Of a stretch of DNA of 64,000 nucleotides, positions 1-64,000 are shown piece after piece. Both the position numbers and the translations under genes were made by a program. The DNA is taken from NCBI GenBank assembly GCA_965238005.1, contig OZ250165.1, forward strand, positions 1,792,001-1,856,000. Direction: 5' to 3'. The first letter of the stretch is position 1. Every line of letters begins with the position of its first letter. The notes beneath the pieces are model-generated. The model ran no database searches. It had not been told where the DNA came from and worked only from the letters and a program-made list of their open reading frames with translations. The DNA comes from Longimicrobiales bacterium (lineage in GTDB: Bacteria > Gemmatimonadota > Gemmatimonadetes > Longimicrobiales > Gaopeijiaceae).

Positions 1-209
1 TCGGCCTGGAACGCCGGGTGGCACGGAGCGGAAGGGACTCCATCGACCACGCCCCCGGGGGACGCGACGACGTGGCGAACGCTGCAACGGGCGCGCTCAC
101 GCTTCTGACCGCTGCATGTGCTAACGGGGCTTACGTCATGACCCTCCACATCTAAGGACCGCGTGAAGGACGACAGACGATGAAGAGCAATGACAAAGAG
201 GGAGGCGAC

Positions 210-407
210 ATGATGGATGGGTCACCGATAGAAGCGGGCATTGAGCAGGCTCTCATGAGTCTGGAGAGAAAGGGCCTCGTGGAGCGAACCGGCGAAATAC
301 GAGACGGTCGTGAAGAATGGAGACTAACCCGGTTCGCCCAAGACCTCAGTGAGTTTAACCCGCAACTCGAAGCTCTGATCTGCCGCGATGGACCGTTCCT
401 GAACTGA
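210..407 (+). CDS. Small hypothetical protein, possibly winged-helix-like
   Basis: GGAGG at 201-205 precedes ATG 210; segment ALMSLERKGLVERTG...WRLT resembles a wHTH recognition helix plus wing. Confidence 0.45.
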   Translation: MMDGSPIEAGIEQALMSLERKGLVERTGEIRDGREEWRLTRFAQDLSEFNPQLEALICRDGPFLN

Positions 408-644
408 AGAGCACATGCGGAACCTCCCGACGCCCCTCAAGAGGAACCCCCTTTTTTCTGGATGTTAGAGATACCCCCTGCGCGGTCATGTTGCTGCTGA
501 GAATTAATGATCAGTGGATAATGGTTTGGAGATCCGGCAGAGGAATCAGGCTGAGAAGATTCATGCCGCTGAAGCATGAGGCCGTGAGTTCGACTCTGGT
601 CGCTGTCAGCATCGGCAGCGGCGAGTACCGTTAGGTTTACGGTC

Positions 645-881
645 ATGGACTTGACGCCTGATGAGCAACCTGTCGTCCGTCGTGCTGTGGCGGCATACCA
701 CGAGACGAAAAAGGGGCACGAGGGGCCATTCAGAGGCACGACTGCCGACGAGATTCTCGAAGAATTGAAGCCGTCTCCCGTCCGTTGGGTTGAACTCGCC
801 GCGTTCGTGATCCGAACGGCAGAAGGACCCAAACGAAGGAATCGATACCGTCGTGCACGTCGCGTGCGGTTGGCATCTTGA
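645..881 (+). CDS. Hypothetical protein (78 aa)
   Basis: ATG-started ORF with protein-like composition, same strand as neighbours; no recognised motif. Confidence 0.35.
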   Translation: MDLTPDEQPVVRRAVAAYHETKKGHEGPFRGTTADEILEELKPSPVRWVELAAFVIRTAEGPKRRNRYRRARRVRLAS

Positions 882-965
882 TCGCGCAGTAGAATCGCAA
901 ATCCGCTGGGATGCGAACCTAGTCGCGGCGTCTGGGCTCAAGGGAGCGGTAACGGGAACACACGC

Positions 966-1775
966 GTGAGGCACCATACTCCCGAGGATCGCGAGTTCTT
1001 CGTGGAGCGGTACGGCCGACCGATCTCAGATGCGGCGCGGAAGCTTGAGCGAGCGGTGTTCGGGCACGAGGTTGGACTAAACGGATTCACTACCGTCGCT
1101 CAGGCTCACCGTCTCTCCGATCTGCTTGAGTTGGGGTCCCAATCAACCTTGCTGGACGTCGGCGCGGGGCGTGGGTGGCCGGGCCTCTATATCGCGCGGT
1201 CAAGCCAGTGTCGAGTCGTGTTATCTGACATTCCGATCGAGGCTCTCCGGCAAGCTCCATACTACGCAGAACAACAAGGAGTCGCCGGGCTGGTGAGCGC
1301 CGTTTGCGCGGACGGCGTGGCTCTGCCCTTTGTCCCTGCCTCTTTCGACGCACTGGTCCATACGGACGTGCTGTGTTGAGCCCAAGACAAGCTCTCCGTG
1401 CTGAGAGCGTGTCGCGAAGTTACCAAGCCGGGCGGGCGAATTGGTGGGTATACGATTCACACGCCGAGCGGTCTCGATCGAGATGCAGCGAAACGTGCGT
1501 CGGAACTGGGACCGAGCGAGGTAGGTGCCGGTCAATCACCGGCCGATTTACTCCGAGCGGCCGGTCTTGTGGTGTACGTCGACGAGGACGTGACCGATGC
1601 ATTCCACGAGAGTCTCGAAGCATTTCGAGCTGCAATGGATGAGCTGGAGGACGACTTGCGCCGCGAAGAGGGCGACGCCGTTTTCGAGGAGTGGCAGGAG
1701 AGGCGAACCAACATGGTTCAAGGGGTCTCGGAGGGGCTACTGCGGCGGTCACTTTTGGTAGCGGTTAAGGCATAG
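966..1775 (+). CDS. Class I SAM-dependent methyltransferase, candidate selenoprotein (in-frame TGA at 1377-1379; 269 aa if read through)
   Basis: ORFs 966..1379 and 1398..1775 share a frame. Motif I LLDVGAGRG and LPF-x-x-x-SFDA lie before the TGA; the expected continuation KLSVLRACREVTKPGGRI lies after it. Hairpin directly 3' of the TGA. Confidence 0.8.
1386..1413 (+). promoter_or_regulatory. Putative bacterial SECIS element
   Basis: GACA-A-GCTCTC [CGTGCT] GAGAGC-G-TGTC; the apical loop starts 17 nt after the UGA and has G at its second position. Confidence 0.65.
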
Positions 1776-2385
1776 CTGCGTACTCGGGGCCGGTTCGCAT
1801 TGTGACCACGATCTCCCGCAACATCCTACACGCCCACAAGCAGGTGTGGACGCTCTCGATCCTGGCGAGTGATACCGTGAATCGACGCTTCGAGGTACGC
1901 AGAGGCGGTGGAAGAGGACGGCGCGTTCATCGATTACTACTCAACGTTCGTCTTCTCATCAGTCCCATGTTTCCTACGTGCTTGCAAGGGTGGCAAGATC
2001 ACGTCATGGTGGTGAAGGCGCTCACTCTTCGTTGACTTGCCTAGAGCTGGCGAGGAGTTCTGCGAGCGCAGGCTCGGCGAGGATCTTCGAGATATGGCGA
2101 GGCGTGCGGTATCCCGAGCTTGAGGCGTCCGATCCGGGCGGCCTCGCATATGCCGGGCTCGTGCGTCTCGTCTTGTTTGATGGAGTCGTAGCTGAGGCGT
2201 CTGGCTGAGCGGCTGCCATGCGCCGGATGGGGACACCATGGAAAAGGCTCCCGTGACCTACAGGGTGGTTGGCGCCAAGAAGCCCGAGGTGCCTTGAGAG
2301 AGAGACCTTAGAGACCCTTTCCGAGTCCGGCGCCCTGCTTGAGCGCGCAATCTCGGAGTGCTCGATCACGACTAGGAGGACTACG

Positions 2386-4638
2386 ATGCTTCGCCCGCGC
2401 GCCCAACCCCCGCTGACCTCCATCCTGGCCCTGGCCTCGGTAGTGAGCCTCGCGTGCGGGGATTCGACCACGTCACCGCCAGAATCGCCCGTGGTAACCT
2501 CAGTGGTCGTGACCCCCGGCGCGCACACGTTCGTGGGTCGCACGGGCACGGTGGCGCTGAGTGCCCAGGTAACGGCTTCGGACGGAAGCACGGTCTCCGG
2601 TACGAGCGTCACCTGGACGTCGTCTGACCCCGGGGTGGCCACGGTAAGCCCATCCGGCACCGTCTCGGCGGTGGCGGCGGGGAGGGTGACCATCACGGCC
2701 ACGGTCGAGGGGATTAGTGGAACCGCGGAGGTGACGGTCGGTCGACTCGTCACGACAGCCGGGGGCACGGTCGCGTCGGCGGATGGAGCCATCCAGCTGA
2801 TCATTCCGCCCGGAGCCCTGGCGACGGACGCCTACATCACTCTGGACGAGCCGTCCAATCTGCCCGGAGATCCGGATGAAATCCCCGGGGCCGCGGTGGA
2901 CATCGGCCCATCCACGCTCGCTCTACAAGGCGACGTCGAGCTCCTGGTAGGATACACGCCGCTCTCCATTCCCGTCGGTAAGTCGCCCCTTTCCCTCCGC
3001 GCCTTCCATCTGGAGGCTGGCGAATGGGTCAAGGTGGCGAAGAGCCTGGCTGAGATCGACGCAGGCCGTGTGCGCTCCACCGTGGCCCAACCGGGCGTAT
3101 ATGGCCTGCTGATCGACCGTCTCAGCAGCGACGCAACGTCCATGATGGCCAACTTCCTCACGGCCCGTGGAGCTACGGGGGCTCTGCTACCGCTGGCCAG
3201 GCACAAGCCCCGGGATCTGGATCTGGACGACCAGGCCCTGATCGACGCCCTGGCAGAGGAGTTGGGCACCGACCGGGTCGCCGTCGCGACCGTCGATCCT
3301 GCCGTGTACGACGCGACGCCCCCGGCAGTGGATCCGGCAGACCTGGAGATTCGAATCTTCGGAAGCGCCGACCTGTCCCCGGATGAGAGCGGGGCGGAGC
3401 AGGTGGCCGACCCGGACCCGCAGATCGCGGCGGGCGTGAAGGCGATCCTCGATCTCATGCGCAGTCTTGACGGATTCAACCTGCCCGAGGGCCAGCTTTC
3501 CGACATGGAGTTCGCCTGGCGCGACACGGAGTTCCACGAGGAGGGAGCCCAGTCTGGGGGCTTAATGGTGCCGGCCGATGCGGACGCCATTTCCTTCCCT
3601 CTCGGCCCGGCGAGTCAGTTCGGGTTGTTCACTGTGGATTTCAGTGTCGTCGTGATCTACGACGGTCACAGTCACACCGTATTCACGGAGGAGGACGCCC
3701 AGAACCTCAGGAACGGCGACATCCTCGACGCGGACGGGACCCTCAGCGGATCCGCCAAGACCGCGCTTCACGAGTTGATCCACATCACCCTCAAGATCCG
3801 GCTTCGGGAGAGCAAGGACGACGACGACGACCTGTTGGTGGCTGCGCTCGAGGCGGCCTTGGTTGCCAAGATCAACCTGGAGCTGGACCGGAAGGCCAAC
3901 GGCGGCGTCGCCAGCCCGAACCGGGTCAGCGCTTACTCGAGCAGGCTCGAGACCGTCATTGAGCGGGGCGGCGCGGACTGCCTCCACTTGGTCGGCCTTC
4001 CCGACGCGGCCGGTATGCTGATCGTCACGATTCCCGAGTCAGTGGAGGCCGACGGAACATTCACCGTCAGCGTTACCGCCCAGGGCACTGACGGGCTGCC
4101 GCTGTCCGGCACAGACGTCTACATCAACCAGTCCCACTTCGACGGGGACAACAACCCCGTCTTCGGAGTTGAGGATCCCGACCGACCGGCGCCCGTGGTC
4201 GTGAAGACGGATCTGGGCGGGGATGCCAGCCTCGAGGTCCAGGCCACGTCCACCACCGGCAGGGTCAACATCCGTGTGCAGGTCGGGGGCAAGACGTTTA
4301 CCGGCTCCGTGAACGTGACTCCCATGCAGACATACCGGATCAAGGCGGCGGCCGCTCCGCCGCTCACCACGTACACGCTGTCCCCTGGAATCCCAGTGGG
4401 AGCAAGCTTCTTCGCGTGGTCCGGGGCGAACTGCGGATCGGTGACCGGCTCCACAACGAGCACCATGGTCTGGGATCATGGCGGATCAGACTGTGCGCAC
4501 GCGGGTGAAGCGCATCCCGACGCCACAATTTCGCTGCTTCTTACGGGGACGTTCCCAATCTCGGGGGGGTCGTTTGAGCTGCGCTGCGTGTACACCGGTG
4601 CGGCGTCCGGGGAAGGCCCGGAGTGCACCCGAATGTAG
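2386..4638 (+). CDS. Secreted lipoprotein with Ig-like (BIG2) domain, ZU5-like segment, HExxH (HELIH) motif and further Ig-like region
   Basis: AGGAGG before ATG 2386; lipobox SLA-C; BIG2 signature VTWTSSDPGVATVSPSG; ALHELIH. Confidence 0.8.
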   Translation: MLRPRAQPPLTSILALASVVSLACGDSTTSPPESPVVTSVVVTPGAHTFVGRTGTVALSAQVTASDGSTVSGTSVTWTSSDPGVATVSPSGTVSAVAAGRVTITATVEGISGTAEVTVGRLVTTAGGTVASADGAIQLIIPPGALATDAYITLDEPSNLPGDPDEIPGAAVDIGPSTLALQGDVELLVGYTPLSIPVGKSPLSLRAFHLEAGEWVKVAKSLAEIDAGRVRSTVAQPGVYGLLIDRLSSDATSMMANFLTARGATGALLPLARHKPRDLDLDDQALIDALAEELGTDRVAVATVDPAVYDATPPAVDPADLEIRIFGSADLSPDESGAEQVADPDPQIAAGVKAILDLMRSLDGFNLPEGQLSDMEFAWRDTEFHEEGAQSGGLMVPADADAISFPLGPASQFGLFTVDFSVVVIYDGHSHTVFTEEDAQNLRNGDILDADGTLSGSAKTALHELIHITLKIRLRESKDDDDDLLVAALEAALVAKINLELDRKANGGVASPNRVSAYSSRLETVIERGGADCLHLVGLPDAAGMLIVTIPESVEADGTFTVSVTAQGTDGLPLSGTDVYINQSHFDGDNNPVFGVEDPDRPAPVVVKTDLGGDASLEVQATSTTGRVNIRVQVGGKTFTGSVNVTPMQTYRIKAAAAPPLTTYTLSPGIPVGASFFAWSGANCGSVTGSTTSTMVWDHGGSDCAHAGEAHPDATISLLLTGTFPISGGSFELRCVYTGAASGEGPECTRM

Positions 4639-4659
4639 TGAGCCCATGTTCTTACGCAG

Positions 4660-4717
4660 CGGAGCCGGTGGGACTCGAACCCACAAGTCCGTTAGGACGC
4701 CGGTTTTCGAGACCGGT
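4660..4717 (-). pseudogene. 3' fragment of tRNA-Ser(CGA), att-site-like remnant
   Basis: Minus strand reads CCGGT-CTCGAAA-ACCGG anticodon arm, long variable arm, GTGGG-TTCGAGT-CCCAC T arm, CGGCTCCG acceptor strand; no proper D arm or 5' acceptor strand upstream. Confidence 0.75.
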
Positions 4718-5096
4718 GAGGGCATGCCCTCTAGATCCGTCGAAGGCTCTGATGGCACTCCCACGCTGGCCGCCTTGGACTCGGATCTCCCTCACATGAG
4801 CAGGCGATTGCCACCGACAGTGGCGTCGAAAGCGGGCCTGAGCCCACCCGTCAAGAGAACGCACCAGAGCGGGTAGTAACGAGTAGACGATCTGGTAAAG
4901 GTCTTCGTTCCCCGTGGCATGCCAGGAACTCCATTTTCTGTGCTCTCGAATTCTCAACGGGATTGCCGACCTCGAGCACGTGCGTTCGTTACGCCGGCGT
5001 AAGGTGAGGGGGTACCGCCGTTACCGCAGGTGGGAACGAATTTCGCAACGGAGGGATAAAGAAACGCACCAACCCGCAACAGCACGGAGGTCGAGA

Positions 5097-5483
5097 ATGA
5101 GACACACTCGAAGAAAGTTTCTCGCGACAACCTTGACCGTTCTCGCCACCAGCGCGTTGTCGTGCGGCGGCGGCGGCGACGACGAGGGCTCCGACGGCGT
5201 CACCCCACCGACCGATGTGGACTGCCTTTCCAACGGAGCTACGGCGGACATTGGGGGATTTGGACCAACGAGCCACGCGTTGAGGATCTCCCCAGAAGAC
5301 GTGCGGGCAGGCGTGGACAAGACCTACGAAGTCTTTAGCCCGAGCACCCATGCACACAACGTGACGCTCACGGCCGACCACTTCGCCTCGCTCCAGGCCA
5401 ATCAGTCCGTAACGGTCCCCGTCAGCATCTTCCAGGGCGCCTTTAGTGACCACACTCACAACGCAGTGGTCAGCTGCCTCTGA
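5097..5483 (+). CDS. Tat-exported lipoprotein with His motifs (putative metal-binding)
   Basis: GGAGG RBS; TRRKFL twin-arginine motif; lipobox ALS-C; SHAL, HAH and HTH histidine clusters; two further Cys. Confidence 0.75.
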   Translation: MRHTRRKFLATTLTVLATSALSCGGGGDDEGSDGVTPPTDVDCLSNGATADIGGFGPTSHALRISPEDVRAGVDKTYEVFSPSTHAHNVTLTADHFASLQANQSVTVPVSIFQGAFSDHTHNAVVSCL

Positions 5484-5607
5484 CGAGTGGAGCTAATCAC
5501 CTTGCTGCGCGTGCCAGCGCCTGGTCCATGCCCGACGCCAGCGTCTCGGAGTCTCGTCGAAGAGCTGTGAAGCGTTCCGCAGGTTTGTTCTCGACGAATG
5601 CCCGGCC

Positions 5608-5838
5608 ATGGAGACGATGCAATGCATCTGTGAGGGCTCGAAACACTTCGGAGGAACGACGGGCGAGAGTGTTACCATGACGCGGGAACACGGTGGAGCC
5701 TTCTCCTCCGGCTTCACCAAGGGCTTCGACATCTCGCGGCTGGAAGTCGAGAGAAGCGACGGGTCCACAGTGTTCTTTGACGTTCGAACTCGATACCGTC
5801 CTTCAGTTCTGGGAGGACTTCTTCGAGAAGTCCCTTGA
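5608..5838 (+). CDS. Hypothetical protein (76 aa)
   Basis: Short ORF co-oriented with neighbours; no motif. Confidence 0.3.
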   Translation: METMQCICEGSKHFGGTTGESVTMTREHGGAFSSGFTKGFDISRLEVERSDGSTVFFDVRTRYRPSVLGGLLREVP

Positions 5839-5977
5839 GCCGCGAGGTGACCTGACCGTCTAGCGAGCCCCAGTAGCCCCACCACCTAACCCGCACATAT
5901 CAGGGATTTCCCCACTAGCGCTGACACCTGCTGCGTGGCATCGTGAGTCCTTGTACTGCTGCTGGAGGGAATGCTTG

Positions 5978-6199
5978 ATGGCCAAGCTCCCACACTGGAC
6001 CTCACCCGCTGCAACTGTCGTGATCGCCTCAACCGTTGAGGATGTCGCGGCCTTTTTCGATCGCTCACCCGTGACGGTGCGCGGCTGGATTCGCGGTGGG
6101 CGGTTGCGAGCGTACCGATTCCGGGGCAGGGAATACCGGATCACGGAGTCAGCCGTGGAGGAATTTCGGCAGCGGCAGCGAGGCGACGGCCAGCAGTAA
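5978..6199 (+). CDS. Excisionase-family helix-turn-helix protein (HTH_17-like)
   Basis: TVEDVAAFFDRSPVTVRGWIRGGRLRAYR...YRITESAVEEF pattern; GGAGG upstream; next to the tRNA att fragment. Confidence 0.8.
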   Translation: MAKLPHWTSPAATVVIASTVEDVAAFFDRSPVTVRGWIRGGRLRAYRFRGREYRITESAVEEFRQRQRGDGQQ

Positions 6200-6298
6200 C
6201 AAGCATAGTAACAGCGCCCACCATCGCGGGTGATCGCCCACGAGCGTCACCCCCAGCATTCAAGCGGCTATGAGCGTTGGTGAGCGTCCATCCTAATT

Positions 6299-6341
6299 CT
6301 TCTAATCCGTAGGTCGCAGGTTCGAGTCCTGCCGGGCGCGC
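6299..6341 (+). mobile_element. att site: 3' fragment of tRNA-Arg(TCT) marking the right border of an integrated island
   Basis: CTTCTAA-TCCGT-AGGTC-GCAGG-TTCGAGT-CCTGC-CGGGCGC-GC; tRNA similarity begins exactly at the anticodon loop and the upstream TAATT cannot pair with TCCGT. Confidence 0.8.
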
Positions 6342-6561
6342 TTCTTCTTCGACATGCACGTCCGTACGTATACTCACGACGCAGAGATACGTACGCCTCT
6401 CCGAAAGAGCAACTCGGGGGCGACTCCCGCACCGTGAATCCGAGACAAAAGCCCCCGGTGTGGGCGGCCAGGAGGACCAGTGCTGCTGCGGCCCGCCGCG
6501 CTCAACGCCCTCTGGGCCAGGAGCATGGCCGGAACGAACGCCATGCCCGATCGTGTCCCTT

Positions 6562-9051
6562 CTACGGGGTCCGGCAAGTGCCGGTAGGCACGCCCTGAAT
6601 GAACGTCGCGATGCTTGCCAATGCGATGTCCGGGCTGAGGGGATTCACCGACTGGAGGAAATCCGCCACGTCGGATGCGAGTGACACCATCCCCATTCCC
6701 CCGTTCAGCCCCTCGACGGATACGGTGCTGCTGCCCTCCTGGTGCAGATGGATGGATTCGGAGTCACCCACGGTGATCGTGTTCGAGCGGATGTTCGTAC
6801 ACAACGTGGTCAATTGGTCGCCGGTCACGTTGATCCCCGGGTCTATGGAGCTCAGATTGAGCGAGATGATCTCGGTCTCGACCGTCAAATCCAACTTGGA
6901 ATTGTCGGACAGACTGGAGCCTAGTAACGCCTGCACGCCGAACGACCCACCATTGATGTTGTTCCCGGAGGTTCGTACGATCGCGTCCGCCCCACCATTG
7001 AAGAACATGTCGATCCCAGTCGAGAAGAGCGGGCCGCCGGAGATCGTGTTCCCGGTGATCGAGCCGCTCATCAGCCCAGAGCTGGTGCTCCGCAGGTCCA
7101 CAGCGTTGAAAGAGTTGCCGGTGAACCCGTTCCCCATCACTTGGAACGTCAGGGTTCCGCCGCCAGAGTTGTCGAGGGAAATCCCATCGCCGTTGCTGGT
7201 GAACGAGTTGCCGCCCTGTACCGTCAGAGCGAGCGTGGACGAGGCGGTACTGAAGCCGCTGAGACCGAGTGAGTTGGTGTCGAACGTGGTCCCCGTGACC
7301 GTAGCGGTCACCGAGGCGTTGGTGCCGGTCTGGATGTCCACTCCGATCCCGCCCTTCGACGAGGAGTTGCTGAACGTGCTTCCCGTAATCGTCAGCGCCA
7401 GCGGCCCTACGTCGTTCTGAACGTTGACATTGTTCTGAGTCGACCCGTCCACGGTCGAGTTGGAGATGGTCGCAGACCCCACGTGATCGATCAGTTGGAC
7501 CCCCGCATCCGCGAAGTTCCCGCTGTTGGTGACGTTGCTGTTCTGCAGCGTGAACGTCCCGCTGGTGCTGTTCAGGCTGATGCCGGCGGTCGTGGAGTTG
7601 TTGATGTCCAGGCTCGTGAACGTGAATGTGCCGCCGCCGCCGCTGATGTCGATGCCCCTGCCGGTCGTGTTCAGGATCGATCCACCCGAGCCCGCCGCAC
7701 CGGTGCCGGTAACCGCGAAATCGCCGGATCCCGTGTTGTTCAGCACGATGCCGTTGGTGGCGCCGCTCACCGACACCGACTGGAACGTGAAGCCGCTCCC
7801 GCCGATATCCGTGTTCTGGATGTTGATTCCGATGCCGATCGTGGTGCTCACGGTGTTGGTGCCCGTGACGTTGACGGTGCCGCCGCCGGTGGCGGAGAAA
7901 CCGGTGTTCGGGCCGGTACCCAGGGTGAGGTCTCCGCTGAAGTTGATCGTAGCGCCGGTGTTGTTGAGCAGGTTGATCCCGGCATTGACGGACACCGAGC
8001 ACGTGTCGCACAGCTCGGTGATCGGGCCGCTGAAGGTCATCGTTCCGCCGGTGGTGTTCTGAACGAACACGACATCGCTCGAGCGGGTCGACGTAATCGA
8101 CCCGGCGTAGGACATATTGGTGCTACCACCCGTGATGCGGATGGACGACCCAAGCGTGCTGGTAATACTCCCCCCACTCATGGTCAGATCGCCGGTCGTG
8201 CCATTCAGGCGGATCCCTACGGACGAGAAGCTGGAGGAAATGACCGACGCGAAAGTCATTTCCAGGTCCACCGCAAAGACGTCGATCGCCGAGCTTAACA
8301 AGGATTCCAACCTGCTGCTCGGGTCCGTGACCCGCACCGTGCCGGCACCCGAGATCGCGAGGGCGGGCACGTTTCCCGTGGTAATGTCCAGCGTGCCGAA
8401 CGTAATCGTTCCCGTGGGGTTATCGATCGCAACTCCGCCAGTCGGGCCGCCGAGACGGGCGAGTACAGGATCCTGCACCGGCTGGAACACCGGCGCCCCT
8501 GCCGCAGCCATAGCTAACGCAGGCGGAGGCATCGTCACGTCCGCGAAGGTCACTGGCGCTGTACCGCCGATGATGTCCACTCCCGAGCCCGACGGGTTGT
8601 CGATGGTGACCGGCGTATTCACGGTGATGGCGCCGGCCGCGCTGAAGATGTCGATGCCCGATCCTCCCGCGTCGGTGATCGAGCCTCCGTTGAACGTCAC
8701 CGTGCCGCCGGTGGTGCTCTGAATGACCAAGACCCGCTTGAAGGCGGCAACGTTCGAAATGCCACCCGCACTCACGTTGACGTCGACCGTCGGCGACCCA
8801 CCATTCACCCGGAACGCGTCATCGGACCCGCCCGCGATCGCCAGGTCGGTGAACGTGAACGTGCCGCCTGAACTCTGGATGTTGACGCCAAAGGAGCCCG
8901 ATCCCTGCACGTCCAAGCTGTTGAACGTGAATGTGCCCGCCGCGGTGATCAGAGAGATTCCGGCGCCGGCCGGATTCGAGAGGTTGACCTGATCCACCGT
9001 GCCACCGGAGATCCCCGATCCGGAGATTGCGGCTCCTAGTGGTGCGTCATC
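6562..9051 (-). CDS. C-terminal part of a giant surface protein (right-handed beta-helix-like, G/S/T/N-rich)
   Basis: Long repetitive GTFTF/GI-x-I pattern; no credible own start; joins the upstream ORF through a frameshift at ~9052. Confidence 0.75.
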   Translation of the reverse strand, partial: DDAPLGAAISGSGISGGTVDQVNLSNPAGAGISLITAAGTFTFNSLDVQGSGSFGVNIQSSGGTFTFTDLAIAGGSDDAFRVNGGSPTVDVNVSAGGISNVAAFKRVLVIQSTTGGTVTFNGGSITDAGGSGIDIFSAAGAITVNTPVTIDNPSGSGVDIIGGTAPVTFADVTMPPPALAMAAAGAPVFQPVQDPVLARLGGPTGGVAIDNPTGTITFGTLDITTGNVPALAISGAGTVRVTDPSSRLESLLSSAIDVFAVDLEMTFASVISSSFSSVGIRLNGTTGDLTMSGGSITSTLGSSIRITGGSTNMSYAGSITSTRSSDVVFVQNTTGGTMTFSGPITELCDTCSVSVNAGINLLNNTGATINFSGDLTLGTGPNTGFSATGGGTVNVTGTNTVSTTIGIGINIQNTDIGGSGFTFQSVSVSGATNGIVLNNTGSGDFAVTGTGAAGSGGSILNTTGRGIDISGGGGTFTFTSLDINNSTTAGISLNSTSGTFTLQNSNVTNSGNFADAGVQLIDHVGSATISNSTVDGSTQNNVNVQNDVGPLALTITGSTFSNSSSKGGIGVDIQTGTNASVTATVTGTTFDTNSLGLSGFSTASSTLALTVQGGNSFTSNGDGISLDNSGGGTLTFQVMGNGFTGNSFNAVDLRSTSSGLMSGSITGNTISGGPLFSTGIDMFFNGGADAIVRTSGNNINGGSFGVQALLGSSLSDNSKLDLTVETEIISLNLSSIDPGINVTGDQLTTLCTNIRSNTITVGDSESIHLHQEGSSTVSVEGLNGGMGMVSLASDVADFLQSVNPLSPDIALASIATFIQGVPTGTCRTP

Positions 9052-11504
9052 TGAACAGCCCTGACACCGTGTTGCCGCTGCCCAGCGTAACCGCGTCACC
9101 CAGCACGTTGACGTTGGTGATCTTGGGCGCCACACCGGCCGGCACGATCGTGCCGAGCCCCGCGATCGTGAGCCCTACACCCTCACCCAACAGCTTCTGG
9201 TTGTCGAGCAGCGTAATGCCGCTGTCGTAGTGCAGCGCCGTGCCATCGCCCGTGTGGAAGAAAATCGTATGGCCGGCTGCCGGACCCACGACCAAATCGA
9301 AGTCGACAATGCTCCCGAACGGATCCTCGGAGGCGCCAGTGCCGCTCCCGAGCCCCGCCCGGTTGTCCAGATACCACACCATATCAACGATGTCGATCGT
9401 AACGGTGGCCGTGGCTCCGCCCGCCACCGTGTACTGGAACGAGTCCGTGATGTTGTCATTGAGCGGCGGCGTGTACAGGAACTCACCGTCCGGCTCGATC
9501 GTCACCGTGCCACCCTCGTTTGTGCTGAACGGGCCCAGGCTCGTCACCGTGAGGCTTGGAGTATTCGTCGTCAGCGAGTGCGTCTTGACCGCCGCTATCT
9601 CAGGGGGCGGGGCGGGGAAGGGCGGGGCTGGCGCTCCGACGCCGAAGTCTCCGCCGATCAGCTGCGTGTTGCCCGCCGTCTTGAACGCGTGGTCCTCGGG
9701 GACGCTCACCACGGGCAGGGCGACGATGCTGGCGGTGCCTGAGTTGTTGCTCGGATCGTCCTCCTGGTGCTCCAGCACCGCAGCCGTGGCCGTGTTCGTG
9801 AGCGTCTCGCCGGCGTGGCCTTCCACGACGACCGCCGTCAACGTGAGGCGGATCAGGCTCCCCGGCTCCAGACTCTGAATCGTCCACTCGCCAGTGCTCG
9901 GATTGAAGCCCAGGTCGGCCGAGACGAAGTTGAGACCGTTGGGCAAGTGGTCGGTGACCACGATCTGGTCGGCACGGTCGGGCCCATGGTTGAGGACGGA
10001 GATCGTGAACACGACCTGGTCTGTCTCACGGACTTCGACCTGGTCGGCCTCCTTGGTGACCGCGATGTCGGCGACCCGTTGGCCCACGTCCACGAGTGCG
10101 GAAGCCTGGTTGTTCAACGGATCGTCATTCTGCTCGGTCAGCTGCGAAGCCGAGGCCACGTTCTCGAGCGTCTGACCCCCGGTCCCCTGACCTACGGTAG
10201 CGACGATGGTGAGCGTGGCGGCCTCCCCATTCGTGAGGGTCCCCACGTCCCAGGCACCAACCGGGGAATAGCTCCCGTGGGACGGCGTCACGGTCTCGAA
10301 CAGCAAGCCGAGGGGCTGGGGGTCGAACACGGTGACGCCGGTAGCCGTGGCTGGACCGTTATTGACCACCGTGACCGTGAAGGTTACCTGGTCCCCCTCC
10401 AGCGCCGTCGGCTTGTCTACTACCTTGCTCACGGCGAGGTCGGCCGTCATGAGCATCACCGCGAAGTCCTCACTGGCAGCCGGATTGAGCCCCTGAGCAG
10501 TGGCGACGAGGCGGAACAGTCCACCTTCGGGAATCACCAGGCCCTCGAAGGTGGCAAGACCCTCAACGGCGTCGACCGTCGTGGTCCCGCTGAGCTCGGC
10601 CGCTTGCGGTGCGACGACGACGGCGGGAGCGGTGGCGGCGGCCGCAGCGACCAGGGCCGCAGCGCGATCCTCAAGCTCGAGAGTTACGGCACCCACGTAG
10701 CTTCCGACGCGATCGCCTCGGGCGTCCACCGCTTCGACGCTGGGAGCGGGATCGAGGGGCTCACCGACCTCTACCGAGCTCGGCTGGCTCACGAAGGCCA
10801 GGCCGATGGGTCGCGCCAGGACTACGACGCTCGTCTCGTCCGATTGGGCTCCCGCGGTCACGGAGATTCGAGCGGTCCCCGGAAGATGCGCCTGAAGGAA
10901 GCCGCCCTGGGTCACCGTGGCGATGGAGGGGTCCGCACTCTCCCACACCAGCGTCGGGGCGCCCGGCTTGCTCAGCTCGACGTGGGCCTGGAGCTGCAGC
11001 CCATCGCCTTCCGTCACCGGACCCGCCTCCACGAGGGTGACGGACGTCACGAAGTTGTTGGCCACTGGCCCCTGCACGACCTCGACCTGCTGGACGGCAA
11101 CCTGACCGGTGAGACTGAACCCGGCAGTGATGCCGGAGTACTCCACCGTCTCGATTCCCTGAAAGACGCTGATGAGCTCGGTGACCAGATAGACCGGAGG
11201 GTCGTCGGGCGGAATCACGACCTCGCAGTCCACGACCCAGACTTCCAAGGTCGGATCTACATCTGTGACGCACACCGCGATGATGGAATCGTCCGACACC
11301 CGCTTCACCGTGATTCGAATGCGCGTGATGTCTGCGGTCTGCTCGGCTGTCGTCCCCTCGGGAAACACGGTACTCAGCGCTACGACCGCGCGGCCGGTGG
11401 AGGACTGGTCTACGGGAGACGACCCGTCGGTGCAAGAGTAGAACAGGAAGAGAGAGAGAGAGAGAGAGAAGCCCACAAAGGGCCAGGAGCCGTCGGTACA
11501 CCAT
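9047..11504 (-). CDS. N-terminal part of a giant surface lipoprotein/adhesin (BIG2, two DUF11-like repeats, Ig-like); signal peptide frameshifted at a (CT)10 tract
   Basis: ADLAVSKVVD...TFTVTVVNNGP and ADIAVTKEAD...VFTISVLNHGP repeats; lipobox FYS-C; ATG 11504 (MVYRRLLALCGLL) is in another frame across the repeat. Confidence 0.75.
11449..11468. repeat. (AG)10/(CT)10 simple sequence repeat within the signal-peptide coding region
   Basis: Read directly from the sequence. Confidence 0.95.
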
Positions 11505-11793
11505 GAGACCGTCGCACGCTGGGGAAGCGGAGGCTCGCTTCCGATTGATGTGTCGCCACTCCTTGCAATCTCGCGTGCGCGGGGGCATCCGGCAAACGTT
11601 TTCGCCGCTCCGACACGGGACCTACGGCCACCTCTTGCGAGTAACCGGGTGAGGAATAGACTTGGAAGTCCTTGGCCGTCCCGTCGGATCCAACGACGCC
11701 GCGATCGAAGAGAAGGCGAAACACTGTTGCCAAGACCGAGTATTACAAAACATTACATAACCCCATGCGACCAAGACCCCAGACGCGGTCCAG

Positions 11794-12426
11794 ATGAGAC
11801 TCTTTTCACAGTGGTTTCGTAACGAATCGGCCACTTCCCGCGCGCGCTCCGACGAGCGGGAAAAGCTGTTGGCCGATCTCGAAGCGGAGGCAGCACGCGC
11901 TCCCCTGGGCTTCCAGGGAACCTCGCTCAACCGGGCCGGAGACTTGTGCCTCAAGGCCGGAGACCGGTCTCGGGCACTGCAGTACTACGGGCGGGCCATC
12001 GATGCCATGCTTGAAGACGGACACCGCGAGCCAGCCCGCGGGATGGCCAAGAAGATCATCCGGATCTACCCCGAGGCGGTGCGTACGCTTTGCACGCTGA
12101 CCTGCCTGGGGTCACGCCACACCGCCATGGCCCTGGTTCATCTTCGAGAGTACTTGAAGGCCGCCAAGGCTGGGAGGCGCGCGGATCTGGCCAGAGAGCA
12201 GATCCTGGAGATGGCACGAACGGTAACCCAACGGGACTTCCTGAATGCCGCAGCGGAGGCGCTGGAGGGGCTGGAGGCCGAGGATGACGCTGCTCAGGTC
12301 CGCGATTGGGCGATGAGCGGCGGTGCGCCGGACGCCGTATCCGACCCCGACAAGCTGGCTACCCACTGCATGCAAGCGGCCGTTGGGTCCAACGCTGCCC
12401 GAAGGGCGGAGGGTGCCTCGGCCTAG
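11794..12426 (+). CDS. Hypothetical all-alpha, TPR-like protein
   Basis: LNRAGDLCLKAGDRSRALQYYGRAID helix-pair pattern. Confidence 0.7.
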   Translation: MRLFSQWFRNESATSRARSDEREKLLADLEAEAARAPLGFQGTSLNRAGDLCLKAGDRSRALQYYGRAIDAMLEDGHREPARGMAKKIIRIYPEAVRTLCTLTCLGSRHTAMALVHLREYLKAAKAGRRADLAREQILEMARTVTQRDFLNAAAEALEGLEAEDDAAQVRDWAMSGGAPDAVSDPDKLATHCMQAAVGSNAARRAEGASA

Positions 12427-12443
12427 TAGGTCCACCCGGCACC

Positions 12444-13580
12444 TCAGCTCCCGGCAGTTTCCTGGAAGAGCACCAACACGTGGTCCGGCTCGTCGTTCCA
12501 GTCCCGGATGAGCGAGGCGAACACACGACCCCGCCTGGCACCCCCCTCTTTGTCCCTCAGGGTTTGGGCCTCATCCAGCGGCTCGGCTGCGCCGGCGGCC
12601 AGTGCCCCCACGGAGGCGCGGGCCTTGGACTGGTCGTCGGCCTCCCAGAGCTCGGCATACTCCGTCTCGAGAAGGTCGTCCTTCTCGTATCCGGACGCCC
12701 GGCAGAAGGCCCCGTTCACGTCCAGGATCACACCGGAGAGATCCACCAGGAGCATGCCGATTCCACCGTGCTCGAAGATGGTCTGGAAGCGGGCCGCGTC
12801 CTCGTAGAACCCTCCAGCCCGCCACGCGTTGGAAACGTCCTCGACCGTTCCCTCGACGTAAACTACCTCTCCGTCCGGTCCACGCTGGATCCGGGCCGTA
12901 TTGCGCACCCTGATCTGGCGACCGTCAACGCAACGGAGCTGCGTCTCGAAGCCTCGGACCATGTCGAACTGGTCTAGCCTGGACTTGAAGTGCTCCTGGT
13001 CGGCCGGATTCACGTAGAAGGTGGCGGAGTAGGTTTTCTCCAGAGTGGCCGGATCCGGATAGCCGAGAATCCGCACCAGCGCCGGGTTCGCATCGAGGAA
13101 GCGGCCTTCGGCCGTGCACCGAAACACTCCGATGGGTAGGTGATCGAACATGCCGCGATGGCGCTCTTCGCTCTCCCGGAGGGCCTTGAGCGTCTCCAGA
13201 CGATCGAGAGCGTACCGGATGGACCGCTCCAGCTCCGCCGGGCCGATCTCCCCCTTCACCAGATAGTCCGCCGCTCCGGAGTGCATGGCCTCCATGTCCA
13301 CGGTGTGGCTGCCGCGTCCCGTAAGCATGATGACAGGAGCCTGGAGCTGGCGTCGCCCGGCTTCCCTCAAGAGGTCGAGGCCCGTGCGGTCCTCCAGGAA
13401 GTAGTCCACGATGTAGATGTCGTAATCGTCCTGGATCAGGGCGTCGCGGCCTTCCTCGAACGTCGCCACCCAGTCCAACTCGATCTTGGGCCGCTGAATC
13501 TGCTCCAGCATGGCGCGCGTCACGACAAAGTCGCCTTGGTCGTCGTCGATCAGGAGCGCGCGGACGGTCTCTCGGTTCAA
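12444..13580 (-). CDS. Response-regulator receiver plus two PAS domains
   Basis: LLIDDD, IVDYFL, MLTG and DYLVK receiver motifs; PAS starts MFDHLPIG...DANPA and IFEHGGIG...DVNGAF. Confidence 0.85.
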   Translation of the reverse strand: MNRETVRALLIDDDQGDFVVTRAMLEQIQRPKIELDWVATFEEGRDALIQDDYDIYIVDYFLEDRTGLDLLREAGRRQLQAPVIMLTGRGSHTVDMEAMHSGAADYLVKGEIGPAELERSIRYALDRLETLKALRESEERHRGMFDHLPIGVFRCTAEGRFLDANPALVRILGYPDPATLEKTYSATFYVNPADQEHFKSRLDQFDMVRGFETQLRCVDGRQIRVRNTARIQRGPDGEVVYVEGTVEDVSNAWRAGGFYEDAARFQTIFEHGGIGMLLVDLSGVILDVNGAFCRASGYEKDDLLETEYAELWEADDQSKARASVGALAAGAAEPLDEAQTLRDKEGGARRGRVFASLIRDWNDEPDHVLVLFQETAGS

Positions 13581-13666
13581 GAGCCCCTCTCTCTGCGGAT
13601 GAAGTCGGGTGAGCGGATTCGGCGACGGGAGCTGAACTCACTTTCCATGATATGCCGGTGCCCTAG

Positions 13667-15267
13667 GAGTCTGCGCCGCAGAAGCACAGCTGACTGAGCC
13701 GAATGGTCATCGAGCCGTCCGCGGCGAGGCGGATCCGGGTGATTGGGAGGTTGAGGACTTGTGTCTGCGATGGATCGGGAGAGCGGAATGGATGCGTTGG
13801 GGGGGCAAGAGAGCTACGAGAGCCCTCGCGCCGGCAGATGCGGGTGAACCCTCGTGCAGTCATGCCGCCTGAAGGGTGTGCAGCCGCTTCACATTGAGTG
13901 CCAGGCACACGAGGGTCCACTCGGCCCGGACCTTCTCGAGGCCCCGGAAGCTGAATCGTCGAAAGCCCATCACTTCCTTGATCCAGCCGATGGGCGCCTC
14001 GGCCTGCGACTTTCGCCGTGCGTAGCGTCTGCGGCCATCTTCGCTCGCCAGCTTCTCCGCCATGCGGACTTTCGCCGGATATTCCTCCTTGTCAACCGTG
14101 GGGGCGGCCTTGCCCTCCCGGGCCAGCGCCACATACCCGTCGATGTCTCGCTCTTCCAGTTCCTCGAGATCCCGCTCGTTGCAATAGCCCGTGTCCGCCA
14201 GCACCTGCGCCGGCGTCTCGCCGTACGCTTGCGCCACCGCGTCGACCATGGGCACCAGCTGGCCCTGGTCGCTCGCGTTGTCCGTCACCTCGGCCCCGAC
14301 CACCAGCTGGTTCTCCCCCTCCACAACCGTCTGTGCGTTGTAGCACTGCTGGAACCCCTCCGAACTCGTCTTCATGATCCGGCTCTCAGGGTCCGTGAAG
14401 TTGCTCTGCGCCGCCTCGTCCGGCTCTCCGTACTCCCGCTTGTAGGGCCTGCCGCCCTTCGGGTTGCGCGTCTGCCCCGGCTTGCGGCCCCGTGCGTCGT
14501 CCGCCGCTCTCTGCTCGGCTTCCAGGCGCGCCTTCGCCTCCCGGATCGCCGCCAGCCGGTCCTCGCGCCGCTTGAGCTCCTCCGGCACCTCGTCTCCGCA
14601 TGCTTCCTCGCCGTAGCGCTCGTCTTCCGCTTCGTCCACCGCCTCGGCCCTCTCCAACAGCCCCCGGATCTCCGCCTCCAGCCGAGGCTCCCCGGTCACC
14701 ATCCGGCCGTAGCTCATCGCCTTGCGCTTGTTCGCGTTCGCCCGAACCTTCGTCCCGTCCACCGACACCCTGCCAAGCCCCGCCAGCCCCAAGGCCCGCG
14801 CGAGCATCACCACCTCCACAAACACCGCCCGGAAATCCCCGAGATGGCGCTTGCGGAACTCGCACAGCGTCCGGTGCTTCGGGAAGTTCTCCGCCGCCAG
14901 CATCCGAAACGCGACATCCTCCTCCAGCTTCCTCGCCATCTTCCGCGACGAGAAGGTGCCCGTCGCATACGCGTAGATCAGCACCTTGACCATCATCCGA
15001 GGGTCGTACGGCGAGTTGCGCCGCCCGTCCCCCCGGTACCGCCCGTAGAACGCGCTCAGCTCCACCGCGTCCACCAGGTCGCTCACATGGTGCGCCAAAT
15101 GACCCTCCGACACCCACTCCCGAAGATCCGGAGGCAGCAACAACATCTGCTCCGGATCGTACGGTCGAAATGTCGTTCCCATTCACCCCCCTCGGTGATC
15201 CGCAAGCCTTCCCAATGCCTTCGCTACCACCAAAGATAGCCGCCGCAGGGTTCTGCGGCGCAGACTC
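13667..15267 (-). mobile_element. IS1182-family insertion sequence (1601 bp), 17-bp perfect TIRs, CTAG target duplication
   Basis: GAGTCTGCGCCGCAGAA (13667-13683) and TTCTGCGGCGCAGACTC (15251-15267); CTAG at 13663-13666 and 15268-15271. Confidence 0.92.
13860..15182 (-). CDS. IS1182-family DDE transposase
   Basis: LLPPDLREWV-x-x-x-HLAH, YDPRMMVKVLIYAYATGTFSSRK, VSVDGTK, TDPESRIMK, YNAQ, LADTGY, GFRRFSFRG. Confidence 0.95.
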   Translation of the reverse strand: MGTTFRPYDPEQMLLLPPDLREWVSEGHLAHHVSDLVDAVELSAFYGRYRGDGRRNSPYDPRMMVKVLIYAYATGTFSSRKMARKLEEDVAFRMLAAENFPKHRTLCEFRKRHLGDFRAVFVEVVMLARALGLAGLGRVSVDGTKVRANANKRKAMSYGRMVTGEPRLEAEIRGLLERAEAVDEAEDERYGEEACGDEVPEELKRREDRLAAIREAKARLEAEQRAADDARGRKPGQTRNPKGGRPYKREYGEPDEAAQSNFTDPESRIMKTSSEGFQQCYNAQTVVEGENQLVVGAEVTDNASDQGQLVPMVDAVAQAYGETPAQVLADTGYCNERDLEELEERDIDGYVALAREGKAAPTVDKEEYPAKVRMAEKLASEDGRRRYARRKSQAEAPIGWIKEVMGFRRFSFRGLEKVRAEWTLVCLALNVKRLHTLQAA

Positions 15268-15639
15268 CTAGGTCTCGTCCAGCGGCTTCCTTCGAAGCGA
15301 CTTTCGAGCAGAGCGCTGTCGCTTGGCCTGGAGGCGGCGTTCGTGGGCGCTTCGAGGAACTCGTGTGGGTATACGACGCTTCGGACGTCTTTGCGAGACC
15401 GCTAACTTTCTGCGAAGTGCTCGCAGTGCGGCCTTCCTGTTCTCATGCTGGCTTCGGAGGCTCCGGCTGGTCGCGACGGTGCCGCTCGGTATGTGGGTGA
15501 GGCGCACGCCGCTGTCCGTCACGTTCTGGTGCTGCCCGCCCTTGCCCCCGGACCTGAACGTGTCGACCCGGCACTGGTCGATGAGCTCGTCGTCCGATTC
15601 CGGAATCGGAACCAGGGGATCCGAACGGTGTTCAGCCAT
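15268..15639 (-). CDS. arfB: Peptide chain release factor-like protein (ArfB/YaeJ-type peptidyl-tRNA hydrolase)
   Basis: [12 protein letters not shown] motif, RSQHENR, basic C-terminal tail. Confidence 0.8.
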
Positions 15640-15746
15640 CAGCAGGTCCTTGGACGGCGCGCGCCCTGTTGCGATCTTTATCAGTATAGCGGTGACCGGA
15701 GCACGGACTGGCACGATCGCTCACGCTTTCTGACGCGAAACCTTAG

Positions 15747-16862
15747 ATGATCTTCGAGCGAACCGACACCCCGGGAGCACGCTTCCTCTTGATGGGAGCG
15801 TGCTTCGTCGTTGTCGTGGCCGGACTGAGGCTGGGTGCCAACATGCTGCTCCCCTTCGCCCTGGCGCTCTTCCTCGCGGTCATGAGCATGCCCCTCATGT
15901 TCTGGCTCCAACTCCGTCGCGTCCCGGCGCCGCTGGCGGTTCTGCTGACGATGCTGGTCATCGGCGCGCTTTTCGGGGGAATCATCCTGCTTGGCACCCA
16001 GTCCGTGGCGGAACTCCAGACACAGCTTCCGGGCTATCAGGAGCGCCTGCGCATCCTGTACGCGTCGTGGGTGGCGGGACTGAGCGCTCGATTCGGCATC
16101 CCTTTGGACCAGTATCTCACGTTGAGCCTCATCGACCCCGGTGCCCTGATCGGACTCTTCGGTCAGGCAGCGACAAGGGTGGTCGGGTTCCTGGGGAACA
16201 CCTTCCTGGTCCTTCTGGTCATGGCGTTCATCCTCGCCGAGGCGACGGTATTCCCGTTCAAGTTCAGGGCGATCCTGGGGCAGCAGGCCGGTAACGGGCG
16301 CCGCATGACCAAGGTGATCCGGGAAGTTCAGGAGTACCTCGGTATCAAGACGGCCGTGAGCCTCACTACGGGCCTACTCATCGGCCTGCTGGCTTGGCTC
16401 CTCGGGCTGGATTTCCCCATCCTGCTGGGCCTCATCGGGTTCGTGATGAACTACATCCCCACCGTGGGATCGATCCTGGCCGCCGTCCCTGCTCTCGTGC
16501 TGAGCCTCCTCCAGTTCGGATCCCTGGGCCACTTCCTTGTGGTGGCCGGAGCCTACGGGGTGATCAACATGGTGTTCGGCAACATCATCGAGCCGAACCT
16601 CATGGGCCGGCGGCTGGGTCTCTCCACCCTTGTGGTGATCCTCTCGCTGTTGTTCTGGGCCTGGTTGTGGGGACCCGTTGGGGCGCTTCTGGCCGTTCCT
16701 CTCACCATGGTGGTGAAGATCATGTTGGAGAACACGGAAGATCTCCGTTGGATAGCGATCCTCCTCGACAAGTCGCCACCGCAGGCCTTCGGAGCCATCG
16801 GTCCGCGCGGTCCGTCGAGTCCCGACAGCCCGGCGAGTCCGGGCGAGATGGGAGCAGCCTGA
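15747..16862 (+). CDS. AI-2E family transporter
   Basis: Multi-TM protein; NYIPTVGS, NIIEPNLMG, WGPVGALLAVPLT. Confidence 0.92.
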   Translation: MIFERTDTPGARFLLMGACFVVVVAGLRLGANMLLPFALALFLAVMSMPLMFWLQLRRVPAPLAVLLTMLVIGALFGGIILLGTQSVAELQTQLPGYQERLRILYASWVAGLSARFGIPLDQYLTLSLIDPGALIGLFGQAATRVVGFLGNTFLVLLVMAFILAEATVFPFKFRAILGQQAGNGRRMTKVIREVQEYLGIKTAVSLTTGLLIGLLAWLLGLDFPILLGLIGFVMNYIPTVGSILAAVPALVLSLLQFGSLGHFLVVAGAYGVINMVFGNIIEPNLMGRRLGLSTLVVILSLLFWAWLWGPVGALLAVPLTMVVKIMLENTEDLRWIAILLDKSPPQAFGAIGPRGPSSPDSPASPGEMGAA

Positions 16863-17365
16863 TGCCCAGGGTCCCGTTCGAGACGCTCCCGGACGAGTCA
16901 CGCCTCTGGGTCTTCGGTGTGGGCCGAGAGCTCGATGCGGCCGAAGAGGAGTCCTTCCTGGGCGCCGTGGACCGGTTTCTCGACACCTGGGCGGCGCACG
17001 GCATGCCACTCCGGTGTAGCCGGGACTGGCGCCATGGCCGATTCCTGCTCGTGGCGGTAGACGAGGCGTCCGAGCCCCCTTCGGGATGCTCCATCGACGC
17101 CATGGTCGGCGTGCTCAAGGACCAGGAGAGGGTTCTGGGCGTCCCCATCGTCGACAGCTCGCCCGTCTGGTTCCTGCACGATGACGAGGTTCGGCGATCG
17201 TCGCGGTCGGACTTCAGGCGACTGGTCGAAGAGGGCGCGATCGGCCCCGAGATCGTGGTGTTCGACAACACGGTCGCGCGTCTGACCGAAGAGCGAGCGG
17301 GCCGCTGGGAGCGACCGGCCCACGAAAGCTGGCACCGGAGGGTCTTCTTCCGGGACCTCGATTAG
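16862..17365 (+). CDS. Conserved hypothetical protein (SGCSID motif)
   Basis: TGATG overlap with upstream stop; LPDESRLWVF...WAAHG...SGCSID. Confidence 0.75.
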   Translation: MPRVPFETLPDESRLWVFGVGRELDAAEEESFLGAVDRFLDTWAAHGMPLRCSRDWRHGRFLLVAVDEASEPPSGCSIDAMVGVLKDQERVLGVPIVDSSPVWFLHDDEVRRSSRSDFRRLVEEGAIGPEIVVFDNTVARLTEERAGRWERPAHESWHRRVFFRDLD

Positions 17366-17374
17366 AGGGCCTGC

Positions 17375-17406
17375 AAAAAGCGCCCCGGCCAGTGTGCCGA
17401 GGCGCT
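17375..17406 (-). terminator. Intrinsic terminator downstream of cspA
   Basis: Minus strand AGCGCCTCGGC-ACACTG-GCCGGGGCGCT-TTTT. Confidence 0.7.
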
Positions 17407-17449
17407 CTCCAGATCCGATGTACCGCTGAGCGGCGCTAGGAGAATCGGG

Positions 17450-17656
17450 CTAAGCGATCCTTGTCACATTCTCGGCGGCGGGACCCTTGGGACCCTCTCC
17501 CATCTGGAATTCTACGCGGTCACCCTCGGAAAGGCTCTTGAAGCCTTCCCCCTGGATCACGGAGTAGTGTACGAAACAATCGCGATCACCCTCGTCCGGG
17601 GTTATGAATCCGAACCCCTTACTGTCGTTGAACCACTTAACGGTCCCGTGGGCCAT
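17450..17656 (-). CDS. cspA: Cold-shock protein
   Basis: [20 protein letters not shown]. Confidence 0.97.
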
Positions 17657-17758
17657 GCACCAACTCCCTTTAATCGTTTGCCGGGCGACGCACCTTACGA
17701 GCGCCCCTTTTGTCCTATACTTGGGACGGCGCCACTCTACCGGGTTTCGATGTGTTGG

Positions 17759-18817
17759 TCAAGTTATCCAAGTGGGGAGATCATGACCTCCACCCCGGGC
17801 GGTGGCTTGCATCCGGTACTGGTGACGGAGAAAGCCGGCGGTCTCTCGCTCAGCCCAGAAGGATGGACTCCACGGCCCAGCCCCCTCGACGAACCCGACG
17901 TGCCCACCTCTATCGGTGACCACGAGCGTCAGGTGCGGGTTGGCTGCGATGATCGCCCGGGGGATCGCCGAGGAAGGGAGGAACGGGTCGTTGAGGGAGT
18001 GAAGGAGGAGGGTCGGGGTCTGAATCCTGGAAACGAACCGCCTCGAGCTGCATAGCTCATAGTAGTCCTCGGCTCCGGAGAAGCCGTGGAGGGGGGCGGT
18101 CACCGCGTCGTCGAATGCTCGGATTGTCGCCCTGTCACCCACGGCGCTCAAGTCGAGCAGGTTCTCCAGCAACGCCCTTTTTGCACGCACCTTTCTCATG
18201 AGAGAGCGGACGAAGTAGCGTGTATAGAAGCGAGCCATGACGCCCTGCGCGAGAGCCGTGGCACCTGTCGAGAGGTCGTAGGGAACGGAGATCGCGACGG
18301 CGGCCGAGATGGCAAGACTGCCGCCGTCGGTCTGCTCTCCGAGGAACTTGAGAAGGACATTTCCTCCTAGGGAAAAACCCACCGCCATGAGCGGTCGTTC
18401 GGGGAACCGGTCCCGGAGGAGCCGGACCACCAGGGCCACGTCCTCCGTTTCCCCGGAGTGGTAGAACCGGGGGGCCCGATTGATCTCTCCGGAGCAGCCC
18501 CGGAAGTTGAGACCCACGGCCCGCATGCCCCGGTCGGCCAGGGCCACGAACATCTGGACGACGTACCCCCTACGCGTGTGTCCCTCGAGGCCATGAAGCA
18601 CGAGGACCACAGGCGCCGCAGGATCGGTCTCGGGCATCCAGGCCAGATCCAGGAAGTCGCCGTCCGGGGTGTCGATCCGCTCGGCCGTCACACCGAGCTG
18701 CGGCTTGGCGCGCAGCAGCTTCCCTGCAAGGGTTTGGGTATGGGCGCCGGGAAGCCACCACGGTGAGTGAAACGGCGTGGCGATCCAGGTCTCCTGCGTG
18801 GGCCGGTCCGTGCTCAA
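17759..18817 (-). CDS. YheT-family alpha/beta hydrolase
   Basis: TPDGDFLDL, HGLEG, GFSLGGN, GGHVGF; probable TTG start overlapping the tag stop. Confidence 0.88.
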   Translation of the reverse strand: MSTDRPTQETWIATPFHSPWWLPGAHTQTLAGKLLRAKPQLGVTAERIDTPDGDFLDLAWMPETDPAAPVVLVLHGLEGHTRRGYVVQMFVALADRGMRAVGLNFRGCSGEINRAPRFYHSGETEDVALVVRLLRDRFPERPLMAVGFSLGGNVLLKFLGEQTDGGSLAISAAVAISVPYDLSTGATALAQGVMARFYTRYFVRSLMRKVRAKRALLENLLDLSAVGDRATIRAFDDAVTAPLHGFSGAEDYYELCSSRRFVSRIQTPTLLLHSLNDPFLPSSAIPRAIIAANPHLTLVVTDRGGHVGFVEGAGPWSPSFWAERETAGFLRHQYRMQATARGGGHDLPTWIT

Positions 18818-19386
18818 GGGGCTCCGTCGTCGGCCCGCGCCCATGGTGGATCGAGGTGGAGGATCCGGGCGTAGACGGGACAGTTGGGGTCGTGGGCACC
18901 CGGCAGGTAGCCGATGCTCGTCAGGAACTCGCCAGTGATCTCGCCGCCGGTGAAGCGGAAGGACTTCTTGAACAGGCGGACCCAATCGGCCTTCGGTCGG
19001 GGATGGTGGCTTTCCAACCACCGGGCGAATGAGGCGTGCGACTCACGGATCTCGAGGATACGTCCAGCGTTGTGGATGGCGGCATCGACCTTGAGACGAT
19101 TGCGGATGATCCCGGGGTCGACCAGGAGTCGGCTGCGGTCGGCATCCCCGTAGCTGGCGACTCGGGCTAAGTCGAAGCCGTCGTATGCCCGCCGGAAGGT
19201 CTCTTTCTTCTTCAGGATCGTCAGCCACGAAAGCCCGGCTTGGTTCATCTCCAGGACGAGTCGCTCGAAGAGGAGGTGGTCGTCGGTGACGGGGAAACCG
19301 TACTCCTCGTCGTGGTACGGTCCGTGGAACGGATGGCCCTCGGCGGCGGCGCAGTAGCCCCGCAGCGCGGGTGTGGACTCGGTCAT
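18814..19386 (-). CDS. tag: DNA-3-methyladenine glycosylase I
   Basis: YHDEEYG, LFERLVLE-x-NQAGLSWLTIL, GIIRNRLK. Confidence 0.93.
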   Translation of the reverse strand: MTESTPALRGYCAAAEGHPFHGPYHDEEYGFPVTDDHLLFERLVLEMNQAGLSWLTILKKKETFRRAYDGFDLARVASYGDADRSRLLVDPGIIRNRLKVDAAIHNAGRILEIRESHASFARWLESHHPRPKADWVRLFKKSFRFTGGEITGEFLTSIGYLPGAHDPNCPVYARILHLDPPWARADDGAP

Positions 19387-19557
19387 CTCGGGAATGTAAC
19401 GGGGGTGATCCAGAAGTGGGACGCCGATCCCGTATCACACCATCGCAACCCAATGGCCGTTCGCGGCGTCACACTCATAAGGGACGGGACGGCCCGGGGC
19501 CCCACTCGGCCATGCTCGTCCAGGGATCCTGCGAAGAAGAAGGGGAGGAAGGGACGA

Positions 19558-21171
19558 ATGTCGATGTCCAGTCATGACCAGGGCCCTCGGGGCCCTCAGC
19601 AAAAGGGCGAGGATCAGACCCACTCCGGGCCCGAGCGCAGAGGCATGCACCCGGAGGACGAGAAGCTCATCAGCAAGCCCGTGTCTCGTCAGGACGAGAT
19701 GACGCGTGTGGCCATCGCCGGCTTCCTCGGGCTCTTCTTGGTCACCATGGCCCTCGCACAGTCTCGACACAGCCCGGAGCCCATTCCTGAGCCTCAGATC
19801 ATGCCGGCCGTGGCCGAGCTGCCCCCTCCGCCTCCTCCGGAGATCGCGGAGATGCTGCCCCCTCCACCGCCCGCCGTGGCTCCCATGCCCTCCTCCGGCG
19901 ACAACCGGCTGTACGGCCGGGTCGTGACCACGAGGGGCCGGGAATACGAGGCGTACATCCGCTGGGACAGGAATGAAGGCAGCTGGGCCGACCTCCTGGA
20001 CGCGAACAAGAGGGTTTCGTCGAGGAGCTTCGAGCGTGCCATGCACGACGAGGAGAGGCGCGTAGGAGATGAGGAACGCCGGATGCGTGACGAGGCGCGA
20101 CGGGACCGAGACGTGGAGCGACGGGACCGAGACGTGGAGCGTTACAGCCGGTTGGGGCGGGACCGTCATGACCGCCACATCGAGGTGCGCGGCGTCCGGA
20201 TCTCTTGGAGGGACAACGACCTCTCCAGCAGCGTCTCGTCGGGAATTCGCTTCGGGCACATCCGCCGGATCGAGCCCCTGAACAGTCGCTCGGCCATTGT
20301 CTTCCTCAGGTCGGGCGAGGAGGTCCAACTCGACGGGAACGCCACCGACCTGGGATCGGGACTCCGTCGTCTGGTGGTGGTGGACGCGAACTATGGTGAA
20401 GTGGAGCTCCGCTGGCGCGACATTGACGTGGTCGAATTCATGGATGCGCCAACGGGAGACCTCGAGCAGGCCCGGGAGGAGAGCCTCTACGGAACCATGG
20501 TCACCAACTCCGGCATGGAGTTTACCGGGTACGTATCGTGGGACGTGGACGAGATCTTCCACTCGGACATCCTGGACGGTGAAGACCGGGGAATCGATCG
20601 GGAGATCCGTTTCGGGGATGTCTCGGTCATCGCGCGCAACAGCTCGGGGTCGGCACATGTGACCCTGCAGGATGGCGAAGAGCTCGTGCTCCGCGGCACC
20701 AACGACGTGGATTCCAGTAACAACGGGATCTCCATCTCGGATGTCGGGCTCGGACAGGTGAAGGTCGATTGGGACGAGTTCGAGGAGCTGCGCTTCCACG
20801 AGCCCGAGAGCCACATGGGCCGGGACGCGTTTGACGGAGGCCATCGCCTCTACGGCACGGTGACCACCCTCGACGGGGACGAGCTCACCGGCTACCTCCT
20901 TTGGGACAACGACGAGGCGTACAGTTGGGAGATGCTCAACGGAAAGGACGACGACGTGGAGTTCTACGTCGAGTTCGGTCAGATCCAGTCCGTGAGGCAC
21001 AGGTCGCAAAGGGGTGCCACGGTCACGTTGTTGGACGGGCGGACCCTGCAGCTCTCCGACTCGAACGACGTGAACGACGGGAATCGAGGGATCGTCGTCA
21101 CGAACGACGACGGCGACTCGACGCTGGTGAGCTGGGACGACTTCGAAGAGGTGCGCTTCCACAGCCGCTAG
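19558..21171 (+). CDS. Membrane-anchored hypothetical protein with Pro-rich linker and three internal repeats
   Basis: GGAGG before ATG 19558; TM segment; LYG-x-(V/M)-x-T...W-D-x-x-E motif occurs three times. Confidence 0.8.
   Translation: MSMSSHDQGPRGPQQKGEDQTHSGPERRGMHPEDEKLISKPVSRQDEMTRVAIAGFLGLFLVTMALAQSRHSPEPIPEPQIMPAVAELPPPPPPEIAEMLPPPPPAVAPMPSSGDNRLYGRVVTTRGREYEAYIRWDRNEGSWADLLDANKRVSSRSFERAMHDEERRVGDEERRMRDEARRDRDVERRDRDVERYSRLGRDRHDRHIEVRGVRISWRDNDLSSSVSSGIRFGHIRRIEPLNSRSAIVFLRSGEEVQLDGNATDLGSGLRRLVVVDANYGEVELRWRDIDVVEFMDAPTGDLEQAREESLYGTMVTNSGMEFTGYVSWDVDEIFHSDILDGEDRGIDREIRFGDVSVIARNSSGSAHVTLQDGEELVLRGTNDVDSSNNGISISDVGLGQVKVDWDEFEELRFHEPESHMGRDAFDGGHRLYGTVTTLDGDELTGYLLWDNDEAYSWEMLNGKDDDVEFYVEFGQIQSVRHRSQRGATVTLLDGRTLQLSDSNDVNDGNRGIVVTNDDGDSTLVSWDDFEEVRFHSR
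20097..20141 (+). repeat. 21-bp tandem duplication in CDS (RRDRDVE x2)
   Basis: GCGACGGGACCGAGACGTGGA repeated directly. Confidence 0.9.
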
Positions 21172-21217
21172 TGTTCCGTTGCCGAAGTTCGCGAGCCACC
21201 AAGAGGGCCGGGGCGCC
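21168..21217. repeat. Partial copy of the modular stop-codon repeat
   Basis: CTAGTGTTCCGTTGCCGAAGTTCGCGAGCCACCAAGAGGG nearly identical to the start of the 59454 copy; matches the reverse complement of ~47620-47655. Confidence 0.85.
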
Positions 21218-21396
21218 GTGGGATCAAGGCGGGACGACGCGGCGTAGCGCAAGCGCCTGACAGCTGGCGTGAGAGGCTCTCCCGGAGCTCCCGGGAGGGC
21301 CTCTTCTGGTGGGGGAGGCCTCCGCGTACCCTTTCAGGGTCGCTGCATCCCGGCCAAGTTGACTCCTCGTCTGAGACTCTCCAGGGTCGTCTCGCC

Positions 21397-24000
21397 ATGA
21401 TACGCCACGCACGCCTCTCTTTCTTGATAACCGGATTGGTGGCCCTGACCCTCTGCGGCTGCTCCGGCGCCCGCTCCCCGCTCTTCACGGAGGAGGGGAT
21501 CTCGTGGGACCTGGCCGAGCTCCGTTCGGCGACGCTCGAGGAGGTCCGCTACGACTACCGACTCCGAGTTCCACGGGAGCGCGAGTCGGCCCTGGAGGGG
21601 TCCGTGACCATCGAATTTTTATGGTCAGACGCCGAGCGTACCGACGTGATCCTCGACTTCAAGGACCCACTCGAGCGGGTGACAGCCGTTCGGGCCAATG
21701 GGGTCCCGGTGGATTGGGAGGCCGTCAACGATCACGTGGTGGTACCCGCCAGGGCTCTCGAAGCGGGTTCACGCAACCAGATCGAAGTCGACTTCGCGGC
21801 CGGGGACGAGGCCCTCAACCGCAACAACGCCTTTCTGTACACGCTCTTCGTACCCGATCGGGCTCATTTCTCGTTGCCGCTCTTCGATCAGCCGAACCTG
21901 AAGGGCCGGTTCACCCTCACACTCGACGTCCCGGAGGGGTGGGTGGCCGTGGCCAACGGGAGGGAGACGGCAAGGGAGGAGGCGGCGGGAGGGGAGGGGG
22001 GAGCGACCTACCGTTTCGCGGAGACCGAGCCTATCCCCACGTACCTCTTCGCCTTCGCGGTGGGCGACTTCCGTATCGAGACGGCCGAACGCGCCGGCCG
22101 CACGGTGAGGATGTTCCACAGGGAGACGGATGACGAGAAGGTGGCGCGGAATCGTGAGGCGATCTTCGACCTCCACGAGGTGGCGCTGGAGTGGCTGGAG
22201 GAGTACACGGGCATCCTGTACCCCTTCGGGAAGTTCGACTTCGTACTCATCCCGCCTTTCCAGTACGGCGGCATGGAGCACCCGGGCGGCATCTTCTACC
22301 GCCAGTCCAGCCTGATGCTGGACGAGTCCGCTACGCAGTCCCAGTTCCTGGGGCGGGCCAGCGTCATCGCCCATGAGACCGCTCACATGTGGTTCGGTGA
22401 TCTGGTCACCATGAACTGGTTCGACGACGTCTGGACAAAAGAGGTGTTCGCCAACTTCATGGCGGCGAAGATCGTCCATCCGTCGTTCCCGGAGATCGAT
22501 CACGACCTCCGTTTCTTCCTGGCCCATCACAACACGGCCTACGGCGTCGATCGCACCGACGGCGCCAACTCCATCCGCCAGCCCCTGGAAAACCTGAAGG
22601 GGGCCGGTAGCCTTTACGGGGCAATCATCTACCAGAAGGCTCCCATCGTCATGCGCCAGCTCGAGTTGCTCCTCGGGGAGGAGTCATTTCGTGACGGCAT
22701 GCGCGAGTACCTGAGTGCGTTCAGCTACGGAAACGCGACATGGCCCGAGCTCATCGCCATTCTGGATCGCCGCTCCGAGGCCGACCTGGCGGCGTGGAGC
22801 CAGGTGTGGGTGGAGGAGCCCGGGCGCCCCGTGATCATCACGCAGATCCTGGACGACGGCGAGGGCGGCGTGGACCTGCTCAGGGTCTTCCAGGAAGACC
22901 CTCACGGGCGGAATCGCATCTGGCCTCAGCAACTCGAGGTGCTCCTGGCCTACGACGACGAGACCTTTCGGGTCCCCGTCGATCTCTCGGGCTCCGCGGC
23001 CCCACTGGACGACTGGATCGGTCGTCCACGCCCGAACTTCGTGCTCCCCAACGCCGCGGGGGTGGAGTATGGGCACTTCCATTTGGACTCGCTCAGCCTG
23101 CGGTATCTCATGGAGAACCTCCCCGAGGTGGAGGATCCCCTCATCAGAGGGATCGGGTGGGTGACGCTGTGGGATGCCGTCCTGGAGGGAGAGGTCGAGC
23201 CCACCGCATGGATGGACCTCCTTCTCAGGGGTCTCAGGACGGAGTCCGTGGAGCAGAACGTTCAACGCATCCTGGGATACGTGGGCACGGCTTTCTGGCG
23301 GCTCACAAGCGAGGGGGAACGACGGGAGTTAGCTCCGAGCCTGGAGCGCGTGCTGTGGGTGGGCATCGAATCCGCCTCGGCGCCCACACTTGGAGCGGCC
23401 TATTTCGGGGCCTGGAGACGCATCGTGATCTCCGATGACGGGGTAGAGCGCTTGAGGCGCATCTGGGACGAAGCCATGGAGGTTCCGGGCGTTCCGTTGT
23501 CGGAGCGGGACTTCACGAACCTCGCCGAGGCACTTGCCGTGCGCGACGTGCCCGATGTCGAGGAGATACTCACTCGGCAGGCCGAGCGCATCACGAACCC
23601 CGACCGGAGGGATCGCTTCGCCTTCATCCGCCCGGCTCTGTCCAGCGATCCGGCCGTGCGCGAGGCCTTCTTCGTACAGCTCGACGACCCGGCGAACCGC
23701 GAGCGCGAGCCGTGGGTTCGGTCGGGTCTTGCGGCCTTGCATCACCCGCTCCGTTCCGCCCACTCCCGCCGGTTCATCCTGCCGAGTCTGGCCCTCCTCG
23801 AAGAGATCCAGCGCACGGGAGACATCTTCTTCCCGAAAGGGTGGCTCGACTCCACCTTGGACGGGCACAGCTCGGCCGAGGCGGCTCTCATCGTCCGGAC
23901 CTTCCTGGAAGGACTGGGTCCCGACTACCCGCCGCGGCTGCGGGGAAAGCTCCTTCAGTCCGCCGACATGCTGTTCCGAGCCGCCCGGATGTCGGGCTAG
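21397..24000 (+). CDS. pepN: M1 family aminopeptidase (probable lipoprotein)
   Basis: GGMEH exopeptidase motif, HETAH...E zinc motif, IIYQKA; N-terminal lipobox LCGC. Confidence 0.9.
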   Translation: MIRHARLSFLITGLVALTLCGCSGARSPLFTEEGISWDLAELRSATLEEVRYDYRLRVPRERESALEGSVTIEFLWSDAERTDVILDFKDPLERVTAVRANGVPVDWEAVNDHVVVPARALEAGSRNQIEVDFAAGDEALNRNNAFLYTLFVPDRAHFSLPLFDQPNLKGRFTLTLDVPEGWVAVANGRETAREEAAGGEGGATYRFAETEPIPTYLFAFAVGDFRIETAERAGRTVRMFHRETDDEKVARNREAIFDLHEVALEWLEEYTGILYPFGKFDFVLIPPFQYGGMEHPGGIFYRQSSLMLDESATQSQFLGRASVIAHETAHMWFGDLVTMNWFDDVWTKEVFANFMAAKIVHPSFPEIDHDLRFFLAHHNTAYGVDRTDGANSIRQPLENLKGAGSLYGAIIYQKAPIVMRQLELLLGEESFRDGMREYLSAFSYGNATWPELIAILDRRSEADLAAWSQVWVEEPGRPVIITQILDDGEGGVDLLRVFQEDPHGRNRIWPQQLEVLLAYDDETFRVPVDLSGSAAPLDDWIGRPRPNFVLPNAAGVEYGHFHLDSLSLRYLMENLPEVEDPLIRGIGWVTLWDAVLEGEVEPTAWMDLLLRGLRTESVEQNVQRILGYVGTAFWRLTSEGERRELAPSLERVLWVGIESASAPTLGAAYFGAWRRIVISDDGVERLRRIWDEAMEVPGVPLSERDFTNLAEALAVRDVPDVEEILTRQAERITNPDRRDRFAFIRPALSSDPAVREAFFVQLDDPANREREPWVRSGLAALHHPLRSAHSRRFILPSLALLEEIQRTGDIFFPKGWLDSTLDGHSSAEAALIVRTFLEGLGPDYPPRLRGKLLQSADMLFRAARMSG

Positions 24001-24004
24001 GCTT

Positions 24005-24559
24005 CTACAGCTTGGGCAGGGTCACACCGACCTGATCCTGGTACTTCCCGTTCCGATCGACGTAGGCCACGCTCGGCTCCTCATCGCCCTCGAAGAAGAG
24101 GAGCTGAGCGATGCCCTCTCCTCCGTAGATCTTCGCGGGGAGCGGCGTGGTGTTCGAGATCTCCAGGGTGAGATACCCACACCAGGTGGGCTCCAACGGG
24201 GTCACGTTCACGATAATGCCGCACCGTGCGTAGGTGCTCTTTCCCACGCACACCACCAGGACGTCCCGCGGAATCCGGAGGTATTCCTCGGTGCGTGCCA
24301 GCGCGAACGAGTTGGGCGGGATGATGCACTCTTTCTCGTTCACGTCCACGAAGGAGCGGTCGTCGAAATGCTTGGGATCGACGATCACGTTGTGAACGTT
24401 CGTGAAGACCTTGAACTCCGAGGCGACGCGGATGTCGTAGCCGTATGAGGAAAGCCCGAAGGAGATGTTGCCATCCTTTACCTGGTTGGCCTCGAAGGGC
24501 TCGATCATCCCGTGCTCCTCGGCCATCCTGCGGATCCAGTTGTCGCTCTTGATTGGCAT
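24005..24559 (-). CDS. dcd: dCTP deaminase
   Basis: [28 protein letters not shown]. Confidence 0.96.
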
Positions 24560-24719
24560 GTCGGCGTGGCTCGGAGGGTTTCGAGTAAGACTCGGCTCTG
24601 ACGCGAGAACAAGGCCTCGGAAAGTGGGAACGGACCCCTCTTCCCAGGGTACCGGGCGCTCAAAATACGACCGCTTGGGACAGTACTGCAAACGGGCTTC
24701 CAAGGGCCCCAGGCGCGGC

Positions 24720-24749
24720 TTGACACTTCTTCGAGCCTCGGAATACCTT
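24720..24749 (+). promoter_or_regulatory. Sigma70-type promoter of the nuo operon
   Basis: TTGACA-18 nt-TACCTT. Confidence 0.6.
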
Positions 24750-24761
24750 TTGTCGTCCAAC

Positions 24762-24779
24762 AAGTGAACGATTTCACAA
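24762..24779. promoter_or_regulatory. Rex-like operator (also fits TGTGA-N6-TCACA)
   Basis: AAGTGAA-CGAT-TTCACAA versus Rex consensus TTGTGAA-N4-TTCACAA, located just downstream of the promoter. Confidence 0.6.
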
Positions 24780-24798
24780 GCCACCTCAAAAGGCTGCC

Positions 24799-25155
24799 AT
24801 GTCGGGATCATACATCCCGCTGTTGATCCTCTTCGGCGTGTCGGTCATCAACGCGCTCGGAATGGGCATTGCCTCCCACGTTCTCAACCCCAGGCGACCC
24901 ACTCCACACAAGGAGATGCCCTACGAGTCGGGTATGATTCCGCTTGGCGACACCCGGGTGCGTTTTTCCGTCAAGTTCTACCTCGTGGCCATCAGCTTCA
25001 TCGTCTTCGATCTGGAGACCATTTTTCTCATTCCCTGGGCCGTGGAGATGCGGGAGCTCGGCTGGGGGGCATTCGTAGCGGTCAGCATGTTCGTGGCCGT
25101 ACTGGCAGTGGGGCTTATCTACGAGTGGAAGAAGGGAGGACTCGAATGGGACTGA
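24799..25155 (+). CDS. nuoA: NADH-quinone oxidoreductase subunit A
   Basis: [21 protein letters not shown]. Confidence 0.96.
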
Positions 25156-25865
25156 ACGAGGGCGATATCAGGGGCACGCCGAGCGTGGCGGACGCCCAGG
25201 CGATGGGCCACACGGGTGGCCACAGGGGGGGGCTCATGGGTGCCGGTGGCCCTACGTTCCTCACCACAAAGGTCGACTTCGTCGTGAATTGGGCCCGCAG
25301 GAACTCCTTGTGGCCCATGCCCTTCGGAACGGCCTGTTGTGCCATCGAGATGATGGCTTCCGCCGCCTCCCACTTCGATCTGGCCCGCTTCGGCATGGAG
25401 CGAATGGCGTTCAGCCCGCGCCAGGCCGACGTTCTCATCTGCGCCGGCCGGGTTCCGTACAAGCTCGCACCCGTTCTCCGGCGGATCTACGACCAGATGA
25501 TGCAGCCCAAGTGGGTCGTCTCAATGGGCGCCTGCGCCAGCTCGGGCGGCGTGTTCGACGTCTACTCGATGGTGCAGGGAATCGACACCGTCGTTCCCGT
25601 CGACGTCTACGTGCCCGGATGTCCTCCCCGTCCCGAGGGCCTCATCTACGGCCTCATGATGATCCAGGAGAAGATCCGAGGAGAAACTCTCGCGGAGCAT
25701 CACAACCTGAGGGCGGAGGATCCTGATCGGGTCGGATTCCCAGAGGTGAGCGCCGAAGAAGTCACGGCCCTGTCCGGTCCGTTCGGAAACTCCACCCAGC
25801 AGGAGCGCCTCGCCGGCCTGGCCCAGACCAAGCGTCCGGACCGGTCCGAGGATCTGCTTCCGTAG
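25146..25865 (+). CDS. nuoB: NADH-quinone oxidoreductase subunit B
   Basis: [29 protein letters not shown]. Confidence 0.97.
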
Positions 25866-25876
25866 GCGGGCTGGGC

Positions 25877-26578
25877 ATGGCAGAAGACAACGGCCCCACG
25901 TTCGACGTGGTGGAGGAGGGGCCGGAGGCTTCCGATGGTCCCGTCGAGACTCTACGGGGCACGGCCGATCAGGCCCTGGAGCACCCCTCCGTCACCGCTT
26001 TGAAGGACCGCTTCGGCGAAGCCGTTCTTCACCACGAAGTGCAGGCGGGTGACCAGCACGTCGTTTTCATCGAGCCCACGCAAAACGCCGAGATTCTGGG
26101 CTGGCTGAAGGACGATGCGGACCACGATTACGATCTGCTCGTGGATGTCACCGCCGTCGACTACGGTGGAGGACGACCCATACAGGTGGTCTACCAGCTC
26201 TGGTCCGTGACTCATCGACGGGCCCTCAGGGTCAAGTGCGAGCTGGAGCTCGAGAGGCTGGCCATCGAGACGGTGACGTCGCTCTGGCACTCGGCCGATT
26301 GGCTCGAGCGAGAGGTCTACGACCTGTTCGGCGTGGACTTCACGGGACACCCCGACCTTCGACGGATCATGATGCCGCAGAACTATGCCGAGGGGCATCC
26401 CCTCCGGAAGGATTTCCCGCTCCGGGGGCGCTTCTCGCGGGCCGAGCAGACGAAGCGTGCCCTCTCCCAGGACTACCACGACTACTACACGGAGGAAATG
26501 CTGGAGATGGGCGGCGCCCCGGGCCTCCTTCCGCCGGAGCCGGACGAGCCGGACGCAGACGTGGAGGACGCTCCGTGA
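25877..26578 (+). CDS. nuoC: NADH-quinone oxidoreductase subunit C
   Basis: WLEREVYDLFG, HPDLRRI, GHPLRKDFP. Confidence 0.97.
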   Translation: MAEDNGPTFDVVEEGPEASDGPVETLRGTADQALEHPSVTALKDRFGEAVLHHEVQAGDQHVVFIEPTQNAEILGWLKDDADHDYDLLVDVTAVDYGGGRPIQVVYQLWSVTHRRALRVKCELELERLAIETVTSLWHSADWLEREVYDLFGVDFTGHPDLRRIMMPQNYAEGHPLRKDFPLRGRFSRAEQTKRALSQDYHDYYTEEMLEMGGAPGLLPPEPDEPDADVEDAP

Positions 26579-27774
26579 TCCCCAACTCGTCCGTGGAGCC
26601 CATTATCGGCTCGGAGCACATGCTCATCAACATCGGGCCCCAGCACCCTGCGACGCATGGAGTGCTTCGCTTAATCTGCGAGCTCGACGGCGAGACGGTT
26701 CTCCGGATCATGCCCGACATCGGCTTCCTGCACTCGTCCTTCGAGAAGCTCGGTGAGTACCGGACCTGGAACCAGATCGTCCCCCTGACGGACCGGATAG
26801 ACTACCTGGCGCCGCTCATCTACAACTGCGTCTATGTCATGGCCGTCGAGAAGCTCATGGGCCTCGAGGTCACGGAGCGCTGCAAGGTCGTACGGGTCAT
26901 CTGTATGGAAATGGACCGGATCTTCAGCCACCTCCTGTGGCTCGGGACCATGGCTATCGACGTGGGGGCGTTCACCCCCTTCCTGTACGCCTTCCAGGAG
27001 CGGGAGCGCATCTACCAACTCCACGAGTCGTTCACGGGCGCGCGCATCACCACGTCGGCCACGCGGATCGGCGGCATGATGGCCGATCTCCCCGACGGCT
27101 GGACCGAGTCGCTCAAGGACTTTCTGGAGACGTTCCCGGACACCCTCGACGAAATCGACTCTCTGCTGACCACGAACGGGATTCACCTCGGGCGGACGCT
27201 CGACGTGGGGGTCATCTCGGGGAAGGACGCCGTCAACCACGGCTTCACCGGTCCCAACCTGAGGGCCTCGGGCGTGCCCTACGATCTCCGCAAGGACCAG
27301 CCGTACTATGACTACGAGACCTACGACTTCGAGGTGCCGATAGGCGAGAACGGCGACTGCTACGACCGCTACCTGGTCCGCATGGAGGAGATGCGCCAGA
27401 CCGTTCGCATCCTGCACCAGGCCCTTGACCGGCTCCCCGACGGTCCCATCAACGTGGACGATCCCCGGGTGTCCCTGCCCAGCAAGACGGACTGCATGAG
27501 CGACATGGAGTCGATGATCCACCACTTCAAGCTGATCACCGAGGGCATCCCCGTGCCGGCGGGGGACTGCTACTTCGCGGTGGAGGGCTCCAAGGGTGAG
27601 CTAGGGATGTACGTGGTGAGCGACGGCGGCGAGAAGCCGGTCCGCTGGAGAATCCGACCCCCGTCCTTCGTCAACCTGTCGGTGATCTCCAAGCTGGCCG
27701 AGGGCCATCTGGTCTCCGACCTGATCATGATCAACGCCAGCCTGGACATCGTTCTGGGCGAAATCGATCGATGA
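26575..27774 (+). CDS. nuoD: NADH-quinone oxidoreductase subunit D
   Basis: NIGPQHPATHGVLRL, C-terminal GEIDR; GTG start overlapping the nuoC stop. Confidence 0.96.
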   Translation: MIPNSSVEPIIGSEHMLINIGPQHPATHGVLRLICELDGETVLRIMPDIGFLHSSFEKLGEYRTWNQIVPLTDRIDYLAPLIYNCVYVMAVEKLMGLEVTERCKVVRVICMEMDRIFSHLLWLGTMAIDVGAFTPFLYAFQERERIYQLHESFTGARITTSATRIGGMMADLPDGWTESLKDFLETFPDTLDEIDSLLTTNGIHLGRTLDVGVISGKDAVNHGFTGPNLRASGVPYDLRKDQPYYDYETYDFEVPIGENGDCYDRYLVRMEEMRQTVRILHQALDRLPDGPINVDDPRVSLPSKTDCMSDMESMIHHFKLITEGIPVPAGDCYFAVEGSKGELGMYVVSDGGEKPVRWRIRPPSFVNLSVISKLAEGHLVSDLIMINASLDIVLGEIDR

Positions 27775-28466
27775 GTGAGATTCCCTTCAGGAACCCCGGC
27801 TGGGCCGGAAACACCGGGGAGTACGACCTCACGGAAGAACAGGTCCGTGGGCTCGACTTCGTGGGTGTGCGCGCACTGGAGGGTGGCCATCCCGCGGGCG
27901 CCTCGAGCTATCCGTACATGCTCGAGGAGAAGGACCCGGACGCGCCTCTCTTCGAGGGTCCGTATCAAGAGCGCTTCGAGAAGATCCTGACGCGCTACCC
28001 GGACCAGCGAGCCGCGCTGATTCCGGCCTTGAATCTGGCCCAAGAGGTACGCGGTCACATCTCTCCCGAAACGATGGATCGGGTCGCCGAGCTGCTCGGC
28101 CTGTCGGCGGCCTATGTCCGGGGCGTGGCCACGTTCTATACCATGTACAACAAGCGGCCCGTGGGGCGGTACCTGATCCAGGTCTGTACCAACATCAGCT
28201 GCAACCTGTGTGGCGGCGAAGACGTCCTGGAGGCCTTCCTCAGGTACACCGACACCGAACTGGGCGCAACGTCCGCCGACGGGGCGTTCACGACCATCGA
28301 GGCGGAGTGCTTGGCGGGTTGCGGCTTTCCCACCTGCGTGCAGATCAACTCCAGGTACTTCGAGAACGTGACGCCCGGTGAAGTGCCTAAGATCCTCGAG
28401 CAACTGAAGAGCGATAACGGTGGCGCTCCCAACGCGGCTCGCCCCACTTCCTCAACAGGCCTCTAG
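27771..28466 (+). CDS. nuoE: NADH-quinone oxidoreductase subunit E
   Basis: VATFYTMY, CTNISC, ECLAGC. Confidence 0.95.
   Translation: MSEIPFRNPGWAGNTGEYDLTEEQVRGLDFVGVRALEGGHPAGASSYPYMLEEKDPDAPLFEGPYQERFEKILTRYPDQRAALIPALNLAQEVRGHISPETMDRVAELLGLSAAYVRGVATFYTMYNKRPVGRYLIQVCTNISCNLCGGEDVLEAFLRYTDTELGATSADGAFTTIEAECLAGCGFPTCVQINSRYFENVTPGEVPKILEQLKSDNGGAPNAARPTSSTGL
28422..28466. repeat. MITE-like end fragment forming the 3' end of nuoE
   Basis: GGCGCTCCCAACGCGGCTCGCCCCACTTCCTCAACAGGCCTCTAG matches the reverse complement of 60625-60669 with 3 mismatches. Confidence 0.85.
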
Positions 28467-28468
28467 GC

Positions 28469-29761
28469 ATGGGCTACCCGTACAGTCATGACAAGGAAGT
28501 CCCGATCCTCTCCAAGTACTTCGGTGATCCGGAAGCCCGGACGCTGGAGGGCTGGAAGGCCAGGGGCGGATACCAGGCCCTGAAGAAGGCCCTGGACATG
28601 AGTCCCGAGGACGTCGTGGAGACCGTGAAAGACTCGGGACTCCGAGGCCGGGGAGGGGCAGGGTTCCCCACGGGTCTCAAGTGGAGCTTCATGCCCAAGG
28701 ACAAGTCCAGGGCCCACTACCTGTTGTGCAACGCAGACGAGTCGGAGCCCGGGACCTTCAAGGATCGCGAGCTCATGCGCTGGGTGCCTCACCTGGTCAT
28801 CGAGGGATGCGTCATCGGAGCCTACGCCATGGGCGCCGAGCACGTCTACATCTACTGCAGAGGCGAGTTCTTCGAAGCCAACCAGGTCCTCGCCCGTGCC
28901 GTCGAGGACGCGTACGAGGCCGGAATCCTCGGCGACGACGTCATGGGCTCGGGCCAGAAGATCGACCTGACCGTGTACGTCGGTGCAGGGGCCTACATTT
29001 GCGGAGAAGAAACGGGCCTCATGAACTCCCTGGAGGGACGTCGGGGGGAGCCGCGGGTGAAGCCACCCTTCCCGGCGGCTGTGGGCGTTTTCGGGATGCC
29101 CACCACCATCAACAACGTGGAGACCCTTTGCGCCATCCCCTCCATCGTCGAGAACGGCGGTGAGTGGTACAGACAGTGGGGCACGGAGGAGAGCTCCGGC
29201 ACCAAGCTCTTCTGCGTGAGCGGCCACGTGAACCGACCGGGTAACTACGAGTTGCCTCTGGGATTCCCGTTGTACGAGCTCATCTACGACGTTTGCGGTG
29301 GAATCCCCGAGGGCCGGGCCCTTAAGGCGGTGATACCCGGTGGAAGCTCCGTCCCGCTCCTCTCGGCGGAGGAGTGCGAGACGTGCGAGCTCTCCTACGA
29401 GGGTGTGGTGGAGTCCGGCTCGATGCTCGGCTGTGCGTCGGTCATCGTGATGGACGAATCCACCGACATCGTCCACCAGGTCATGCGCATGGCGTCGTTC
29501 TACGCCCACGAATCCTGCGGCCAATGCACTCCCTGCCGCGAAGGCACCACCTGGGTCACCAAAATCCTCCGGCGCATCGAGGACGGCCGCGGCACCGAGG
29601 AGGACCTGGACACCCTCATCGAGCTCACGGACCAGATGACCGGCACGACCATCTGCGTGCTCTCGGACTCGGTGGCGGCTCCGGTCCAGTCCTCCATAGC
29701 GAAGTTCAAAGACGAGTATCTGGCGCTGATCCGCCGCGGGGAGAGAGTCGGGGTCGCGTAG
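28469..29761 (+). CDS. nuoF: NADH-quinone oxidoreductase subunit F
   Basis: GLRGRGGAGF, NADESEPG, GAYICGEET, ESCGQCTPCREG. Confidence 0.98.
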   Translation: MGYPYSHDKEVPILSKYFGDPEARTLEGWKARGGYQALKKALDMSPEDVVETVKDSGLRGRGGAGFPTGLKWSFMPKDKSRAHYLLCNADESEPGTFKDRELMRWVPHLVIEGCVIGAYAMGAEHVYIYCRGEFFEANQVLARAVEDAYEAGILGDDVMGSGQKIDLTVYVGAGAYICGEETGLMNSLEGRRGEPRVKPPFPAAVGVFGMPTTINNVETLCAIPSIVENGGEWYRQWGTEESSGTKLFCVSGHVNRPGNYELPLGFPLYELIYDVCGGIPEGRALKAVIPGGSSVPLLSAEECETCELSYEGVVESGSMLGCASVIVMDESTDIVHQVMRMASFYAHESCGQCTPCREGTTWVTKILRRIEDGRGTEEDLDTLIELTDQMTGTTICVLSDSVAAPVQSSIAKFKDEYLALIRRGERVGVA

Positions 29762-29822
29762 TGTTCCCTTACGGATGCACCGTGCCCTCGACTGGCCGAG
29801 ACACTTTGGTAACGGGACACTA
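29759..29822. repeat. Short (64 bp) copy of the modular repeat between nuoF and nuoG
   Basis: Imperfect IR TAGTGTTCCCTTAC / GTAACGGGACACTA; internal GATGCACCGTGCCCTCGACTGGCCGAGACACTTTGG identical to the 59454 copy. Confidence 0.9.
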
Positions 29823-29827
29823 AGGTC

Positions 29828-31438
29828 ATGGCCGAGAACGGACGGAACATCGAGAACGTCGCGCTGACCATCGACGGACAGGAGGTGACCGTCCCCAAGG
29901 GGACCACGATCCTGCAGGCCGCACAGGGCGAGGGGACCGAGATCCCTCACTACTGCTATCATCCGGGGCTTTCGTCACCGGCCATGTGCCGCCTCTGCCT
30001 GGTGGAGGTAGAGGGCGCTCCCAAGCTGCTCCCCTCCTGCACCACGCAGGTCGCCCAGGACCAGGTCGTGCACACCGCGAGCGAACAGGCGCTGCGGATG
30101 CGGACCGGGGTGCTGGAGTTCTACCTGGTGAACCATCCCCTGGACTGCCCCATCTGTGACCAGTCCGGAGAATGTGAGCTCCAGGACTACGTCTTCGCGG
30201 AGGGGAGGGAGCATGGGCGGGGCCGCGAGCCCAAGCGCGTGTTCGGGCGCGACGACTTCGGTGGTGACGTCCTCTTCTACGGTGACCGCTGCGTCATGTG
30301 CACGCGCTGCGTCCGGTTCATGAACGAGATGGAGCAGAACCCGCTATTGGCCGTGGTCGAGCGCGGCAGCCGCTCGGTCATCGACACCTTTTTCGAATCC
30401 GGTCTGGAAGAGGCGGATTGGGCGGGCAACGTGGTGGACATCTGCCCGGTGGGAGCGCTCGTCTCCAAGGACTTCCTGCACAAGGCCCGGGCCTGGGATC
30501 TCGAGCACACGCCGTCCGTATGCCCCAACTGCAGCCAAGGGTGCAACATCGAGCTCCACACCCGGGACAACCTCGTCCATCGGATGACGCCACGGCACAA
30601 CCCGGACGTGAACGGCCACTGGATCTGCGACTACGGCCGTGCTCGCTATGAGTGGCTCAATCGCGGCGATCGTCTCGAGGTGCCGGTGGTCCGGAGCTCG
30701 GGGCAAAGCACGGCCATGGGGTGGAAGGAGGCCCTGGCAGCCCTGAAGGACCGCCTGGAGGGCGGAAACGGGGGCGTGAAGGCCGTCGTGTCGCCGTTCT
30801 GGTCCAACGAGGACCTGGGGGCGGTAGCACGCCTGGTGGACTCCTTGGGCGGCGGAGAGGTCGTCTACCGGTCGCCCCGGAGCGATGAGGAGGTGGCCTT
30901 GGCCGGCTACGAGGGGCTCGCCCGTCGCAAGGACCTGGCTCCCAACGTTCGGGGGGCCGAACTCCTCGGCTTCACCCGCGTCGGCGACGACTCTGGGCAG
31001 GGCGGCCTGAACGACTTCGCGGGCCACACCGGAGTGATCCTGGTGCTGGGAGACTCCCTCGAAGACGCGCCGGAGGGATTCGGCGCCGAGGCGGAGGCCG
31101 TCGTCAACCTGGGAGCGTATACGTCGCCTCCTCTGGCCGCGGCAGACTTCGCCCTCCCCACAACCACATTCGCTGAGCAGGAAGGGACCTTCACGAGTCA
31201 TGCGGGCCGGGTTCAACGGTTCTGGCCCGCGTTGGACGGCCCAGGGACGGCGAGACCGGCCTGGCTTGTTCTGGGGGCACTCGTAGGGGCCCTCGAGGGC
31301 CACGATGGGCCACGCAGGGCGGATCAAGCCTTCCAGCTCCTGTCGGCGCAGGTGCCGGCCTACGAAGGGATCGACTACGAGGACTTGAGCCTCCAGGGTG
31401 CCCAGACCAACGCAACCGTGTCGTTGGCGGGGGACTGA
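29828..31438 (+). CDS. nuoG: NADH-quinone oxidoreductase subunit G (short form)
   Basis: CYHPGL...CRLC, HPLDCPICDQSGEC, CVMCTRC, CPNCSQGC. Confidence 0.95.
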   Translation: MAENGRNIENVALTIDGQEVTVPKGTTILQAAQGEGTEIPHYCYHPGLSSPAMCRLCLVEVEGAPKLLPSCTTQVAQDQVVHTASEQALRMRTGVLEFYLVNHPLDCPICDQSGECELQDYVFAEGREHGRGREPKRVFGRDDFGGDVLFYGDRCVMCTRCVRFMNEMEQNPLLAVVERGSRSVIDTFFESGLEEADWAGNVVDICPVGALVSKDFLHKARAWDLEHTPSVCPNCSQGCNIELHTRDNLVHRMTPRHNPDVNGHWICDYGRARYEWLNRGDRLEVPVVRSSGQSTAMGWKEALAALKDRLEGGNGGVKAVVSPFWSNEDLGAVARLVDSLGGGEVVYRSPRSDEEVALAGYEGLARRKDLAPNVRGAELLGFTRVGDDSGQGGLNDFAGHTGVILVLGDSLEDAPEGFGAEAEAVVNLGAYTSPPLAAADFALPTTTFAEQEGTFTSHAGRVQRFWPALDGPGTARPAWLVLGALVGALEGHDGPRRADQAFQLLSAQVPAYEGIDYEDLSLQGAQTNATVSLAGD

Positions 31439-31439
31439 C

Positions 31440-32711
31440 ATGGACGTGCTCCAGCCCATTGCCGGCATCCCGCTCCTGGTGGCCTCCTCTCTCAAGATCG
31501 CCGTCATGTTCGGCGTGGTGATGCTTACCGTGGCGTACACGACGCTGGCCGAGCGACGCTTGTCGGCGTTCATCCAGGACCGCATGGGTCCCAACCGCGT
31601 GGGTCCCTTCGGGCTTCTCCAGCCCATCGCCGACGGCCTCAAGAACCTAGTGAAGGAAGAGACGCTCCCTGCCTCCTCGTCCAAGCTCTACTTCATGCTC
31701 GGGCCCATGCTTGCCATGGTCCCGGCGCTTGTGACGTTCGCCGTCGTGCCCTTCGCGGCGCCTCTGCCCACTCCCTGGGGAGTGGTGGACATGATCATCG
31801 CCGACGTCCCCATCGGCATCCTCTATATCCTCGCGTTGAGCTCGCTGGGGGTATACGGGATCGTCATCTCGGGCTGGGCGTCGAACAACAAGTACGCCTT
31901 CTTGGGCGCGCTGCGGGCCTCGGCCCAGATGGTGAGTTATGAAGTGCCCCTGGGGCTGAGCCTCCTCGTGGTCCTGATGCTCGCAGGGAACGTCACGCTC
32001 ACCGAGATCGTCTGGAAGCAGCAGCAGCTGGACCTCTGGTACGTTCTGCCTCTCTCACTCGGGTTCATCCTCTTCGTGATCGCCGCCTTCGCCGAGACGA
32101 ACCGGCTCCCGTTCGACATGCCGGAGGCCGAGTCCGAGCTCATCACGGGATTCCACACCGAGTACTCGGCCATGAAGTTCTCCATGTTCTTCATCGCCGA
32201 ATATTCCCACATGTTGACGGCCTCAGCCCTCATGGCCACCCTCTTCTTCGGGGGGTGGGACCTCCCGGGGACCTGGGACGACGCCTTTTGGTACGGAGGC
32301 TCTCTGGTCAGCGGGTTCGGCGCGGACGGCGCACCCATCGCAGCGGTACCGGCCGTATGGAAGACGCTCCTCACCTTCGCGGCTTTCGCGGCTAAGACGG
32401 CGTTCTTTCTCCTGCTGTACATCTGGGTCCGCTGGACGTTGCCGCGTTTCCGTTACGACCAGGTCATGCAGCTGGGTTGGAAGGTCCTCCTCCCCACGGC
32501 CCTGGCCTACGTGATGGTCATGGCCGGGACCATGTTGATCCTCGATCAGGTGGGGGTGACGTATGGGTTCACCTACGGCCTCGCGCTGACGGCGGTGAGC
32601 ACCGTATGCACGGTGGCCTTCGTCTTCCACCTCGATCGCGGTCGGATCATCGGGGGTGCTGCAGCCGGCAGGGTGAGGGCCCTCGAAGAGGCGCCGGCCT
32701 CAGGAGATTAG
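31440..32711 (+). CDS. nuoH: NADH-quinone oxidoreductase subunit H
   Basis: GPNRVGPFGLLQPIADG, ETNRLPFD, RFRYDQ. Confidence 0.97.
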   Translation: MDVLQPIAGIPLLVASSLKIAVMFGVVMLTVAYTTLAERRLSAFIQDRMGPNRVGPFGLLQPIADGLKNLVKEETLPASSSKLYFMLGPMLAMVPALVTFAVVPFAAPLPTPWGVVDMIIADVPIGILYILALSSLGVYGIVISGWASNNKYAFLGALRASAQMVSYEVPLGLSLLVVLMLAGNVTLTEIVWKQQQLDLWYVLPLSLGFILFVIAAFAETNRLPFDMPEAESELITGFHTEYSAMKFSMFFIAEYSHMLTASALMATLFFGGWDLPGTWDDAFWYGGSLVSGFGADGAPIAAVPAVWKTLLTFAAFAAKTAFFLLLYIWVRWTLPRFRYDQVMQLGWKVLLPTALAYVMVMAGTMLILDQVGVTYGFTYGLALTAVSTVCTVAFVFHLDRGRIIGGAAAGRVRALEEAPASGD

Positions 32712-32756
32712 AATGTACAGCAGACCATCAACCGTAACTCGTTTCGGGGAAATGAC

Positions 32757-33257
32757 ATGGCTGTAACCGTAAAGGTCGTCCGTAGGCCCGATCCGGGACG
32801 CACGTCGTATCTGAGGGCCGCCCTCAAGGGCATGTCCGTGACGCTCCGTCACATGGTGAACCCGGACAACGTGACACAGCAGTACCCCGAGGAGCAGACT
32901 GAGCTGAGTCCAAGGTGGAGGGGCACACACCGCATGGAGGTCCACGCCGACGGGCGGCCCAAGTGCGTGGCGTGCGGGCTCTGTCCCACGGTTTGTCCCG
33001 CGAACTGCATCCGCCTCGTGGGTGGCGAGGACGACCAGGGGAACCGGTATCCCATCGTTTTCGAGATCGACGAGTTCCGCTGCATCTTCTGCGGAATGTG
33101 CCAGGAGGTATGCCCCGTAGAGGCCATCCACATGGGCCGTGACTTCGAGAACGCCGAGTACTCGCGGGACCGCTTCGTCTACGACCTGGACCGCCTCATG
33201 GAGGTGGACCACCCGCTAACCTTGTTGTGGGATCCCGAGGATCCGAAGAGTGAGTGA
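32757..33257 (+). CDS. nuoI: NADH-quinone oxidoreductase subunit I
   Basis: Two CxxCxxCxxxCP motifs. Confidence 0.96.
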   Translation: MAVTVKVVRRPDPGRTSYLRAALKGMSVTLRHMVNPDNVTQQYPEEQTELSPRWRGTHRMEVHADGRPKCVACGLCPTVCPANCIRLVGGEDDQGNRYPIVFEIDEFRCIFCGMCQEVCPVEAIHMGRDFENAEYSRDRFVYDLDRLMEVDHPLTLLWDPEDPKSE

Positions 33258-33295
33258 TGGAGTTATGAGGTCGGCGCCATGCGAAAACGATAGAC

Positions 33296-33817
33296 ATGGC
33301 TGATCTGCTCTTCTACGTATTCGCCGCCGTAGCGGTCGGGGGCGCTTTCGGCGTGGTGATGGGGCGAAGCCCCATAGCGAGCCTGATGTTCATGGTGGCC
33401 AGCCTGGCGAGCATCGCCGGCATCTTCGTGCTGCTGGAGGCCCATTTCCTGGCGGCCATCCAGATCATGGTCTACGCCGGGGCCATCATGGTGCTCTTCC
33501 TCTTCGTCATCATGCTCCTGAACCTGGGCCACGACTATCAGCGTGACATCCGGGGCGGCATCGCCATGATCTTCGGCTTCGCCGTGGCGGGAGGCCTGGG
33601 CGGCCTGCTGGCGAGGCAGCTCGGCAGCGGATCCGGCGGGTTGGAGAGCGGCCTCGGGGCGGCCGACGCCATCGACGCGGCTCTGTTGGAGTACGGGGCG
33701 ATAGGCTCCATCGCCCGGCCCCTCTTCACGGACTACGTGGTCCCCTTCGAGCTCACGGGAATCCTGCTCCTCGTGGCCATCGTAGGTGCCATCGTCCTGG
33801 CCAAGAAGGAGGTGTGA
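33296..33817 (+). CDS. nuoJ: NADH-quinone oxidoreductase subunit J
   Basis: [20 protein letters not shown]. Confidence 0.96.
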
Positions 33818-34122
33818 TGGGGAGCGACATGCTCGCCGAGTCCCTGATCCTCTCGGCCCTGATTTTCGTCATCGGGACCATGGGCGTCATCGTGCGCCGC
33901 AACGTCATAATCATGTTCCTGTGCATCGAGCTTCAGCTCAACGCCGTGAACCTGACCTTCGTGGCCTTCTCCCGATACGTGGGAATCGAGGGCCAGCTCT
34001 TCGTCTTCTTCGTGATGACGGTGGCGGCGGCCGAGGCCGCCGTCGGGCTGGCCATCATCATCTCGATCTTCCGGCACTACGAGACGGCGAACGTGGACAA
34101 CTTCAACCTGCTCAAGTGGTAG
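33817..34122 (+). CDS. nuoK: NADH-quinone oxidoreductase subunit K
   Basis: [20 protein letters not shown]; alternative start at 33829. Confidence 0.96.
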
Positions 34123-34126
34123 CGTC

Positions 34127-36283
34127 GTGACGAATCTCGGACTCTACCTGATTCAGGCGGTGGAGGGCGCGGAGGCCCACCGAGCCTGGGAGCCCGTCCT
34201 GCCCGGGCTCATCATCCTGCTGCCGCTCCTGGGCTTCCTGATCAACGGAGCCCTGGCGCTGTCTGCGGCGCGCATCTCCGCCGACGCCGTGCGAGCCGGC
34301 GGCGAGCACGACTTCCTTGGGCGTGGCCGTCCCAGGACCCACAGCTGGCCCACCTGGATCGGCCCCGGCGTGATGGGCCTGGCCTTCCTCCTCACGGTGG
34401 TAAACTTCGTGGGGATGGTGGGAGCCGAGATCCACGAGCCCGTCGTCCGCAGCTACTGGACCTGGATGGTCACGGGCAGCTTCGAGGTCGCCGCCGCCAT
34501 CCAGCTCGACCAGCTCGCCATGGTCATGATGTTGGTCATCACCGGTGTCGGCTTCCTGATCCACGTGTTCAGCGTCGGGTACATGCAGGACGACCCGGGC
34601 TACCCCCGGTACTTCGCCTACCTGAATCTCTTCGTCTTTTTCATGCTGATCCTGGTCATGGGATCGAGCTATGCGGTCATGTTCGTGGGCTGGGAGGGCG
34701 TCGGGCTCTGTTCCTACCTGCTCATCGGCTACTGGTTCAGCGACGAGGAGAAGGCGTCGGCGGGGAAGAAGGCGTTCATCGTCAACCGGATCGGGGACCT
34801 GGGTTTCCTACTGGCCGTCTTCCTGTTGTTCGTGGCCTTCGGATCCATGGACTTCGTGGACGTTTTCGGAGGAGCCGAGGACGTCTTCGAGTACGGCGGA
34901 CCGCTCGTCACCACCGTGACCCTCTTCTTCCTCGTGGCGGCCACCGGGAAGAGCGCGCAGATCCCGCTCTACATCTGGCTGCCCGACGCCATGTGGGGCC
35001 CGACGCCGGTCTCGGCCCTAATCCACGCCGCCACCATGGTGACGGCGGGCGTCTACCTGGTCGTGCGATCGTCGCTCCTTTTCGCTCTGGCGCCCCTCAG
35101 TAGCGCGGCGGTGGCCGGAATAGGCGTGCTCACGGCCCTCTTCGCAGCGACCATCGCGCTCAAGCAATACGACATCAAGCGGGTGCTGGCGTACTCCACC
35201 GTGTCCCAGCTCGGTTACATGTTCCTGGGAGTCGGGGTAGGGGCCTACACGGCCGGCGTGTTCCACCTCATGACCCACGCCTTCTTCAAGGCGCTCCTCT
35301 TCCTGGGCTCCGGCGCGGTGATCCACTCCATACACCACGCCCTGCACCACACCCACAAGGACTGGGACGCCCAGGACATGCGCAACATGGGTGGGCTCAG
35401 GCAATACATGCCCATCACGTGGGTCACCATGTGGCTCGCCACCCTGGCCATCGCCGGGATCTGGCCCTTTGCCGGGTTCTTCAGCAAGGACGAGATCATC
35501 TGGATGACCGGCGCTATGGCCGGGGCGGAGAACGCTCCCTACGGCGGCCTATATACGGTCTACTGGGTGATGGCGTTGGCGACGGCCATGCTCACCGCGT
35601 TCTACATGACGCGCCTCATGGTCATGACCTTCCACGGCACGAACAGGATCGGGTCGGAAGAGGCCCGGCATCTCCATGAGGCCCCGAAGACCATGTGGAT
35701 CCCGCTGGCCATCCTGGCGGCATTGTCGGTGGTGGGCGGCTGGGTCAACGTGTCCGAGGACCTTCAAAGGTCGTTCCTGGGCGGCTTCGGCATCCTTCCC
35801 ATGTCCGAATCGCTGCACCACTGGCTCGAGCCCGTGACGGAGGCCGCCCACCGCGTGCAGGAGACTCATCTGGGCGGGATCGCCCACTCGGCGCCCTTGG
35901 GAGGAGGCGAGGTGGCCTGGGGGCTCATCTCCACGGTGGGCGCCCTCATCGTCGTCATGGCCACGATCCGGCTGCTGACCCCCAAAGACGTCCCGGTCGC
36001 GACGGAAGATGCGGCGCCCACGGGCTTCGCTGGCATCCTCTACAACAAGTGGTACGTGGACGAGCTGTACGACCGCATCGTGGTCCACCCGATCCAGGCC
36101 CTGTCCCGCTTCTCGTGGCGTGTCATCGACACAGGCATCATCGACGGATTCGTCAATCTGGTCGGGAACGGGGCGCGAGCTCTGGGTTGGGTCGGTAGCC
36201 TCTTCCAGACCGGCCAAGTGAACACGTACGCATTCTTCTTTACAGTTGGGGTGCTAGTGATCCTCGGGATGGTAGCTTTCTAG
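34127..36283 (+). CDS. nuoL: NADH-quinone oxidoreductase subunit L
   Basis: GWEGVGLCSYLLIG, GKSAQIPL, PTPVSALIHAATMV. Confidence 0.97.
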   Translation: MTNLGLYLIQAVEGAEAHRAWEPVLPGLIILLPLLGFLINGALALSAARISADAVRAGGEHDFLGRGRPRTHSWPTWIGPGVMGLAFLLTVVNFVGMVGAEIHEPVVRSYWTWMVTGSFEVAAAIQLDQLAMVMMLVITGVGFLIHVFSVGYMQDDPGYPRYFAYLNLFVFFMLILVMGSSYAVMFVGWEGVGLCSYLLIGYWFSDEEKASAGKKAFIVNRIGDLGFLLAVFLLFVAFGSMDFVDVFGGAEDVFEYGGPLVTTVTLFFLVAATGKSAQIPLYIWLPDAMWGPTPVSALIHAATMVTAGVYLVVRSSLLFALAPLSSAAVAGIGVLTALFAATIALKQYDIKRVLAYSTVSQLGYMFLGVGVGAYTAGVFHLMTHAFFKALLFLGSGAVIHSIHHALHHTHKDWDAQDMRNMGGLRQYMPITWVTMWLATLAIAGIWPFAGFFSKDEIIWMTGAMAGAENAPYGGLYTVYWVMALATAMLTAFYMTRLMVMTFHGTNRIGSEEARHLHEAPKTMWIPLAILAALSVVGGWVNVSEDLQRSFLGGFGILPMSESLHHWLEPVTEAAHRVQETHLGGIAHSAPLGGGEVAWGLISTVGALIVVMATIRLLTPKDVPVATEDAAPTGFAGILYNKWYVDELYDRIVVHPIQALSRFSWRVIDTGIIDGFVNLVGNGARALGWVGSLFQTGQVNTYAFFFTVGVLVILGMVAF

Positions 36284-36429
36284 TGGGTGGGACGCTGAAA
36301 TCGGCCCCACCCACGCCTCGGCGCGGGTACCCGGGTGTCGCCTCTCGTCGGCGCGCCTGCGAAGTACCTTTCGGTACTCCTCGTTGCACCTCCTCGGGCT
36401 CCTACCCCTGCATCCGATTTGAGCGTCCC
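36281..36429. repeat. Copy of the modular repeat between nuoL and nuoM
   Basis: IR GGGACGCTGAAATCGG (36289-36304) / CCGATTTGAGCGTCCC (36414-36429); internal ACCCACGC..CGGCGCGGGTACCC shared with the 47395 and 60625 elements. Confidence 0.75.
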
Positions 36430-36446
36430 CTGGACATTGTGGTGAC

Positions 36447-38015
36447 ATGCTGAACGCTCTCGCCTACGACTCTTGGGCGCTGCATGCGCTCATCTGGCTG
36501 CCCCTGGTGGGGATGGTCCACGTGCTGTGGGCCCCTGAGGAGCGGGCCAAGCACCTGGCGCTCTGGTGGAGCGTGGCGGTCTTCGTCCTGAGCCTGGGAC
36601 TCTGGTGGGCGTACGATCCGACGATGGGTGCCGGTGGATATCAGCTCACGAGCAGCCGGCCGTGGATCGGCCAGTGGGGTGTGAGCTACGCCCTGGGACT
36701 CGACGGCATCAGCTTGTTCATGGTGCTGCTGACGACGTTTACGACGCCGCTCGCCATCCTGGGGTCCTTCAACTACATCAAGAAGAACGAGAAGGCCTTC
36801 TACGCCCTGATGCTCCTCCTGGAGGTCGGGGTCGTGGGTGTCTTCGCCGCGGTGGATCTCTTCCTCTTCTACGTGTTCTTCGAGCTCACCCTGGTCCCCA
36901 TGTACTTCATCGTGGGCATCTGGGGCGGCGAGCGCAGGGTCTATGCGGCGGTGAAGTTCTTCCTGTTCACCTCCTTTGGATCGCTTCTCATGCTGGTGGC
37001 GATCCTCTACCTGTACTTCCGGGCGAAGACGCTTATGGGCGTCACTTCGTTCGCGTTCCTGGACCTGCTGCAGGTTCCGCTGTCTCCCGCGGAGCAGTTC
37101 TGGCTCTTCTCGGCATTCGCGCTGGCCTTCGCCATCAAGGTGCCGCTCTTCCCGTTCCACACCTGGCTTCCCGATGCGCACGTCGAGGCTCCCACTCCGG
37201 GCTCGGTCGTGCTGGCCGCGGTCCTCCTGAAGATGGGAACCTACGGGTTCGTGCGGTTCCTGCTGCCCTTCTTCCCGGTGGCCTCCCAACACCCCACTGT
37301 GATCATGACGATGCTGACCCTGGGCGTGGTGGGAATCATCTACGCGGCCTGGGTGGCGGCGGTGCAGCCCGACGCCAAGAAGCTCGTGGCGTACACCTCC
37401 GTGGCCCACATGGGCTTCGTGGTCATCGGGGTCTTCGCCCTCAGCATCAACGGCCTCCAGGGTGGGATGCTCATCATGATCTCCCACGGGATCTCCACGG
37501 GCGCCCTGTTCCTCTTGCTCGGCATGCTCCATGAGCGCCGGCACACCCGGGCGATCGAGGACTTCGGCGGTCTGGGCCGCGTGGCGCCCTGGTTCGCCAC
37601 GGCCTTCGTCATTACGGCGCTGGCCTCCATCGGCCTCCCGGGCACGAGCGGCTTCCCCGGCGAGTTCCTGGCGCTCCTGGGCACGTTCGAGAACCATCCC
37701 GTGATGGGAGTCCTAGCGGCTACGGGAGTGATCTTCGCAGCGTACTACATGCTGCCCATGGTCCAGCGCATCTTCTTCAACGCGCTCGACCAGGAGGAAA
37801 ACAGGAAGGTCGAGGATCTGTCCCGGCGGGAGATCACCATTCTGGCCCCCATGATCGCCCTCATGATCTGGATCGGTGTGTATCCCACCCCCTTCCTGCT
37901 GCGCATGGAGCCCAGCGTGCAGGCGGTGCTGGAGCGCGTCGAGGCCGCGGCACCAGTGCAAGTCACCCAGACCGAAGCCCCCGATACGAAGACCGCCGAT
38001 ACGGCAGTCGACTAG
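36447..38015 (+). CDS. nuoM: NADH-quinone oxidoreductase subunit M
   Basis: PFHTWLPDAHVEAPT, LLKMGTYG, AYTSVAHMG. Confidence 0.97.
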   Translation: MLNALAYDSWALHALIWLPLVGMVHVLWAPEERAKHLALWWSVAVFVLSLGLWWAYDPTMGAGGYQLTSSRPWIGQWGVSYALGLDGISLFMVLLTTFTTPLAILGSFNYIKKNEKAFYALMLLLEVGVVGVFAAVDLFLFYVFFELTLVPMYFIVGIWGGERRVYAAVKFFLFTSFGSLLMLVAILYLYFRAKTLMGVTSFAFLDLLQVPLSPAEQFWLFSAFALAFAIKVPLFPFHTWLPDAHVEAPTPGSVVLAAVLLKMGTYGFVRFLLPFFPVASQHPTVIMTMLTLGVVGIIYAAWVAAVQPDAKKLVAYTSVAHMGFVVIGVFALSINGLQGGMLIMISHGISTGALFLLLGMLHERRHTRAIEDFGGLGRVAPWFATAFVITALASIGLPGTSGFPGEFLALLGTFENHPVMGVLAATGVIFAAYYMLPMVQRIFFNALDQEENRKVEDLSRREITILAPMIALMIWIGVYPTPFLLRMEPSVQAVLERVEAAAPVQVTQTEAPDTKTADTAVD

Positions 38016-38031
38016 AGAGGCCTCTAGATAT

Positions 38032-39540
38032 ATGCAGCTCGACTTCAGCAATCAGGCCCACTTTCTCATCGCCCTGGCCCCAGAGTTCGTTCTCTCCGTG
38101 TGGGGCATGGTGATCCTCATACTGGGCGTGAGCCGGCGGCAGCGTACCAATCCCGACGCGGCCACCGATCTGGGCTGGATGTCTCTTATCGGAGTGCTGG
38201 TGGCGGCCTCGGTGAACGGTTGGCTCTATGGAGTCTCGGAGGTGGGCACCGGCTCCATGATCGCCGTGGACCGGTTCGCGCTCTTCGCCAACTGGATCTT
38301 CCTCGCTGCTGTGGGACTCGGCATCCTCATCTCCCTGGCCTACGTCAAGCGGCAGGAGCTGCAGGCCGGAGAGTTCTACGGGCTCCTCATTTACTCGACC
38401 GTAGGTCTGATGGTCATGGCGGCGGCCCGGGACCTCATCGTGATATTCCTGGGCCTGGAGATCATGTCCATCGCCGTCTACGCCCTCACGGCCATGAACC
38501 GCCGCGATCGCAAGTCGGCGGAAGCGGGCCTGAAGTACTTCATGCTGGGCGCCTTCTCCACGGGGTTCTTCCTCTATGGGATCGCCCTCGTGTACGGGGC
38601 GGCGGGCAGCACGCATATCGGCCGTATTGCGGATGTGGTCGCGAGCGGCAGTGCCCATGGAGCCTTCCTGGACTTCGGAATCGCCCTCCTGGCGGTGGGC
38701 TTCGCTTTCAAGGTCTCGGCGGTCCCGTTTCACATGTGGACTCCGGACGTCTACGAGGGGGCTCCCACGCCCGTCACTGCATTCATGGCCGTGGCCGTGA
38801 AGGCGGGGGCGTTCGTGGCCTTCCTGAGGGTGTTCTCGGTCGCATTCGGGGGTGCCTACGAGAGCTGGTGGGCCATCCTTTGGTGGCTGGCGGTCATTAC
38901 CATGATCGTCGCGAACCTCATCGCCCTCGTGCAGGTGAGCGTGAAGCGCATGCTGGCATACTCGGGAATCGCCCACGCCGGCTACCTCATGGTGGCGATG
39001 GTGGCGGCGAACGAGACGGCCGCGGCGGGTCTCCTCTTCTACCTGCTGGTCTACACCCTCATGAACATCGGTGCGTTCGGAGTGGTGGTCCTGGTGTCCC
39101 GCCAAAGCGAGGAGCGCCAGCAGATCGAGGACTACGCAGGCTTCGGTTGGCAGCAGCCGGTGCTCGGGGTCTTCCTCTCCGTCTTCCTCCTGTCCCTCGC
39201 GGGCTTCCCGGGTACGGGAGGGTTCATGGCGAAGATCTTCCTGCTCCAAGGGGCCATGGAGGCCGATCTGGTCTACCTGTCCGTCATCCTGGTACTGACG
39301 ACGCTCGTCTCGTACTGGTATTACCTGCGGGTGGCGTGGTTCATGTGGATGCGGGAGGCCCCTGCCGCAGACACCCACGAGGGGATCTCGGTGCCCCTGG
39401 CGATGCGGCTCGCCCTGGTCGTCGGCGTGGTCCTGGTGCTCTACCTGGGTGTCTTCCCGGGGGGTACCGTCGAATTCGCCCGGTCGAGCGTGCAGGGGCT
39501 CTCGGCCGTCGGGCAGGGGCTCGTCGGCCTAGCGCCATAG
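38032..39540 (+). CDS. nuoN: NADH-quinone oxidoreductase subunit N
   Basis: EAGLKYF, PFHMWTPDVYEGAP, KRMLAYS. Confidence 0.97.
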   Translation: MQLDFSNQAHFLIALAPEFVLSVWGMVILILGVSRRQRTNPDAATDLGWMSLIGVLVAASVNGWLYGVSEVGTGSMIAVDRFALFANWIFLAAVGLGILISLAYVKRQELQAGEFYGLLIYSTVGLMVMAAARDLIVIFLGLEIMSIAVYALTAMNRRDRKSAEAGLKYFMLGAFSTGFFLYGIALVYGAAGSTHIGRIADVVASGSAHGAFLDFGIALLAVGFAFKVSAVPFHMWTPDVYEGAPTPVTAFMAVAVKAGAFVAFLRVFSVAFGGAYESWWAILWWLAVITMIVANLIALVQVSVKRMLAYSGIAHAGYLMVAMVAANETAAAGLLFYLLVYTLMNIGAFGVVVLVSRQSEERQQIEDYAGFGWQQPVLGVFLSVFLLSLAGFPGTGGFMAKIFLLQGAMEADLVYLSVILVLTTLVSYWYYLRVAWFMWMREAPAADTHEGISVPLAMRLALVVGVVLVLYLGVFPGGTVEFARSSVQGLSAVGQGLVGLAP

Positions 39541-39547
39541 AAGCTAC

Positions 39548-40936
39548 GTGTCTATTTCCGATCACATCTTCCGGCAGTACGATATCCGGGGTCTCGTAGC
39601 CACAGAGCTCACGCCGGAGGTCTCCGAGGGCGTTGGCCGGGCGTATGGGACCATGGCCCGTGAGCGTCTTGGGAGCCCTCCACGAATCGCAGTGGGCTGC
39701 GACAACCGGCCCTCGTCCCCGGATCTGGTGGCCGGCTTGATCCGTGGCCTCACGGGCTCGGGAGCCGATGTGGTTGACGTGGGGACGGTGCCCACGCCCA
39801 CGCTCTACTGGGCCGAGAGGACCTTCTCCACCGACGGCGGCATCCAGATCACCGGATCACATAATCCGCCGGAGTGGAACGGCATCAAGATGACGCTGCA
39901 GGGCGCCTCCGTGTACGGAGAGGCCATCCAGGACCTGAAGCGACGTATCGTGGGCGGAGAGGACGGGGCGGGGGAGGGGGGAGGCAGCGCCGAGCGGGTG
40001 GACATCCTCGATCGCTACATCGACGACCTGGCGGGGCGATTCGACCTCACCGGTCCCGTGAAGGTGGTTCTGGACTGCGGGAACGGCACAGGATCGCTCG
40101 TGGGCGTCGCTCTCTTGCAACAGATCGGGGCCCAGGTAGTGCCTCTCTACTGCGATTCCGACGGCACGTTTCCGAACCACCACCCGGACCCCACGGTGGA
40201 CGAAAACCTGGTGGATCTCATCGACACCGTTCGGCGGGAGGGGGCGGACGTGGGGATCGGCTTCGACGGCGACGCCGATCGCATCGGCGCCGTGGATGAA
40301 AAGGGCCAGATCGTGCGCGGAGACATCCTCCTCCTCCTCCTGGGGCTCGACGTGCTTCACAAGCGGGGGCCGGCCCAGAAGCTCATCTTCGACGTGAAGT
40401 GCTCCCAGGTCCTTCCCGACGAGTTCGCCAAGGCCGGCGGCGAGCCCATCATGTGGAAAACCGGCCATTCGCTCATCAAGGAAAAGATGCGAGAGACCGG
40501 AGCGCTCGTCGCCGGGGAGTTGTCCGGTCACATCTGCCTCGCCGACGACTATCTGGGGTTCGACGATGCCCCCTACGTCGCCTGCCGTCTGGTGGACCTC
40601 ATCGCACGCTCGGAACGTAGCCTCTCGGAGATGGTGTCGGATTTCCCGGTGTATGTTTCGACGCCCGAGCTCCGCATCGAGGTGACCGAAGAGTCTAAGT
40701 TCGGGCTCATGCGGGCGGCCCAGGAGCACTTCAAGAAGAGTCGCGAGGTGATAGACATAGACGGTGCACGCATCCTCTTCGACGACGGCTGGGGGCTCCT
40801 CCGGGCCTCCAACACTCAGCCCGTCATCGTCGCCCGGTACGAGGCTCGAACGGAGGAGGGCTTGCGCGTCATCAGGGAAGAGGTCGAATCGTGGCTGCGA
40901 ACACAGAACCTGGAGGTCAGAAATGAAGGTCAGTAA
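39548..40936 (+). CDS. Phosphomannomutase/phosphoglucomutase
   Basis: FRQYDIRG, TGSHNP, FDGDADR, RASNTQP. Confidence 0.95.
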   Translation: MSISDHIFRQYDIRGLVATELTPEVSEGVGRAYGTMARERLGSPPRIAVGCDNRPSSPDLVAGLIRGLTGSGADVVDVGTVPTPTLYWAERTFSTDGGIQITGSHNPPEWNGIKMTLQGASVYGEAIQDLKRRIVGGEDGAGEGGGSAERVDILDRYIDDLAGRFDLTGPVKVVLDCGNGTGSLVGVALLQQIGAQVVPLYCDSDGTFPNHHPDPTVDENLVDLIDTVRREGADVGIGFDGDADRIGAVDEKGQIVRGDILLLLLGLDVLHKRGPAQKLIFDVKCSQVLPDEFAKAGGEPIMWKTGHSLIKEKMRETGALVAGELSGHICLADDYLGFDDAPYVACRLVDLIARSERSLSEMVSDFPVYVSTPELRIEVTEESKFGLMRAAQEHFKKSREVIDIDGARILFDDGWGLLRASNTQPVIVARYEARTEEGLRVIREEVESWLRTQNLEVRNEGQ

Positions 40937-43676
40937 CCTCCGAGGCGGACGCCTCTTGCTGGCTTTCGTCGTCGCCGTCCTCGCGATGTTGCTTTTTGGC
41001 CGGATCGGCGCCAGCGCCTACGTCGAGATCCTCTGGTTCGAGGCCGTCGGTTTCTCGTCCGTCTTTTGGACGCGAATCCTATGGGAGTGGGGCACCCGCA
41101 TCACGGGAGCCACGGTGGTGGCCATCGCCATCTTCGCCAACCTCCGGCTCGTGGCACGGACGTTGGGCGGCATTCGTATCAAGCGGCGGGTGGGCGATCT
41201 GGTGATCTCCGAGCAACTCCCCGAGGCCTACGTCTTCTGGGGAATCATCCTGATCTCGGCCCTCATGGGAGCGTGGTTCGGAGCGTCCATCCCCCGAGCC
41301 ATCGGGCTCCAGTTCCTCTTCCTTCTCAAGGCTCCCGTCTGGGGGATGGTCGATCCCATCTTGGGCAAGGACCTGACGTTCTACGTCATCCTTCTTCCCG
41401 TCGTCGGGGCCGTAGTGACCTTCGGCATGGTCGTGGCGTTCCTCGTGTTCACCCTCGCGTCGGCGGGCTACGCCGCCACCGGCGTGCTCCAGTGGGGACG
41501 CGGGCGGATCGACATAGAGGGCCAACCTCGCACACACCTGACGATCATCGTCGCCTCGTTCTTCGTGCTCCTGGCCATCCGCTTCTGGCTCGGGCGATAC
41601 TTCCTCCTGCTCGACGGGACCTCCGGCGTCCAGAGCATCTTCGGTTACGCGGACGCCGAAGCCCGCCTCCCGGCCATGCGCATCCTGACGCTGCTCTCCG
41701 TCTTCGCGGGCATCGGGACCATGTGGAGTGGCCTGAAGGGACGCATCCTCCCGGCCGCCGCCACCGTCGGGGCCCTGGTCGTCGGGGGGCTGGTGGTCGG
41801 CCAGGCCTACCCGTCCTTCGTCCAACGCTTCCGGGTGGAGCCCAACGAGCTCGAGCGCGAAACGTCGTTCATCGAGCACAACATCCGCTTCACACGGCTC
41901 GGCTTCGACCTCACGGAGCTAGACAGACGGGAGTTCGAGTATGAGCAAGAGGTCGACGTGGACTGGCAGGCAGCGACGGCGCAGTTCAGCGGACTGCCCG
42001 TGTGGAGCTCCCGAGCTCTGCTCACGACATTCCGAGAGCTCGAGGCACGGTTCCCCTACTACGACTTCTCGGGCGTGACCGTGGACCGCTACGAGAGCGC
42101 CAAGGGCCCGGTCCCCGTCGCCCTCGCGGTTCGCGAGATCCTGCCACGGGGCATTCAGGACCCCAACTGGCAGAACGTCCACCTCCGTAGCCTCTACATC
42201 CAGGGCATGGGTGCCGTGGCGACGGCGGCAGGGTCCCGGACACCCCAGGGCCGGCCTGTCATGTTCGTGTCCGGCATTCCTCCGGAATTCAGCGAGAGCG
42301 GGATTGCGCCCGAGGGCTTACGCCTCACGCGGCCGGAAGTCTACGTCGGGACCCGGAGACAGGGCTTTGCCATCGTGGATCCCGATCAGCGGACGGCGCC
42401 CGATGGGGGTCCCGCTCGACCCGGTATCGACTTCCCAAGGGGGATCGAGCTCAGCTCGCCCCTGAGAAAACTGGCGCTGGCATGGCAAGCCAGGGACGCC
42501 AACCTCCTGTTCACCTCCGAGGTGACCAACACCAGCCGGTTCCTGTTTCGGAGAGACGTCTTGAGTCGGGTGCTCAGGATCTCAGGGCCGCTCCTGCGCT
42601 ACCCCGACGAACCCTATCCCGTCATCCACGATGGGCACATCGTCTGGATCCTCGAGGGATTCACCGGCACCCGCTGGTTCCCCCTCTCGTCCACCCACAA
42701 CCTCGAGGCCGGTCGGCCGGTCCGGTACGCTCGAAACAGCGTGAAGGTTACGGTGGACGGGGTCACCGGCGAGGTGACCTTCTACGTGGTCGATGACGAC
42801 GATCGGTTGCTTCAAGCCTACCGGCAGGGCTTCCCCACGCTCTTCAGGCCCATCGACGAAATGCCAGATGGCCTCCTCAGCCACATTCGCTACTCGCGGA
42901 GCATGCTGGACCTCCAGGCGCGAGTCCTCAACCGATACCATCAAGACAGCGCGCCGGTCTTCCACGGCCAGCAGGACGTCTGGGAGCTCCCGCAGGAGCT
43001 CGCTCAGGGCACCACGCCGGTGCCGTACCAGGCCGAGTACGGGATCTACCTTTTGCCCGGTGAGTCGAAGGCTGGCTTCCTCCTCACCACGGTGTTCGTG
43101 CCGCGTGGTCGGCAGAATCTGACGGCCATCCTGGTGGCCCGGAATGATCCGGATCGTTACGGGGAGCTCATACTCTTCGACGTCTCCGTTGAGGATCAGG
43201 CCCCGGGTCCCCGCCAGGTGGAGGCTCTCATCGAGCAGGATCCGGTCATCTCTCAGCAGTTCTCCCTCTGGCGAACGGGGGGCAGCCAGGTGTGGACGGG
43301 ACACCTGCACCTGGTTCCCGTCGGTGAGACCCTTCTGTACATGGAGCCCGTCTTCCTGGCGGCCGAGGCGGATGCCATCCCCGAGCTCCGCCGTTTCGTG
43401 GTCAGCGACGGGCGGCGTGTGTCAATGGAGGAAACGCTGGAGCAGTCCATCCAGACCTTGGCGTCCATGTCCGGCGACACGCCACCCCTCACAGAGCCCA
43501 TCCTGGTGGCCGCCGACCTGCCTTCAGTGGACAGGAGCCGGTGGCCGGCCGAAGCCCTCGCCCTACTGGAGGACGCCGAGGCTGCGCTTCGTGCGGGAGA
43601 TTTCCAGGGATTCGGCATCGCCCTGGACAAGCTCAAGGCCCTTCTCCAGCGCATCTCCCGGGAGGGGGGCAATTAG
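40923..43676 (+). CDS. UPF0182 family membrane protein
   Basis: N-terminal TM helices, DPILGKDLTFY, VEPNELERE, YARNSVKVTVD, LLYMEPVF. Confidence 0.92.
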   Translation: MKVSNLRGGRLLLAFVVAVLAMLLFGRIGASAYVEILWFEAVGFSSVFWTRILWEWGTRITGATVVAIAIFANLRLVARTLGGIRIKRRVGDLVISEQLPEAYVFWGIILISALMGAWFGASIPRAIGLQFLFLLKAPVWGMVDPILGKDLTFYVILLPVVGAVVTFGMVVAFLVFTLASAGYAATGVLQWGRGRIDIEGQPRTHLTIIVASFFVLLAIRFWLGRYFLLLDGTSGVQSIFGYADAEARLPAMRILTLLSVFAGIGTMWSGLKGRILPAAATVGALVVGGLVVGQAYPSFVQRFRVEPNELERETSFIEHNIRFTRLGFDLTELDRREFEYEQEVDVDWQAATAQFSGLPVWSSRALLTTFRELEARFPYYDFSGVTVDRYESAKGPVPVALAVREILPRGIQDPNWQNVHLRSLYIQGMGAVATAAGSRTPQGRPVMFVSGIPPEFSESGIAPEGLRLTRPEVYVGTRRQGFAIVDPDQRTAPDGGPARPGIDFPRGIELSSPLRKLALAWQARDANLLFTSEVTNTSRFLFRRDVLSRVLRISGPLLRYPDEPYPVIHDGHIVWILEGFTGTRWFPLSSTHNLEAGRPVRYARNSVKVTVDGVTGEVTFYVVDDDDRLLQAYRQGFPTLFRPIDEMPDGLLSHIRYSRSMLDLQARVLNRYHQDSAPVFHGQQDVWELPQELAQGTTPVPYQAEYGIYLLPGESKAGFLLTTVFVPRGRQNLTAILVARNDPDRYGELILFDVSVEDQAPGPRQVEALIEQDPVISQQFSLWRTGGSQVWTGHLHLVPVGETLLYMEPVFLAAEADAIPELRRFVVSDGRRVSMEETLEQSIQTLASMSGDTPPLTEPILVAADLPSVDRSRWPAEALALLEDAEAALRAGDFQGFGIALDKLKALLQRISREGGN

Positions 43677-43801
43677 CGTCGAATCCCGAAATCCTCGGCC
43701 ATTGATCTCGCTCCGCTCGATCGTCTCGCGGTCCACTCCGTACTCATAAAAACTGCGATGGTCTCTCGGCTCGAGCACCGATGATCGGGATCCGACACTA
43801 G
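43674..43801. repeat. 128-bp copy of the modular repeat
   Basis: IR TAGCGTCGAATCCCGA / TCGGGATCCGACACTA; internal CTCGGCCATTGATCTCGCT-x-CGCTCGATCGTCTCGCGGTC and CTCGGCTCGAGCACCGATG shared with the 47395 copy. Confidence 0.9.
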
Positions 43802-43931
43802 GACCCCGTTCCTTGATCGCTCCTTGCAGCCCAGGTAGCTTGAGGCCCTCGCAGGCTCCGTCTCACGGCGCGAGACGATGTCGTCTCCGGAGGTATTCCG
43901 ATCGGTTGATTCGACTTCGAGCTCGACTCAG

Positions 43932-45065
43932 ATGAATATTCACGAATATCAGGCGAAGGAGATCCTTCGCTCCAAGGGCATTCCAGTGCCGCCCGGGGAG
44001 GTGGCCACCACGCCCGACGAAGCCGTCCAGATCGCCGAGAAGTACGGTGGCATGGTGGTGGTGAAGGCGCAGGTCCACACCGGTGGGCGGGGTAAAGCCG
44101 GAGGCGTGAAGTTGGCCAAGACTCCCGACGAGGTGCGGGAGCACGCCGAGAACATTCTCGGCATGACCATCTCCAGCCTCACCGTGGAGAAGGTCTTGAT
44201 CACCCCGGCGGAGGACATCGACACCGAGGCCTACGTGGGTGTTCTCATCGATCGCGGCTCGCAGGCCGCCACGTTCATGGTGTCCTCCGAGGGGGGAATC
44301 GACATCGAGGAAGTGGCGCACACCAATCCCGATGCCATCCGCAAGCTTACGGTGGATCCGCGCTATGGGCTCATGAACCACCAGGCTTTCTGGCTGGCCA
44401 ACGCCCTCTACGACGATCCGGCACTGATCAAGCAGGCCTCCAAGATCATCCGGCAGCTCTACGACGCTTTCACGTCGAGTGGCGCATCGATGGTGGAGAT
44501 CAATCCGCTGATCACCACCGCCGGCGAAGTTAAGGCCATCGACGCCAAGATGAGCATCGACGACAGCGAGCTCTTCAGGCAGCCCGAGATCGCGGAGTAC
44601 CGGGATCTGTCGGCGGAGCCGTGGGCCGAGACCAAGGCTCGCGAGGCGAACCTCAGCTACGTGAAGCTCGACGGCAACGTGGGCTGCTGTGTGAACGGAG
44701 CCGGCTTGGCCATGGCCACCATGGACCTGGTGAAGTACCACGGCGGGGAGCCGGCGAACTTCCTGGACATCGGAGGATCGTCGAACCCCGAGAAGGTCGT
44801 GGCCGCCCTGCAGATCATCACCTCCGATTCCAACGTGGACGTGATCCTGTTCAACATCTTCGGAGGGATCACGCGCTGTGACGACGTGGCGAGGGGCATC
44901 GTAGAGGCCACCCGGAGCATCGACATCGAGCCCCCCATCGTGATCCGCCTCACGGGGACCAACGAGAAGGAAGGACTGGAGATTCTCGCCGAGGCGGGCT
45001 TTTCGGCGTTCACCTCCATGGACGACGTCGTCGAGCGGGCCGTGCAGATGGCCGCAGAAGCGTGA
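43932..45065 (+). CDS. sucC: Succinyl-CoA ligase beta subunit
   Basis: [35 protein letters not shown]. Confidence 0.97.
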
Positions 45066-45103
45066 CGCCGGCGACGATGGAATACGAGCCAATGAGACGA
45101 TAG

Positions 45104-46006
45104 ATGGCGATTCTTGTCGATGAAAAAACGAAACTGGTCGTCCAGGGCATCACGGGAAGGGACGGTTCCTTCCACACGGCCCAGATGATCGAGTACGGCA
45201 CGCATGTCGTGGCCGGAGTTACGCCGGGGAAGGGGGGTCAGACATTCGAGGGCCCCAACGGAGTCTCCGTCCCCATCTTCAACTCCATGGATCGCGCCGT
45301 GGCGGAGACCGGGGCCAACGCCTCGATCGTCTACGTGCCGCCCGCCTTCGCGGCCGGAGCCATCGAGGAGGCGACCGACGCGGGCGTCGATCTGGTCGTG
45401 GCCATCACGGAGGGGATTCCGGTCCTGGACATGGCCCGGGCCCACGCCTTCGCCCGCGATCGGGGCACCCGACTCCTGGGGCCGAACTGCCCCGGTTTGA
45501 TCTCGCCCGGAAAGGCAAAGGTCGGGATCATTCCGGATCAGATCGTGACTCCGGGTCCCGTAGGCGTGATCTCCCGGTCCGGCACTCTCACGTATGAGGC
45601 GGTCATGCAACTTACCAACGCCGGTATTGGACAGACGACCTGCGTCGGTATCGGAGGTGATCCGCTCATCGGCACTAACTTCGTGGACGCACTCGAGGCG
45701 TTCGCCGCTGATCCCGATACCCAAGCCATCGTGATGATCGGGGAGATCGGCGGCACCGACGAGCAGGAGGCGGCGACCTGGGTGAAGGAGAACCTGGAGA
45801 TTCCGGTGGTAGGCTTCATCGCCGGCCAGACCGCTCCTCCGGGTCGACGCATGGGCCACGCCGGTGCGATCATCAGCGGCTCCGCAGGAGCGGCGGAGGA
45901 GAAGACGAAGGCCTTCGAAGACAACGGGATAAGCGTGGCGAAGCGCCCCGTGGACATCGTGGATCTGATCCGGGACGCCATCGGAGTAGAGGCGAGTGGC
46001 CTGTAA
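45104..46006 (+). CDS. sucD: Succinyl-CoA ligase alpha subunit
   Basis: [26 protein letters not shown]. Confidence 0.97.
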
Positions 46007-46052
46007 CCGATGATCGATTGGTATTCGAGTTGAGTCCTCGACGGAGGACGAC

Positions 46053-46946
46053 ATGAAGTTCATAGACTTGCTCGGCCACGGTGGGATTCTGGTCCCACTG
46101 GACGCACCGGACCTCGAAGGCGCACTCGCGGTCGCTCTTGAGGCCGTAGAGGGTTTCACCCCCGAGAGGGCCGAACGGGTAGCCATCGACCTCGCCTCGG
46201 GATCCGCCGGCGAGGTGGCCCGCGTCCACGACCAGGTCGTTGTCGTTCTCGCCCAGGAGGACACGCTGGAGTCGGTGTCTGCTGTGCTCGGAATGTCGCC
46301 GGAACCCTTCCAGGTGAACGCTGCAAGGGATGACGGGCCGACTGCGGCGCGAGTTCTCGTGTTGCTGGTGACGCCGCGCCGGTTCGCCACCCTGAAGCAT
46401 CAGATGTTGCCGGCGCTGGTCCGGTTCTTCCGTGAGGAAGAGAGGGCGGGGCCACTCTTGGCCGCACGGTCGGTCGATGCCGTAAAGAGCCTCAAGAGCC
46501 TCATGGAGATCGAGCTCCACGAACGCCTCTTGGTGGAGGATGTTCTCGCGCCCCTCCAGTACCGCGTCTATTCGCACACACCCTACACCGAAGTGGTGGA
46601 CCTGATGGTGCGGCGAGGACTGAAGTCGGTGCCGGTCGTGGGAGAGGACTACGAGTTCCTCGGTATCATCACGACGGGCGACGCCATGAAGCACGTGGTC
46701 GCCAAAACCCAAACAGAAGAGGCTGGAGAGCCGCAGGACACAACGCCTCTGCAGGAGCCCACGGCCCGTGAGATCATGACCCGGAGCGTCATGTGCGTCT
46801 CGGAGGATCAGAGCCTCATGGAGGCGGCGTTCATCATGGTGAACAGGGACGTTGAAGAGCTCCCCGTCATACGGGAGGGTGAAATGGTCGGCTTCCTCAC
46901 CCGAGGAGAAGTGCTGCGGCTGCTATTCGGGCCCGCAGAGAACTGA
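46053..46946 (+). CDS. CBS-pair protein with an N-terminal PTS-IIA-like domain
   Basis: C-terminal CBS pair (VPVV...LGIIT; AREIMTR...LPVI...VGFLT); the N-terminal assignment is weaker. Confidence 0.75.
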   Translation: MKFIDLLGHGGILVPLDAPDLEGALAVALEAVEGFTPERAERVAIDLASGSAGEVARVHDQVVVVLAQEDTLESVSAVLGMSPEPFQVNAARDDGPTAARVLVLLVTPRRFATLKHQMLPALVRFFREEERAGPLLAARSVDAVKSLKSLMEIELHERLLVEDVLAPLQYRVYSHTPYTEVVDLMVRRGLKSVPVVGEDYEFLGIITTGDAMKHVVAKTQTEEAGEPQDTTPLQEPTAREIMTRSVMCVSEDQSLMEAAFIMVNRDVEELPVIREGEMVGFLTRGEVLRLLFGPAEN

Positions 46947-46975
46947 GACATCGTTACCCGGAGGAATGAAGTCAT

Positions 46976-47395
46976 ATGAGCTCTACGCTCGCGATCATCA
47001 AGCCGGATGCCGTAGGGTCCGGCTTCGCGGGAAAGATTCTGGCACACCTGGAGGATGCGGGGTTCACCGTGTGCGCGATCAAGATGACGCGCCTGGATCC
47101 CGACCAAGCGGGTGTGTTCTACGAGGTTCACAAGGGGCGACCCTTCTACGACTCGCTCGTGAGCTTCATGACGTCGGGTACGGTGATTCCCATGGTTCTT
47201 CAAGCCGACGATGCCGTCGCGAAGCTGCGGCAGATCATCGGCGCAACGGATCCGGCTGAAGCCGACGAAGGGACGGTCCGACGACTCTACGCGGAATCGA
47301 AGGAGAGGAACGCCATTCACGCGTCCGATTCCGACGAGAATGCCGCGGCCGAGATCGCTTTCTTCTTCTCGCGCCACGAGCGCCTCGAGCTTTAG
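46976..47395 (+). CDS. ndk: Nucleoside diphosphate kinase
   Basis: TLAIIKPDAV, IGATDP, NAIHASDS. Confidence 0.98.
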   Translation: MSSTLAIIKPDAVGSGFAGKILAHLEDAGFTVCAIKMTRLDPDQAGVFYEVHKGRPFYDSLVSFMTSGTVIPMVLQADDAVAKLRQIIGATDPAEADEGTVRRLYAESKERNAIHASDSDENAAAEIAFFFSRHERLEL

Positions 47396-47667
47396 TGTGG
47401 TGTCCCAGAAGTGTCTCGGCCATTGATCTCGCTGCGCTCGATCGTCTCGCGGTCAACTGGGCGCTCACGACGAGCATGAAGGTCGCTCGGCTCGAGCACC
47501 GATGCATCCGGCCCTGCGGCGTTCCTCCTTCTCGGACCACGGCCTTCGGCCGCGTTGCCCGCGTTGCTATTCCTCGTCGTCGCGCCTGACCCACGCATCC
47601 GGCGCGGGTACCCCGGATCCGGCGCCTCGGCACTCTCGGTGGCTCGCGAACTTCTGGGACACCACAC
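47395..47667. mobile_element. MITE-like element (273 bp) with perfect 18-bp terminal inverted repeats
   Basis: GTGTGGTGTCCCAGAAGT (47395-47412) / ACTTCTGGGACACCACAC (47650-47667); begins in the ndk TAG; carries modules found at six other loci. Confidence 0.85.
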
Positions 47668-47716
47668 CAGCTAGGGAACGTCCGCACAAGTCTTATGGAC
47701 AGGGGCTTTTCCCGCG

Positions 47717-47745
47717 TTGACTCCCCTGTAGGGTTGGGGTAGGTT
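47717..47745 (+). promoter_or_regulatory. Sigma70-type promoter, probably leaderless, for yceD-rpmF-plsX-fab
   Basis: TTGACT-17 nt-TAGGTT, 7 nt before ATG 47753; no Shine-Dalgarno. Confidence 0.55.
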
Positions 47746-47752
47746 TTTTTCT

Positions 47753-48268
47753 ATGCTCAGAGTCGACCTGGCTCACTTGAAGCGGGAGCGATCACTGCAA
47801 GTAGAGGGATTCCTCGAGCCGGATCAGCATTCCTTCGAGGGATGCGCCTTCGTGCTCGAGAAGCCCCTCCACGTGGTCCTGACGGCTATGTGGGCCGGCT
47901 CGGGTGAGGTCGTCCTGCGCGGTAGGTTCAAGGGCTCCGTTGCCCAAGCTTGCCGTCGCTGTCTCGAACCGGTCGAGCGGACGGTGGATGCCGAGATCAC
48001 GATGATCTTCGCCCCGTCGGAGTTGTTGGAGGACGACGACCAGGAGACACGCCGTATCGAGCCGAGCCAACGTAAGGTCGACCTGGGACCGCATCTTCGT
48101 GATGAGTTGATCATGTCGGCGCCAATGTACGTGGAGTGCCGAGAGGATTGCAGAGGCTTGTGCGCCGGGTGCGGGATGAACCTGAACGAGGCTGATTGCC
48201 AGTGCTCGACGGAAGACATGGACCCGAGGTGGGATGCCCTGCGAGCACTCAAGAGCGAGCGAACATGA
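47753..48268 (+). CDS. yceD: DUF177/YceD family protein
   Basis: CRRCL, CREDCRGLCAGCG, DPRWDAL; upstream of rpmF. Confidence 0.92.
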   Translation: MLRVDLAHLKRERSLQVEGFLEPDQHSFEGCAFVLEKPLHVVLTAMWAGSGEVVLRGRFKGSVAQACRRCLEPVERTVDAEITMIFAPSELLEDDDQETRRIEPSQRKVDLGPHLRDELIMSAPMYVECREDCRGLCAGCGMNLNEADCQCSTEDMDPRWDALRALKSERT

Positions 48269-48271
48269 CCG

Positions 48272-48454
48272 ATGGCTGTTCCGAAGAAGAAGATCTCCAA
48301 GCAGCGCAAGCGCAAGCGCCGCACGCATTACAAGGCCGAGCCCGTGGTGACCAACACCTGCTCCCGTTGCGGGGATCCCAAGATCCCACACCGAGTGTGC
48401 CCGAGCTGCGGGTACTACGGGGGTGAGCAGGTGATCGAGCTGGACCTGGACTGA
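48272..48454 (+). CDS. rpmF: 50S ribosomal protein L32
   Basis: MAVPKKKISK, CxxC...HRVCxxCGYY. Confidence 0.98.
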   Translation: MAVPKKKISKQRKRKRRTHYKAEPVVTNTCSRCGDPKIPHRVCPSCGYYGGEQVIELDLD

Positions 48455-48479
48455 CCTTCCGGCCACGGGATCAAGCGAG

Positions 48480-49475
48480 GTGCGGATTGCCCTGGACGCC
48501 ATGGGCGCCGACCAGGCCCCGGCTATTGAGGTCGCCGGAGCGGTCAGTGCTCTCCAGGATCCCCAATCGGACGTCGAGATCCTCCTGGTGGGGGATCGCG
48601 CTGCCCTCGAGTCCGAGCTCGCGCTTCATCAGGACTTTCCAGAGAACCGGCTGAGCATCGTCCACGCCTCCGACCGGGTGTTGCCGGGCGAGCCTCCTTC
48701 CACCGTTCTTCGTCGCAAGCCGGAATCCTCCATCGCCATCGGCCTGGGCCTCCACCGGAAGGGAGAGGCCGACGCCTTCATCAGTGCCGGATCGACAGGC
48801 GCCGTCATGGCGGCCTCACTGTTCATCCTCCGCCCTCTCCAGGGCGTGGATCGACCGGCCATCGGAACCGTGGTCCCTACGGCCGACGGCCCACTCCTTC
48901 TTCTCGACGCCGGCGCCAACGTGGACTGCAAACCCCATCAACTCATCCAGTTCGCTCGCTTGGGGAAGGTCTACGCTCAGGATCTCATGGACATCGCAAG
49001 CCCGCGAGTGGGCCTTCTGAACATCGGGGAGGAGCCAAAGAAGGGTGACGAGCTCGCCGTGGCAACCTACCAGGGCCTCGTGGAGAGCGGCCTCAACTTC
49101 GTCGGCAACGTCGAAGGCCGGGGCATCGTCGAGGGCGCCTGCGACGTCCTGGTGTGTGACGGTTTCGTCGGCAACGTGCTTCTCAAGTTCTACGAGTCCG
49201 TCGCCAGCTTCATCGTGAGCCTTCTCACCAACGCCCTCGGCGAGATCCAGTCGAACCACGACCTGGACGCAGTGTTTCGTCTCCTCGATTATACCGAGAC
49301 GGGTGGCGCACCTCTCCTCGGCGTGAACGGGATTCCCATCATCTGCCACGGAGGATCCCCACCCAAGGCCATCCGGAACGCCATCGGCGTGGCGGATAGG
49401 GCCGCACGGGCGTCGATGGTGTCCCACTTCGAGAAGGAGCTCAGGTTGCCGGTCGTTCAAGGCGGCACGGTATGA
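48480..49475 (+). CDS. plsX: Phosphate acyltransferase
   Basis: IALDAMG, LDAGAN, LLNIGEE, CDGFVGN. Confidence 0.97.
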   Translation: MRIALDAMGADQAPAIEVAGAVSALQDPQSDVEILLVGDRAALESELALHQDFPENRLSIVHASDRVLPGEPPSTVLRRKPESSIAIGLGLHRKGEADAFISAGSTGAVMAASLFILRPLQGVDRPAIGTVVPTADGPLLLLDAGANVDCKPHQLIQFARLGKVYAQDLMDIASPRVGLLNIGEEPKKGDELAVATYQGLVESGLNFVGNVEGRGIVEGACDVLVCDGFVGNVLLKFYESVASFIVSLLTNALGEIQSNHDLDAVFRLLDYTETGGAPLLGVNGIPIICHGGSPPKAIRNAIGVADRAARASMVSHFEKELRLPVVQGGTV

Positions 49476-50464
49476 AGACGCCGAAGTCCCTGGTCGAGAT
49501 CGTCTCTACGGGGCGCTACCTGCCGGACCGTGTGCTCACCAATCACGAGCTCGAAGGCATGGTGGACACCACCGACCAGTGGATCAGCGACCGCACGGGC
49601 ATCAAGGAACGTCGTATCGCCTGCGCGCACACCACCGTTGCCGGCATGGGGGCCTCCGCCGCTCGCATTGCCATGGAGCGGGCGGAGGTCGAGGCGGGAG
49701 AGATCGACATCCTGATCGTCTCGACCACCACTCCCGACCGTCTGCTCCCGTCTACGGCGTGCGATATGCAGGCGCTGCTGGGAGCCGGCAACGCCGTGGC
49801 CCTCGACGTCTCGGCAGCCTGCTCCGGCTGGCTGTACGGGCTCACCATGGCCGAGGGATACCTGACGGCCGGTCGCGGAGAGATCGCCCTGGTCGTGGCC
49901 GCGGAGAAGATGAGCTCCATCACTGATTGGAAGGATCGCTCCACGTGTGTGCTCTTCGGAGACGGGGCCGGAGCCGGCGTGGTGCGGAGGTCCGACGGAT
50001 CGAAAGGCATCCTGGGCACCCATCACGGCTCGGACGGCAATCTGGCCGAGCTGCTGTATCGGCCGGCGGGCGGAGCCGCCGTGCCCATGGACGAAGAAGT
50101 GCTCAGGAGAGGCGATCACCTCGTGCGCATGGCAGGGCGGGAGGTGTTCAAGAGCGCCGTCCGCTCCATGTCCGAGGCCGCGAACCTCGCGCTCAAGCAA
50201 TCGGGTCTCACCGACGACGACGTGGACCTGATGGTCCCCCACCAGGCCAACATCCGCATCATCGAGGCCACGGCCCGTTACTCGGGCATTCCCATGAAGA
50301 AGGTCTTCGTGAACGTGGATCGCTACGGGAACATGAGCTCGGCGACCATTCCGGTAGCTCTGGACGAGGCCGTGGAAGAGGGTAGGTTGCGCCCGGGCAT
50401 GAACGTCCTGACAGTCGCCTTCGGCGCCGGCCTCACGTGGGGGGCCATGGCCCTCCGCTGGTAG
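49472..50464 (+). CDS. fabH: 3-oxoacyl-ACP synthase III
   Basis: AACSG, PHQAN, YGNMSSA. Confidence 0.97.
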   Translation: MKTPKSLVEIVSTGRYLPDRVLTNHELEGMVDTTDQWISDRTGIKERRIACAHTTVAGMGASAARIAMERAEVEAGEIDILIVSTTTPDRLLPSTACDMQALLGAGNAVALDVSAACSGWLYGLTMAEGYLTAGRGEIALVVAAEKMSSITDWKDRSTCVLFGDGAGAGVVRRSDGSKGILGTHHGSDGNLAELLYRPAGGAAVPMDEEVLRRGDHLVRMAGREVFKSAVRSMSEAANLALKQSGLTDDDVDLMVPHQANIRIIEATARYSGIPMKKVFVNVDRYGNMSSATIPVALDEAVEEGRLRPGMNVLTVAFGAGLTWGAMALRW

Positions 50465-50498
50465 ACGCCGAAGCGAACCTGAGAGCCGCTTCCGAGCC

Positions 50499-51422
50499 AT
50501 GTCCTTAGCACTTCTTTTCCCCGGACAGGGGTCTCAGCACGTCGGAATGGGCCGAGAGCTGGCTGAGGCATACCCCCTAGCGGCTCAGACCTTCGAGGAG
50601 GCCGACGACGTCCTGAGATTCGGGATTTCGCGGCTGGCTTGGGAAGGCCCGGAGGACGAGCTCGTTCTCACGCAGAACGCCCAGCCCGCCATGCTCACGC
50701 ACTCCACCGCCGTGTACCGCGTCATCTCCGATCGGATTGGTGACGTCGGAATGGCCGCAGGGCACTCCCTGGGCGAGTTCTCGGCTCACGTGGCTGCGGG
50801 GACTCTCGACTTCGCCGATGCCCTGAGGACCGTCCGGCTGAGAGGCGAGCTCATGTATTCGGCGGGACAGGATCGCATCGGCACCATGGCGGCCGTGCTG
50901 GGGCTGGACGACGACGTCCTGATATCGGTCTGCGTGCAGGCCAGCGCCGAGGCCGGGACCTGCGTACCGGCCAACTTCAACTCCCGGGGACAGGTCGTGA
51001 TCAGCGGGGACGCGGCCGGGGTCGACCGAGCCATGGAGCTGGCCTTGGAGGAGGGCGCGAAGAGAGTCGTGAAGCTGAGCGTGTCGGGCGCCTTCCACTC
51101 GCCCCTCATGGCGCCCGCCGAGGACGGCCTCCGGGAGCACCTGGAAGAGACCGACTTCAGGGACCTGAACTACCCAGTGGTGGCAAACGTGACCGCGAAG
51201 CCCGTGACCTCCGGCGCCGCGGCACGCGACCTCCTCATCCGCCAGTTGACCTCTCCCGTGCGCTGGGCCGCATCGGTGGGGCAGATGGTGGAGTCGCGGG
51301 TAGATGAATTCCTCGAGCTCGGCCCGGGCTCGGTGCTCCGAGGACTGAATCGAAGAAACGCCAAGAGCATTCCCTGTAGCTCCCTCGGGGAGCCCGAGGA
51401 TCTGGAAAACTGGGAAGGCTGA
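50499..51422 (+). CDS. fabD: Malonyl-CoA:ACP transacylase
   Basis: FPGQGSQ, GHSLGE, GAFHSPLM. Confidence 0.97.
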   Translation: MSLALLFPGQGSQHVGMGRELAEAYPLAAQTFEEADDVLRFGISRLAWEGPEDELVLTQNAQPAMLTHSTAVYRVISDRIGDVGMAAGHSLGEFSAHVAAGTLDFADALRTVRLRGELMYSAGQDRIGTMAAVLGLDDDVLISVCVQASAEAGTCVPANFNSRGQVVISGDAAGVDRAMELALEEGAKRVVKLSVSGAFHSPLMAPAEDGLREHLEETDFRDLNYPVVANVTAKPVTSGAAARDLLIRQLTSPVRWAASVGQMVESRVDEFLELGPGSVLRGLNRRNAKSIPCSSLGEPEDLENWEG

Positions 51423-51432
51423 GAGACCGGAC

Positions 51433-52170
51433 ATGAACGAGTTGAGCGGACATATCACCCTGGTCACCGGCGGGTCCCGCGGGATCGGCCTGGCCGTCTC
51501 GCAGGAGCTAGCCCGTGCCGGGTGCAAGGTGGCGGTGATCGGCCGGAACGAAGAAGCGGCCAACGCAGCAGCGGCGGCCCTCGAAGGCGAGGACCACCGG
51601 GCCTACGGCTGCGACGTCAGCGATGGCGAAAGCGTCGCGTCCGTCGCGGACCAGGTTACGAAGGATTTGGGTCCTGTCGACATTCTGGTGAACAACGCGG
51701 GGATCGCCCGGGACAACCTCTTCATCCGCATGAAGGAGGACGAGTGGGACGACGTCCTCGCGGTGAACCTCAAGGGTGCCTTCAACATGACGAAGGCCTT
51801 GGCACGAGGCATGATGAGGCGGCGGAGTGGGGTGATCCTCAACGTCACATCCGTAGTCGGCCTAATCGGCAACGCCGGTCAGGCGAACTACGCCGCGTCC
51901 AAGGCCGGCCTCATCGGCTTCACCAAGAGCATCGCCAAGGAGCTGGCGTCCCGAGGGGTGCGGTGCAATGCCATCGCACCGGGTTTCATCACCACGGCCA
52001 TGACCGCCGAGCTCCCCGAAGCGACCATCGAGGAACTCCATGCCAGGATCCCCCTGGGTCACCTGGGCGAGCCGTCCGACGTGGCCGGCCTCGTACGCTT
52101 TCTCGCCGGACCTGCTGCCCGCTACATTACCGGACAGGTCATTTCGGTGGACGGCGGGATGGTGATGTGA
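51433..52170 (+). CDS. fabG: 3-oxoacyl-ACP reductase
   Basis: TGGSRGIG, NNAGI, NYAASK. Confidence 0.97.
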   Translation: MNELSGHITLVTGGSRGIGLAVSQELARAGCKVAVIGRNEEAANAAAAALEGEDHRAYGCDVSDGESVASVADQVTKDLGPVDILVNNAGIARDNLFIRMKEDEWDDVLAVNLKGAFNMTKALARGMMRRRSGVILNVTSVVGLIGNAGQANYAASKAGLIGFTKSIAKELASRGVRCNAIAPGFITTAMTAELPEATIEELHARIPLGHLGEPSDVAGLVRFLAGPAARYITGQVISVDGGMVM

Positions 52171-52236
52171 GGGAGGGCAGCTCTCAATATTTCAATGCTA
52201 CTGATGGCAGGAAGTACTCACCCTTGCGGAGGTACC

Positions 52237-52476
52237 ATGGCTGACAACACGGCATCGAAGGTCAAGGAGATCATCATCAACGAGCTGGGTGTCGATCCGG
52301 AAAAGGTCACAGGGGAGGCGTCGTTCGTGGACGACCTCGGAGCCGATTCCCTCGACACGGTAGAGCTAGTGATGGCCTTCGAGGAGGAGTTCACGATCGA
52401 CATCCCCGACGAGGACGCGGAGCAGATGAGGACCGTGGGGGACGCCATCGCGTACATCGAGAAAAACGCTGAGTAG
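52237..52476 (+). CDS. acpP: Acyl carrier protein
   Basis: [22 protein letters not shown]. Confidence 0.98.
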
Positions 52477-52508
52477 GCACCCCGCATAAACCTGCAGGAC
52501 ATTCGAGC

Positions 52509-53777
52509 ATGACACCGTCCACCGGCGGTCGCAGAGTCGTCATCACCGGCCTAGGCGCGATCACTCCCGTAGGCAACGACGTCGCCTCGACCTGGGAGGC
52601 CCTGTTGGCCGGAAAGAGCGGTGGGGCCCTCATCACCTGCTTCGAGACCACCGACGAGTTTCCCACCCGGATCGCCTGTGAGGTAAAGGACTTCGACCCG
52701 TCTCACCTCTTGGATCCGAAGGAAGCTCGACGGTTCGACCGCTTCGCCCAGCTCGGCATATCGGCGGCCGACGAGGCCGTGACAGGGGCGGGGCTGGACG
52801 TGGAAGCGGCCGGCATCCAGCCCGAGCGGTTCGGCGTGATCTTCGGGAGCGGGATCGGTGGGATCTCGACTCTGGAGGCTCAGCACGATGTGTTGAATCA
52901 GAAGGGGCCGAAGAGGGTGAGTCCCTTCTTCATCCCGATGTTCATACCCGACATTGCCGCGGGCCTGATCTCCATCCGATGCGGGGCCAAGGGCCCGAAC
53001 TACGCTACGGTGTCGGCCTGTGCCTCCAGCGCCCACGCCATCGGAGATGCCTTTAGGTTCATCGAGCGAGGCGACGCCGACGTGATGATCGCCGGGGGAG
53101 CCGAGGCCACCATCACTCCTCTGGCCGTGTCGGGATTCGCCAACATGAAGGCCTTGTCCAGGCGGAATGACGACCCGGAAGGCGCTTCGCGTCCCTTCGA
53201 CGCCGGACGCGACGGTTTCGTGATCGGCGAGGGAGCCGGCTGCGTGGTGCTCGAGGCTCTGGAGATCGCAGTGGCGAGGGGCGCACCCATCGTGGCCGAG
53301 ATTGTCGGCTACGGCGTGTCCGCCGATGCCTACCACATTACCATGCCCGCTCCCGAGGGCGCGGGTGCGCAGTACGCCATGCGTATGGCTCTGGAGGACG
53401 GTGGCGTGGCGGCGGCGGATGTGGACTATATCAACGCTCACGGAACCTCGACCCAGGCCAATGACCGGAACGAGACGGCGGCCATCAAAAAAGTCCTGGG
53501 TGACGCCGCCTACTCGATCGTGGTGAGCTCGACAAAGTCCATGACGGGGCACCTTCTCGGAGCTGCGGGAGGAGTGGAGGCCGTGATCTCCGCCCTCGTG
53601 TGCCAAAAGGGACTGATCCCCCCGACCATCAACTACTCCGAGCCGGATCCGGACTGCGACCTCGACTACGCCCAGCACGGGGTCGTGGAACGTGACGTCT
53701 CGGTGGCCCTTACGAATTCCTTCGGATTTGGCGGACACAACGTCTGTCTGACCATCCGGGCCTGGAACGGGGAGTAA
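52509..53777 (+). CDS. fabF: 3-oxoacyl-ACP synthase II
   Basis: SACASS, NAHGTST, GHLLGA, NSFGFGG. Confidence 0.97.
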   Translation: MTPSTGGRRVVITGLGAITPVGNDVASTWEALLAGKSGGALITCFETTDEFPTRIACEVKDFDPSHLLDPKEARRFDRFAQLGISAADEAVTGAGLDVEAAGIQPERFGVIFGSGIGGISTLEAQHDVLNQKGPKRVSPFFIPMFIPDIAAGLISIRCGAKGPNYATVSACASSAHAIGDAFRFIERGDADVMIAGGAEATITPLAVSGFANMKALSRRNDDPEGASRPFDAGRDGFVIGEGAGCVVLEALEIAVARGAPIVAEIVGYGVSADAYHITMPAPEGAGAQYAMRMALEDGGVAAADVDYINAHGTSTQANDRNETAAIKKVLGDAAYSIVVSSTKSMTGHLLGAAGGVEAVISALVCQKGLIPPTINYSEPDPDCDLDYAQHGVVERDVSVALTNSFGFGGHNVCLTIRAWNGE

Positions 53778-53813
53778 GCCGGCCCGGGGTTCGAAGATCC
53801 GATGGGAGGTACC

Positions 53814-54323
53814 ATGAGGATCGGCTTCGGATACGACTCACATCGCTTCGACGAGGCCCGTCCGTTGGTGTTGGGTGGCGTCGAGATTCCGGATCACCCG
53901 GGCCTTGCCGGACACTCCGACGGGGACGCCGTGGCCCACGCCATCGTGGACGCTCTCCTCGGTGCGGTGGCAGCGGGTGATATCGGGCGGCACTTTCCCC
54001 CTGACGAGCCCGAGTGGAAGGATGCCGATTCCATGGAGCTGCTGGCCCGAGCCCTGGCGATTCTCGATGAGCGCGACTATCGGATCTCCAACGTGGACGT
54101 CACGGTCATCTGCGAGCGGCCCAAGATTGCGCCCCACTCCGACTCCATGCGACGGCGACTCGGGAACGTGCTCCGGCTTCCCACCGACGCCATCTCCATC
54201 AAGGGGAAGACCAACGAGGGCATGGGATGGATCGGCTCCGGGGAGGGTGTGGCCGTCCACGCGGTGGCGCTCCTCACAGCGGCTGGAGAGAGCGCCCTTC
54301 CCGGGGACCACAGGGGCCTCTGA
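53814..54323 (+). CDS. ispF: 2-C-methyl-D-erythritol 2,4-cyclodiphosphate synthase
   Basis: RIGFGYDSH, GHSDGD, GDIGRHFP. Confidence 0.96.
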   Translation: MRIGFGYDSHRFDEARPLVLGGVEIPDHPGLAGHSDGDAVAHAIVDALLGAVAAGDIGRHFPPDEPEWKDADSMELLARALAILDERDYRISNVDVTVICERPKIAPHSDSMRRRLGNVLRLPTDAISIKGKTNEGMGWIGSGEGVAVHAVALLTAAGESALPGDHRGL

Positions 54324-54337
54324 GGCCTGTTGAGGAA

Positions 54338-55012
54338 GTGGACCAGATCCTAGGCCTCCTGGAGCAAACGTCCCCGTTCATCATCTACGCTCTGCTCGGG
54401 GTTGGAGCAGCCCTCGAGAACATCATCCCTCCCATTCCGGCGGACACGTTCGTTGTCCTTGGAGGGTTCCTGGCGGCTCGGGGGCAGGCCAGTGAAGGGG
54501 CCGTCTTCCTGGTCACCTGGACCTCGAACGTGCTGTCGGCGCTGGCAGTCTACGCGGCAGGATACCGCTACGGCTCCACGTTCTTTCGGACCCGCCTGGG
54601 CCACTACATACTGGATCCCGGGCAGCTGCAGACCGTCCGACGGTTCTATCGCCGCTGGGGCACTCTGGCCATCTTCTACACGCGATTCCTCCCTGGTCTG
54701 AGGGCAGTCGTGCCCGTCTTCGCGGGCGTGTCGCACCAGAACCCCCTACTGGTGGCCGTTCCCCTGCTTACGGCCTCCGCGATCTGGTATGGGGCCCTAG
54801 TGTGGGTGGGGGCCTTCGCCGGTCACAACCTGGAGTACATCCTGGCACTCCAGTCCCGGGTGAACATGACGCTGGCGGGCATCGCAGTAGTCCTCTTCGG
54901 GACCGTAGCGCTCTGGTGGCTCCGATCTCGAAGAAGACGCCGCGGCGAAGGGACCAAGGATCAGGCCGCGGCTTCGAGTGGTGGCTCGCGAACTTCGGAA
55001 ACAGGCCTTTAA
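54338..55012 (+). CDS. dedA: DedA family membrane protein
   Basis: ENIIPPIPAD, TRFLPGLR; GTG start inferred. Confidence 0.9.
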   Translation: MDQILGLLEQTSPFIIYALLGVGAALENIIPPIPADTFVVLGGFLAARGQASEGAVFLVTWTSNVLSALAVYAAGYRYGSTFFRTRLGHYILDPGQLQTVRRFYRRWGTLAIFYTRFLPGLRAVVPVFAGVSHQNPLLVAVPLLTASAIWYGALVWVGAFAGHNLEYILALQSRVNMTLAGIAVVLFGTVALWWLRSRRRRRGEGTKDQAAASSGGSRTSETGL

Positions 55013-55014
55013 CC

Positions 55015-55914
55015 TTGGATCCGGGCGGCGCCTTCCGAGTCGAGCAGTACCTGGACCACCTCAACTTCGAACGAGGCCTGTCTCCGCGAACGATAGACGC
55101 CTACCGCCGGGATCTTCTGCGATTCGTGGAGTTTGCCGGGGGAGAAGGGAGGAGTGAGCCGGAGAGTGTCACGTCGGCGGACGTTCGGGCCTACGTGCTC
55201 CACCTGAGTGGCTTGGGCCTGGCGCCTACCTCCGTGCGCCGGGCCCAGTCGGCCCTCCGAACCTACTTCGGCTTCCTGCTGGAAGAGGGCATATCGGATC
55301 AGGATCCCACCGAAGGGCTTGAGAGCCCGAAGGTGGGCCGGCCCCTACCCGACGTCCTCGGCTCCGAGGAGGTCCTGGGCCTTCTGGAGGCCCCTCGACT
55401 CAATTCTCCGGTTTACTGGCGAGATAAGGCCATCCTCGAGGTGCTCTACGCCACGGGGGTACGCGTATCAGAGCTCATCGGCCTGAAGCTCGCGAATCTC
55501 GATCTTGAGCTCGGCCTGTGTACCGTGTCGGGGAAGGGGGCCAAAGAGCGCATGGTGCCGCTGGGAGGGCCGGCCCGGGTGGCCTTGCGACGCTACCTGC
55601 GGGACGTGCGGCTCGAGCTGGACCGGGGAAGGAGCGGGGGCCACGTATTCCTCAATCGGAAGGGTCGGCCCCTTTCCCGCACGGCGATCTGGAATCTGGT
55701 TCGAGAAGCGGCCCGGGCCGCGGGTCTCAGCAAGAAGGTCTCACCACACACGCTTCGCCACACTTTCGCCACCCATCTCCTTGAAGGCGGTGCGGACCTT
55801 GTGGCCGTGCAGGAGCTATTGGGTCACGCCGACATCTCGACAACGCAGATCTATACCCACCTGGATCGAGAGTACCTACGGAGCGTTCACAAGAAATATC
55901 ACCCCCGGTCCTGA
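55015..55914 (+). CDS. xerD: Site-specific tyrosine recombinase XerD
   Basis: ERGLSPRTIDAYRRDL, LYATGVRVSEL, SPHTLRHTFATHLL, LLGHADISTTQIYTH; TTG start inferred. Confidence 0.93.
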   Translation: MDPGGAFRVEQYLDHLNFERGLSPRTIDAYRRDLLRFVEFAGGEGRSEPESVTSADVRAYVLHLSGLGLAPTSVRRAQSALRTYFGFLLEEGISDQDPTEGLESPKVGRPLPDVLGSEEVLGLLEAPRLNSPVYWRDKAILEVLYATGVRVSELIGLKLANLDLELGLCTVSGKGAKERMVPLGGPARVALRRYLRDVRLELDRGRSGGHVFLNRKGRPLSRTAIWNLVREAARAAGLSKKVSPHTLRHTFATHLLEGGADLVAVQELLGHADISTTQIYTHLDREYLRSVHKKYHPRS

Positions 55915-57500
55915 CGTGACGCCCGACCCTCGGCGGCGAAGAGGTCGGACTGGGTGCGAGCGTCGCCCAAGAGCCGAATCGCTTCGGCAAGAACCGGGTC
56001 GCGCTGAGACCGGATCTCCATGGAGCGGCCCATCCGCTCCATGCGCTCGGCGACGCGCACGGCCACGCGCCACTCCAGGTACTCACGGATCGTCGGATCC
56101 TCGATGTATTGCTCCTCGACCCCCTCTTCCGAGAGTGCGTCGAGAAAGGCCTCGAACTCCACCGGATCGACCCCGGGCTCCTCGCCGACGTCTCGGCGGG
56201 CGTCGGCCTGGGCGAAGGCGAACTCCTCGATCCGCAGGACTAGGGGTATCTGATCACGGGCGGCTTGAGAGATGAACTCGCGCTCGGCCAGCGTCAGGGT
56301 ATCGTTGGCGATCTCCAGATCCGGGAAAATCCCTCCTCCGGCGATCAGCTCGCGGCCGGCCTTCGTCGTCACCACGGGGAACGTGTCCGGGTTCTCTGGA
56401 ATGGGGCGTCCCTGCACGGTCCGGGGACGGTGGAGAGATCGACCCAGCGGCGTGAACCACTCTCCGGTCGTGAGGCGCAGATGCCGCTTCTCGGTGATCC
56501 GGAAGACGTTCTGGAAGACACCCTTGCCGAAAGTCCGCTCACCGATGACCAGAGCCCGATCGTGGTCCTGAAGCGCCCCGGCCACAATCTCGGCCGCTGA
56601 GGCGGAGAAGCGGTTGACGAGCACGATGACCGGCTTGCCGGGAATTCTCTCCGGCATACGGGCATCCCAAACCTCGTCCTGACTACGGCCCGTCTCCCCC
56701 GGAACACGGCTCTCTGCACTCGCGAGACGGGCGCCCCTCTCCAGGAACAGGTCGCCGATCATGAGCGACTCGTCGAGATAGCCCCCCGGGTTGCCCCTCA
56801 GGTCGAGAATTACGCCCCGAGCCGATCTGAACTTCACGAGGGCCGAATCGACCTCCTGGGAAGATCCGCGAGCTACCCGGTCGAGGCCGATGTAGCCCAC
56901 GTTGGAGCCCACCAGACCCGACGCCACGGCCGAGACGTGAACGCTGTCACGGCGGATGGCAGGGGTCAGGGGTGCCATCAGGCCTTGCCGGGCGATGGTG
57001 AGCCTGACGGATGTGCCCACCTCACCGCGGATGGAGTCCGACGCCACCCCGGTAGTCCAGTCCTCGGTGCTCTGGCCGTTCACCCCGATGATGAGGTCCC
57101 CGACCTGCAGCCCCGAGCGTTCCGCCGGCGTACCCCGGAAGACCGCTGTGATCGTGATGGCCTCGTTGAGGTTGGTGATCTGCACGCCGATGCCGGCGTA
57201 GTTGCCAGAGTTGCTCTCCTGGAACTCGTCGAATTGCTCGGGCGTGAAGACCTGAGCGTAGGGATCGTCCAGCTCCCGGATCAGGCCGTCCACGGCCCTT
57301 TCCCACAGAGCCGAGTCTCCCATGGCCTGGAGGCCGTATTCCCGAATGGCCTGGAAAGCGCCCAGGAACGTCTGAGCCCCACTGGAGACGGTTCCTTGTC
57401 CGCCGTCTTGCCTCGACCGAGTGTTGCCCGAGGATTGGCCGGCTGCGGGCAAGGCTACGAGGACGGCCGACAGGAGGCCGATGAGGGTCTTGCGATTCAT
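55899..57500 (-). CDS. S41 family C-terminal processing peptidase
   Basis: Signal peptide, PDZ region, LDLRGNPGG, SASAAEIVAGALQD, TFGKG. Confidence 0.93.
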   Translation of the reverse strand: MNRKTLIGLLSAVLVALPAAGQSSGNTRSRQDGGQGTVSSGAQTFLGAFQAIREYGLQAMGDSALWERAVDGLIRELDDPYAQVFTPEQFDEFQESNSGNYAGIGVQITNLNEAITITAVFRGTPAERSGLQVGDLIIGVNGQSTEDWTTGVASDSIRGEVGTSVRLTIARQGLMAPLTPAIRRDSVHVSAVASGLVGSNVGYIGLDRVARGSSQEVDSALVKFRSARGVILDLRGNPGGYLDESLMIGDLFLERGARLASAESRVPGETGRSQDEVWDARMPERIPGKPVIVLVNRFSASAAEIVAGALQDHDRALVIGERTFGKGVFQNVFRITEKRHLRLTTGEWFTPLGRSLHRPRTVQGRPIPENPDTFPVVTTKAGRELIAGGGIFPDLEIANDTLTLAEREFISQAARDQIPLVLRIEEFAFAQADARRDVGEEPGVDPVEFEAFLDALSEEGVEEQYIEDPTIREYLEWRVAVRVAERMERMGRSMEIRSQRDPVLAEAIRLLGDARTQSDLFAAEGRASRQDRG

Positions 57501-57662
57501 CAATTTTCTCTCAGTGGATGCGACGTTGGTCGGAGCCGCGTTTCTAACCCCGCGCCGTGGGCCCTCGTTCCCTCACGAAGATAGGCCTACGACTTAGGCG
57601 CCAGACTCCTTAACTTTTGCGATAACACCTTTTCCACGTCGACGTCCCGGGAGACGCCGCCA

Positions 57663-59456
57663 ATGATACGACCGGACGGGCGAACCCATCTCAACGTGGG
57701 CCTGGCCCAGTTCAAGCCCAAGAAAGCCGCCGTGGAGGCCAATCTGGCGGGGATCCGTGAGATGGTAGGCAGCCACGCCGGAGCGGTCGATCTGCTTGTG
57801 TTCCCCGAAGCCGCCTTGAGCGGCTACTTCCTCGAAGGAGGGGTGGCCGAAGCCGCGCGGTCCGCCGCCGAGGTGGCCGGGGGCCTGGGTGAGCCGACTC
57901 CGGACGCGCCGGACTTGGTCCTCGGCTTCTACGAGAGGCACCTGAGAAGGCTCTACAACAGCGTAGGTTATTTCAGCCCGGGGGAGGCCGCTTACGAGCC
58001 CGTACACATCCATCGTAAGATGTTCATTCCCACGTACGGCGTCTTCGACGAGGCTCGCTTCGTGGAGCCCGGTGGTGATGTACGCGCCTTCGACACCAGG
58101 CTCGGACGCGTGGGTATGCTCATCTGTGAGGAGATGTGGCACTCGCTGCCGCCGACAATCCTCGCCTTGGGCGGCGCCGAGGTGATCATCGCCGTAAGCG
58201 CTTCGCCCGCCCGGGACTTCACGTCCAACAGTGAGGGTCTCCCACACAACCTCCGGCGGTGGGACGCCCTGGCACCGGCCGCCGCGCGAGAGCACGGGGT
58301 CTTCGTGGTGGTGAGCCAACTCGCGGGGTCAGAAGGCGGAAAGGTCTTTCCTGGAGGATCCTTGGCAGTGGGACCCGACGGCGAAGTCCTCGCCCGGGGA
58401 CCTCTTTTCGAGGAGGGCGTCACGGTGGCGTCCCTGGACTCGGCGGCGATCGACAGGGCTAGGGTGAAGTCGCCTTTGCTGGCCGCCCTCGAGCAAGCAC
58501 TGCCCCACCTCCAGAAAGCGCTGACTCGCTCCCAGGGACCCGAGGTCACCATCGGGGTGGCTGCGGAAGAGCCGGGTGAGGCGCCCGTCATGGAGTCGTC
58601 GGGCGTCACGGTCCACCCGACCGTCAGTCCTGACGACACCTCCGTCCTCGATCTCGACGTGGAATTGGTGGAGAGAGTGCTCCTCGAGTTCATCCGCGAG
58701 GAGGTGGTGCGCCACCGGGGATTCGAGAAAGTCGTCATCGGGCTCTCCGGAGGCGTGGATTCGAGCGTCTCCCTCTGTCTGGCCGTGCGCGCACTCGGTC
58801 CTGAGAACGTGGTGGGGTTCCGGATGCCCTACGCCACCTCGAGCGTCGAGAGCCTGGATCACGCGGCCCTCATGTTGGAGGCTTCCGGGGCGGAAGGTCG
58901 CACCATCGAGATCACAGGGGCGGTGAACGCGTACGTTCAGGAGTACGAGCCGGATCTCTCACCCCTCCGGAGGGGGAATCTGGCTGCGCGTCTCCGTTCG
59001 GTGATCCTATTCGACCAGTCGGCCAAGCTACGGGCGCTGCCCCTCGGCACGGGCAACAAGTCGGAGCGATTGCTGGGCTACTACACGTGGCACGCCGACG
59101 ACTCCCCTCCCATCAACCCGCTGGGGGATCTCTTCAAGACCCAGGTATGGGCCCTCGCGCGCCATCTCGGCGTGCCCGACCTCATCGTGGACAAGCCGGC
59201 CTCCGCCGATCTGGTTCGGGGCGTCCATGACGAAGACGAGCTGGGCATCTCATACCACCGAGCAGACCCCATCCTGCACTGGCTTCTCAAGGGGTACCGC
59301 CCGGAAGAGCTCAAGGACTACGGATTCCTCGGAGAGGAGGTCGACCGAGTATGGCGGCTCCTCTCGTCGACGCATTGGAAGAGGGAGCTACCCACCGTGG
59401 CCATGCTCTCGTCCAGCGCCATCGGGGAATTCTATCTCCGCCCGGTGGACTACTAA
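57663..59456 (+). CDS. nadE: Glutamine-dependent NAD+ synthetase (nitrilase-like plus synthetase domains)
   Basis: FPE...HRK...ICEEMW nitrilase triad; GLSGGVDS; GTGNKSE; PLGDLFKT. Confidence 0.94.
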   Translation: MIRPDGRTHLNVGLAQFKPKKAAVEANLAGIREMVGSHAGAVDLLVFPEAALSGYFLEGGVAEAARSAAEVAGGLGEPTPDAPDLVLGFYERHLRRLYNSVGYFSPGEAAYEPVHIHRKMFIPTYGVFDEARFVEPGGDVRAFDTRLGRVGMLICEEMWHSLPPTILALGGAEVIIAVSASPARDFTSNSEGLPHNLRRWDALAPAAAREHGVFVVVSQLAGSEGGKVFPGGSLAVGPDGEVLARGPLFEEGVTVASLDSAAIDRARVKSPLLAALEQALPHLQKALTRSQGPEVTIGVAAEEPGEAPVMESSGVTVHPTVSPDDTSVLDLDVELVERVLLEFIREEVVRHRGFEKVVIGLSGGVDSSVSLCLAVRALGPENVVGFRMPYATSSVESLDHAALMLEASGAEGRTIEITGAVNAYVQEYEPDLSPLRRGNLAARLRSVILFDQSAKLRALPLGTGNKSERLLGYYTWHADDSPPINPLGDLFKTQVWALARHLGVPDLIVDKPASADLVRGVHDEDELGISYHRADPILHWLLKGYRPEELKDYGFLGEEVDRVWRLLSSTHWKRELPTVAMLSSSAIGEFYLRPVDY

Positions 59457-59544
59457 TGTTCCGTTGCCGAAGTTCCCGAGCCACCAAGAGGGTCAGATGC
59501 ACCGTGCCCTCGACTGGCCGAGACACTTTGGCAGCGGGACACTA
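59454..59544. repeat. 91-bp copy of the modular repeat between convergent genes
   Basis: 20-bp imperfect stem TAATGTTCCGTTGCCGAAGT / ACTTTGGCAGCGGGACACTA; joins modules of the 21168 and 29759 copies. Confidence 0.9.
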
Positions 59545-59552
59545 CCAGTGCA

Positions 59553-60584
59553 CTAGCCGACGCCGATCACCTTCCGCCGTATGCTCTCGAGGACTGGCAA
59601 GGGAGTGAGCTCGCCGTCGATGATGGAGGCCAGCTCCTCCTCTTCCAGCCAGTGGGCCTCCAACTCCGCCAGCTCGAGCTCGAGGAGCCGCTGTTCCACC
59701 GCCTCGTTAGCGGCGATCTCGAGCGCGATGGCGCCGGTCCTCTGCAGGTCACCCAGGCGGCGCCCTTGCTTGACCACGATGCGGGTCAGGTCGTGGGGGC
59801 TGCCGGCTTCCTGGATCAGTCGAGTCGCTGAGCGCACACGTCCCTCCGTGGCGCCGGAGTGGTGGTGATAGGCCAGGAGGCGCCGGGAGACGTGCTCGCC
59901 CTCCTTACCCTCTAGTCGCAGCCCACCCTCGCGCAGATCCCCGCACACAGGACACCGCTGGGTCACAGCCAGTGAATCACCCGGGTCTCTACCCGCCGTG
60001 AGGATCAGACGCCCCCGGTCCCGATAGGCCAGCGACCGGAACCGGTGTCCGCATCGGGCGCAGTCGTGTCGACCACGCCATGCGCTGCTCCCGAAACGAA
60101 GCCAGCGGGCGGCCTCGGCGACCCGGTCGGGTGCATTCTCCCACAGAAACCAGGCGCCCAGCCACCCTATTCCTCCGGTGGCCCACCCCCCGGCGATGGC
60201 CGCACCGGCCGCCGCAGTGCCCATGAACATTAGCTTCTTGTGCTTGGTGGCGCGCTCCGTGAGCTCCCGGCCGTACCGCCACCAGGCCTCCTCGGTGAGA
60301 TTTGCCCTGCCCACACGGACCACGTCGAGGTGTCCGACGCGAAGAAGCGCCACGTTGTCCGTCTGAGAGAGAAGACGAGAGCGGTCGGTCACGACCTTCT
60401 CGAGCTCCTCGAGGGCCTCCCAGCGCTCTTCGATGGGTGCCAGGGACCAGCGCCTGCATGACCTGCAGACGGCCCATAGCCGGCCGCGCTCAGGGTCGTA
60501 CGCCACCCGCATGGAGGTCGGAAAGTGTTCGAGCTCCTCGTTGGCGGAGAAGGGCGTGTGGCAGACCAGACAGTACGTGAACAG
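59553..60584 (-). CDS. Conserved hypothetical protein with four CxxC pairs
   Basis: CLVC, CRSC, CARC, CPVC; central hydrophobic segment; start uncertain (CTG 60584 or TTG 60674 inside the MITE). Confidence 0.75.
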   Translation of the reverse strand: MFTYCLVCHTPFSANEELEHFPTSMRVAYDPERGRLWAVCRSCRRWSLAPIEERWEALEELEKVVTDRSRLLSQTDNVALLRVGHLDVVRVGRANLTEEAWWRYGRELTERATKHKKLMFMGTAAAGAAIAGGWATGGIGWLGAWFLWENAPDRVAEAARWLRFGSSAWRGRHDCARCGHRFRSLAYRDRGRLILTAGRDPGDSLAVTQRCPVCGDLREGGLRLEGKEGEHVSRRLLAYHHHSGATEGRVRSATRLIQEAGSPHDLTRIVVKQGRRLGDLQRTGAIALEIAANEAVEQRLLELELAELEAHWLEEEELASIIDGELTPLPVLESIRRKVIGVG

Positions 60585-60624
60585 CGGAGAGCTCCGTCGG
60601 CCGAAAGTGGACCCGAGGCATATC

Positions 60625-60981
60625 CTAGAGGCCGGTTGAAGAAGTGGGGCGAGCCGCGTTAGGAGCGCCGACAAGCGCTAGCGCTTGTTACCGGCCAGAT
60701 CCTAGGCGGAGCTCCGCAGTCATAGCCATAGGTACGGCAAGGAGTTCCAACAACGGAGATGACCCCGTGCCGCCCTAACCCGAAGGGCGAAGGGGGGTTG
60801 CGGGCCCATAGCGCGTCTCTCTTCCTCGCCGTAGCCATGCTACGCCTCGTCATCGTTCGTTCTTCGCCTTCGGCTCAGGTGTCGCGGGTCCGCGACGTTC
60901 TGTGGTCACCGCAAGACCGGGGTACCCGCGCCGAAGGCGTGGGTCGCGCGGCCGCACCCCACTTCTTCAACAGGCCTCTAG
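60625..60981. mobile_element. MITE-like element (357 bp), 25-bp terminal inverted repeats including CTAG at both ends
   Basis: CTAGAGGCCGGTTGAAGAAGTGGGG / CCCCACTTCTTCAACAGGCCTCTAG (1 mismatch); no transposase inside. Confidence 0.85.
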
Positions 60982-61137
60982 ATACACCGATCACCGTGCC
61001 CGGGTTACGAGTAGGCGACCCGGTTTATTCCATTGCCAGGGGAGATAGAACGGTCCGAGGCAGGCGAAGGGGCTGGCCTTCGCGCGCCAGGATCCCCAAC
61101 TTGGCCGGCACGGATCTTCTGCAGTGGACAGGCGTCC

Positions 61138-61713
61138 ATGCTACTCGTGCTCGACAACTACGACTCCTTCACCTTCAATCTGGTCCAATACCTGGGCGAG
61201 CTTGGAGCGGACGTCGTTGTGATACGCAACGACGAGCGATCCGTCGCGGAGATCATGGAGCTATCGCCGTCTCGGGTCGTGATCTCCCCGGGTCCATGCA
61301 CCCCGGCGGAGGCCGGCGTGAGCATCGAGCTGTTCCGTAGTCTGGGGCCGTCCACCCCCATGCTGGGGGTCTGCCTCGGTCACCAGGCCCTGGGCGAGGC
61401 GTTCGGCGGGGAGACCGTTCGGGCCGATCGGGTCATGCACGGCAAGACCGCACCGGTGTGGCACACCGGCGAGGGGATCTTCGTCGGCATCCCTTCTCCC
61501 TTCACCGTGGCCCGTTACCACTCACTCGTTACGGACGCGTCCGCCCTGCCCGAGGAGCTCGTGCCCGTGGCCTGGAGTGGGGCCGAGGGCGATTCTTCGG
61601 AGGTTCAGGCCATCCGGCACCGGGAGCACCCGTTGTGGGGCGTCCAGTTCCATCCCGAGTCGCTCTTCTCCGAGCACGGCAAGACGCTGCTGGCCAACTT
61701 CTTGGCGCTATAG
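61138..61713 (+). CDS. Anthranilate/aminodeoxychorismate synthase component II (TrpG/PabA family)
   Basis: DNYDSFT, SPGP, LGVCLGHQ, RYHSL, QFHPES. Confidence 0.95.
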   Translation: MLLVLDNYDSFTFNLVQYLGELGADVVVIRNDERSVAEIMELSPSRVVISPGPCTPAEAGVSIELFRSLGPSTPMLGVCLGHQALGEAFGGETVRADRVMHGKTAPVWHTGEGIFVGIPSPFTVARYHSLVTDASALPEELVPVAWSGAEGDSSEVQAIRHREHPLWGVQFHPESLFSEHGKTLLANFLAL

Positions 61714-61814
61714 AGGTCTCCCTTCAGGGCCTGTTTTGCCTCGCAGCCGTTGCCACCCCAGCCGGGCTCGGATAACTTCACTGGCGTGATATTTGCATCA
61801 TCGGGCTTCGCCTC

Positions 61815-64000
<2,186 letters not shown>

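Follow-up and report, generated by a model that had tools for sequence, protein, structure and literature searches.

Inventories of selenoproteins rely on Sec/Cys pairs and on curated models, and several described systems resemble the locus analysed here in part. Mammalian thioredoxin reductase, a flavoprotein disulfide reductase, carries a vicinal Cys-Sec redox centre in its flexible C-terminal GCUG tail, and ArsD, ArsI, MerA and HgcB have vicinal Cys pairs; such adjacent chalcogen pairs typically bind soft metal(loid)s or form a redox-active ring. ArsM holds As(III) via cysteines. A 2026 review table (PMC13188914) includes ArsM-type selenoproteins with the motif UxxG (NCBIfam NF008823; fusion forms NF041536 and NF041537), MduS (NF045649, CxxU), methyltransferase/UXPK-star (NF047649) and the 'CU' metal-binding selenoprotein MbdU (NF045648). 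The best sequence and fold matches to the protein described below are the phosphoethanolamine N-methyltransferases (PMT) and the small-molecule methyltransferases of the RebM/AtmM/MitM type (PDB 5wp4, 5wp5, 3uj7, 3bus, 6uv6, 8zc8), none of which is a selenoprotein.

The locus lies in a 64,000-nt stretch of DNA (OZ250165.1, positions 1,792,001-1,856,000 of the forward strand), referred to as the window, and all coordinates are positions within it. Translation with table 11 gives two ORFs, 966-1379 (137 aa) and 1398-1775 (125 aa). Nevertheless, the plus strand from the GTG at 966 to the TAG at 1773-1775 reads as a single frame with one TGA at 1377-1379 (...FDALVHTDVLC-TGA-AQDKLSVLRACREVTKPGGR), and downstream of this TGA the frame stays open through to the conserved C-terminus (Table 1). 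The Pfam Methyltransf_11 match (7e-14; 52.6 bits, cut-off 21.2) covers residues 63-159 and crosses the TGA, while Methyltransf_25, _31 and _12 likewise scored above their Pfam cut-offs and homolog alignments spanned query residues 2-12 to 266-268. On comparative evidence, the pair of ORFs is one intact methyltransferase gene, and its internal TGA almost certainly encodes selenocysteine beside an active-site cysteine. More specifically, we consider it about 90% probable that 966-1775 is a functional gene for a 269-residue Sec methyltransferase of the PMT/RebM/MitM structural group, with a SECIS-decoded UGA and a dyad that replaces the catalytic His. A preliminary description had already joined both ORFs into a 269-aa Sec-containing methyltransferase bearing a Cys-Sec dyad, its gene having a SECIS, and every test it proposed that was run supported this: homologs carry Cys at the TGA codon, other copies and independent assemblies retain the TGA, the downstream hairpin is conserved and covaries, and the host has the Sec machinery.

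Table 1. Positions of the gene and its features within the window
Feature	Position	Strand	Remarks
Complete putative selenoprotein gene	966..1775	+	269 codons, with TGA as Sec, plus TAG stop; class I SAM-dependent methyltransferase
GTG start codon (most likely start)	966..968	+	Earliest start codon in the ORF; homolog alignments begin at residues 2-12
SAM-binding motif I LLDVGAGRGWPG, residues 62-73	1149..1184	+	Inside the Pfam Methyltransf_11/25 match
Family signature H-T-D-V-L-C-U, residues 132-138	1359..1379	+	Loop after strand beta4; column counts and DSSP on the model
Cys137 codon TGT, first residue of the vicinal dyad	1374..1376	+	Cys in 119/120 full-length homologs
Putative Sec138 codon TGA	1377..1379	+	TGA in 77 C-U and 6 U-U of 93 distinct loci; Cys in 8
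Lys142 codon AAG	1389..1391	+	Lys in 120/120 homologs; codon overlaps the base of the SECIS stem
Conserved SECIS core	1391..1408	+	Stem 1391-1396 (GCUCUC)/1403-1408 (GAGAGC), loop 1397-1402 (CGUGCU)
Full hairpin of the window copy, with lower 4-bp stem 1386-1389/1410-1413	1386..1413	+	From folding; lower stem not conserved in the family

When the window protein was scored against the curated NCBIfam cut-offs, no model, selenoprotein models included, was reached. The best match, to the DVU_1556 family methyltransferase model (NF045667), scored 44.4 bits against a cut-off of 155, and 15 other places in the genome outscored the window gene with this model. The window protein yielded no match to NF008823 (ArsM) at E <= 0.01 and the gene was not among the 12 NF008823 matches of its genome (E <= 1e-5); the ArsM fusion models gave 26.9 against 510 bits (NF041537) and 20.6 against 575 (NF041536), MduS 24.2 against 380, and methyltransferase/UXPK-star 32.6 against 460. 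Like the ArsM-type selenoproteins, the window protein is a class I SAM methyltransferase with Sec in place of a conserved Cys and with Cys homologs; unlike in those, its Sec would belong to a vicinal dyad in the loop that follows beta4. The host genome itself offers this comparison, since it also encodes two ArsM-like genes with an in-frame TGA (L151 and L152), in which the Sec site (...LW(T/A)x-U-I-(A/G)-G) lies ~50 residues past beta4 and the post-beta4 motif is ISNG, whereas the ArsM-type UxxG region after beta5 lacks both Cys and Sec in the window protein. Membership of ArsM was rejected on these grounds, namely scores below the cut-offs and a Sec site elsewhere. MduS and UXPK-star share a methyltransferase domain and Sec with the window protein, but their two Sec belong to different motifs (CxxU; UxxG plus a C-terminal UXPK) and they lack an internal C-U dyad. 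The thioredoxin reductase GCUG, the CU of MbdU and the pairs of ArsD, ArsI, MerA and HgcB share with it a pair of neighbouring chalcogen side chains in which Se can take either place, though none of their dyads lies in a catalytic loop of SAM methyltransferases; the likeness is one of side chains. With a natural Cys homolog as query, the ESM Atlas gave nothing more specific than clusters labelled 'class I SAM-dependent methyltransferase', and a word search through the family tables in selenoprotein reviews of 2022 and 2026 and through ocean-metagenome surveys did not find the family. It is thus a family without a named NCBIfam model or an entry in the searched selenoprotein tables, with a Sec site distinct from the ArsM type.

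Residue conservation was examined in the 120 best full-length homologs, and codons in about 125 homologous loci, 93 of which had distinct dyad regions. In the protein set the TGA column held Cys in 119 sequences and Trp in one (P0002, codon TGG), the latter nested inside a Sec clade. The 93 distinct loci comprised 77 C-U, 6 U-U, 2 U-C and 8 C-C dyads, although many metagenome rows are closely related and independent events are fewer than these counts imply. The Cys137 codon is TGA in the U-U and U-C forms; in the C-U forms this first dyad codon is TGT in 65 of 77. The 85 aligned Sec forms came from several bacterial groups and classes at 38-55% protein identity to the query, and among the DNA copies fetched from genomes and metagenomes they outnumbered the Cys forms by 85 to 8. 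The window gene is a member of a large, widespread bacterial family in which, among these copies, Sec is the commoner state.

Smaller, defined genome samples gave the same picture. The TGA was kept in the window's own copy and in all six orthologs (38-55% identity) found among 61 relatives, in 10 of the 11 matches that came from 401 genomes of its phylum (the eleventh being a 32% paralog with His at the Sec column), in 7 of 8 matches in a 301-genome sample of a Dehalococcoidia-type class, and in 10 of 11 in a 301-genome sample of an Acidimicrobiia-type class, where all 10 TGA copies were inspected and the first residue of the signature is S or C. It was also retained in contigs of two further sequencing runs (X2 and X5); runs marked RNA contained only 6-19% of the sampled words. 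A tree of 207 sequences required 12 Sec/Cys switches, against 64 with shuffled labels. Matches to the family at E <= 1e-10 came from 599 short database proteins, and the 120 best of these included 108 N-terminal halves ending exactly at the Cys before the TGA (...H.D..C) and 9 C-terminal halves starting with MLRAC. Gene calling routinely cuts the Sec forms of this family into two ORFs.

The predicted product has all the hallmarks of a class I SAM-dependent methyltransferase: a Pfam domain across both halves, motif I, and a Rossmann-like fold. In a 56-sequence alignment (A3) D64, G66, G68, G70, W71 and P72 were invariant, giving the GxGxG of motif I, as was the acidic residue D88 at the end of strand beta2 (residues 83-88 in the model). 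AlphaFold2 modelled the window protein at pLDDT 92.2 and pTM 0.90, Foldseek matched the model to solved methyltransferases at E about 1e-17 (TM 0.74-0.79), and a profile search matched PMT/RebM/MitM-type structures at E 5.5e-26 to 3.9e-22. A third invariant Cys, C82, stands at the start of beta2, probably far from the dyad, and no ArsM-like three-thiol site was evident.

The signature HTDVLCU, which follows strand beta4 (residues 127-131 in the model), aligned to S-R-D-T-I-L-H of the plant PMT enzymes, and the Sec column coincided with the His of MitM ESIIH, RebM ESLHH and PMT SRDTILH. The Asp and Lys of D-x-x-x-[H/U]-x-x-x-K are common to both groups, Lys142 aligning with the Lys of PMT 'IQDK'. 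They differ in that the catalytic His (SRDxILH / ESxxH) is Sec in the window protein and Cys in homologs, and in that the preceding Leu, Ile or His is Cys. We take the RebM histidines at this column to be catalytic, although our literature search found no paper confirming that role. These alignments indicate that the putative Sec lies at the methyl-transfer site, in keeping with the preliminary placement of this residue at the border of the active site. For PMT itself, His132 of PfPMT is described as catalytic (PMC6705855).

The surroundings of the gene were compared across 82 loci, and their 198 neighbour ORFs included no conserved operon or fixed partner. The commonest themes, each found at 6-7 of the 82 loci, were rhodanese-containing proteins, Glyoxalase_6 proteins directly upstream, and two clusters without a Pfam match. 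As hints to a class of acceptor, a rhodanese-containing neighbour occurs at 6 of the 82 loci and ArsR-type or MerR regulators lie near some; one locus (L054) has an AIR-synthase-type neighbour. In the window the gene is surrounded by an IS-dense region of lower GC, with several IS copies and gene fragments, so that the mobile island proposed in the preliminary description fits its setting but not its ancestry: in the tree, all 13 of the phylum's copies group as a single clade (support 0.998) holding own-phylum copies only, which lends no support to a recent transfer between phyla on a mobile element. Placement inside this clade does not follow genus, a same-genus copy (L020) being basal at 40% identity.

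In the chemistry that we propose, the Cys137-Sec138 pair, which replaces the catalytic His in the loop after beta4, next to the SAM methyl group, would hold or activate a soft, thiophilic methyl acceptor for methylation by SAM, as the ArsM cysteines do with As(III). Candidate acceptors would be a trivalent metalloid (As(III), Sb(III)) or sulfane or selenium species delivered as persulfide or perselenide. The preliminary description had also considered a metalloid or a thiol/selenol as a possible substrate. Our leading but tentative suggestion is that the dyad holds a thiophilic metalloid or chalcogen as acceptor, and the metalloid side of it draws on the analogy with the vicinal Cys pairs of ArsD, ArsI, MerA and HgcB.

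Alternatively, the enzyme might methylate an organic small molecule at O, N, S or C, with Sec138 standing in for His as base or nucleophile and Cys137 tuning or resolving it. The close structural relatives, which are all small-molecule O/N/C-methyltransferases with His at this column, point this way, as do the distant same-phylum paralogs that keep His there (L023 and L039) and the varied neighbourhoods, with their MFS transporters, Glyoxalase_6 proteins and TetR/MarR/AraC regulators. A role as base, however, leaves unexplained why Sec interchanges at both dyad positions (C-U, U-C and U-U) and why conservation is just as high at the neighbouring Cys as in the Sec column (119/120), and we regard an organic acceptor as unlikely. 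It is improbable that the pair is instead a redox switch, forming a selenenylsulfide that gates activity without taking part in methyl transfer: the precedent of the thioredoxin reductase GCUG and the thiol-redox proteins among the neighbours (DsbA-like, CMD/AhpD-like and pyridine-nucleotide disulfide oxidoreductases) would suit such a switch, but the window C-U is internal (137-138 of 269) and within the methyltransferase domain, the dyad occupies the catalytic His column with no other catalytic residue evident there, and no reductase partner is conserved beside the gene.

Whichever the acceptor, the proposed enzyme would depend on SelB and Sec-tRNA(Sec) decoding the UGA at 1377-1379 as Sec, directed by the in-frame SECIS 1391-1396/1403-1408. 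As in the preliminary description, which had placed the loop 17 nt past the UGA, the window copy can form a 28-nt hairpin (1386-1413; -13.3 kcal/mol), with the loop CGUGCU at 1397-1402 about 17-18 nt past the UGA and G as its second base. Folding of a 71-nt stretch gave z = 0.01 against shuffles, and an equally stable 40-nt fold followed 14% of the 823 TGA triplets in the window. Because fold energy alone is not beyond chance in such GC-rich DNA, the significance of the hairpin follows only from the comparison of homologs.

That comparison was decisive for the core of the element. The core 1391-1408 was kept in all 85 aligned Sec forms, with 97.8% of 510 cells paired versus 34-73% in slid controls, and RNAalifold recovered the same stem. 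One pair (22/31) was U-A in 76 rows, a compensatory G-C in 7 and U-G in 2, and was never broken; its covariation score was reached by 0 of 500 shuffles. A U-C mismatch interrupts the stem of one Sec form (L070). The lower stem described for the window copy was rejected as a family feature, its four pairs (1386-1389/1410-1413) being kept in only 37, 20, 47 and 69 of the 85 rows. Codons within the hairpin were frozen (CTC 85/85, GTG 85/85, TCC 77/78, AGA 69/83, and AAG for Lys142 in 83/85), whereas equally conserved residues outside it use 4-6 codons, the top codon of Gly+19 having a share of 0.39 and Arg+20 being AGA in 2 of 69. Moreover, the AGA of the hairpin occurred in 67 of 83 C-U/U-U forms versus none of 8 Cys forms (Fisher p 9e-6, a value to be read with the relatedness of the rows and the eight Cys-form DNAs in mind). 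In the U-U and U-C forms the UGA is doubled or shifted by one codon and the same hairpin element is kept.

Like the fdhF-type bacterial SECIS and that of the host's own selD, the window element would be a short G+C-rich hairpin inside the ORF, shortly past the UGA and with G-U in the loop, features that it would share with the fdhF and bSECISearch rules. The selD element differs in having a 7-bp stem and a loop CAUGU that starts 15 nt past the UGA, against a 6-bp stem here and a loop CGUGCU whose start lies 18 nt past it. Unlike the fdhF type, the conserved part is small (5-6 bp) and the family's element serves UGA at two adjacent positions.

The host is equipped to use such an element. Its genome contains selA (556 bits), selB (328 bits) and selD (371 bits), all above their curated cut-offs, the selD carrying an in-frame TGA of its own, and ARAGORN found a tRNA-SeC with anticodon TCA. 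In two sets of Sec-form genomes selA was present in 6 of 7 and 23 of 26, and in Cys-form genomes in 0 of 2. The Sec-form genomes in which selA was not found were G009 (78% complete) and G442, G443 and G773 (completeness not known). The neighbouring genes and the Sec genes use standard stops, with no sign of UGA reassignment.

Against this background, read-through of the UGA without Sec-tRNA, such as near-cognate insertion of Trp or Cys, appears highly improbable. A C after UGA is a weak termination context, and a C follows the UGA in most copies (Leu CTN in 68 of 85), while the TGG homolog within the Sec clade might likewise hint at Trp insertion; however, the full Sec machinery, a conserved SelB-type hairpin at the right distance, an alternative residue that is the standard partner of Sec, and the absence of any sign of reassignment all argue for Sec. 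Nor is the TGA at all likely to be a true stop between two separately made proteins of 137 and 125 aa that assemble as a split methyltransferase. The GTG at 1398 could start the second ORF and public gene calls do contain the corresponding halves, yet the split would cut the loop after beta4, lose six conserved residues including the invariant K142, and place the second start inside the conserved hairpin region; besides, each Cys form is a single chain, the hairpin is retained in the U-U and U-C forms although the 'stop' has moved by one codon there, and the Sec forms lie in genomes with selA, which neither Cys-form genome has. The idea of a pseudogene, in which a nonsense mutation turned TGC or TGT into TGA, is barely credible: a single base change in an IS-ridden region with gene fragments could produce it, and a related copy (L019) carries a further TGA and is no longer similar past residue 217, but the TGA recurs in 85 aligned homologs of several classes at 38-55% identity with both halves conserved, the downstream RNA stem shows compensatory change, and the frame is open to the conserved C-terminus.

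The reading of the gene as a SECIS-decoded Sec methyltransferase bears on how selenium use is counted. As the family reaches no NCBIfam selenoprotein model and is absent from the searched tables, yet is common, selenium use would be under-counted in the window's own phylum and in bacteria from soil and sediment that are of Dehalococcoidia, Acidimicrobiia, Actinomycetes and Gammaproteobacteria type, and hundreds of family genes stand annotated as truncated or hypothetical. It is a somewhat unlikely but far-reaching prospect that these genes represent a large unrecognised class of selenoenzymes, SAM methyltransferases in which a vicinal Cys-Sec or Sec-Sec clamp in place of the catalytic His captures a thiophilic metalloid or chalcogen for methylation, such as As(III), Sb(III), Te, or a selenide or persulfide species. 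If so, soil and sediment bacteria would possess an ArsM-independent route of metalloid or Se/S volatilisation that is invisible in annotation, and the U-U forms would show one small SECIS directing Sec at two adjacent UGA codons. These UGA-UGA variants would offer a natural test of how strict SECIS spacing is, and a Sec next to a Cys at the methyl-transfer site of a SAM enzyme may be a lead to new methylation chemistry.

The frame that holds the methyltransferase gene of the window yields two ORFs under translation table 11 (966-1379, 137 aa, and 1398-1775, 125 aa), in agreement with the preliminary description, which had seen one frame with a single TGA that gene callers would split. The read-through product comprises 269 residues, and its matches to Pfam Methyltransf_11 (7e-14), Methyltransf_25, Methyltransf_31 and Methyltransf_12 cover residues ~58-159 and cross the TGA. 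Contigs (not raw reads) from two further sequencing runs, one under another organism label and the other a sediment metagenome, span 1377-1379 and are unchanged there.

In the 120 best full-length homologs (of 279 matches at E <= 0.001; identity 38-48%), the TGA column holds Cys in 119 and Trp in one, and the preceding column holds Cys in 119 and Gly in one, both columns sitting within a conserved H-T-D-V-L-C-C motif. Besides the window's own copy, 61 related genomes contained six orthologs, in six genera, with TGA at exactly the same codon, and 10 of the 11 matches in 401 genomes of the phylum carried it as well, the eleventh, a paralog at 32%, having His instead. In two class-level samples, each of 301 genomes, TGA was present in 7/8 and 10/11 matches (codon position verified for all ten TGA copies of the second sample), and the same codon is TGA in records titled Acidimicrobiaceae, Actinomycetes, Ca. 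Azotimanducaceae and Acidimicrobiales; in one Dehalococcoidia record both dyad codons (residues 137-138) are TGA. Both the Cys homologs and the conserved TGA that the preliminary description had proposed to look for were thereby found.

A metagenome scan with Cys forms as seeds returned 80 loci. Of ~125 loci, those that matched a dyad pattern and had 21 nt upstream and 60 nt downstream of it were retained, and collapsing of duplicates left 93 distinct dyad regions, namely 77 C-U, 6 U-U, 2 U-C and 8 C-C (U being TGA read as Sec); several loci outside the first dyad pattern, checked later, were likewise C-U, U-U or C-C. U-U was seen in loci L040, L052, L053, L056, L106, L108, L120 and L122, and U-C in L054 and L055. 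The Cys codon before the TGA (window 1374-1376) is TGT in 65 of the 77 C-U forms versus TGC in 6 of the 8 Cys forms, a TGT preference seen although the genomes carrying the family are GC-rich, and 61/85 Sec forms have CTG directly after the TGA. These two codons may reflect a context preference for Sec insertion.

Some copies depart from the common pattern. The Acidimicrobiia-type copies L059, L060, L063-L066 and L068 have Ser or Cys in place of H132 (S-S-D-V-L-C-U, C-S-D-V-F-C-U), so that the signature His is not essential to the family. L035 has a second dyad-pattern match in another frame or ORF, reading H-S-D-V-V-C-C, which could be a Cys-type paralog or have arisen by chance. L019 (G005:C14:281592-282212) has a second TGA besides that of the dyad and loses similarity after query residue 217, and may be decaying or frameshifted.

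A tree built on 207 sequences after masking of the dyad required 12 Sec/Cys switches versus a mean of 64 for shuffled labels, the usual picture of a Sec/Cys family; U-U has at least two origins in it. All 13 tree members from the window's phylum fall in a single all-Sec clade (support 0.998), within which the window copy groups with one from a different genus (55% identity) and a copy from its own genus (40%) is basal; another genome of that genus gave no match to this query. The single Trp belongs to P0002, a metagenome protein and the best full-length match, whose C-W dyad is nested in an all-Sec clade (support 0.936) and would most simply reflect a TGA to TGG change.

The hairpin at 1386-1413 folds at -13.3 kcal/mol, and 17 nt separate the UGA from its loop, CGUGCU, whose second base is G, just as had been described. 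Taken alone it does not stand out in DNA this rich in GC; folding energy by itself gave no signal (z = 0.01 versus shuffles for a 71-nt stretch), and 14% of the window's 823 TGA triplets have an equally stable fold after them. Among 85 aligned Sec forms, stem columns 18-23/30-35 (window 1391-1396/1403-1408) were paired in 97.8% of cells, slid controls in 34-73%, and the covariation score was reached by 0/500 shuffles, RNAalifold returning the same stem. One pair was never broken (U-A in 76, G-C in 7 and U-G in 2 rows), its G-C rows coinciding with changes of Ser UCC to Ala GCC and of Arg AGA to CGA or CGG, and one Sec form, L070, has a stem mismatch. The conservation and covariation anticipated for the hairpin were thus borne out in this stem. 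As to its lower four pairs, homolog comparison ruled them out as a family feature.

Synonymous sites are frozen across the hairpin (CTC 85/85, TCC 77/78, GTG 85/85, AGA 69/83), and nearby, equally conserved residues are free in codon (Leu-2 with 5 codons; invariant Gly+19 with 4, the top one at 0.39), Arg+20, outside the hairpin, being AGA in 2/69. In the 8 Cys forms, a small sample of relatives that are not independent, the hairpin-region codons are mixed and AGA never occurs. The U-U and U-C forms have the same hairpin in the same place as the C-U forms, so that a single SECIS apparently acts on UGA codons at two distances, 17 and 20 nt upstream of the loop. When window 1363-1411 was compared in runs X1-X5, contig depth in run X1 rose ~six-fold over 1376-1409. 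Short pieces of further contigs, which stem from additional members of the family in these samples, match the TGA-plus-hairpin stretch only, making it the most conserved DNA of the window gene.

The genome (4.84 Mb, one contig) encodes selD, selB, selA and a tRNA-SeC with anticodon TCA, the machinery for which a check had been suggested. Its selD (L001) is itself a selenoprotein gene with TGA at the canonical G-A-G-U position (…HGAG-U-ASKLG…; TGA at locus position 1531), followed 7 nt after the UGA by a hairpin of 7 bp with loop CAUGU that is similar in build to that of the window gene. Among relatives, selA was present in 6/7 Sec-form genomes versus a background of 37/61, the single miss being a genome 78% complete, and it was found in 23/26 other Sec-form genomes and 0/2 Cys-form genomes. 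Four independent lines (the Sec/Cys pair, TGA conservation, RNA and machinery) hence agree on a Sec codon, and the sequence comparisons indicate a genuine selenoprotein gene that annotation has mis-split.

An AlphaFold2 model built from 56 sequences (pLDDT 92.2, pTM 0.90) matches phosphoethanolamine N-methyltransferases, RebM, AtmM, MitM, TleD and sarcosine/dimethylglycine methyltransferase at TM 0.74-0.79. It places the dyad between strand beta4 (127-131) and a helix that starts at 142, in the post-beta4 loop, which in class I methyltransferases lines the methyl-acceptor site. Sequence and profile alignments put the dyad columns opposite the 'IH' of MitM and the 'HH' of RebM, and H-t-D-v-L-C-C-l-r-p-K aligns with S-R-D-T-I-L-H-I-Q-D-K of plant PMT enzymes, D134 and K142 matching the conserved Asp and Lys. 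His132 of PfPMT is called catalytic, within a Tyr19/His132 dyad (PMC6705855), and the alignment would therefore put Sec138 in place of this His, in keeping with the proposal that the residue borders the active site. Sec insertion and placement at the catalytic position are thus strongly supported.

Sec is found at either or both positions of the dyad (C-U, U-C, U-U), and the two are conserved to the same degree, suggesting that the dyad may act as a chalcogen clamp with two prongs and not as a single base. Adjacent cysteines typically form soft-metal(loid) sites, as in ArsD, ArsI, MerA and HgcB. SAM would supply an electrophilic methyl suited to lone-pair acceptors, and the acceptor might tentatively be As(III), Sb(III) or a S, Se or Te species (probability about 0.35). 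Methylation of an ordinary organic molecule, in which Sec would be the base or nucleophile, is somewhat less likely, the interchangeable dyad positions speaking for a clamp over a lone base, and a dyad serving purely as a redox switch is improbable. Rhodanese-containing neighbours occur in 6/82 loci (3 metallo-beta-lactamase-fold fusions and 3 ArsR-type HTH fusions), and MerR, DsbA-like and CMD/AhpD-like neighbours are also present among the examined loci; these neighbour types are weak hints toward a thiophilic acceptor.

The proposed location on a mobile island is only partly supported. The gene lies within an IS-dense stretch, with three DDE_Tnp_1/DUF772 copies within ~26 kb around it, and GC is 58-60% over window 1-2000 versus 62-68% over most of the 28 kb that follow, but no tRNA or integrase bounding a defined element around the gene was found, nor either of these beside the HTH_17 protein. 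In 6/82 family loci (L075, L083, L086, L092, L132, L145), the gene directly upstream on the same strand encodes a small Glyoxalase_6 (VOC-fold) protein with the C-terminus ...MADPEGNEFC(V/I)C.

Coordinates of the predicted selenoprotein gene and of surrounding features (L149 positions are numbered within that locus)
Feature	Position	Strand	Remarks
Predicted selenoprotein gene	966-1775	+	single frame, GTG start 966, stop TAG 1773-1775
Putative Sec codon TGA	1377-1379	+	only internal TGA of the frame
DDE_Tnp_1/DUF772 transposase ORF, 440 aa, copy 1	window 13860-15182	-	identical Pfam scores
DDE_Tnp_1/DUF772 transposase ORF, 440 aa, copy 2	L149:1413-2735	-	identical Pfam scores
DDE_Tnp_1/DUF772 transposase ORF, 440 aa, copy 3	L149:7233-8555	+	identical Pfam scores
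IS3-type integrase	L149:3314-4165		
Mutator-family transposase fragment	L149:152-889		
Truncated protein-kinase ORF	L149:5944-6375		
HTH_17 protein (excisionase/MerR-like), 82 aa	window 5951-6199	+	

The best NCBIfam match of the window protein was the DVU_1556 family (44 bits versus a cut-off of 155), and the suggested comparison with selenoprotein methyltransferase models (MduS, UXPK-star, ArsM fusions) gave none over cut-off (21-33 bits versus 380-575); the plain ArsM model did not match. The same genome carries a canonical Cys-only ArsM (L150, 325 bits) and two ArsM-like genes with one in-frame TGA, L151 (G000:C1:1138073-1138663, +) and L152 (G000:C1:3644252-3644839, -), with the motif ...W(T/A)x-U-I-(A/G)-G and Sec ~50 residues after beta4, which fit the already known ArsM-type (UxxG) selenoproteins. 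Whereas Sec lies in W-x-x-U-I-x-G in these ArsM-like proteins, that of the window protein lies in the post-beta4 vicinal dyad, a different site and a different family. In the consulted text of 2026 and 2022 reviews, the GOS and Sargasso surveys and an algal selenoproteome paper (word search), only ArsM, MGMT, MduS and fusion forms were found, and the parts of the literature consulted held nothing relevant on a Cys-Sec-dyad methyltransferase family, although a listing elsewhere is possible.

Public protein sets carry the family as halves, with 599 short matches at E <= 1e-10. In the best 120 of these, 108 stop at ...H.D..C, 2 stop a residue short of it and 9 are C-terminal halves, one of the 120 being a 68-aa call from the window's own genome; names on the halves include 'SAM-dependent methyltransferase', 'methylase of polypeptide subunit release factors' and 'hypothetical protein'. 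Together, these comparisons indicate a family of widespread methyltransferases whose predicted Sec site and vicinal dyad are unlike those of known Sec-containing methyltransferases.
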